Assembly: GCA_048213135.1 (NCBI GenBank) | Contig: PS015489.1 | Span: 115,024-135,023 of the forward strand | Length of the DNA: 20,000 nucleotides | Source of the DNA: Reclinomonas americana ATCC 50394 | Taxonomy: Eukaryota | Direction of reading: 5' to 3' | Shown here: in pieces, positions 1 through 20,000 of the stretch | Position numbering within the stretch: the first letter of the stretch is position 1 | Layout: every line of letters starts with the position of its first letter | Position numbers and translations under genes: made by a program | The notes under the pieces: model-generated | What the model saw: the letters and a program-made list of their open reading frames with translations, nothing else | Database searches by the model: none | What the model was told of the DNA's origin: nothing

Positions 1-1263
1 GCTGCGGCTGCCGCCGCCGCCTCAGCGTCAGCCTTCTTTTTGCGTCGCTTGTCGCGAAAGGTGACTGCCAGTGCACCGCCGACCGACATGAGAGCGCACA
101 AGACAAAGCTATCGCCCAGGACGCGAATGGTGAGCACCACCGGCCGAAGCATGAGCGGTGGGTGCTTGAAGGCGTTGCTGATCGGTGGAATGAACGCCGC
201 AATGACCGCCAAAGCGGCGGTGATGGTTGGCGGATTCAGAAAGGGCTTGACGAGTGACTTCCAGAGTGGTGGTCGCGGTGTCGCAGCAGCAGCAGATGGT
301 GTTGTCTCTTCTGCGCTCGCGAGAGGTGTGAGAGTCGAGGCAAGCAGATCACTGCTTGGCGTGACCGCACAGACCATCCAGCTGTTGGTACGACTGTTGC
401 TTGGGAGGCGAGAGCATCGGCAGTGCAATGATCCACGGAAGCGTCGCAGACAGCACAATGAACAGCGACACGTAGCTGCGTGCACATGCATGGTGATCAG
501 GAACCATTGCAAGAGAGAGAGAGAAAGAGAGACACCCGCGCAGCAACGCACCCACTGGCCAGCGTCGGCAGATCAACGCCAGGCTCCGCCACACTCGTAA
601 ACACATCGCTCGACACAATCGTCGTGCTCATAGTCAGCGGAATGCTCCCTGCCAAACAAGCAGGCAACTCTGAGCAGCACACCTCGCCAACACGACACAG
701 CATGCACAACCAACCATTGTTCATAAACACCGCACTGGCCATGAGAACCGGTCGCAACGATCGATGCTGTGGCGATCGCATGCACAGACCAAAGATGATC
801 CATGCAACCAACATCCCGATTCCTGTCACGTGGTCAACATAGATGAAAGAGAGAGAGAGACACACAGGAGGAGAGCACTTCATTACTCACCATACACAAA
901 GATGGGCGCCACCATCAGCACCCACAGTTGCGGCAAATCGTCGACATTGACAGTCGCGACAATCTGCACGGATGATGAGATGATTGTTTCCTCTTTGCCT
1001 GCCTCTCGCACAGCTCTTACCTTGCTGAAGAGGAATGCTGGAATGATGAGGTAGAACTGCATCTTGGCCAGCACCTCCGAGAACGAGTCGTGCACCCATT
1101 TGCCAATGATCAGCAGCGCGCCTGCATTGCATTCACAATCACTCTATCGCCTGTGTGTGAGAAAGAGGGAGAGCGACGCACCACTGCCTGCCAACAGAAT
1201 GACCAGGAGCACAGAGGCTGCTGCATCGGCAAAGAGCCGCAACAACAGCGCTCCGTCGAGCAT
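1..1263 (-). CDS. Auxin efflux carrier (AEC/Mem_trans) family membrane transporter, PIN-LIKES (PILS)-like; 3' end lies outside the window
   Basis: Exons 1263-1182, 1121-1021, 963-891, 822-715, 648-552, 475-375 and 310-1 are joined by GT-AG introns of 57-76 nt with consistent phases. The protein reads MLDGALLLRLFADAAASVLLVILLAGSGALL...FYLIIPAFLFSKIVATVNVDDLPQLWVL...AVFMNNGSIPLT...GYVSLFIVLSATLPW...FLNPPTITAALAVIAAFIPP...LGDSFVLCALMSVGGAL. This matches PILS-type motifs (PALxFS, GNLPL-like, NPPTIA, LGD...LGGNL). Confidence 0.85.
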
Positions 1264-1360
1264 GCACACGAACACAGATGACGAATTCGTTTTTCCGATT
1301 CACTTGAACAATCGCTGCGTTCTCTTTCTGTCGCTCGCTGACGTGCATGTGCGAGGCAGG

Positions 1361-4300
1361 CTAGTGCGGGAAGAGCACGAATTCGACGGCAGGCGGAGGC
1401 GAGCGGATGAGATCGGTGGCGTCGGCGGCGATCAGGCGCACGGCGAGGAACGACATTTGCTCCAGAGCCACCACAGTGCTGTTGGCGGCCCACGTGCACA
1501 CCATGCGTTTTACGAAGCCGCTGCCGTCGCGTGGGAAGGCGTTGGGCGAGCGTGAAGATGTGGGCACCACCGGAACGCGGACCACGTGCATCCATGTGGG
1601 GTACGCCACACGGGCGCTCTCAAATACGCGCGGCCAAGGGATCTGTGCGGGAACGGGAATATGAGTGGCTGTCTCGCCAAGAGTCGAAGAAGCATCGGCA
1701 ACGTGCAACTCACCGATCGTTCGTAGCCATAGTACGGAACGTAGATGCGGATGGCGCGCCAGTCAAAGTCGAGCACGCACGCAGTGCAGCATCCGTCGAG
1801 CACAGAGGTGGCTCCGCGAGCGGCCAGTAGCTGCGAAGAAACCACGTGAGACCACCGCTTCGTTCGCAGAGAGAGAGAGGTGAGTGCCACGCAACTGCTG
1901 CCTGCTGCCTCAAGTTCTCCTGCACAAACAGCTCGGTGACTTGCTGCTGCACGTCACGTCTGAGCGACGTCAAGCGGTCGTGATGGAACATCTGCGAGCG
2001 TCTTCAGTTGCAGCTTTCACACATTTGGTATTCTATTTCAACGAACGTACCGCCCGGCGCAGTGTGGTGCGCGTCGGCATCGACAGCTTCTGCCCGATGC
2101 TCGTGCGCAGCATCTTGTGAACACCGCGATGCACCAGCAGATCCGAGTACCTCCGGATCGGACTGGTGAATTGCGTGTAGGCGTCGACGTTGAGCGAGAA
2201 GTGCATCAGGCCGGCCTGCGCGCGACCACACGTACTGTCAAGGAGGAGTAGAATATGCACAGCAAACACAACGACAACGCACTATTGCTTCGGTATTGGT
2301 GGTATCTGACACATCAAAAACGGTGTATCCGCCGGCACGCATGTACCGTGAAAACAGGTGAACCAGTGCCTGTGCGTGCACCATTCTCGAGTCAGTCTCA
2401 TGTACCGTCTCTCTATTTCGCGAGACGATAACAGTACCTCCTTCCTGACGTCCGAGTCGTTCAGTGCATCGACCAAGCGCATGCAGCGGCGCAAGTAGTG
2501 CAAATCGTCCTCTCCACGCTCCTCTTGCACTCGGAAAATGGCTTCGACGCAGCGCGCAAACGTCTGTCGGTGTGGTGACGGATCGCTGTTGCGTGCTGGT
2601 TGGTGGCGGAAAATGGCACCAAACTCCTGCAACTCCTGCCACTCCTCGGCCGTGCGTTGCTCCTCCGCAGGGCACGGTATCAATTCGCACACCGGTCCGA
2701 GTGTCGCCGGCACCGTCACTTCCGCTGCGCTCACAAACAATCACGCGAGGTGAGCTCACATGTGCGACGGTAAACTGCATCTTCGAATCACACCTTTGCC
2801 GCCACGTGAGGCACTCAGGCTCAAGAAGCGACGGAGATGAGCGGCGCAGTGCGTGTTGGCCAGATTCATGAGCTCCTCAATCATCTGTGCGGCCAAGTTC
2901 GGGCGCTCGAATGAAAGCTCCACAGAGCCCACTGTGTGCGTTGGCAGGGTGTGAGGCGACAGGGGGGAAATGAGGCGACACCAAACGACGACACTTGCAA
3001 GCACGCTCACCACCCGGCAACGCTGCGTCCTTGCGGTATGTGCCACCAAACACCTTCTCCGGACGATCGAGCGACAGCGCACCGCCAACCAGGCGCTGGC
3101 GGCGCAGGCTGGCGGTGATTCCGTACAGTGAGCGCACAGCGTTGAAGACATCCTCCACGCGCTCCGGCGGCACCGAACGCAAAGCGGCGGCCGACGGTGG
3201 GAGAGTGCCGTCGAGAATCGACTGCGCCGTCGGGTAGTCGAGAGCGACCCACGACGACACAACACTGGTGCACAGACGCGACGAGATGACGATAAAGTCG
3301 CCCGAGCCCTGTGCACACCACAAAAAGAGTGAGTGCGCACGAAAGATGTCACACGCATCTACTGAAGCAAACTCACCGGATCGTGGCGCACGCGCACGAG
3401 AACCGACAAGCACAAGCGCTCCGTGTTCGGGTTCAGGCTGCAAACGCCGGCCGAGATGCGCTCCGGCAGCATGGAGTCCACGGCACCGAATGGCGTGTAC
3501 ATGGAAATCGACGCCGCCTTGGCCGCCAAGTCGAGCTCCGATCCCTCGGGCACATAGGCCGCCACATCGGAAATGTGCACACCCAACTCAAACTCGCCAC
3601 CTGCGACTCGCAAATGTCAGCTGCAACTGCACGTACGAGTGCGGCAGTGAAGACGACAGACAAGCACGCACCACCGACATGGCGCAAGTGCACTGCATCG
3701 TCCATGACGTTGGTGTCGGGTCGGTCGATGGTGAAGACGCACTGTGCGCGCAGATCAACACGCTCCTCCAACACTGCACAGAGCATCTCGTGAACACATG
3801 CATCATCTGTCAATCCCACTTCCACCGACATGCAGCAGCGTACCCTTTGGATCGACACGCGCCTCGCTGCGCATGAGTCCCGGATATCGGTCGTCGACTG
3901 GCGCCGCTGTGGCGAATTCGGGGAGGCGGTAGAACAGTTCGGCGGCCTCGTCACGCACGCACTGGAATTGCAAAAAGTAGGCCACCTCCACGGTCTTCAG
4001 GTTGGAGGCGTCGCCCAGGACATCGGCCACACGTCGCACCGACGGGAAGCCTCGCTTCTCCGTCCAGTCGCCCAACTCCACCGAGAGGATCTTGCCCATC
4101 AATCCTTGCGGACCCGGCAGTTTGTGCGCATGCGCCGCACCCGTCATCTGCTTAATGTGCACGGCGCAGCGCGGCAGACGGCTGTTCAGCGGCTGAAGCA
4201 ACGTGAAGAATTCGCCGAGATTCGTCGAGTCGTCGAGGATGCCGACGGCGCGGACCACGCGCGGTCGGTCGGCGTACACGATCTCGCCAGTCACCACTGT

Positions 4301-4766
4301 TGCACAAACACCAGCAAATGATAACCAAGCACGAAACAGGGGGGAAATGCACAGGCATATCGCGGCACCTTCAGACAGTGTCCGGTCGCGCAGCGGGATG
4401 GGTGACGCGCTAACCTCGCCATCAGAAGTCGGCTGTGGCGCACAGTGAGCACGTTGCTCCTCAAACAGCACACATTGTTATCAATCCTCACACGTACCTC
4501 GTACAGGCTGACCACCACGTGGTCGCCATCGAGAGCACGATTGCGCAGCGTGGCTGACAGGATGCGCACGACACCACCATTGTCCAAGCCGACTTCGGCG
4601 TACGAGTCGCTCTTGCAGTAGAGGGTGCCCTCCATCAGCTTTCCCGATCGGCAGCCGGCGTCGAGTGACCGCGGCGACAAGTACGGAGTGTAGTTGTTGC
4701 TCGGCAGTCCTGGCGGACCGACTGCCTTGAGCGACGAGCCGCGTGGACGACTGCCACCGGCGTCAG
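1361..4766 (-). other. CSD1-CSD2-RNB-S1 region (DIS3/DIS3L2-type exonuclease core, no PIN domain)
   Basis: CSD1: [10 protein letters not shown]...GKLMEGTL...[17 protein letters not shown]2: PLNSRLP...[113 protein letters not shown]1: [22 protein letters not shown]. Confidence 0.93.
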
Positions 4767-7172
4767 CTGTGTGGCGAGGTGAGTGACAAGCACCCGACAG
4801 CAGGAGACATGAAGAAGTATGGACGAACCAGCAGCCGAAGCAGAGGGGAAGAGAGGACCACTGGTCACCTCGTCGACTGAGCCACCGTGCGCCTGGTTGA
4901 TGAGGATGGTATGTGTGCGAGCGCACGCGTCGACCAGCGCCTTGAGCAGCGGCGGCTTGTTGAAGGCCAGCAGATTGCAGTCGAATTGGACCGGATCCAC
5001 TGCGCGAGTAGGGAAAGAGGAAGATGAGTCGGGGGAAGTGATGCAGTGCGCTCTCGCCAGAATGCATGCACGTACCGACTACGAATTCACGCGCGTCATC
5101 TCCGACACGGTGAGACAAATGCACCGAGAGCGTCAGGTGATGGAGCGAGCACACGGCATCGGTTTGCCAATCAAAGTCACGCAGGTTGCCGAACAGCGAG
5201 AAAAAGTCGGCCACCACTGCTTCGGTCAGCGAGTCCTCCTGTTGACGGAAAAGCAGCAACATGAATACTCATAGAGCAAGCGCGCACACCACGCATTGCA
5301 CTATCTCTCTCACCTTCTTGGTGGGCACCGACAGAATTTCCGCGGCCAGATCCGACATGAGGAACGCGGTCTCGTCGTGCGACTCGGGATGGCGCACATC
5401 CTCCAGGCCGTGCGTCACCCACCCGGCCTGGAAGGCCTGCGCGCCGACCTTGACCATGAAGCCGCCAATCAGATCGGTCAGTGCGGGGAGGGCCAGGGCC
5501 GTCGAGTATGTCAGAGCTGGAGTGATCTGTGTTGACGTGCAGTCAGTCAGCATTGAGGGGGAGAAAGAGAGTTGGAGGAAGAGAAGAAACACGCAACATG
5601 TGGGTACGGCGCCAGCTGCTGGATGCGTGCATCTTGGAAACGCGCAAACACCACTTCGGCTAGCCGATCCAGCGCCTCAATACCGTCGGCACGCCGATTG
5701 CGCGACGTGCGCTCCAACACAAAGTACACCACCATGTGGGCGAGTGCCTCGAGCGAGATGGAGTCGTCATTCTCGAACCCCAACAGATCGGCACGGCACC
5801 ACGCGGTGAGTGACGGCAGCTTTGCTTGCAACGCCGCCACCACCTCTGCCGGATCCTGCAAGTACGGCACCGCGTAGCCACACGTGCGTGCCCAGTGAAT
5901 GACCGCATCCAGCAACTCCACAATCAGCTGTCGCTCTCGCGGTGTGTACGTCTCCAGTGCCTCATTCAGCGCCGTCATCTGCGACTCTAGTGTCAGTGGT
6001 TGCGGGGAGGGACACGACTGCCGAGAGACGCAACTCCAGCCATGCGCCAAAAGATGTTGATCGAGACGTTGAATCGCTGACTGGTGCACATGCAGTACAG
6101 ACCCGACTTGGCGCGATGCTTCATGCGCACGTCGGTGTAGTTGCCGGCTGAAGCACACACACACGAAATGGAAACAGAGTGTCAGAGGTAGTTCGAGAGG
6201 CGGGAAACAAAGGAGCAGAGAAGAGACAGCGCATAGAGAAAAAACGACAGACCTCTAGAGAAGGTGGCATGCTTCTCATTGAAGCAGAAATGTAACACTG
6301 AGTGCGGAGAGAGAGAGAGAGANNNNNNNNNNNNNNNNNNNNNNNNNNNNNNNNNNNNNNNNNNNNNNNNNNNNNNNNNNNNNNNNNNNNNNNNNNNNNN
6401 NNNNNNNNNNNNNNNNNNNNNNNNNNNNNNNNNNNNNNNNNNNNNNNNNNNNNNNNNNNNNNNNNNNNNNNNNNNNNNNNNNNNNNNNNNNNNNNNNNNN
6501 NNNNNNNNNNNNNNNNNNNNNNNNNNNNNNNNNNNNNNNNNNNNNNNNNNNNNNNNNNNNNNNNNNNNNNNNNNNNNNNNNNNNNNNNNNNNNNNNNNNN
6601 NNNNNNNNNNNNNNNNNNNNNNNNNNNNNNNNNNNNNNNNNNNNNNNNNNNNNNNNNNNNNNNNNNNNNNNNNNNNNNNNNNNNNNNNNNNNNNNNNNNN
6701 NNNNNNNNNNNNNNNNNNNNNNNNNNNNNNNNNNNNNNNNNNNNNNNNNNNNNNNNNNNNNNNNNNNNNNNNNNNNNNNNNNNNNNNNNNNNNNNNNNNN
6801 NNNNNNNNNNNNNNNNNNNNNNNNNNNNNNNNNNNNNNNNNNNNNNNNNNNNNNNNNNNNNNNNNNNNNNNNNNNNNNNNNNNNNNNNNNNNNNNNNNNN
6901 NNNNNNNNNNNNNNNNNNNNNNNNNNNNNNNNNNNNNNNNNNNNNNNNNNNNNNNNNNNNNNNNNNNNNNNNNNNNNNNNNNNNNNNNNNNNNNNNNNNN
7001 NNNNNNNNNNNNNNNNNNNNNNNNNNNNNNNNNNNNNNNNNNNNNNNNNNNNNNNNNNNNNNNNNNNNNNNNNNNNNNNNNNNNNNNNNNNNNNNNNNNN
7101 NNNNNNNNNNNNNNNNNNNNNNNNNNNNNNNNNNNNNNNNNNNNNNNNNNNNNNNNNNNNNNNNNNNNNNNN

Positions 7173-7254
<82 letters not shown>

Positions 7255-8103
7255 GGGAGGGGGAGGGAGAGAGCCCAAGAAGATCCCCAACTCTGGAGAT
7301 GCGAGCGTGCTCCTCAATGAAGCAGACATGCATCACCAACTGCTCATACAGAGACCAAGAAGAGATCTCTGAACTCTCAAACTCAGGGGAGACAAGAGCA
7401 ATCAGTGAAGCAGACATGGTGCTCACAGAGAGACTGTGAGACCAAGAAGAGATCTCTCTCAACCCAGCTTTGGCAAAGATGAGCACGCTCCTCAGTGAAG
7501 CTGCCATGACGCACCAACCTCATTCACTGCTCTTCCCAACTGCTCGTGGAGGAGAGATCACTACCCTCACTTCCCAATGCTCAGTGAGCGCCACCCATCT
7601 CCCATCTCCCATCTCCCATCTCCCTTCTCACCCTGCTTGAGTCGCCGAATGACATCCTTGATGGCGGCGACGCGTGCATCGGGATCGGCCTCGCACGTCG
7701 GCACCGCCGGCAATACCACATGCGACACCGACGCATCGACAAACGCCGGCACCGACTCGCGCTCAATCAACGACACTTGCAGAATGTCGCGCGTCGAGTG
7801 CAATGGCAGAAACGGCGACGCAGACAAGAGCACAGGATGACACTCAATGCCTACACAATGCGCGCCAAAAATTGATCAGCAATCAGAGACAAGTCAAACT
7901 GTCGCTGTTACTTCAGTGCGCGCGCATGTATATGTGTATGCAGAGAGAGCAGAGAGAGAGCGAGCGTGTGTGTGTGTGTGAGACAAGTGCGTGCGTTTGT
8001 GCGCGCGATGGTCGTGACACATGACCACGCAACTCTTGTGTGGCACGGCCAGTGCGACTTCCAGCTCGCGCAGACATGCCGCGCGTTGTGCGTCCAAGTC
8101 CAT
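1361..8103 (-). CDS. DIS3L2/RNase II-family (RNB) 3'-5' exoribonuclease with an N-terminal degenerate Cid1/TUTase/Trf4-like nucleotidyltransferase + PAP-associated module; about 1303 aa, 20 exons
   Basis: Exons: 8103-8034, 7850-7632, 6147-6035, 5978-5598, 5526-5314, 5238-5076, 4999-4829, 4766-4498, 4432-4369, 4296-3844, 3773-3672, 3600-3377, 3308-3011, 2931-2794, 2724-2438, 2369-2283, 2215-2051, 1991-1896, 1830-1714, 1642-1361. All introns are GT-AG, phases are consistent, and the total of 3912 nt ends in TAG. Extra exons could be hidden in the N gap. Confidence 0.8.
6307..7250. repeat. (GA)n microsatellite flanking the gap (6307-6322 and 7172-7250)
   Basis: Perfect GA dinucleotide runs on both sides of the N run. 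Confidence 0.95.
6323..7171. other. Assembly gap (849 N)
   Basis: Run of N flanked on both sides by (GA)n. Confidence 1.
7271..7520. repeat. Degenerate intronic tandem repeat, unit about 80-90 nt, about 3 copies
   Basis: GAGACCAAGAAGAGATCTCT at 7351 and 7438, with a variant at 7271. TGAAGCAGACATG at 7318 and 7406, with a variant at 7496. A related TGAAGCAGAAATG lies at 6280, on the other side of the gap. Confidence 0.7.
7594..7624. repeat. (CCCATCT)4 heptamer tandem repeat at the 5' end of the long intron
   Basis: cccatctcccatctcccatctcccatctccc. Confidence 0.9.
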
Positions 8104-8451
8104 TGTGAATGCGCGGGCTTGTCACAACAACCACGACAAAAAGGAGTTGTCCTGCAGCTGCATGCATGCAAACCCAGCGACGTCGAAGCTAGTCGTTCGC
8201 TGCCAGCTCATTCTTTGTACGCTTTACATAATGCTGCATACAAGTCGTCTGTGCAGCGAGCCTGATCGCGTCACGTCCATGCATCTTGCGCGACGTCGTG
8301 CATTGCAAACTTCGCCGTGAAGAATGCACCAGCTTGCTTCACACAACATGCACTACACCGCTTGAAGATGCATCGTACACCACTCTGTCTCAGAAGAAAG
8401 CTGTGATCGCATGCGCACAGGACACGCGATTGCACGGACCCCCACCCATAA
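8104..8451. promoter_or_regulatory. Putative bidirectional promoter / head-to-head intergenic region (348 bp)
   Basis: Lies between the divergent ATGs at 8103 (-) and 8452 (+). Inferred from gene geometry only; no core motif identified. Confidence 0.45.
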
Positions 8452-9665
8452 ATGCGTCTTTTGAGCGCAACTTGCTTTGCACTTGCTCTGTGCCTGGCCG
8501 TGGTGCTGTCGCTCAGCGCAGCGCCCACTCATGCAGTGCCACCCACCATGCCTCTGTACTATCAGATGGAGTGGGTGCTGTGGCATGTTGCGTTTGTGTT
8601 TCTCCGAGGTTGACTGCACACACTCCAACTCACTCGCGCGCACATCAGGTGGACGAAGACAACATCCCGCCTCCATATGGACTCACTCCGCCTCCGAATG
8701 CGCATGTGGAACAAGGCCGCGGTCGCACGTTTTACGACTGGACGCAGCGCGCAATGATCGAGATGTGTGTGCACAAGAAGAAGCTTGTGTATTGTGTGGA
8801 TCGTCAGCTGCTCATCTTGTTTTTTGGTTGCAGTTACGACGACTTTTGTGTCAACATCTTCCCCGATCCCACTGACCATCCGGGCCCATGCAAGTTCCTC
8901 AATGTCAACGAGACCTCGTTTCGCACCACTCTGCGTCGACTCATCACTCGCAGCCGGAGGTCTCACTCGTTTGACTGAACGCAGGTACTTGATCAACAGT
9001 GATCCGGTGCACTACCCCAACGATCCCGTGTGCTGCGTGTTTTCGGTGCGTTTTTTGCCGCGATGCTTGTGATGTCGTGTGTCGTCTCACTGCGGCAACA
9101 GCACAACTTCCATCCTCCGGCGCCGACCTTCTTGATCGACAACAAGGATGTGATCCCGAATGGAGTTGCGTGACTCTCGCTTCCGTCTCTTGCTCTCTGT
9201 CTGCGACCTCTCATCTGTGCTGTGCAGATGTCGTACATTGGCTCGGCTCCGGTTCGTGGCACTCATGCGAAGCGAGAAATGCGTGCGCTCACTCACGTGT
9301 GTGTTGCAGGTCACCTGGTACGAGGTGCCGAAGGGTGATGGCGCGCCATTCAACTATGGGTGCGGAATATCTCCCGTCGTCACTCATCCTCTGCAGCACT
9401 CTTGCTCACCTTCTTTGTCCTCGCTCAGCTTCTACGACGAGAAGGCGCCGGTGCCGGCCGCCTTTAGCTTCCCTGCCGTCACGGTTCGTGGGCGCGTGCT
9501 GTGCTCACCGTGTCACGCCTTCGTGAGTTCTCACCTGTGCAATTGCGCACGCAGGGTTGGGACTGGCAGCGCTTCTACAACTTCCGCGCCGCCAAGCCTG
9601 ATCCGAGCGTCTTCCACCTGGATCCGCGTTGCCTCACTGCCGACTACTGCAAGATCCACCTGTAA
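8452..9665 (+). CDS. Secreted ependymin-related (EPDR/LolA-fold)-like protein, about 232 aa, 9 exons
   Basis: Exons 8452-8586, 8649-8764, 8834-8917, 8985-9045, 9102-9164, 9228-9251, 9310-9359, 9429-9483 and 9555-9665 have consistent phases and end in TAA. Signal peptide MRLLSATCFALALCLAVVLSLSA, then PPTMPLYYQ, GRTFYDW, CCVFSHNFHPPAPTFL, and C-terminal FYNFRAAKPDPSVFHLDPRC, which resembles EPDR-like proteins. The gene model is secure; the family call is tentative. Confidence 0.7.
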
Positions 9666-9866
9666 TGCGACGCCGCGTTCACCAACAACAGCAGCAACAA
9701 CACAACACAACAAATTTCAATTTTTTCAACGTAGGCACAAAAAACATCTCAACATTTCGAGAAAAAACACAGTGAACAACAACAACACAGAGAAGCACAC
9801 GCAGCTAATCACGGTGTTCTCTTTTTTAAGAGTACAAATACAGCAGTCTTGCAACTGCAAAACGGA

Positions 9867-12800
9867 TTAGAAGAGTTTGGTGAGGACGTCGCCGACTATC
9901 AGTTCCACGCCGAAGCAGCCGCACAGGGACATGGTGAGGAGTTTGATGGGCTCTGTCAAACGGCGGTTAAGACTCTGCTCTGCTGCACAAGCGGCGCGTA
10001 CATGTAAAGCACACTCACCGTTGATGAGCCAGTCCTCGAGAATGCTGAAAGCCGACGAGTTCAACACCGACCGTGATTCGGATTTCACCAGAATCGCGGC
10101 CGTGTTGAGCAGCGCCAAAAACGTGCAGAAAGCACCTGCAGCACATGTGTTAGGGGGACGTCACAACACCAACTGCTGCGGCCGCAACGCACACACACGT
10201 ACCAATAGTCCAGCACGCCGCCAGACCCCAGTACTGCGTGGGGAAAATGCCAAAGTTAGTGATCAGCAGCAAATGCACGCGCGACGACAAGAACAACGTG
10301 TGTATCGCACCACGAGTGTGTATGGCAGTGTTTTGGCTCGATACCGAGCAAAGAGACGACCGAACCAGCCTGAACATGAACACACGGTGGAGTTGGTATT
10401 GTTTCATGCAACAAGTCAGGGGATACTACGACACCTTTGCCGGTGACATCCGCAGCGACAAACTCGTTATCCAAGACACTGTTCAAGTCGGCAGTATTCT
10501 CGTTTGCTTCCGCGGAGCTGTCGTTGTTGTCCGGAGATCGCAGTGCTTTGTGGCGCACCAACGGGACTTTAACAGGGGTGCCCGAATGCGCCGACTCCAC
10601 GTCCGACTCTGCCACCAGACGACTTGATCATGAGCACACAAGCATGCACAAAAACATAAAATGAATGCAACACTTGCCATCGTCACTCCACGAAGCAACG
10701 TCGTCTCCAATCAGCAACAGGTGCTTTGTTGGCGTGCCCTGTCGGTGAAAGAAAACAATCAATGAGCACGGCAGGAATGAACACATAATTTCTGGCGGCA
10801 CGCACCGGAAGGGAGCCACCGTCGCTAGCGAGCGCACCGGTCATCCTCTGTCGTTGTTGGTTGGCCAACATCAACGGCAGCGGCGGAAGACGATGCCTGC
10901 CCCTGTGTTCATCCGGCTGTTGTGGCTCGCCTTGCGCGCCTCTGGCCGCCAGCAACCTCGTCAACCATCCACTTTGCCCTTGGCTGACCATCAACGGCGC
11001 AGTTGGCCGCATCTCCGTGGGCGATATCTGACCGGAACGAACGAAGGCCACCATTGCCTGTCCATCCTGCTTGCGCACTCAACTCGTCAGTAGCTGCAAC
11101 AGCATCGCGAGACACCACCAGCACGATATCAAACCGTCGGCACCGGCACGATTGGAATCAAATCAGGCAAGCGGCCATCGTCGGTGCTGACAGTGAGCGG
11201 ATGCGGCGGCTTTTGCACGAGCTCCACTGAGGTGTTCGAGTCCGTTCGTGACACTGCACATGTAACACATGAGACGCAAGAAATGGCAGACGCGCCTTGG
11301 AGGGATGACGACACGCTCACCAGTGCTAGCGCTCATAATCGAGTGCCTCTTGCCATCTCCCTCAGCAGCATCAATCTCGCGCACCAGCGCCTTCAACTTG
11401 GTGAGCTCGCCAACCTCGAAATACGTGTCGCGGAGCGTCACGCGCGGAGTATGATCTGCGAGATTCATCAGTCTCGAGTAAAACGCGATAAAGCGGTTGG
11501 CAAGTGATTTGGGTCCGCAACTGAATGGTATGCTCATCAAGAACGCAAAGGGGAATACGATCAAGCCTGCAATCACAACACACAACATGAGCCAGAGTGC
11601 ATTCTGGGGTAACAAAAACAAAGCTTCATCTCACACGCACCAGTAATGATGCCTGCATAGCCACACATGAGGTAAAAGGTGAGAATATTGCACATGTCTT
11701 CTTGCGGCAATAAAAACGAGGCACATACCAATGTAGAAATCGCGCAGGAGGTCGGTGAGCAACGACGCCTCGGCCTGGTTGGCAAAGATGCTGTTGATCC
11801 ACATCATGAAGCACACGGTGACCCAGAGCGTCTGCACAACACCGTTAGTTGCCGACAAGCACTCAGTTATACGCTATCGCCGCTGACGAAACAGTGAGGC
11901 GCTGGTACTTGCGGAATGGATCGATACGAGTGCCAAACACGGTAGAGAGCCTGCAATTAGAGAGAATGCACCACGGTGTCAGGAGATGCACGCGCGCGCC
12001 ACGATATTCAGTGTCGATTCACTTACCAAGCGTGGTGGTGCAGGAAAAGGCTTCGGGTTTTGGCTGTCCACTTGACGAAACGATTGCGCTCTCGCTCATG
12101 CTCAATCACACGAGTCACCAAGCCTGCGAACAAGAACAAGACCAAATCAGTTAGCAGACGAGAAGAGCGGTGGTGCGAGTGAGTACATCGACGAACCGCG
12201 GAATCGTGCAATCGCCTCCATGTGCACACGGATCGCCTCACGCTCACTCTCGGGGATGAGCTGTTTTTCCTGCTCCGGCTCTGCGTCATCGTCGAGCTCC
12301 TTGCCATGCCCACTGCTCTCCTCCCCACCGACAGCCTCCCTCTCGCCATCCAACGGCATGTCCACCGTGGTCTCCACAACACCCGTTCCGGCCGCAGTGA
12401 CCTCCTCCGCCCGAGCCTCGGGTGCCGACAGCAGTGCCAGCGGGGACTCGGAAACATCGCCGGGCGTACGTCCGTGCGACCGCTCAGCACTGGCAGCACT
12501 CGCCGAACTGTCAGTCCGCATGCGAGTGAGAGGAGAGGCTCTGGCACCCAGCGATGAGGAGCGGTTGCGCAGTCGGAAGGGCGAGCTGGACGACGAATTC
12601 ATGTCTTCGTCAGCCAGCAGCGCCTTGTCGCCTTCGCCAGCAGCCGCAGCCGCCTTGGCCGCCAGTTGCCGCCGCTGACGCATGACCGCCATTACGACAT
12701 CGCTGCCAAAAGACACCAGGGAGTTGAGTGGAGAGTGCAGTGCAAGTATCAGAGAGCAGTGGTTGACGCACGCGAATGAGAAGATGCCACGATACGGTGG

Positions 12801-15800
12801 GAGGTCGGCCTGCGAGTGCGCAAGACATGAGTGAGATCATCCCTTGCGCAGCGATGCGGATGCAAGTGAGAAAGACCTCAGATCGTTTCAGAGCACGCCG
12901 TGCAATGATGCGTCGCGCCCAGTACTCTCGCACCGCCAGATCGTTGGCTTTGTCGATCTTCCGCAGCACAAAGTAGAGAATCACGTACGCAATGTGAAGC
13001 ACTGCATGCGACGACTTGTTCAGTTCAAGAGCTGGCATTGAGACGTGCACGAGTGCTGCAACGCAACGCAAGAGGAAGAAAAAGTTGGGGCTGACCCACA
13101 AGGCGGGTGTCAACAACAATCCGATTTCGGCCGGACTCGTAAACGTGAACTGCAAGTCAAAGATCTACACGAGCACGCACAGTGTGAGAAGGCAATCACA
13201 GACGCACTACGCAACATGAGAAAGAGAGCAACGTACTGCTGCCACGTCCACGGAGAAGTCCGTCGCATGATTGCAGGCACAGTACACGCTGGTCAGATTG
13301 CCAGAGGCACCGACAGTGGCGAACGAACGGCAGCCCGCCGGCGAGAATGCTTGCGCAGTCTGATGACGAGCTGCCATGAGTACCACGACACGACGACGCG
13401 AGAAGCACAACGAAAAAGTCGCAACTGGGTCCCAGGCGACGCACAGATCCAGGCGCCGCGGCAAGACACCCGAGGTGATGTTCAGCGCGTGCGGCATTGT
13501 GGTGTTGCAGATATTATCCAGTGGCACAAGACCGGTGGGGATCGAGAACGTGGCATTGCACTGTGTTGACCAAGTGAGAAACGTGCAACAAAGCATTGTG
13601 TAAGACAATCCCCACGTCGCACACAGCACACACCAGTCTCATTGCTTGCAGCACCTTGCGCTGTGAGGCAGAGCATGTCTCAGACAAATTTCGTACTTCT
13701 GCTGCCGCACACACAACAAAGGCAGGTGACGCACGAAATTCTCTTGCACGGCATCCGGAATCACTTGACCGCCCATCTTGATGAGGAGCTCCTGCGGCTG
13801 ATTCTTGACTTCGATGGGTGAACCACGGCTGTCGTAGAACTCGATTCGGTGAATCGGTGCAGCGAGCCACGTGCGCGCCTGCTTCGTGGCCAGGATGCTG
13901 GTGTATGGATTGGTCGAATTGGAATGCTGCACCACAAGCGCCGTGGCATCGTTGAGCGTTGAGTTGAGTGACTGCGTCGCCAGCAACACCGAGCCAAGGT
14001 GGGAAGTCGCTGAGTCGTCCGCCAGCAGTGCGCCAGTTGGATTGGCACCAGAGTACGACTGCACATGCCGGCAGTTCAGCACTGCTGCCCAGCATCACTC
14101 GAGCACAATACACACACACGTACCTGCACGCCAGGCGCGTCCACGTTGTTCGTCAACCGAGCGCCGACGATGCGAGAATACGCGCCACCCGAGTAAACAA
14201 AGGGATCGTCAGTCGCCTGCACACATTTTCCATCAGTCTCTCACGCGCACACACATTCATGCACATTGAGATCGAGGTGTCACGCACGCGCTGGGCGACA
14301 GAGGCCTTGACCACGTTCTCAACCACCGCCGAGCTGCGATCAACAATGGCATTGAACAGAGTCGACTTGCTGTCTGTGGTGGCCGATACCGATGTGCTCA
14401 GCAGCGAGTCGGCAATCTGGAGCACATGCTGGGAGACACAACAGTGGACACGTTGTTAGCGGCAGCGTGATCGCAACACACAACCACAATGAGGTTACCT
14501 CACGCTCGGCGGAGGTCAACACAGAGCTGGAACTGGCGACGTTTTGCAACGCCGACATGACTCCATCGGCCACGCCCGCGACAGTCACTGACGTCGGTGA
14601 CAGAAGCGGAACAGAGCTACGCGAAGAACATAGAGTGAGAGGAAGGAGCGTCAGCGCGGTTGCACGAGGCGCTCAGTCATCAATGTGTGCAGACCGCCCA
14701 CCTGCTGAGAATACGAGCACTCTGCAGCACCACTCGCGCCGCGTCCGGGAACGCTTGGCCGTCGATCAGTGACGACGCGCTTCCAAGGCGCGACGCCATC
14801 ATCGCCAAGTAGTTCTCAACCTGCGGACCTGCGTCACGATAGCACACTCGCCGCATTAGCGACACGGACGTGACGTACACAAACGCAAAACCAAGTGTAT
14901 CGAACCATTTCCGCCATTCAACACCTGCTGCAAGTTGGCGGAACCGTCGGCAAGGCTCAGCGTGGAGTACAAGGAACATGCCGCAGTGATGGCTTCTGAG
15001 GACGTGGTGAGTGGGCCTGCTGCGGTTGCCGCTGCCGCCGCCGCCGCTGATTCTCCGACAAATGCGTTTGCGCGACCGAGGGCCGTGGAGAGAGCCGGAT
15101 CTCGCGCCACCGTCACCGTCGTGGTAGCCGAGGTACTGCGCAATGAATGGGTCAGCCCAACTGCGCACTTGTGCTGCCAAAACGCACTAGGAACACGAAC
15201 CCTGCCAGCAAATTGTCATACACCGTCACGCCCACCGACAGAATGTTGCCGTCGCTCACTCCCGCCGGCAGAGTAACACCCGCAAGGGTCGAAGAGGGCT
15301 GTGAACCCAAAGGGACCATGGAGCCGGTAGCAGACACGTAAAAGAACGTGTAGGACAGCGGCACACTGCAGCAAGTTGCTTGAGCACGGGGACGGAAGAA
15401 ACAACAGCCGGCGAGAGAGACGCAACTCGTCATCAGTAAAACCAGCGGCCGTGATTGTAAACTTGGTGGAGCGTTCAACGCCACTGGCGGGCGAGATCGA
15501 GACGGTGCCCAGCGAAGGCGGACGATTCATCTCCAGGGTGATCGAACCGGTGGCGGAGTCTGTTCGACCGGTGAGTCGACGAGGATATTACGTGCCCACA
15601 ACCACATGACGCAACTAGATCCGGTGACGTTCAGCACGATCTGGTACTTGCGGCCGGCGGTAAATGTGTTTGCCGGCACAGTGAGCGCGCTGCGGTTGCT
15701 GTTGGTGGCCAGCGGCACCGGTGTGTTGGGAGTCGAGGTCACATCCGTGACCCCCCACGAGTAGTTGACAGAGTCGCCGGCAGCCAGTGACACCTTGCTG

Positions 15801-18800
15801 TCCACCAGAATAATCTTCGCCGCATCGTAGCGCGACAATGACACTCCGCCAGACGTCGTCTGCGCACAATGAAGGATGAGTGCCACGATTTGCCGAAGGG
15901 AGAAGAGACCAAGTGGATCGCTGACACACCGTCAACAAGACGCCGACCGAGCCAGCGACAGTGAACGACGCGGTGGCGGTGGCGGATCGCCCGCCGCGCG
16001 AAGCACTCACTCGGAAAGTGTACCTATGTGCGAACGAGATAAGCGACCATGGGAAGTCACGTGAAACCTTCAGTGAGACGACGCAACACTCCGGCCACCA
16101 GCTCGGTGCCCGACAACTGGATGGACTCGGCAACACTATTGTCGCGAGCACACGGTTGTGCTTTGCTGCCGTCGGCAGGTGTCACTGTGCACGCCCAACT
16201 GACTGTCGCAGGCGCCAGGTTCTGCACAACTGACAAATCAGCAATCGCCGAAGAAACAAGGGCCCGACACACACCACGAACCAGAATCGGTGCCGTTGCC
16301 GCGTCCGGATCGCGCAAGACCGCGGTGAGCGTCTTGGTGCCGCCCACAGGCACCGAGCCACCGTCGCCATCGATAGCCAAGCTGAGAGGACGAGTCACTG
16401 CAGGGGACAGAATGGTGCGACGGTGAGCACGCTCGTGTCAGCACAGCATGCAGGAAAACACACACAGCCGTACCCAGTGCCTGCACCCGCCACCCGGAGC
16501 GCTGATCGGTCTCATTTGAGATGAAGCGGATAGCACCGGTGTTGACACCGAGCAGTATCGACTGCGTGGGCACGGTGGAGCCAGTGAGCGCCAGCCGGGT
16601 CACCGCTTGCCCAGCGTCGGCGTACAGCGTCAGCGAGTCGTCGGTGGCCAAATCGAGTTGCGTGACCAGCACGACCACGGTGCCGGAAGAGGTGACACCC
16701 GATGCAAGCTGGGGAAAGGAAGGATGAGGAAGAGTACACACTCTGGACGACACACACACGGCGCACCCCGAATGTCCACGTGCAGTCGAGATCCGGCATG
16801 TAGGCCGGCACACTGGTGGTTCGGTCGGCCAGCGTCACCAGTGTTCCCGGCGTAAGCGTCACGGCGGTCAATGCGGCACAGGTGGGTGTGGCCACCGTCA
16901 GCGAGACTGGAGTCTTGACAAACGCGGCGACTGCGTCCTGATAAAAGTCGACGCACAGGTCGACTTGCACGCCACGCGCCTCAGTGGACGGAGACGCGAT
17001 GCGAAGTAGTGCCGTACGTCCATAATCGGAAACGCTGACAACAGTGACCGTGTAGCCAGTGGCGTTGTTGGCCGAGCACGACGAGCCGGCCAACACCGTC
17101 CTCCACGAGTCCACGCGCGACAGGCCACTGCTCGGCAGGCGCACCGTGCGCGCCACAGTCATACCGGACACCAGTGTGGGATTTGCGGCCGTCATGGTGG
17201 TGACGTCGGGAACAGGAATAATGTGCTTGATGCGCCCTTGACTGTTGATGGAACGCTCGCCGGCAACGACCCAACCAGTCTGCCGATTCACATCGAGACC
17301 GTCGCCGTACATGATCATATTCGTGTCGGCATTGGTCAGCCCAGCACAGCGGTCCGTGCCGCTCTTCGTGAACGGCTTGTATTTGAGAGCATCGCGCATC
17401 GGGATGTCGTCCTATTCGAGTGCGCTTCTCGGTGAGTGACGGACGATTACAGGCACACGGAGGGCAACTGCTGTCTGCACGCAACAAGCACAGACGTCGG
17501 AACAGCGGCTGACAGCGAGGTGGAGCCTCTGTTGGGGCCACAGTATGTGGCAAGACTGCCCATGACAAGAACAGCTGGGAGCGCGTGGTCGCTGGTGTCG
17601 AACGCCCACAACTACGAACAGCAAAGGAGGTGAGTGATGGAGGAAGTGGGAGACACGCAGTGCGCGACGCAACTCCGCTTGTCGAGAGATCGTACACATA
17701 CATGATGTTGTCGGGTCCTTGCGCTACACACACACAGTGGCACGTCAGGAGACGGAGGGAGAGGCAGAGAAATCACGAAGGTAACGCACCCAGTACACGA
17801 GGGGCGGGGATGGCCGAAGTGGCGGCCACGGTGGAGATGACGCCGTTCCGATCCACGTAGCGCACAGCAAAGCTCGGCCCCTCACTCTCCGTGTAGTAAA
17901 AGCCGCCGTTCTTCGACAGAATCACATCGGTGGCCGACGATGCAGTGGCGCTCGTCGCCGGGATCTGCTCGCCGCCAAAGACGCTATTATTGGTGCCGTT
18001 GCCGGCAACAAATCGCTGGCCCGACACCGGATTGTTGAGAGGCACCCAGATAACCTGTGTGTACAGGTGAGATGGACGCGACCTGGAACACAAAAAGCAA
18101 TAAAGTGAGAGAGCCACGCAACTCCACTGCCACCGTAGCTGGCAGCCAGTAAACCAGGCGGCGGAGTCGGCAGCTGCACGTTGGAGGTACCGGCCGGCAC
18201 GAATCGCGGGTGGCGCAGATTGGTGGCAGGAGCAGCGGCGGGAGCGAGGACCTGCAAGTTCGTCGGATTGCCCGACGCATCCAGATTGGAGACTGCACGG
18301 GTGCGTGAGTGGACGAACAGCGCTAGCGCGCGCACAACACATTGCCACAACAAGCGTACCCAGAACACGGCCACCGGTCCACTCGTTGAAGTAGACCTTC
18401 GTGCCGTCGGTGTTGAAGTCCAGCGCGTGCAACACCTGCGCAGCGAGTGAGGTCACATTTCTCTCGTGCTGCTGCGAAGGAGACGCAACATTGGGCGTGC
18501 GCGTGGCAGGCGAGCCGGGAACCGCGGGATCGGTGGCCATCGAGTACGCAGCGTTGCAGACGCCAACAACCGGAGTGAGATTGGTCATCGCACCAAAGTT
18601 GAGCAGGTCCACATCGTAGCGCTTGCAGCAACTCGAATCCGTCGAGCACGCCCACACACTGCCCAGCGTCGGATGGATCTTCAAACCCACAACGTTCCTC
18701 AAGCCAAGCGCCGCCGTGTTCACGGAAACCACGCGGAAAACCGGGCGCGGAATCGGCGAGTCAATCACCAGCGTTGTCGGACCTGTAATCATCATGGTAC

Positions 18801-19356
18801 GATAAGCCAATCAATCACACTTGTGTGACAGCGCGCCTGAACACACCATCGTCTCCACTGAAGGCTGCCGAGCCCGCGAACTTGGCACACAACCGATAGA
18901 GATCCGGTTGGGCATTGCGCGGGACCGCAATGATGACAACGAACGAGGCATCGCTCTGGCGAACCGCGCTGGTGATTGATATCAATGTAGAGCTGCTCCC
19001 TGCCGCACACGTCTCTGCGTTGCGCACAAACGCCTGCACAGAGAGAGAGAGAGAGAGAGCGGGGCGGGAGTGAGTGGGCAATGTCACACTCACCACACGA
19101 AAACTCTTCTCGCAGCGCAGCGCTCATGCTCAACAAATGAATCCGTGTCACTGAAGTTCGTGCTGCCTGCTGCGCCTGACATGTTCAACCGCAGGCCACG
19201 AGGTGCGCTCTTTCCCGCGACAATCGGCACACCGGGACTGCTGTCCACAATCGTGATGAAAGCGGCGGGAGACGCAGCGGCCATACTCGCGCACAGCACC
19301 AGCATTGTCACGGCCACTGTCACCAGCGACGCAGTAACAAGCGCGCGGGTCCTCAT
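9867..19356 (-). CDS. Polycystin-1/PKDREJ-like cell-surface receptor: signal peptide, NHL-like propeller, CUB, REJ, GAIN/GPS, 5 TM; about 43 exons
   Basis: ATG at 19356 starts a signal peptide (MRTRALVTASLVTVAVTMLVLCASMAAA). The spliced frame is continuous to TAA at 9867 through about 42 short introns. REJ: NRPPSLGTVSISPASGVERSTKFTITAAGFTDDDVPLSYTF. GPS: CVAWDPTAQAFSPAGC...CACNHATDFSV. PKD1-type TM motifs: HAWLSTVFGTRIDPFRKYQRLTTLWVTVCFMMWINSIF, IGIITGLIVFPFAFL, LPYTLVYWGL, SAFSILEDWLINEPIKLL. Confidence 0.85.
10609..10677 (-). other. GC-AG intron
   Basis: Donor G|GCAAGT and acceptor GGCAG|. This join keeps the frame (WSDD-E-SDVES); nearby GT alternatives give a frameshift or a TAG. Confidence 0.7.
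13237..13450 (-). other. GPS motif (C-terminal end of the GAIN domain)
   Basis: After removing intron 13360-13425 the sequence reads CVAWDPTAQAFSPAGC...VYCACNHATDFSV, closely followed by TM1. Confidence 0.85.
15100..16400 (-). other. REJ module of the PKD1-like protein
   Basis: LSLAIDGDGGSV...LRDPD, VSWAC, YTFRVSA, YSW, LTVPANTFTAGRKYQIVLNVT, NRPPSLG, PLSYTF, TLPAG, VYDNLLA. Confidence 0.8.
16474..16880 (-). other. CUB domain of the PKD1-like protein
   Basis: YMPDLDCTWTF...VVVLVTQLDLATDDSLTLYAD...LTGSTVP...AIRFISNETDQRSGW. Confidence 0.75.
17200..18782 (-). other. NHL/teneurin-like beta-propeller repeats of the PKD1-like protein
   Basis: VAGNGTNNSVFGGEQIPATSA...DVILSKNGGFYYTE...VRYVDRNGVISTVA; ALDFNTDGTKVYFNEWTGGRV; GLDVNRQTGWVVAGE. 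Confidence 0.7.
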
Positions 19357-19920
19357 GGAGGAGGCACGAGAAAGAGGAAGAGAGAGACGAACGCGCGCAA
19401 AGACGGCGATGTTCAAATATGGCAATCAGAGCGAGCCATGTATTGTTGTCCAAGCCGGGACAATCGCAATTACATTGAATCTTTCCATGGTGAGCGCGCG
19501 CGCGCAGTGAGGCAGTGTGTGTGGCGCGCAGAGAGCGAGTGTGTGTTTCGCAGCAACAAGAGCAACAGGGAAACGAAAGATCGTGTCGTGTTTTTTGTGT
19601 GTGCGTGGTGATGTGAATCAGCACATGTCTCACTCTTTTTTTTGTTTCGTCGGCAGCGCGTCAAGGTGCTTTCGCGATCGGCGGTGGTGCACAAGGGCGA
19701 GAGGAATGGTGATTTGGTGCCGACGTTTCGCAACTTGAAGCCGTCGTTGCATCCGCTGGAGAGGGAGCGCGAGTACACGAGGGCGGTGACGGCGGCCAAG
19801 ATGGAGCGAGTTGCGTGGGGAGAGAAGAAGGGAGAGGAGAAGGGAGAAGGGATGGAGAGAGAGATGTGATGAGAGGAGGCGATTTGGTGGTGATTGCGCA
19901 ATCATGGGATTGAGAGGAGG

Positions 19921-19922
<2 letters not shown>

Positions 19923-19984
<62 letters not shown>
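19923..19984. repeat. Compound (GT)n(GA)n microsatellite
   Basis: A GT dinucleotide run directly followed by a GA run, upstream of the PKD1-like gene. Confidence 0.95.
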
Positions 19985-19988
<4 letters not shown>

Positions 19989-20000
19989 GGACGGTACCGT

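Follow-up and report, generated by a model that had tools for sequence, protein, structure and literature searches.

Exon chaining within the window, the whole 20,000-nucleotide stretch of DNA that was analyzed, revealed one minus-strand gene (1361..8103) in which an N-terminal extension of approximately 432 aa precedes a PIN-less RNase II-family exonuclease, and the assignment of both parts to a single gene was well supported. The reading that we prefer, and to which we give an even chance, is a single gene for a PIN-less exonuclease of the DIS3L2/RNase R type that carries at its N-terminus a strongly diverged, catalytically dead nucleotidyltransferase (NTase) of the Cid1/TUT type; the NTase ancestry, the inactivity and the function of the extension are what we infer here.

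Ab initio exon chaining by dynamic programming revealed a GT-AG spliced and phase-consistent gene that runs from ATG 8103 to TAG 1361-1363. At the three intron penalties used, the model contained 19, 17 and 16 exons and encoded 1248, 1219 and 1185 aa, respectively, with the start, the stop and all seven N-terminal exons of the initial annotation unchanged. The initial annotation had described a spliced ORF of about 1303 aa; a single phase-consistent ORF was indeed recovered, and its chained length was shorter, at 1185-1248 aa in 16-19 exons. The extension is coding and belongs to the same gene as CSD1. The codon log-odds of the chainer were trained on 547 codons from the CSD/RNB exons only, and this scoring gave each of exons 1-7 a positive value in the frame proposed for it (+0.18 to +0.53 per codon). 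Of the 35 remaining frames, 33 were negative; the exceptions were one reverse frame each of exon 3 (+0.29) and exon 6 (+0.02). Across eight predicted introns, 44 of 48 frame readings were negative and the other four were weakly positive (maximum +0.18). Exons 1-7 total 1297 nt, which corresponds to the approximately 432 aa found ahead of CSD1. ATG 8103 is the first ATG, located 18 nt past an in-frame stop, and no coding signal was seen upstream of the gene on the minus strand between 8150 and 9800. Additionally, the motif GTTGCGT was present 18 times in the window compared with 5.3 expected, a count that none of 200 shuffles reached, and all four of its minus-strand copies within the gene were located exactly at previously predicted donors (8033, 6034, 5597 and 1895). 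The introns between exons 3 and 9 are only 56-170 nt long, and a gene boundary therefore has no room in this region. The CSD1 frame has no upstream ATG within coding-like sequence, and exon 8 contains no in-frame ATG from its acceptor to the conserved CSD1 residues.

The downstream part of the gene contains RNB and CSD2 domains and lacks a PIN domain. The RNB domain (2051..3773, minus strand) is distributed over five to seven exons, with motif I at 3697-3726 and motif IV within 2051-2215. Six exon or ORF pieces matched the Pfam RNB profile (PF00773; best E-values 1e-20 and 3.2e-13), covering positions 1-28, 30-103, 106-175, 191-218 and 291-325 of 326, and the domain was also supported by tblastn matches to bacterial RNase R and by PDB matches to DIS3L2, RNase R, Rrp44 and RNase II. 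The CSD2 exon (3820..4296, minus strand) matched the Pfam family OB_Dis3 (PF17849) with an E-value of 9.9e-7; relatives of this exon were found neither among 1247 candidates nor in the PDB at E<=1, and none of 252 pattern matches in metagenome contigs was confirmed. CSD1 was assigned to exon 8 (4498..4766, minus strand), for which the top three PDB matches were DIS3L2 chains (8e27, 8e29 and 4pmw; E-values 0.11-0.2), and the alignments fell on the N-terminal CSD1 of these chains. The C-terminal exons of the chained model (1361..1991, minus strand) contain the stop codon and the S1 position, with S1 placed there from position only; no S1-type Pfam match was obtained on these exons at E<=1, which is not evidence of absence because the queries were short exon fragments. 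No Pfam match to a PIN domain was found in 29 translations from the gene region. The absence of PIN agrees with the initial annotation, and of the complete CSD1-CSD2-RNB-S1 series that it had proposed, RNB and CSD2 were confirmed by Pfam, CSD1 gave the weak matches described above and S1 was undetected.

DIS3L2 belongs to the RNase II family of 3'-5' exoribonucleases, lacks PIN, works independently of the exosome and degrades RNA that is uridylated. The window gene shares with DIS3L2 the order CSD1-CSD2-RNB followed by a C-terminal region, together with the lack of PIN. The resemblance extends to the individual exons, as the best PDB matches of the CSD1 exon were DIS3L2 chains, the CSD2 exon matched a Dis3-type Pfam model and the best natural PDB match of the RNB exon was mouse DIS3L2. 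Unlike DIS3L2, the window gene has the approximately 432-aa extension before CSD1 and no detected S1. In the PDB search, the RNB exon scored 45.7 bits against DIS3L2 and 44.8 bits against RNase R, a tie, and the designation DIS3L2-type is favored but provisional. In the available part of one source (PMC8097288), motif I is defined as DxxxxxDxDD with four Asp residues, of which the first, third and fourth form the Mg-binding set and are used as an 'active site signature', and the Dis3L2 version is given as DPxxxxDLDD. The window gene has retained the first, third and fourth Asp residues, whereas the second is Val. The second Asp, which contacts the 3'-OH, was found to be Asp in three bacterial RNase R proteins (P0002, P0003 and P0013) in the tblastn alignments. 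Full exonuclease activity is uncertain because of this Val. An organellar DSS1-like enzyme was also considered and rejected, as the N-terminus of the model appears acidic and not presequence-like.

The extension would represent a lineage-specific module of approximately 432 aa composed of a palm and a central/PAP_assoc domain, encoded by seven minus-strand exons. Exon 1 (8034..8103) contains the start codon and would form the first helix of the NTase module; its codon score was positive (+0.18 per codon) in no frame but the proposed one, and its donor at 8033 is GTTGCGT. Exon 2 (7632..7850; +0.23 in the proposed frame only), the would-be NTase core, was retained at all penalties, and exon 3 (6035..6147; +0.53 in frame; GTTGCGT donor at 6034) would carry the third catalytic carboxylate; neither had a Pfam or PDB match. 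Exon 4 (5598..5978; +0.33; GTTGCGT donor at 5597) encodes 127 aa of a helical region, in which an insert of approximately 40 aa lies between an H-W-A helix (5889-5900) and a second, hydrophobic helix (5712-5762). Exon 5 (5314..5526; 71 aa; +0.43) may be a linker or an insert, with no Pfam match and no known counterpart. The first half of a PAP_assoc-like domain would be located in exon 6 (5076..5238; 54 aa), where the match spans 5125-5214, and the second half in exon 7 (4862..4999), which scored +0.45 in its own frame, against a negative value in the read-through ORF frame. Exon 7, whose reading frame differs from those of exons 6 and 8, contains D-P...N at 4974-4997 and gave no Pfam or PDB match alone.

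An active terminal uridylyl/adenylyl transferase would be expected to carry hG[GS] together with a catalytic set of three carboxylates, namely DxD plus a third Asp/Glu. When the extension was aligned by eye with this consensus, exon 2 revealed S-A-S (7816-7824) and D-I-L (7780-7788) where hG[GS] and DxD would sit, and exon 3 revealed C-M-C (6086-6094) in place of the third carboxylate. At these by-eye positions, the glycine and two of the three carboxylates of the signature appear to be absent.

We regard the assignment of the extension to a Cid1/TUT-like NTase module as plausible. When searched alone, exon 6 matched Pfam PF03828 (PAP_assoc) with an E-value of 0.042 and 14.6 bits, under the cut-off of 22.6; residues 9-38 aligned with profile positions 6-33 of 60, and this was the sole family at E<=10. 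The match was located exactly where the initial annotation had put that domain. The 325-aa ORF that contains exon 6 gave nothing in Pfam at E<=1. In a separate search for Cid1-family proteins to compare with, the PF03828 profile had no match in any of 14 control genomes or in one bacterial genome. No NTase family beyond PAP_assoc was matched in Pfam by the N-terminal exons at E<=10. The NTase relationship that the initial annotation had suggested checking by HHpred or HMMER was not found by phmmer, HMMER, word-based or ESM Atlas searches of the N-terminal exons. In particular, phmmer searches of 177,635 PDB sequences with exons 2, 3, 4, 6 and 7 and two exon 4 fragments returned no TUTase/ncPAP. 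For exon 4, a full HMMER search of 1.84 billion representatives gave no match at E<=0.001, a word-based search of longer proteins found no relative among 4731 candidates, and none of 597 pattern matches in metagenome contigs was confirmed. The ESM Atlas contained no usable match for exon 4, and exon 6 was matched to RRM clusters at 0.77 and 0.75, under the lead level. AlphaFold, run on the single sequence of exon 4, gave an all-helical model with a pLDDT of 47.9 and a pTM of 0.38, which was too unreliable for a fold search. Of the NTase motif skeleton previously claimed, the first half of PAP_assoc was thus recovered at a sub-threshold level (E-value 0.042), and the remainder consists of collinear motifs noted by eye that have no statistical support.

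It is possible, although we consider it the less probable outcome, that the 432 N-terminal aa form an unrelated extension that is lineage-specific and evolves fast, as a helical domain or a region with a regulatory role, and that the PAP_assoc match and the motifs arose by chance. Such an extension could be likened to the N-termini of fungal Ssd1/Dis3L2 proteins, which are divergent, and the N-terminal regions of Dis3L2 homologues are described as aligning poorly in the accessible text of PMC8097288. The blank searches, with the one sub-threshold Pfam match as the exception, are consistent with this explanation, as is an unrelated match of equal strength (DUF5321, E-value 0.043) among the 64 translations scanned in the same series. 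Moreover, all but one of the supposed catalytic residues are missing, and a non-homologue would look alike. However, the single family matched by exon 6, out of 24,736, was the one predicted beforehand for it, and the following exon contains the D-P...N continuation at the expected spacing. The extension also shows hydrophobic helix periodicity and a strong codon bias and is not of low complexity.

The intron between exons 2 and 3 (6148..7631, minus strand) contains an assembly gap of 850 N at 6323-7172 and is 1484 nt long as scaffolded, compared with 46-183 nt for every other intron. This length raises the possibility of a scaffolding error, in which exons 1 and 2 beyond the gap would belong to another gene or place and the true start would lie after the gap, for example at ATG 5978, with which exon 4 opens and which is the first ATG in its open frame. 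The lowest codon scores, those of exon 1 (+0.18) and exon 2 (+0.23), would also fit such an error, yet we consider it unlikely. The chainer retained exons 1-3 even under the harshest intron penalty, the phase agrees on either side of the gap, and the enriched GTTGCGT motif forms the donors of both exon 1 and exon 3. Both gap edges consist of (GA)n, and one repeat of approximately 64-80 nt has copies in both flanks. Exon 3, which has the top codon score, follows an acceptor and lacks a start in its own frame, so that an exon upstream of it is required. Within the gap-bearing intron, frames scored negative, with the exception of one weak value of +0.09 in the short flank 6148-6300.

Returning to the dead NTase as the preferred reading, the exonuclease would degrade in the 3'-5' direction with its Mg-binding Asp residues in place, and the NTase module would add no nucleotides. 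The module could instead provide, in cis, an extra platform for binding RNA 3'-ends or partners, in the manner of the inactive TUT4/7 NTD1, and may hold substrates, possibly U-tailed, by the CSD/RNB funnel; alternatively, it may dock a separate active TUTase beside this funnel. We propose only tentatively that a Cid1/TUT-derived pseudo-enzyme joined to a DIS3L2-type exonuclease serves as a 3'-end/U-tail reader or as a dock for a free active TUTase. In the available portion of PMC6488673, the Lin28-interacting NTD1 of TUT4/TUT7 has a Cid1-type fold and, joined to an active RNA enzyme, functions as a platform for binding, and the inactive NTD1 of human TUT4 carries Asp412, Asn414 and Arg468, with the first Asp kept and the second and third lost. 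The same kept/lost/lost pattern would apply to the window extension at the aligned positions. The two cases differ in the fused partner, which is an active TUTase in TUT4/TUT7 and an exonuclease in the window gene. Additionally, neither a zinc finger nor a knuckle was seen in the window extension, and its NTase fold is putative, unlike that of TUT4/TUT7 NTD1.

Cid1-family modules physically held with RNase II-family exonucleases are described for RET1 and DSS1 in the MPsome and for Tailor and Dis3L2 (PMC5159558, PMC6344859 and PMC5311484, as far as the available parts of these papers extend). These assemblies are non-covalent and contain two active enzymes, whereas the window gene encodes one chain in which the NTase-like part looks inactive. 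The S-A-S, D-I-L and C-M-C residues at the aligned active-site positions disfavor the 'tail-and-degrade' function that the initial annotation had put forward, the glycine and two of the three carboxylates being gone; its other suggestion, an NTase fold captured for binding, is allowed by the sequence, with the fold itself only plausible. An active fusion, in which a working TUTase/ncPAP would supply tailed RNA to the exonuclease of its own polypeptide, is highly improbable: TUTases and exonucleases do form physical complexes elsewhere, as RET1 and DSS1 do in the trypanosome MPsome (PMC5159558, in the part available), Tailor is described as acting with Dis3L2 in Drosophila, and the N gap could in principle conceal an exon, but other residues stand at the aligned positions of the GS glycine, of the second carboxylate in DxD and of the third carboxylate, the phase and spacing across the gap are complete without a concealed exon, and the N-terminal exons had no NTP_transf_2-type Pfam match at E<=10.

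No TUTase-exonuclease fusion was found described in the literature searched. In the published systems found, as far as their available texts go, the TUTase and the RNase II-family exonuclease of uridylation-triggered decay are separate proteins, in agreement with the initial annotation. If the fusion is real, the uridylation-decay axis would be hard-wired in one polypeptide, a 'Rosetta-stone' fusion in a protist lineage without sequenced close relatives, and it would provide independent evolutionary evidence that both folds act as a unit, even with a dead NTase half. It would also offer a one-chain model for 3'-end handover from an NTase-type pocket to an exonuclease funnel, and would join TUT4/7 NTD1 as the second example of an NTase fold reused for binding. 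If the extension is unrelated to NTases, the gene product would be a DIS3L2-like exonuclease that has diverged and bears an orphan domain at its N-terminus, a finding of modest interest.

We also compared the window gene with bacterial RNase R. An 85-aa RNB piece showed 40-58% identity to bacterial RNase R; a word-based search with the RNB piece returned 15 RNase R-type proteins and nothing else, and a further search revealed 45 bacterial loci, with no eukaryotic RNB homologue retrieved by either. Unlike RNase R, the window gene contains spliceosomal-type introns, encodes a Dis3-type CSD2 (PF17849, not PF17876/PF08206) and carries the long extension at its N-terminus.

In the window, whose G+C content is approximately 55-62%, the frame of the stop-to-stop open reading frames (ORFs) on the minus strand changed every few hundred bases between positions 8121 and 1361. 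GT...AG boundaries and pyrimidine-rich tracts were found where the frame changed, as is typical of eukaryotic genes interrupted by numerous short introns. An unguided exon chainer, which could start at any ATG, accepted all GT-AG introns between 40 and 2600 nt and applied a crude splice score, returned a gene from ATG 8103 to TAG 1361 at all three intron penalties (-6, -10 and -14), with 19, 17 and 16 exons encoding 1248, 1219 and 1185 amino acids, respectively. The N-terminal exons were identical at the three penalties (minus strand, 8103-8034, 7850-7632, 6147-6035, 5978-5591, 5516-5314, 5238-5091, 4999-4862 and 4766-4467, the last being the CSD1 exon), and three of the hand-placed boundaries (5598, 5526 and 5076) lay a few codons away from them. 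Codon log-odds were trained on 547 codons from the homology-supported CSD1, CSD2 and RNB exons only. In the proposed frame, all seven exons upstream of CSD1 (E1-E7) had positive scores, ranging from +0.18 to +0.53 per codon. Of the 35 alternative frames, 33 were negative; a reverse frame of E3 (+0.29) and one of E6 (+0.02) were weakly positive. The eight predicted introns gave 44 negative readings among 48 frames, with four weakly positive (maximum +0.18), and one of 12 readings in the two gene flanks was weakly positive (+0.04). The N-terminal exons thus share the codon usage of the exonuclease exons, and the single spliced ORF proposed in the initial annotation was recovered as one predicted gene.

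Upstream of 8103, the minus strand contained stops and no coding signal was found, and the signal lay on the plus strand instead; 8103 is therefore a credible 5' end. Two separate genes meeting at CSD1 are very unlikely, since the junction between the PAP_assoc-like exons and CSD1 is spanned by introns of 76-95 nt and no in-frame ATG was found upstream of CSD1 within coding-like sequence. The weak point of the one-gene model is the intron between E2 and E3 (6148-7631), which measures 1484 nt as scaffolded and contains an assembly gap of 850 N (6323-7172) within a repeat array; every other intron is 46-183 nt. A (GA)n tract borders the gap on both sides (6307-6322 and 7173-7273), and a repeat unit of approximately 64-80 nt is present on both flanks (6253-6316 versus 7291-7354, 72% identical), as expected if the assembler broke within one repeat array. 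Four copies of a 20-nt repeat core were found at 7271-7489, and the 7-nt repeat CCCATCT occurred five times at 7594-7629, immediately past the exon 2 donor. The splice phases agree across the gap, and E3 has an acceptor and lacks a start codon of its own; together with the shared flank repeats, these features favor placing E2 and E3 in one gene.

Independent support for the gene model came from the heptamer GTTGCGT. The motif, first noticed at three N-terminal donors, was present in 18 copies in the window, a 3.4-fold excess over the 5.3 expected, and none of 200 shuffles reached 18. Its strand was the local coding strand in 15 of these copies (exceptions at 2588, 16657 and 19810), and all four minus-strand copies of the gene (8027-8033, 6028-6034, 5591-5597 and 1889-1895) coincided with donors that had already been placed (8033, 6034, 5597 and 1895). 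GTTGCGT thus looks like a preferred, unusual 5' splice site motif of R. americana. Overall, the evidence for the gene and for its exonuclease half is solid, and a coding N-terminal extension of approximately 432 residues fused to the exonuclease is well supported.

For the exonuclease half, a CSD1-CSD2-RNB-S1 arrangement lacking a PIN domain had been proposed. Six pieces matched Pfam RNB and jointly spanned the profile almost end to end, and CSD2 matched OB_Dis3 (E = 9.9e-7). The top three PDB matches of the CSD1 exon were weak (E = 0.11-0.2) and were all DIS3L2 chains, aligned on their N-terminal CSD1. Neither S1 nor PIN families were detected by Pfam in the exon and ORF pieces of the gene, so the absence of PIN agreed with the proposal and the S1 domain was not recovered. 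Against the PDB, one of the RNB exons matched mouse DIS3L2 (6.1e-11), RNase R (1.2e-10), Rrp44/DIS3 (approximately 4e-6) and RNase II (2e-5); a designed protein outscored the natural ones on a short repeat-like stretch. A word-based protein search gave 15 matches, all to bacterial RNase R-type proteins (40-58% identity). The proposed DIS3L2 type was favored by the mouse DIS3L2 match and the CSD1 ranking, although RNase R scored nearly equally. We provisionally describe the enzyme as DIS3L2-like; it may belong to another PIN-less branch. According to PMC8097288, motif I of the RNase II family is DxxxxxDxDD, with three magnesium-binding Asp residues (the first, third and fourth) and a second Asp that touches the terminal 3'-OH. 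In this gene (3697-3726, minus strand), the second Asp is replaced by Val, with an Asp three residues before it; three bacterial RNase R homologues have Asp at this position. The exonuclease thus retains the magnesium-binding signature yet is atypical, and it may not be fully active.

The finding rests on the N-terminal half, for which the evidence is thin. The initial annotation had proposed the motif skeleton of Cid1/TUT nucleotidyltransferases (NTases) ending in PAP_assoc. Alignment by eye with the Cid1/TUT consensus suggested a good fit in both the sequence of elements and the distances between them: a first helix, a strand-loop-helix, an acidic strand, a third-carboxylate strand, a helix with H-W-A at its end, a hydrophobic helix and PAP_assoc. 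The only presumed additions were one insert of approximately 40 residues in exon 4, and exon 5. This collinear fit is a lead for an NTase fold. Pfam scans were run on unspliced translations (single exons and ORFs). When each N-terminal exon was scanned separately (E<=10), six of the seven had no match, and E6 (54 residues) matched one family only, PAP_assoc (PF03828), the family and location that had been predicted. The match was sub-threshold (E = 0.042; 14.6 bits versus a cut-off of 22.6) and aligned residues 9-38 with profile positions 6-33 of 60; in E7, a D-P...N motif stood at the right distance, where the remaining profile would fall. The match was obtained with E6 alone and was absent when the longer ORF containing this exon was scanned, and it is weakened by an unrelated DUF5321 match of equal E-value elsewhere.

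The other searches were blank. PDB phmmer with E2, E3, E4, two E4 fragments, E6 and E7 gave no TUTase or NTase relatives, HMMER with E4 gave no relative at E<=0.001 among 1.84 billion representatives, and ESM Atlas look-ups of E4 and E6 gave no match supporting an NTase. E4 and the CSD2 exon (148-161 residues) had no relative at E<=0.001 in a word search of 5.8 billion clusters and none in a metagenome DNA scan; the collections covered appear to include no close sequenced relatives of R. americana. An AlphaFold model of E4 alone showed five long helices at pLDDT 47.9 and was given no weight. The odds that the extension represents a degenerate module of Cid1/TUT type are roughly even.

At the active-site positions aligned by eye, S-A-S stands in for the hG[GS] turn, D-I-L for DxD, and the Met of C-M-C for the third carboxylate; if the alignment holds, the module could not perform nucleotidyl transfer. 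PMC6488673 describes NTD1 of human TUT4 as inactive, with kept/lost/lost carboxylates (Asp412, Asn414 and Arg468), and as a platform to which Lin28 and pre-let-7 bind. The by-eye alignment gives the same kept/lost/lost pattern here. An NTase fold captured as a binding module is the reading that the sequence permits. An active fusion that tails and degrades RNA is the less likely of the two proposed readings because, on this alignment, two carboxylates are lost as in inactive TUT4 NTD1, and NTase activity of the module is unlikely.

Drosophila Tailor and Dis3L2 are reportedly separate proteins that work as a complex. RET1 and DSS1 are likewise separate proteins, complexed in the trypanosome MPsome (PMC5159558). 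In the systems covered, a TUTase and an RNase II-type exonuclease are separate proteins, possibly complexed; here the two parts would form one chain. The initial annotation knew of no such architecture, and in searches of non-subscription literature we likewise found no description of a TUTase and a DIS3L2/RNB-type exonuclease in one chain. If confirmed, the gene would fuse domains from two known families whose functions are linked, in a lineage for which the collections searched yielded no relatives; if the NTase identity is wrong, it would be a divergent gene of DIS3L2-like type whose N-terminal domain is an orphan.

On the plus strand, the region at approximately 8450-9900 showed codon-usage signal (approximately 8751-8900 and 9501-9650), two GTTGCGT sites (8587-8593 and 9165-9171) and no Pfam match, which suggests a divergently oriented gene; a single short promoter region would then serve both this gene and the exonuclease gene. 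Further upstream (approximately 13200-19000, minus strand), coding signal was present throughout, with nine GTTGCGT copies on the same strand as the gene; weak Pfam matches to GPS (E = 0.00099, 13207-13638) and REJ (E = 0.0018, 15527-15931) give this region the appearance of a large gene for a membrane protein of polycystin/REJ-like type. The downstream neighbor (3-572, minus strand) continues past the window start and matched Mem_trans, an auxin-efflux-carrier-type transporter family, just under the cut-off (E = 4.3e-5).

Follow-up and report, generated by a model that had tools for sequence, protein, structure and literature searches.

Extra-T 5' splice sites in Reclinomonas americana suggest frequent use of a donor register known from rare human sites

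The introns of this locus raise the question of whether they begin with one kind of 5' splice site or with two, and how a second kind would be read. The window, a stretch of 20,000 nucleotides of Reclinomonas americana DNA, had been described as containing about 19 donors, among about 75, in which an extra T displaces the conserved G from position +5 to +6. In our study, the motif was found at all 19 of these donors, and the curated gene models contained 75 donors, of which 55 were ordinary and 20 were extra-T. The 19 comprised GTTGCGT (14), GTTGCGG (1), GTTGCGA (1), GTTTCGT or GTTTCGC (2) and GTTGAGC (1); the 20th was found at 19810 on the plus strand, in the Sof1/DCAF13 gene, beyond the range of the preliminary description. 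The exact heptamer GTTGCGT was near-invariant (15/20), and G was present at +6 in all 20 donors, with C at +5 in 19 of them. It had also been stated that G never precedes these sites and that most ordinary donors have it. Both statements held: the 19 donors contained A (10), T (7) or C (2) at -1, and in the curated models -1G was found in 48 of the 55 ordinary donors vs none of the 20 extra-T donors (Fisher p=1.1e-12). Exons not ending in G preceded 27 donors, and 20 of these were extra-T. As an observation on the sequence, the sites are confirmed as apparently genuine GT-AG spliceosomal introns with a second, discrete donor class, H/GTTGCGT (the slash marks the cut). No earlier report of such a class was found in the literature searched.

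Four extra-T introns were present in the RNB nuclease gene, on the minus strand. The intron at 1831..1895 (GCA/GTTGCGT) was missed by a gene model blind to donor motifs and was called after motif scoring; its length, 65 nucleotides, cannot be divided by 3, and splicing is therefore required. At 5527..5597 (CAT/GTTGCGT) splicing was forced and the acceptor had no other in-frame GT, and at 5979..6034 (GGA/GTTGCGT) read-through meets an in-frame stop. The first intron of the gene, at 7851..8033 (AGA/GTTGCGT), was 183 nucleotides long and contained microsatellites; its acceptor was picked by the open frame. Three more were found on the plus strand. For the intron of the secreted-protein gene at 8587..8648 (CAT/GTTGCGT), the donor-blind model preferred an in-frame GT 9 nucleotides downstream, and this was followed by introns at 8918..8984 (CTC/GTTTCGC, that is, GTTCG with an added T) and 9165..9227 (GGA/GTTGCGT, with an in-frame stop).

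The other listed introns were on the minus strand. In the REJ/GPS gene, the intron at 11456..11521 (TCA/GTTGCGG) was not forced out by the frame, and its coding score was below that of its flanks. Splicing was forced, with no alternative in-frame GT, at 11832..11892 (ACT/GTTTCGT), 15560..15615 (CTA/GTTGCGT) and 18055..18122 (GGA/GTTGCGT). The introns at 13002..13067 (TGC/GTTGCGT), where the coding score dips, and at 13360..13425 (CCA/GTTGCGA) were in frame and stop-free. The latter lies within the GPS motif: its downstream exon matches GPS profile positions 15-44, and the match on read-through begins only at profile position 10. The intron at 15366..15426 (CGA/GTTGCGT), for which splicing was forced, had been said to be fixed by conserved sequence; indeed the Pfam REJ profile was continuous across it and fixed it to the codon, with profile position 343 at the end of the upstream exon, 344 as the split codon and the downstream exon starting from 345. 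The frame required removal of the introns at 16024..16087 (AGT/GTTGCGT), 17412..17485 (CTT/GTTGCGT) and 17612..17673 (GGA/GTTGCGT). The intron at 18436..18489 (AAT/GTTGCGT) was in frame and stop-free, with a coding score of -0.20 vs +0.34 and +0.38 in its flanks. The least certain intron was that at 19034..19134 (TTT/GTTGAGC), inside which the sequence reads an out-of-frame G/GTGAGT about 41 nucleotides downstream of the donor. For the 20th donor (19810..19816, plus strand, CGA/GTTGCGT) the acceptor lies beyond the window; the alignment to Sof1 from the PDB reaches the last residue of the exon and, on read-through, ends one residue later.

The curated models were open from start to stop without internal stops. 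They comprised the REJ/GPS protein (1918 aa, 35 introns), a small membrane protein (194 aa, 6 introns), the RNB nuclease, which was modelled in two pieces, the Mem_trans gene, the secreted protein and the start of the Sof1 gene. The reading frame demanded removal of 15 of the 19 complete extra-T introns, and for the donors at 18122, 15615, 11892 and 5597 the called GT was the only in-frame GT for its acceptor. Since the introns with donors at 18489, 13425, 13067 and 11521 were in frame and stop-free, the frame alone cannot force their removal. The coding score within extra-T introns was -0.27 per codon vs +0.16 to +0.19 in the flanks, a drop just like that in ordinary introns. On these grounds, the extra-T sites are probably cleaved in the RNA at the positions called.

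All 19 complete extra-T introns started with GT and ended with AG, and 17 of them contained a branch-like YTNAY motif 6-45 nucleotides from the 3' end, most commonly CTCAC (9). The distribution of branch motifs, the lengths and the acceptors were the same as in ordinary introns. No Rfam family matched within the 20-kb window. U12-type introns are a highly conserved second 5' splice-site class beside the major one, and their 5' motif is RTATCCTT. The extra-T donors resemble them in that a second conserved class coexists with the major one, but RTATCCTT was found in none of the 20, and the extra-T introns do not differ from the ordinary ones in branch sites or acceptors. In a known division into exon-side and intron-side donors, AG//GUNNN and NN//GURAG, the loss of the exon-end G is likewise offset by a stronger intron motif (PMC11732430, as far as its text was available). 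However, those two classes overlap and both keep G at +5, whereas here the classes are discrete and the G is at +6; the conserved +5G that marks NN//GURAG was replaced by C in 19 of the 20 extra-T donors.

When the two classes were aligned on the GCGT block, ordinary donors read G/GT-GCGT and extra-T donors /GTT-GCGT, that is, the same 7-mer in which the second place changes from G to T and the cut falls ahead of the sole GT. The GCG block was present in 17 of the 20 extra-T vs 15 of the 55 ordinary donors (p=1e-5). A at -1 was found in 11 of the 20 extra-T donors vs 12 of 55 at the equivalent -2 position of ordinary donors (p=0.010), whereas the depletion of G relative to that position reached only p=0.031. 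The class suggests, from this alignment, that a register shift known from rare human sites is here common and accompanied by a -1 rule. We regard it as an evenly balanced question whether the second class H/GTTGCGT is routinely read in such a shifted register, with one motif, G-[G/T]-U-G-C-G-U, common to both classes. It is this motif that would be recognised in both classes, initially by the 5' end of U1 and subsequently by U6. At ordinary sites its first G would be the last base of the exon, with the cut after it (G/GUGCGU). At extra-T sites the exon gives no G, and the first G of the intron would fill that place, leaving a U mismatched where +1G normally pairs; the cut would be made before the single GU on offer, a base upstream of where it usually falls in the register. 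Shifted pairing with U1 would then be a routine solution, not a rarity. We propose that the extra-T heptamer is near-invariant because one pair is lost and every other position must be optimal.

The preliminary description had also proposed that this lineage uses the shifted register of U1 pairing for about a quarter of its introns, and this part held only partly. The alignment on the GCGT block, with G in none and A in 11 of the 20 donors at -1, argues for the shift; an A at -1 would pair with U10 in the shifted helix. Duplexes with the canonical U1 5' end had a mean of -1.2 kcal/mol for extra-T vs -6.0 kcal/mol for ordinary donors; 8 of the 20 extra-T donors paired in the shifted register, none in the canonical one and 10 in a meaningless register. 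Because canonical U1 pairs so weakly with extra-T donors, a shifted helix with standard U1 is inadequate by itself, and the earlier suggestion of variant snRNAs becomes more pointed. With an assumed U1 carrying G5, 15 of the 20 extra-T donors folded in the shifted register (mean -5.1 kcal/mol), and with an assumed U1 carrying G5C6, 16 of the 20 did so (mean -6.9 kcal/mol). A shifted U1/U6 helix may be the cause of the extra-T class. Two further points weigh against it: the pairing of U6 would likewise have to lie one base more distant from the cut, and a shift alone gives no reason to expect -1G to be missing altogether, since a G could wobble-pair with U10.

A wider form of the shifted-register reading is that the one-base shift is the standard for a second intron class genome-wide. 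G-K-U-G-C-G-U would be cut ahead of the first GU it contains, leaving introns free to follow an exon that ends in any base. The enabling change would be a GC-adapted U1 with G5, like that of Mastigamoeba, or with G5C6, or else a second variant of U1, snRNA and donors having co-evolved a new register and not just a new consensus. We hold this tentatively, as somewhat doubtful; the sample is one 20-kb window, and "this lineage" is an extrapolation from it. Ordinary donors in this window resemble GTGCGT, 33 of the 55 having C at +4, and similar donors have been reported elsewhere: GTGCGTG in Ostreococcus (PMC2483917), GUGCGC in Mastigamoeba, together with a co-evolved U1 (ACGUAC, G at position 5), and +4C donors in Micromonas and Thecamonas, which keep the standard U1 (bioRxiv 10.1101/2022.06.08.495308). 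Because Micromonas and Thecamonas retain the standard U1 despite +4C, a co-evolved U1 cannot be assumed. The available portions of these sources mention neither an extra-T class nor a -1 rule for these organisms, whereas the present DNA is intron-rich and shows both.

The shifted register and the register with a bulge at +2/+3 have been established experimentally in human (PMC4856993). At human shifted-register sites (Roca and Krainer 2009, via Tan et al. 2016, PMC4856993), all U1 pairs are likewise displaced by one base, the deviation from the consensus falls at +1 of the register, and the cut is still made at GU. They differ in being a handful of atypical sites vs 20 of 75 donors here, where a fixed heptamer is built on GCGU, not AAGU, and G is strictly absent at -1. 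A single-base relation like the present one, from xG/GU... to x/GUU... with the cut one base upstream, is seen in the unc-73(e936) allele of C. elegans. One of its cryptic sites is reportedly a GU formed with the last G of the exon. There, the change of +1 G to U activates cryptic 5' sites (PMC6140464) and is deleterious, its products being out of frame, whereas here a quarter of the introns would have the arrangement as their normal state, in frame.

Among the alternatives, the one that survives best is an additional U1 variant, or some other snRNA, with a 5' end contiguously complementary to GUUGCGU, which would read the sites in the normal register with its own snRNP, comparable with U11/U12. 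The sharp separation of the two classes, with hardly any intermediates, the near-invariance of the heptamer and the weak binding of canonical U1 to it all agree with such a reader, and lineage-specific changes of U1 recognition are documented, in the available parts of the sources, for Entamoeba (AACAAAC) and Mastigamoeba (ACGUAC). However, it does not by itself account for why G never precedes the site, and since branch motifs, lengths and acceptors are common to both classes, a single reader working in two registers is the simpler assumption. We consider the dedicated reader possible but unlikely.

A bulged register, in which +1G and +2U pair as usual, one of the two Us at +2/+3 is left unpaired as a bulge and the helix continues with GCGU, would explain the same heptamer. 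It has a human precedent, where an extra U after GU similarly shifts the downstream consensus by one base (Roca et al. 2012, via PMC4856993), with 68 sites predicted among 201,541 human 5' splice sites. The bulge would keep +1G paired with C8 and -1 facing C9, and should therefore favour G at -1 as in ordinary donors, yet none of the 20 had it; this is why the shift is favoured over a bulged T. Moreover, the minimum free energy duplexes with canonical U1 chose the bulge in none of the 20 donors, and with the G5 variant mixed registers were found in at most 2 of 20. The bulged register is accordingly rated as rather improbable.

We strongly doubt that the main reader is something other than U1 (for instance U6, U5, or protein factors like U1C, LUC7 or the SNRNP27K/METTL16 axis), with local compensation between the exon side and the intron side. 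The AG//GUNNN and NN//GURAG classes do trade -1G against the intron side in the same way (PMC11732430, in the text available), the strongest intron motif here belongs to the donors that lack -1G, and +4C is favoured in ordinary donors though canonical U1 cannot pair with it. But the known intron-side class keeps +5G, and compensation alone does not produce the displacement by one base that was found here.

It is very improbable that some or many GTTGCGT sites do not serve as donors and reflect hand-calling or a motif with another role. In favour of such an artefact are the four in-frame, stop-free introns, the better-looking but out-of-frame donor near 19134, and the use of donor motifs as a prior in the final curated models. 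Against it, a gene model built by dynamic programming, in which a donor had only to be GT or GC, placed 11 of the 19 listed extra-T donors exactly, among 65 introns called, and the same -1 rule appeared in its calls (-1G in 19 of 21 ordinary vs 0 of 11 extra-T donors, p=6e-7). The frame constraint in 15 of 19, the REJ profile at 15426, the Sof1 homology at 19810 and the fall of the coding score at the sites also speak against it. GTTGCGT was found 18 times on both strands vs 5.32 expected (sd 2.38), and none of 200 dinucleotide-preserving shuffles reached 18. Fifteen of the 18 were donors in the curated models; the others were at 13215, within another intron, and at 2588 and 16657 on the plus strand, antisense to genes. 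The enrichment was confined to the sense strand. On the sense strand of gene spans, 17 of 22 GTTGCG sites were curated donors, followed by 3 of 10 sites with other extra-T patterns, 41 of 137 sites with the ordinary pattern GT[GAT][CA]G and 13 of 1189 remaining GT sites. A mobile family of introners bringing its own GTTGCGT 5' end would fit the uniform heptamer but is scarcely credible, as lengths and branch motifs equal those of ordinary introns and the extra-T introns had no sequence in common beyond the donor, with a mean local alignment score of 8.2 vs 8.16 among ordinary introns.

Should the class extend across the whole genome, it would, as far as we could find, be the first noncanonical 5' splice-site register to form a major, rule-governed class. 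Its share is about 27% of donors in this window vs about 0.03% for the human +2/+3 bulge and about 2% (2.1% of 201,541 sites) for all curated noncanonical human registers (PMC4856993, as far as available). Such a genome-wide pattern predicts a specific U1 5' sequence and would offer a natural system for studying what sets the point of cleavage where the U1 helix is out of step with the GU, as well as a testbed for the co-evolution of U1, U6 and SNRNP27K-type factors with donor sites. Gene finders trained on one type of donor only would overlook, or set at the wrong position, one intron in four in this organism. Among the 73 complete introns, 11 (4 extra-T and 7 ordinary) were in frame and stop-free, so annotation based on open reading frames would take them as coding.

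The 5' splice sites with an additional T (extra-T donors, GTTGCGT type) were found to form a real and strongly non-random class beside the ordinary donors of the GTGCGT type. All of the positions listed in the preliminary description (19/19) contained the proposed motif and a non-G preceding base. The share suggested there, about 19 of about 75 introns, agreed with our curated gene models, which contained 75 donors (55 ordinary and 20 extra-T). The curated models were obtained by reading the sequence by hand, and translation was used as a check; every gene was open from start to stop. The new, 20th extra-T donor was found at 19810 on the plus strand, at the end of a Sof1 exon (...AAKMER|GTTGCGT). 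The alignment of this exon to four solved Sof1/DCAF13 chains reached its last residue, and only one residue of alignment was gained when the following intron was read through. GTTGCGT ranked second among the GT-starting 7-mers of the minus strand, where the top word was a microsatellite word. On the two strands together it occurred 18 times against 5.3 expected, and at least 18 occurrences were found in 0/200 shuffles. A donor-blind gene model was made to avoid dependence on the hand calls; it used dynamic programming and scored codon usage, a branch-like motif, and the AG, with the donor distinguished only as GT or GC. The model called 65 introns and matched exactly 11/19 of the claimed donors. 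Its errors were mainly in-frame introns that were read through and an arbitrary choice of GT; 33 of its donors fell outside both motif classes, and 27 of these 33 were absent from the curated set.

The extra-T donors had been described as following only non-G exon ends, and this rule was upheld. In the curated set, G was present at the last exon base (-1) in 48/55 ordinary donors whereas it was present in 0/20 extra-T donors (p=1.1e-12); the corresponding counts in the donor-blind set were 19/21 and 0/11 (p=6e-7). Twenty of the 27 donors located after a non-G base were extra-T donors, and the other seven were mostly perfect GTGCGT or GTACGT. The extra-T class showed far less variation than the ordinary class. 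Its commonest word, GTTGCGT, was found in 15/20 donors, whereas the commonest ordinary hexamer, GTGCGT, was found in 11/55, and the GCG block was present in 17/20 extra-T and 15/55 ordinary donors (p=1e-5). In their length, branch motif, and acceptor, the introns of the two classes were alike. The ordinary donors favoured GTGCGT, with G at +3 in 33/55 and C at +4 in 33/55, as at 9046 on the plus strand and at 17789 and 3671 on the minus strand; the C at +4 has no possible pairing with canonical U1.

The placement of the extra-T donors was examined intron by intron. Of the 19 extra-T introns lying entirely within the window, 15 need to be removed because of their length or an in-frame stop. In six extra-T introns, four of which are among these 15, the called GT was the sole in-frame GT for the acceptor. 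The intron with its donor at 15426 (minus strand) provides the best single test of donor placement. Its upstream exon matched positions 302–343 of the Pfam REJ profile through the last full codon (E=3e-9), its downstream exon matched positions 345–402 from the first residue (E=1e-4), and the split codon corresponded to profile position 344. The coding potential dropped inside the extra-T introns in the same way as in the ordinary introns. Read-through of the introns at 18489, 13425, 13067, and 11521 would keep the frame and meet no stop, and these four are based solely on the splice signals and the coding score. The least certain donor of the class is GTTGAGC at 19134 (minus strand). A search of both exons flanking 1895 gave no relevant PDB match, and this junction is therefore beyond fixing by homology. 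A length divisible by three with no in-frame stop was found in 11/73 complete introns (4 extra-T and 7 ordinary), including 16222–16281, 12703–12771, and 4297–4368 on the minus strand and 8765–8833 on the plus strand; ORF-based annotation would take such introns for coding sequence.

When aligned on GCGT, the two classes represent one 7-mer, G-G-T-GCGT or G-T-T-GCGT, with the predicted cut before the first GT in each. The geometry of the extra-T class is that of the shifted register reported in humans, in which every U1 pair is moved by one base, and it also comes close to that of the bulge +2/+3 register, in which one U is looped out (both PMC4856993). The -1 base separates the two readings. 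With a bulge, -1 would stay opposite C9 of U1 and G would be favoured there, but it was found in none of the 20 extra-T donors. With a shift, -1 would lie opposite U10, and A was enriched at this position, in 11/20 extra-T donors vs 12/55 at -2 of the ordinary donors (p=0.010). Shifted-register recognition of the extra-T donors is the best fit, although unproven. Under a shift, the U6 pairing would likewise lie one base farther out, and the complete lack of G at -1 would not be predicted. In duplex calculations, the canonical U1 5' end paired with the ordinary donors at a mean of -6.0 kcal/mol, in the canonical register in 51/55, and with the extra-T donors at only -1.2 kcal/mol, in an inconsistent register. 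A hypothetical U1 with G at position 5 gave -5.1 kcal/mol for the extra-T donors, with 15/20 in the shifted register, and a hypothetical G5C6 U1 gave -6.9 kcal/mol, with 16/20 in the shifted register. Exactly this G5 change (ACGUAC) is reported in the U1 of Mastigamoeba balamuthi, the donors of which favour GUGCGC, whereas Micromonas and Thecamonas favour C at +4 and retain a standard U1 (bioRxiv 10.1101/2022.06.08.495308). Because both situations occur, a variant U1 in the source organism is plausible by analogy but cannot be assumed.

Other readings of the extra-T introns were also considered. If they were read as TT...AG introns, with the cut moved by one base into the intron, the mRNA would be identical to that of the GT reading for 8/19 complete introns, which precede an exon starting with G; the TT...AG reading was rejected as apparently needless. 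The introner reading was rejected because sequence similarity among the extra-T introns did not exceed that among the ordinary introns; the extra-T introns are therefore not copies of a mobile element. The U12-type reading was rejected, as the 5' motif RTATCCTT was found in 0/20 extra-T donors.

A general trade-off of the exon-end G against the intron side is established from the AG//GUNNN and NN//GURAG classes, with G at +5 in both (PMC11732430). In contrast, the extra-T donors contained G at +6 in 20/20 and C at +5 in 19/20. In humans, the +2/+3 bulge accounts for 68 predicted sites of 201,541, and the curated noncanonical registers are rare, together 2.1% (PMC4856993). The unc-73(e936) mutation of C. 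elegans, a G-to-U change at +1 (PMC6140464), shows the same one-base relationship as that between the extra-T and ordinary donors, but there it is a defect. GTGCGTG donors occur in Ostreococcus (PMC2483917). The published donors of Mamiellales, Thecamonas, and Mastigamoeba likewise favour C at +4, with the matching U1 change described there in Mastigamoeba only (bioRxiv 10.1101/2022.06.08.495308). The GC content of Mastigamoeba balamuthi (60.7%) is similar to that of the window, whereas its mean intron length (137 bp) and its donor (GUGCGC) differ. The diplonemid donor, (G)/GTATG (PMC12621601), does not match the window donors. Literature searches for the extra-T class or a related register or consensus found no report of the class, with the supplementary donor tables for Mastigamoeba, Entamoeba, and diplonemids lying outside the search. 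The class would be of real interest for studies of splice-site recognition and intron evolution if confirmed beyond one 20-kb window.

The window was gene-dense, with a GC content of 55–61% outside the N gap and very many short introns, and six genes were recognised. Pfam and PDB sequence matches identified a Mem_trans transporter (1–1263, minus strand), an RNB exoribonuclease (1361–8103, minus strand), and a REJ/GPS polycystin-like protein of 1918 aa (11129–19356, minus strand). PDB sequence matches identified the start of a Sof1/DCAF13 gene (from 19487, plus strand). A small secreted protein (8452–9665, plus strand) and a small membrane protein (9867–10844, minus strand) were also present. 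Rfam and tRNA scans of the whole window gave no match, and neither did three exon queries in a protein search against longer proteins nor Sof1 in the ESM Atlas. A REJ exon gave three rows at 0.82–0.83 in the ESM Atlas, below the threshold, two of which were labelled 'commonest Euglenozoa'. The only metagenome locus from the scan was a false lead, being bacterial, with a kinase and an ammonium transporter.

An RNB exon gave 5471 matches in the representative search, the best listed at 54–58% identity, and the RNB protein appears to be without a close relative among the matches listed. The nuclease was nearest to bacterial-type RNase R (top PDB match 8cdu), and its library matches were mostly 700–750 aa long; no homologue of its long N-terminal extension was detectable in the protein search against longer proteins. 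One RNB intron contained the scaffold gap of 850 N (6323–7172), with long (GA)n runs on both sides (6301–6322 and 7173–7273). The RNB donor at 7631 (G|GTGAGA) had no visible acceptor, and a CCCATCT repeat of five copies was present at 7594–7629. In the REJ gene, two tiny exons of 12 and 27 nt (11641–11652 and 13634–13660, minus strand), based on splice signals only, were needed for the frame. A single 124-nt intron (12810–12933, minus strand) had the donor G|GTGCGA; an in-frame alternative is a 67-nt intron with the weak donor G|GTCTTT and 57 more coding bases, and either is possible. The first exon of the Sof1/DCAF13 gene was apparently ATG alone (19487–19489, plus strand), followed within 19487–19656 by an intron of 167 nt (G|GTGAGC ... 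CAG), and the alignment of the second exon to the solved Sof1 chains begins at residue 2–3. The final Mem_trans intron (311–374, minus strand) had two rival donors separated by 4 nt, G|GTCTGT (374) and T|GTGCGG (370); they use separate acceptors, and the choice alters two or three residues.

Follow-up and report, generated by a model that had tools for sequence, protein, structure and literature searches.

Architecture of the predicted gene

The window analyzed here, a 20,000-nucleotide stretch of the Reclinomonas americana ATCC 50394 genome (contig PS015489.1), contains a predicted minus-strand gene (8103-1361) of 20 exons encoding 1303 amino acids, in which a nucleotidyltransferase (NTase)-like module precedes cold-shock and RNB domains within one reading frame. 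The splicing was predicted from the sequence of a single genome; all 19 introns have GT-AG borders, 17 of them being 56–79 nt long, and the 1303 codons of the spliced model contain neither internal stops nor frameshifts.

On the N-terminal side, exon 1 (8034..8103; residues 1–23) carries the predicted start and a likely helix preceding the first palm strand, exon 2 (7632..7850; residues 24–97) covers the region where the GS and DxD motifs are expected, and exon 3 (6035..6147; residues 97–134) encodes an ARVP-like strand and the third-Asp strand. These are followed by central-domain helices, with an SSY-like helix at residues 208–222, in exon 4 (5598..5978; residues 135–261), an insertion without a family match in exon 5 (5314..5526; residues 262–332), a PAP-associated-like segment in exon 6 (5076..5238; residues 333–387), and a segment resembling the nucleotide-recognition loop (D388-P389 ... 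C394-N395) and then a linker in exon 7 (4829..4999; residues 387–444). Exon 8 (4498..4766) encodes the linker and cold-shock domain 1, of the Dis3L2/Rrp44 type, exons 9–10 (3844..4432) cold-shock domain 2, exons 11–17 (2051..3773) the RNB exonuclease domain, and exons 18–20 (1361..1991) the C-terminal region where an S1 domain is expected, with the stop codon at 1363-1361. In Pfam searches, OB_Dis3 matched exon 10 (E 3.5e-7) and RNB matched five exons (best E 4.1e-20), exon 20 had no match, exons 18–19 being left out of the scan, and no PIN domain was matched among the 16 exon pieces scanned.

The GC content at third codon positions is 0.76 for residues 1–430 and 0.77 for residues 465–1303, and the overall GC content of the 18 introns other than intron 2 is 0.53. 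For each of exons 1–8, a codon score trained on exons 9–20 of the same gene model was positive in the model frame and in neither of the others (for exon 1, 6.5 in the model frame, and -10.0 and -6.1 in the others). Exons 7 and 8 are separated by just a 62-nt GT-AG intron, and residues 380–520 contain a single Met, located within cold-shock domain 1. Because the NTase–nuclease junction is free of gaps and could not accommodate the start of a second gene, a two-gene reading is disfavored, and the NTase-like module and the cold-shock/RNB domains very probably form one polypeptide.

Intron 2 and the unread bases

Intron 2 (6148..7631, minus strand) is 1484 nt long, runs from phase 1 to phase 1, and contains GA microsatellites, an approximately 88-nt tandem repeat in three copies (7270..7510), and an assembly gap of 850 unread bases (6323..7172), which is flanked by GA repeats and falls between exons 2 and 3. 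A 159-nt part of the tandem repeat also occurs at 97% on another contig (C10071), whose resemblance to this locus is confined to the intronic repeat and GA runs, and a search for a second allele spanning the gap gave only single matches in the assembly. Repeat-flanked gaps are common in this assembly; four lie within 10 kb at the Dis3L2 locus described below.

In the sequenced parts of the intron, two candidate cassette exons were found, with codon scores of 0.2 and -4.3, and one 20-codon window inside the approximately 88-nt repeat scored 10.6 without carrying the motif. We also ruled out that exon 2 extends in frame into intron 1, since this would need a frameshift, and the scores of intron 1 are at most 5.5. 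The phases at the junction of exons 2 and 3 match. An exon within the gap is unnecessary, and would not repair the Asn123 described below, which lies downstream of the gap.

Likeness of the N-terminal module to the Cid1 family

In an ordered-block test, residues 100–390 showed the motif order of active Cid1-family NTases. The references were six rows with intact motifs, four of which are our own approximate splicings. The blocks between the ARVP strand and the DP loop, both included, scored 45.6, which was reached by none of 1000 shuffles (z 4.5), and the score of all eight blocks together was reached by 1–2 of 1000. The last three blocks alone gave z 3.6, and the addition of the ARVP, third-Asp, and following-helix blocks raised it to 4.5 with all blocks in order; the ARVP and third-Asp blocks on their own were equaled by 110 of 1000 shuffles. 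None of 118 windows from real RNB-family proteins reached the NTase block score. The protein scored 48.5, versus 122–235 for true family members.

Alignment methods gave fainter signals. The PAP_assoc (PF03828) match of exon 6 was weak and under the cut-off (E 0.042; 14.6 bits, cut-off 22.6), HMMER ranked the N-terminal region fourth, after three of 500 shuffles, and hhalign assigned it a probability of 0.27%; both programs assigned residues 84–230 to the same stretch of the profile. MAFFT aligned exon 2 with four active exons at 29–33% identity with invariant Val, Ser, and Asp, and put exon 3 in the wrong register. Pairwise BLAST of exon 3 against an active third-Asp exon yielded no alignment, tblastn of residues 1–445 against the NTase loci of the same genome gave nothing under E 1, exons 2–5 and 7 had no Pfam match at E 1, and a PDB sequence search with exons 4 and 6 returned no relevant match. 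In the ESM Atlas, exon 2 gave a weak lead to WS_DGAT_C (0.88, 106 shared features), which is not an NTase, and exon 4 gave nothing. The single-exon folds were of low confidence (mean pLDDT 42.0 for the exon 4 frame and 53.8 for exon 2); in that of exon 2, the sole confident element was a helix at residues 80–95, and no strands were seen. On balance, the N-terminal module is very likely homologous to the Cid1 fold, with a sequence likeness near the detection limit.

Loss of the nucleotidyltransferase motif

The preliminary description proposed a catalytically dead Pol beta-fold module from two peptides, both of which are indeed encoded on the minus strand at the stated place: a 21-residue stretch in exon 2 (7850-7632), where the hG[GS]/DxD motif is expected, and NVSINIF in exon 3 (6147-6035). 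The motif is indeed missing, with no match to hG[GS]x7-14[DE]h[DE] in the six frames of 4801-8600. Exon 2 lacks Gly altogether, residues 1–281 of the spliced model contain no G[GS], and within residues 1–445 such pairs occur only at 282 and 425–426, none near the expected site. The best-scoring register of the third-Asp strand (6.0, versus 3.4 for the next) places Asn123 (AAC, 6070-6068) at the third-Asp position, as had been proposed.

Exon 2 offers four DxD registers, none of which combines Gly with a full triad. Three of them (T43/D45, D45/L47, and D62/S64, with Asp45 at 7788-7786) provide one Asp, and the fourth, D79-P80-D81 (7678..7686, minus strand), which was absent from the preliminary description, provides two. 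This sole Asp-x-Asp of the exon was chosen by the block search under one spacer rule, and lies on a predicted helix cap rather than a strand, with short spacing. Taken by themselves, the GS and DxD blocks performed at chance level (553 of 1000 shuffles), so that any assignment of exon 2 residues to the catalytic Asp positions is tentative. Two other acidic pairs were ruled out as catalytic, D353-F-D355, which lies within the PAP-associated segment, and E53-R-E55, whose middle residue is charged.

The ordered Cid1-family motifs, the weak PAP_assoc match, the Asn in place of the third Asp, and the missing Gly-Ser together bear out the proposal of a dead module; judged from its sequence, the N-terminal module very likely lacks tailing activity. 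In Cid1, D160A by itself is reported to abolish transfer with RNA binding retained (PMC13702519), and D280A to abolish the activity of Tailor (PMC6344859). The sequence gives no support for preferring the label "pseudo-TUTase" to pseudo-poly(A) polymerase, as the position of Cid1 His336 is occupied by Cys394, six residues past Asp388 as His336 is past Asp330, by a gapless count from the loop Asp rather than a structural alignment. In searches whose sensitivity is limited by the short exons, none of six exons matched the PADLOC models of CD-NTases (cGAS/DncV-like, OAS) at E 10, and none of eight matched the NCBIfam NTase models.

The RNB domain

The DxxxxxDxDD active-site motif of the RNB domain (3697..3726, minus strand) is incomplete: it reads D722, V728, D730, and D731, such that the three metal ligands are present and the second of the four Asp is replaced by Val. 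The preliminary description took the nuclease half as given, and one of the four active-site Asp is missing there too. The second Asp is described as contacting the 3'-OH and not the metal, and the four-Asp motif as retained by every family member known to be active (PMC8097288). The equivalent of Asp209, termed the most critical (PMC3293843), and the SPIRRY motif are intact. Dss1 has Glu at the place of the second Asp, Val being a larger change, and a literature search on the activity of second-Asp mutants found no specific report and at most one general passage.

The best PDB family match of exon 12 was mouse Dis3L2, narrowly before RNase R, and the RNB identity (31–42%) was alike to all subfamilies. 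The best tree placed the RNB domain outside the eukaryotic clade on a very long branch, and the AU test rejected none of four placements (p 0.60, 0.30, 0.54, and 0.12). On balance, retained cutting by the RNB domain is slightly favored.

Related genes in the genome and elsewhere

In the same assembly, GS and DxD are both present at four Cid1-family loci (C51, C288, C6, and C273), and a Dis3L2-type gene (C291) has the complete set of four Asp. The presence of these intact Cid1-family enzymes and of a canonical Dis3L2 indicates that the fusion gene, which occurs only once in the assembly, represents a divergent additional copy. Its upstream neighbor lies on the opposite strand, so exons 1–2 belong to no other gene.

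Orthologues were found neither among 4731 candidates nor among 597 metagenome pattern matches searched via exon 4. The search with exon 12 returned 24 proteins of the RNase R type, with no NTase domain listed for any of them, and that with the stop-free frame 4498-5238 led to four cold-shock/Dis3-type proteins, for which Pfam likewise shows no NTase domain. At the level of titles and abstracts, no NTase–RNB fusion was found in the literature.

Discussion

We propose, with a probability of roughly 45%, that a likely Cid1-family NTase fold, which can probably no longer add nucleotides, serves as a non-catalytic adaptor for the Dis3L2-like cold-shock/RNB exonuclease to which it is fused. If the module is indeed Cid1-homologous, inactive in tailing, and part of one polypeptide with an RNB domain that cuts, the adaptor role itself is probable. 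By analogy with the first NTase module (NTD1) of TUT4, a surface of the dead fold would bind RNA or a partner protein and thereby hold substrates beside the cold-shock funnel, where the RNB domain, with three metal ligands and without the Asp that holds the 3'-OH, may trim them slowly from the 3' end. Tailing, if any, would be performed in trans by the intact Cid1-family enzymes of the genome. The gene would likely have originated from the fusion of a spare tailing enzyme with a spare Dis3-family nuclease, the canonical copies keeping the routine work.

The adaptor reading has to be weighed against a protein in which both halves are dead, an Ssd1-like RNA-binding regulator that would bind via its cold-shock domains without cutting. 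The Val at the second RNB Asp, the long RNB branch, and the canonical Dis3L2 elsewhere in the genome are in line with it; Dis3L2 copies are described as repeatedly inactivated after duplication, and for a homologue whose set of four Asp is incomplete, the status of pseudonuclease "may be assumed" (PMC8097288). Conversely, the three Mg-binding Asp, the Asp209 equivalent, and SPIRRY are retained, the lost Asp contacts the 3'-OH rather than a metal, and Dss1 tolerates Glu at this place. We regard a protein with both halves dead as fairly unlikely. It is improbable that only the helical central and PAP-associated part is Cid1-derived, or that the N-terminus is an unrelated fold, in which case exon 2 would encode no palm and a dead active site would be meaningless. 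The chance-level GS/DxD blocks, the 110 shuffles equaling the ARVP and third-Asp pair, the hhalign probability, the WS_DGAT_C lead, and the strandless low-confidence fold of exon 2 fit this reading, whereas the rise in z with block order intact, the MAFFT alignment of exon 2, and the agreement between HMMER and hhalign argue for a palm.

An active but unusual transferase, with D79/D81 or a gap-hidden exon providing metal ligands, would make the protein a one-chain tail-and-degrade machine. With a spacer of 3–6, the DxD block picked by the block search is ADPDARV (score 10.5), Ser66 precedes it by 12 residues, a distance also found in one reference (C288), and 850 bases are unread. This is nevertheless very improbable: the middle residue of the pair is Pro, Gly is absent, the predicted helix at 80–95 would make D79/D81 its cap, and D81 is 28 residues ahead of the ARVP-like Ala109 versus 34–64 in all six references. 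The in-phase join of exons 2 and 3 and the frequency of repeat-flanked gaps also speak against a hidden exon, and Asn123 would stay unrepaired. That the fusion is an artefact, namely two adjacent genes, a wrong scaffold join over the gap, or a decaying pseudogene, accords with the predicted splicing, the single copy, and the lack of an orthologue among the candidates searched; the gap-free junction, the uninterrupted reading frame, the coding-type codon use across exons 1–8, and the lack of an alternative gene for exons 1–2 leave it very unlikely.

If the adaptor reading is true, one chain would keep a transferase fold without its chemistry, implying a non-catalytic job that feeds the nuclease, and deletion of the N-terminal fold would be a simple test of that job. 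The gene would join two known themes, dead NTase modules such as TUT4 NTD1 and degenerate Dis3L2 copies such as Ssd1. In flies, tailing and 3'-5' decay are coupled via the two-protein complex TRUMP (PMC6344859, PMC7988573). A more specific history, which we regard as unlikely, is that of a fossil one-chain TRUMP. Here, a tailing enzyme would have fused with the exonuclease acting after it and then lost its activity, while being retained as a reader or docking module that passes RNAs, once other transferases of the cell have tailed them, directly on to the nuclease. Were it true, this would be the first pseudo-nucleotidyltransferase within a nuclease of the RNase II family, and would offer a natural test of whether the coupling between tailing and decay needs catalysis or just contact. 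The weight of these considerations is limited by the single genome and by a gene known from sequence alone.

Dead NTase modules are already known, and none fused to an RNB nuclease was found among the titles and abstracts searched. The NTD1 of human TUT4/TUT7, the Lin28-interacting module, has, as proposed for the present module, a Cid1-type palm and fingers, at most one of the three carboxylates, and a position ahead of another enzyme module; in TUT4/TUT7 it is paired with an active transferase, with a zinc finger in front, whereas the partner here is an RNB exonuclease (PMC6488673). TUT4 NTD1 is described as lacking two of the three carboxylates and acting as a binding module, with a closed pocket into which no 3' end fits (PMC6488673), which counts against the idea that the suggested selection of tailed substrates takes place in the old active site. 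Drosophila TRUMP (Tailor and Dis3L2) also ties a Cid1-family fold physically to a Dis3L2-type nuclease, but consists of two chains with an active TUTase, linked via DUF1439 and a zinc finger (PMC6344859, PMC7988573, bioRxiv 10.64898/2026.03.27.714668); here, there is one predicted chain, the transferase motif is lost, and no sign of a U preference is seen. With Cid1, Trf4/5, URT1, and GLD-2 (PF22600 and PF03828), the module has in common the ARVP-like strand, third-Asp strand, central helices, FF helix, and DP loop in order and spacing, and differs from them in having no GS, no in-register DxD, Asn for the third Asp, Cys at the place of His336, and insertions in exons 2, 4, and 5. Finally, Dis3L2 and its fungal pseudonuclease offshoot Ssd1 share with the predicted protein two cold-shock domains and an RNB domain without a PIN domain (PMC8097288), whereas the protein described here has, in addition, a 430-residue NTase-like N-terminus and retains three of the four RNB Asp.

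Gene model and genomic setting

The window (G000:C481:115024-135023; G000 is the assembly, C-numbers its contigs) is intron-rich, eukaryotic DNA of ~58% GC. Three-frame reading of its minus strand gave a predicted model of 20 exons for the fused gene (8103 to 1361, 1303 aa, no internal stops), in which all 19 introns are GT-AG and 17 measure 56-79 nt; intron 1 has 183 nt and intron 2 has 1484 nt, 850 N included. The donor GTTGCG of introns 1, 3, 4 and 18 (8033, 6034, 5597 and 1895; 4 of 19) is a variant of the GTRMG-type donors of most other introns. Third codon positions have a GC of 0.76 in aa 1-430 and of 0.77 in aa 465-1303, as against 0.53 for the introns (18 introns, intron 2 left out). 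In addition, a codon score with exons 9-20 as its training set favoured the model frame for all eight of exons 1-8, lying above zero there and below zero in the two alternative frames. These two results indicate that the front exons are coding, with no sign of decay.

The assembly also holds a Dis3L2-type gene that keeps each of the four Asp (C291), its likely second copy (C338), Rrp44-type (C54) and further Dis3-type (C2965) genes, and another RNB gene (C36). It contains four Cid1-family loci that have both GS and DxD; in three of these, the third Asp was seen as well in the parts of the sequence that were read. Because the fused gene was found in single copy in the assembly and a complete standard set is present elsewhere, it is an extra, fast-evolving copy beside that set, provided that all these loci, in an assembly with bacterial-looking contigs, come from one organism. 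Bacterial contigs seem to be included since two loci, L003 (C2; RNase R-type frame, 690 aa) and L026 (C4573; short NTase with GS and DxD), are intronless and bacterial-looking. Look-alike gene pairs (C273/C369, C6/C4, C291/C338, C36/C37 and C2965/C6571), to which the fused gene adds none, suggest two haplotypes or recent duplicates. Loci L018 (C6) and L024 (C288) are intact TUTase-like genes in whose central domain long acidic stretches are inserted. Proteins P0025 and P0026, Dis3L2-like and likely pseudonucleases, carry an additional cold-shock-like repeat at the N-terminus; their RNB motif is degenerate and closes with Glu-Cys or Glu-Ser in place of Asp-Asp.

Within the window, the downstream neighbour at 1-1143 (-) matches Mem_trans (PF03547, E 4.3e-5), and we take it to be an auxin-efflux-like membrane transporter. 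The small multi-exon gene at ~8560-9670 (+), head-to-head with the fused gene, had no Pfam match in the two frames scanned and presumably resembles ependymin-related proteins. The large multi-exon gene or genes at ~11100-19600 (-), which match REJ weakly (E 0.0018) and have late hydrophobic segments, are presumably polycystin-1-like.

Fold of the N-terminal half

The preliminary description had assumed an NTase fold, for which the Cid1-type block order of aa 100-390 speaks and against which stand weak standard profile searches. The sole Pfam match among the exons of this half was PAP_assoc on exon 6 (E 0.042; 14.6 bits, below the cut-off of 22.6), and NCBIfam and PADLOC gave no NTase match for these exons. 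ESM Atlas gave a weak lead to WS_DGAT_C for exon 2 (0.88) and none for exon 4. Against six references with intact motifs (approximate splicings of loci on C51, C288, C6 and C273, and database proteins P0029 and P0030), aa 1-445 ranked fourth in the profile search, after 3 of 500 shuffles, with an hhalign probability of 0.27%; both methods agree in mapping residues 84-230 to the ARVP strand, the third-Asp strand and the subsequent helices.

In an ordered-block test with blocks taken from the references, the N-terminal half scored 48.5, a value reached by 1 of 1000 shuffles and none of 118 real RNB-family windows; true members, each left out in turn, scored 122-235. When the test was split, the six blocks that begin with the ARVP strand and end with the DP loop were matched by 0/1000 shuffles (z 4.5), the last three alone by 4/1000, the ARVP and third-Asp blocks alone by 110/1000, and the GS and DxD blocks alone by 553/1000. 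These counts come from several block sets and are uncorrected for multiple tests. These results suggest, with considerable confidence, that this half is homologous to the Cid1 fold, chiefly via aa 100-390; the fold assignment is the weak link of the case.

Catalytic positions

The peptides quoted earlier were found as given in exons 2 and 3. As had been claimed, the GS/DxD motif is missing (hG[GS]x7-14[DE]h[DE] matched nowhere in six frames of 4801-8600) and Asn occupies the third-Asp place, Asn123 being the best mapping. Four registers are possible for the first two Asp: L31-L32 with T43/D45, which among ungapped registers in exon 2 scored highest (-2.6) without exceeding shuffles; L32-S33 with D45/L47, given by MAFFT and identical to that of the preliminary description; V49-S50 with D62/S64, set by eye against reference C6 and outside the top eight scored; and V65-S66 with D79/D81, from the ordered-block search. 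Gly and a full triad are absent from all four, and two Asp are kept only in the last. Three points speak against D79/D81 as a catalytic pair: the middle residue is Pro, the distance to the ARVP-like Ala109 is 28 residues versus 34-64 in all six references, and in the predicted fold of exon 2 (mean pLDDT 53.8) the sole confident element is helix 80-95.

Cid1 transfer is abolished by D160A alone or by D101A/D103A, RNA binding being retained in D160A (PMC13702519), and Tailor D280A is inactive (PMC6344859). Judged from sequence, the module has very probably lost its tailing activity, in agreement with the preliminary description. The accompanying name, pseudo-TUTase, was not supported: in the loop D388-P389 ... 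C394-N395, Cys, six residues past Asp, stands where Cid1 has His336, its main UTP determinant (PMC13702519), and thus nothing favours TUTase over poly(A) polymerase as the ancestor.

Nuclease half

The product of exons 8-17 comprises a pair of cold-shock domains and an RNB domain, whose active-site motif, compared with human DIS3L2, is D722, V728, D730, D731 (3697-3726, -), with Val replacing the second of four Asp. Three of these Asp (first, third and fourth) are Mg ligands and the second holds the 3'-OH, the four-Asp motif is described as retained in all known active members (PMC8097288), and Asp209 of RNase II, whose equivalent is intact here, is termed most critical (PMC3293843). With Val in second place, this half too may be impaired or inactive. 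RNB identity was 31-42% to every subfamily; in a tree of 16 rows, from which C36 was omitted because of its low coverage, the fused RNB formed a long branch and lay outside the eukaryotic clade, but none of four placements was rejected by the AU test. In the PDB ranking for exon 12, mouse Dis3L2 came first with 47.3 bits, ahead of RNase R with 46.4 and yeast Rrp44 with 32.1; this order and the architecture are the basis for the 'Dis3L2-like' label.

Proposed mechanism and alternatives

The most likely mechanism, at roughly 45%, is that the dead NTase fold would be a non-catalytic adaptor ahead of the RNB exonuclease, itself weakened yet working, with any tails added in trans. RNase II with the second Asp changed probably keeps partial activity, a point for which a literature search gave no paper. 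Death of both halves, Ssd1-like, would fit Val728, sits less well with the intact Asp209 equivalent, and is rather unlikely. Lack of palm homology in the N-terminal half, in keeping with the hhalign probability and set against the block order, is improbable.

An active module would need D79/D81 or an exon hidden in the N gap (6323-7172) of intron 2 (6148-7631), and is very improbable. Exon 2 ends and exon 3 starts in phase 1, and two possible cassette exons (codon scores 0.2 and -4.3) lie in sequenced intron 2. Between D45 and the ARVP-like strand the linker already measures 64 residues, the upper end of what the references show, and a hidden exon would lie upstream of Asn123 and therefore not supply the third Asp. 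The sequenced parts consist of GA runs and three copies of an ~88-nt repeat (7270-7510), 159 nt of which recur at 97% among simple repeats on C10071 (L032). N gaps within simple repeats are common in the assembly: 12 across five loci checked, four of them within 10 kb at the C291 Dis3L2 locus. An artefactual fusion is slightly less probable still: exons 7 and 8 are joined over a 62-nt intron at a junction free of gaps, and M488, the sole Met of aa 380-520, lies within cold-shock domain 1, which leaves no place for a second gene to begin downstream. No NTase-RNB fusion was found in protein searches, which are weak because queries were single exons, or in the titles and abstract starts of the papers listed.

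Neither dead NTase domains nor degenerate Dis3L2 copies are new in themselves. For the favoured adaptor mechanism, TUT4 NTD1 offers a precedent for a non-catalytic NTase adaptor: two of three carboxylates are missing, the pocket is closed, and its surface helps build the RNA-protein complex (PMC6488673). The functional pairing in the fused gene is reminiscent of the Tailor-Dis3L2 TRUMP complex (PMC6344859, PMC7988573, bioRxiv 10.64898/2026.03.27.714668).
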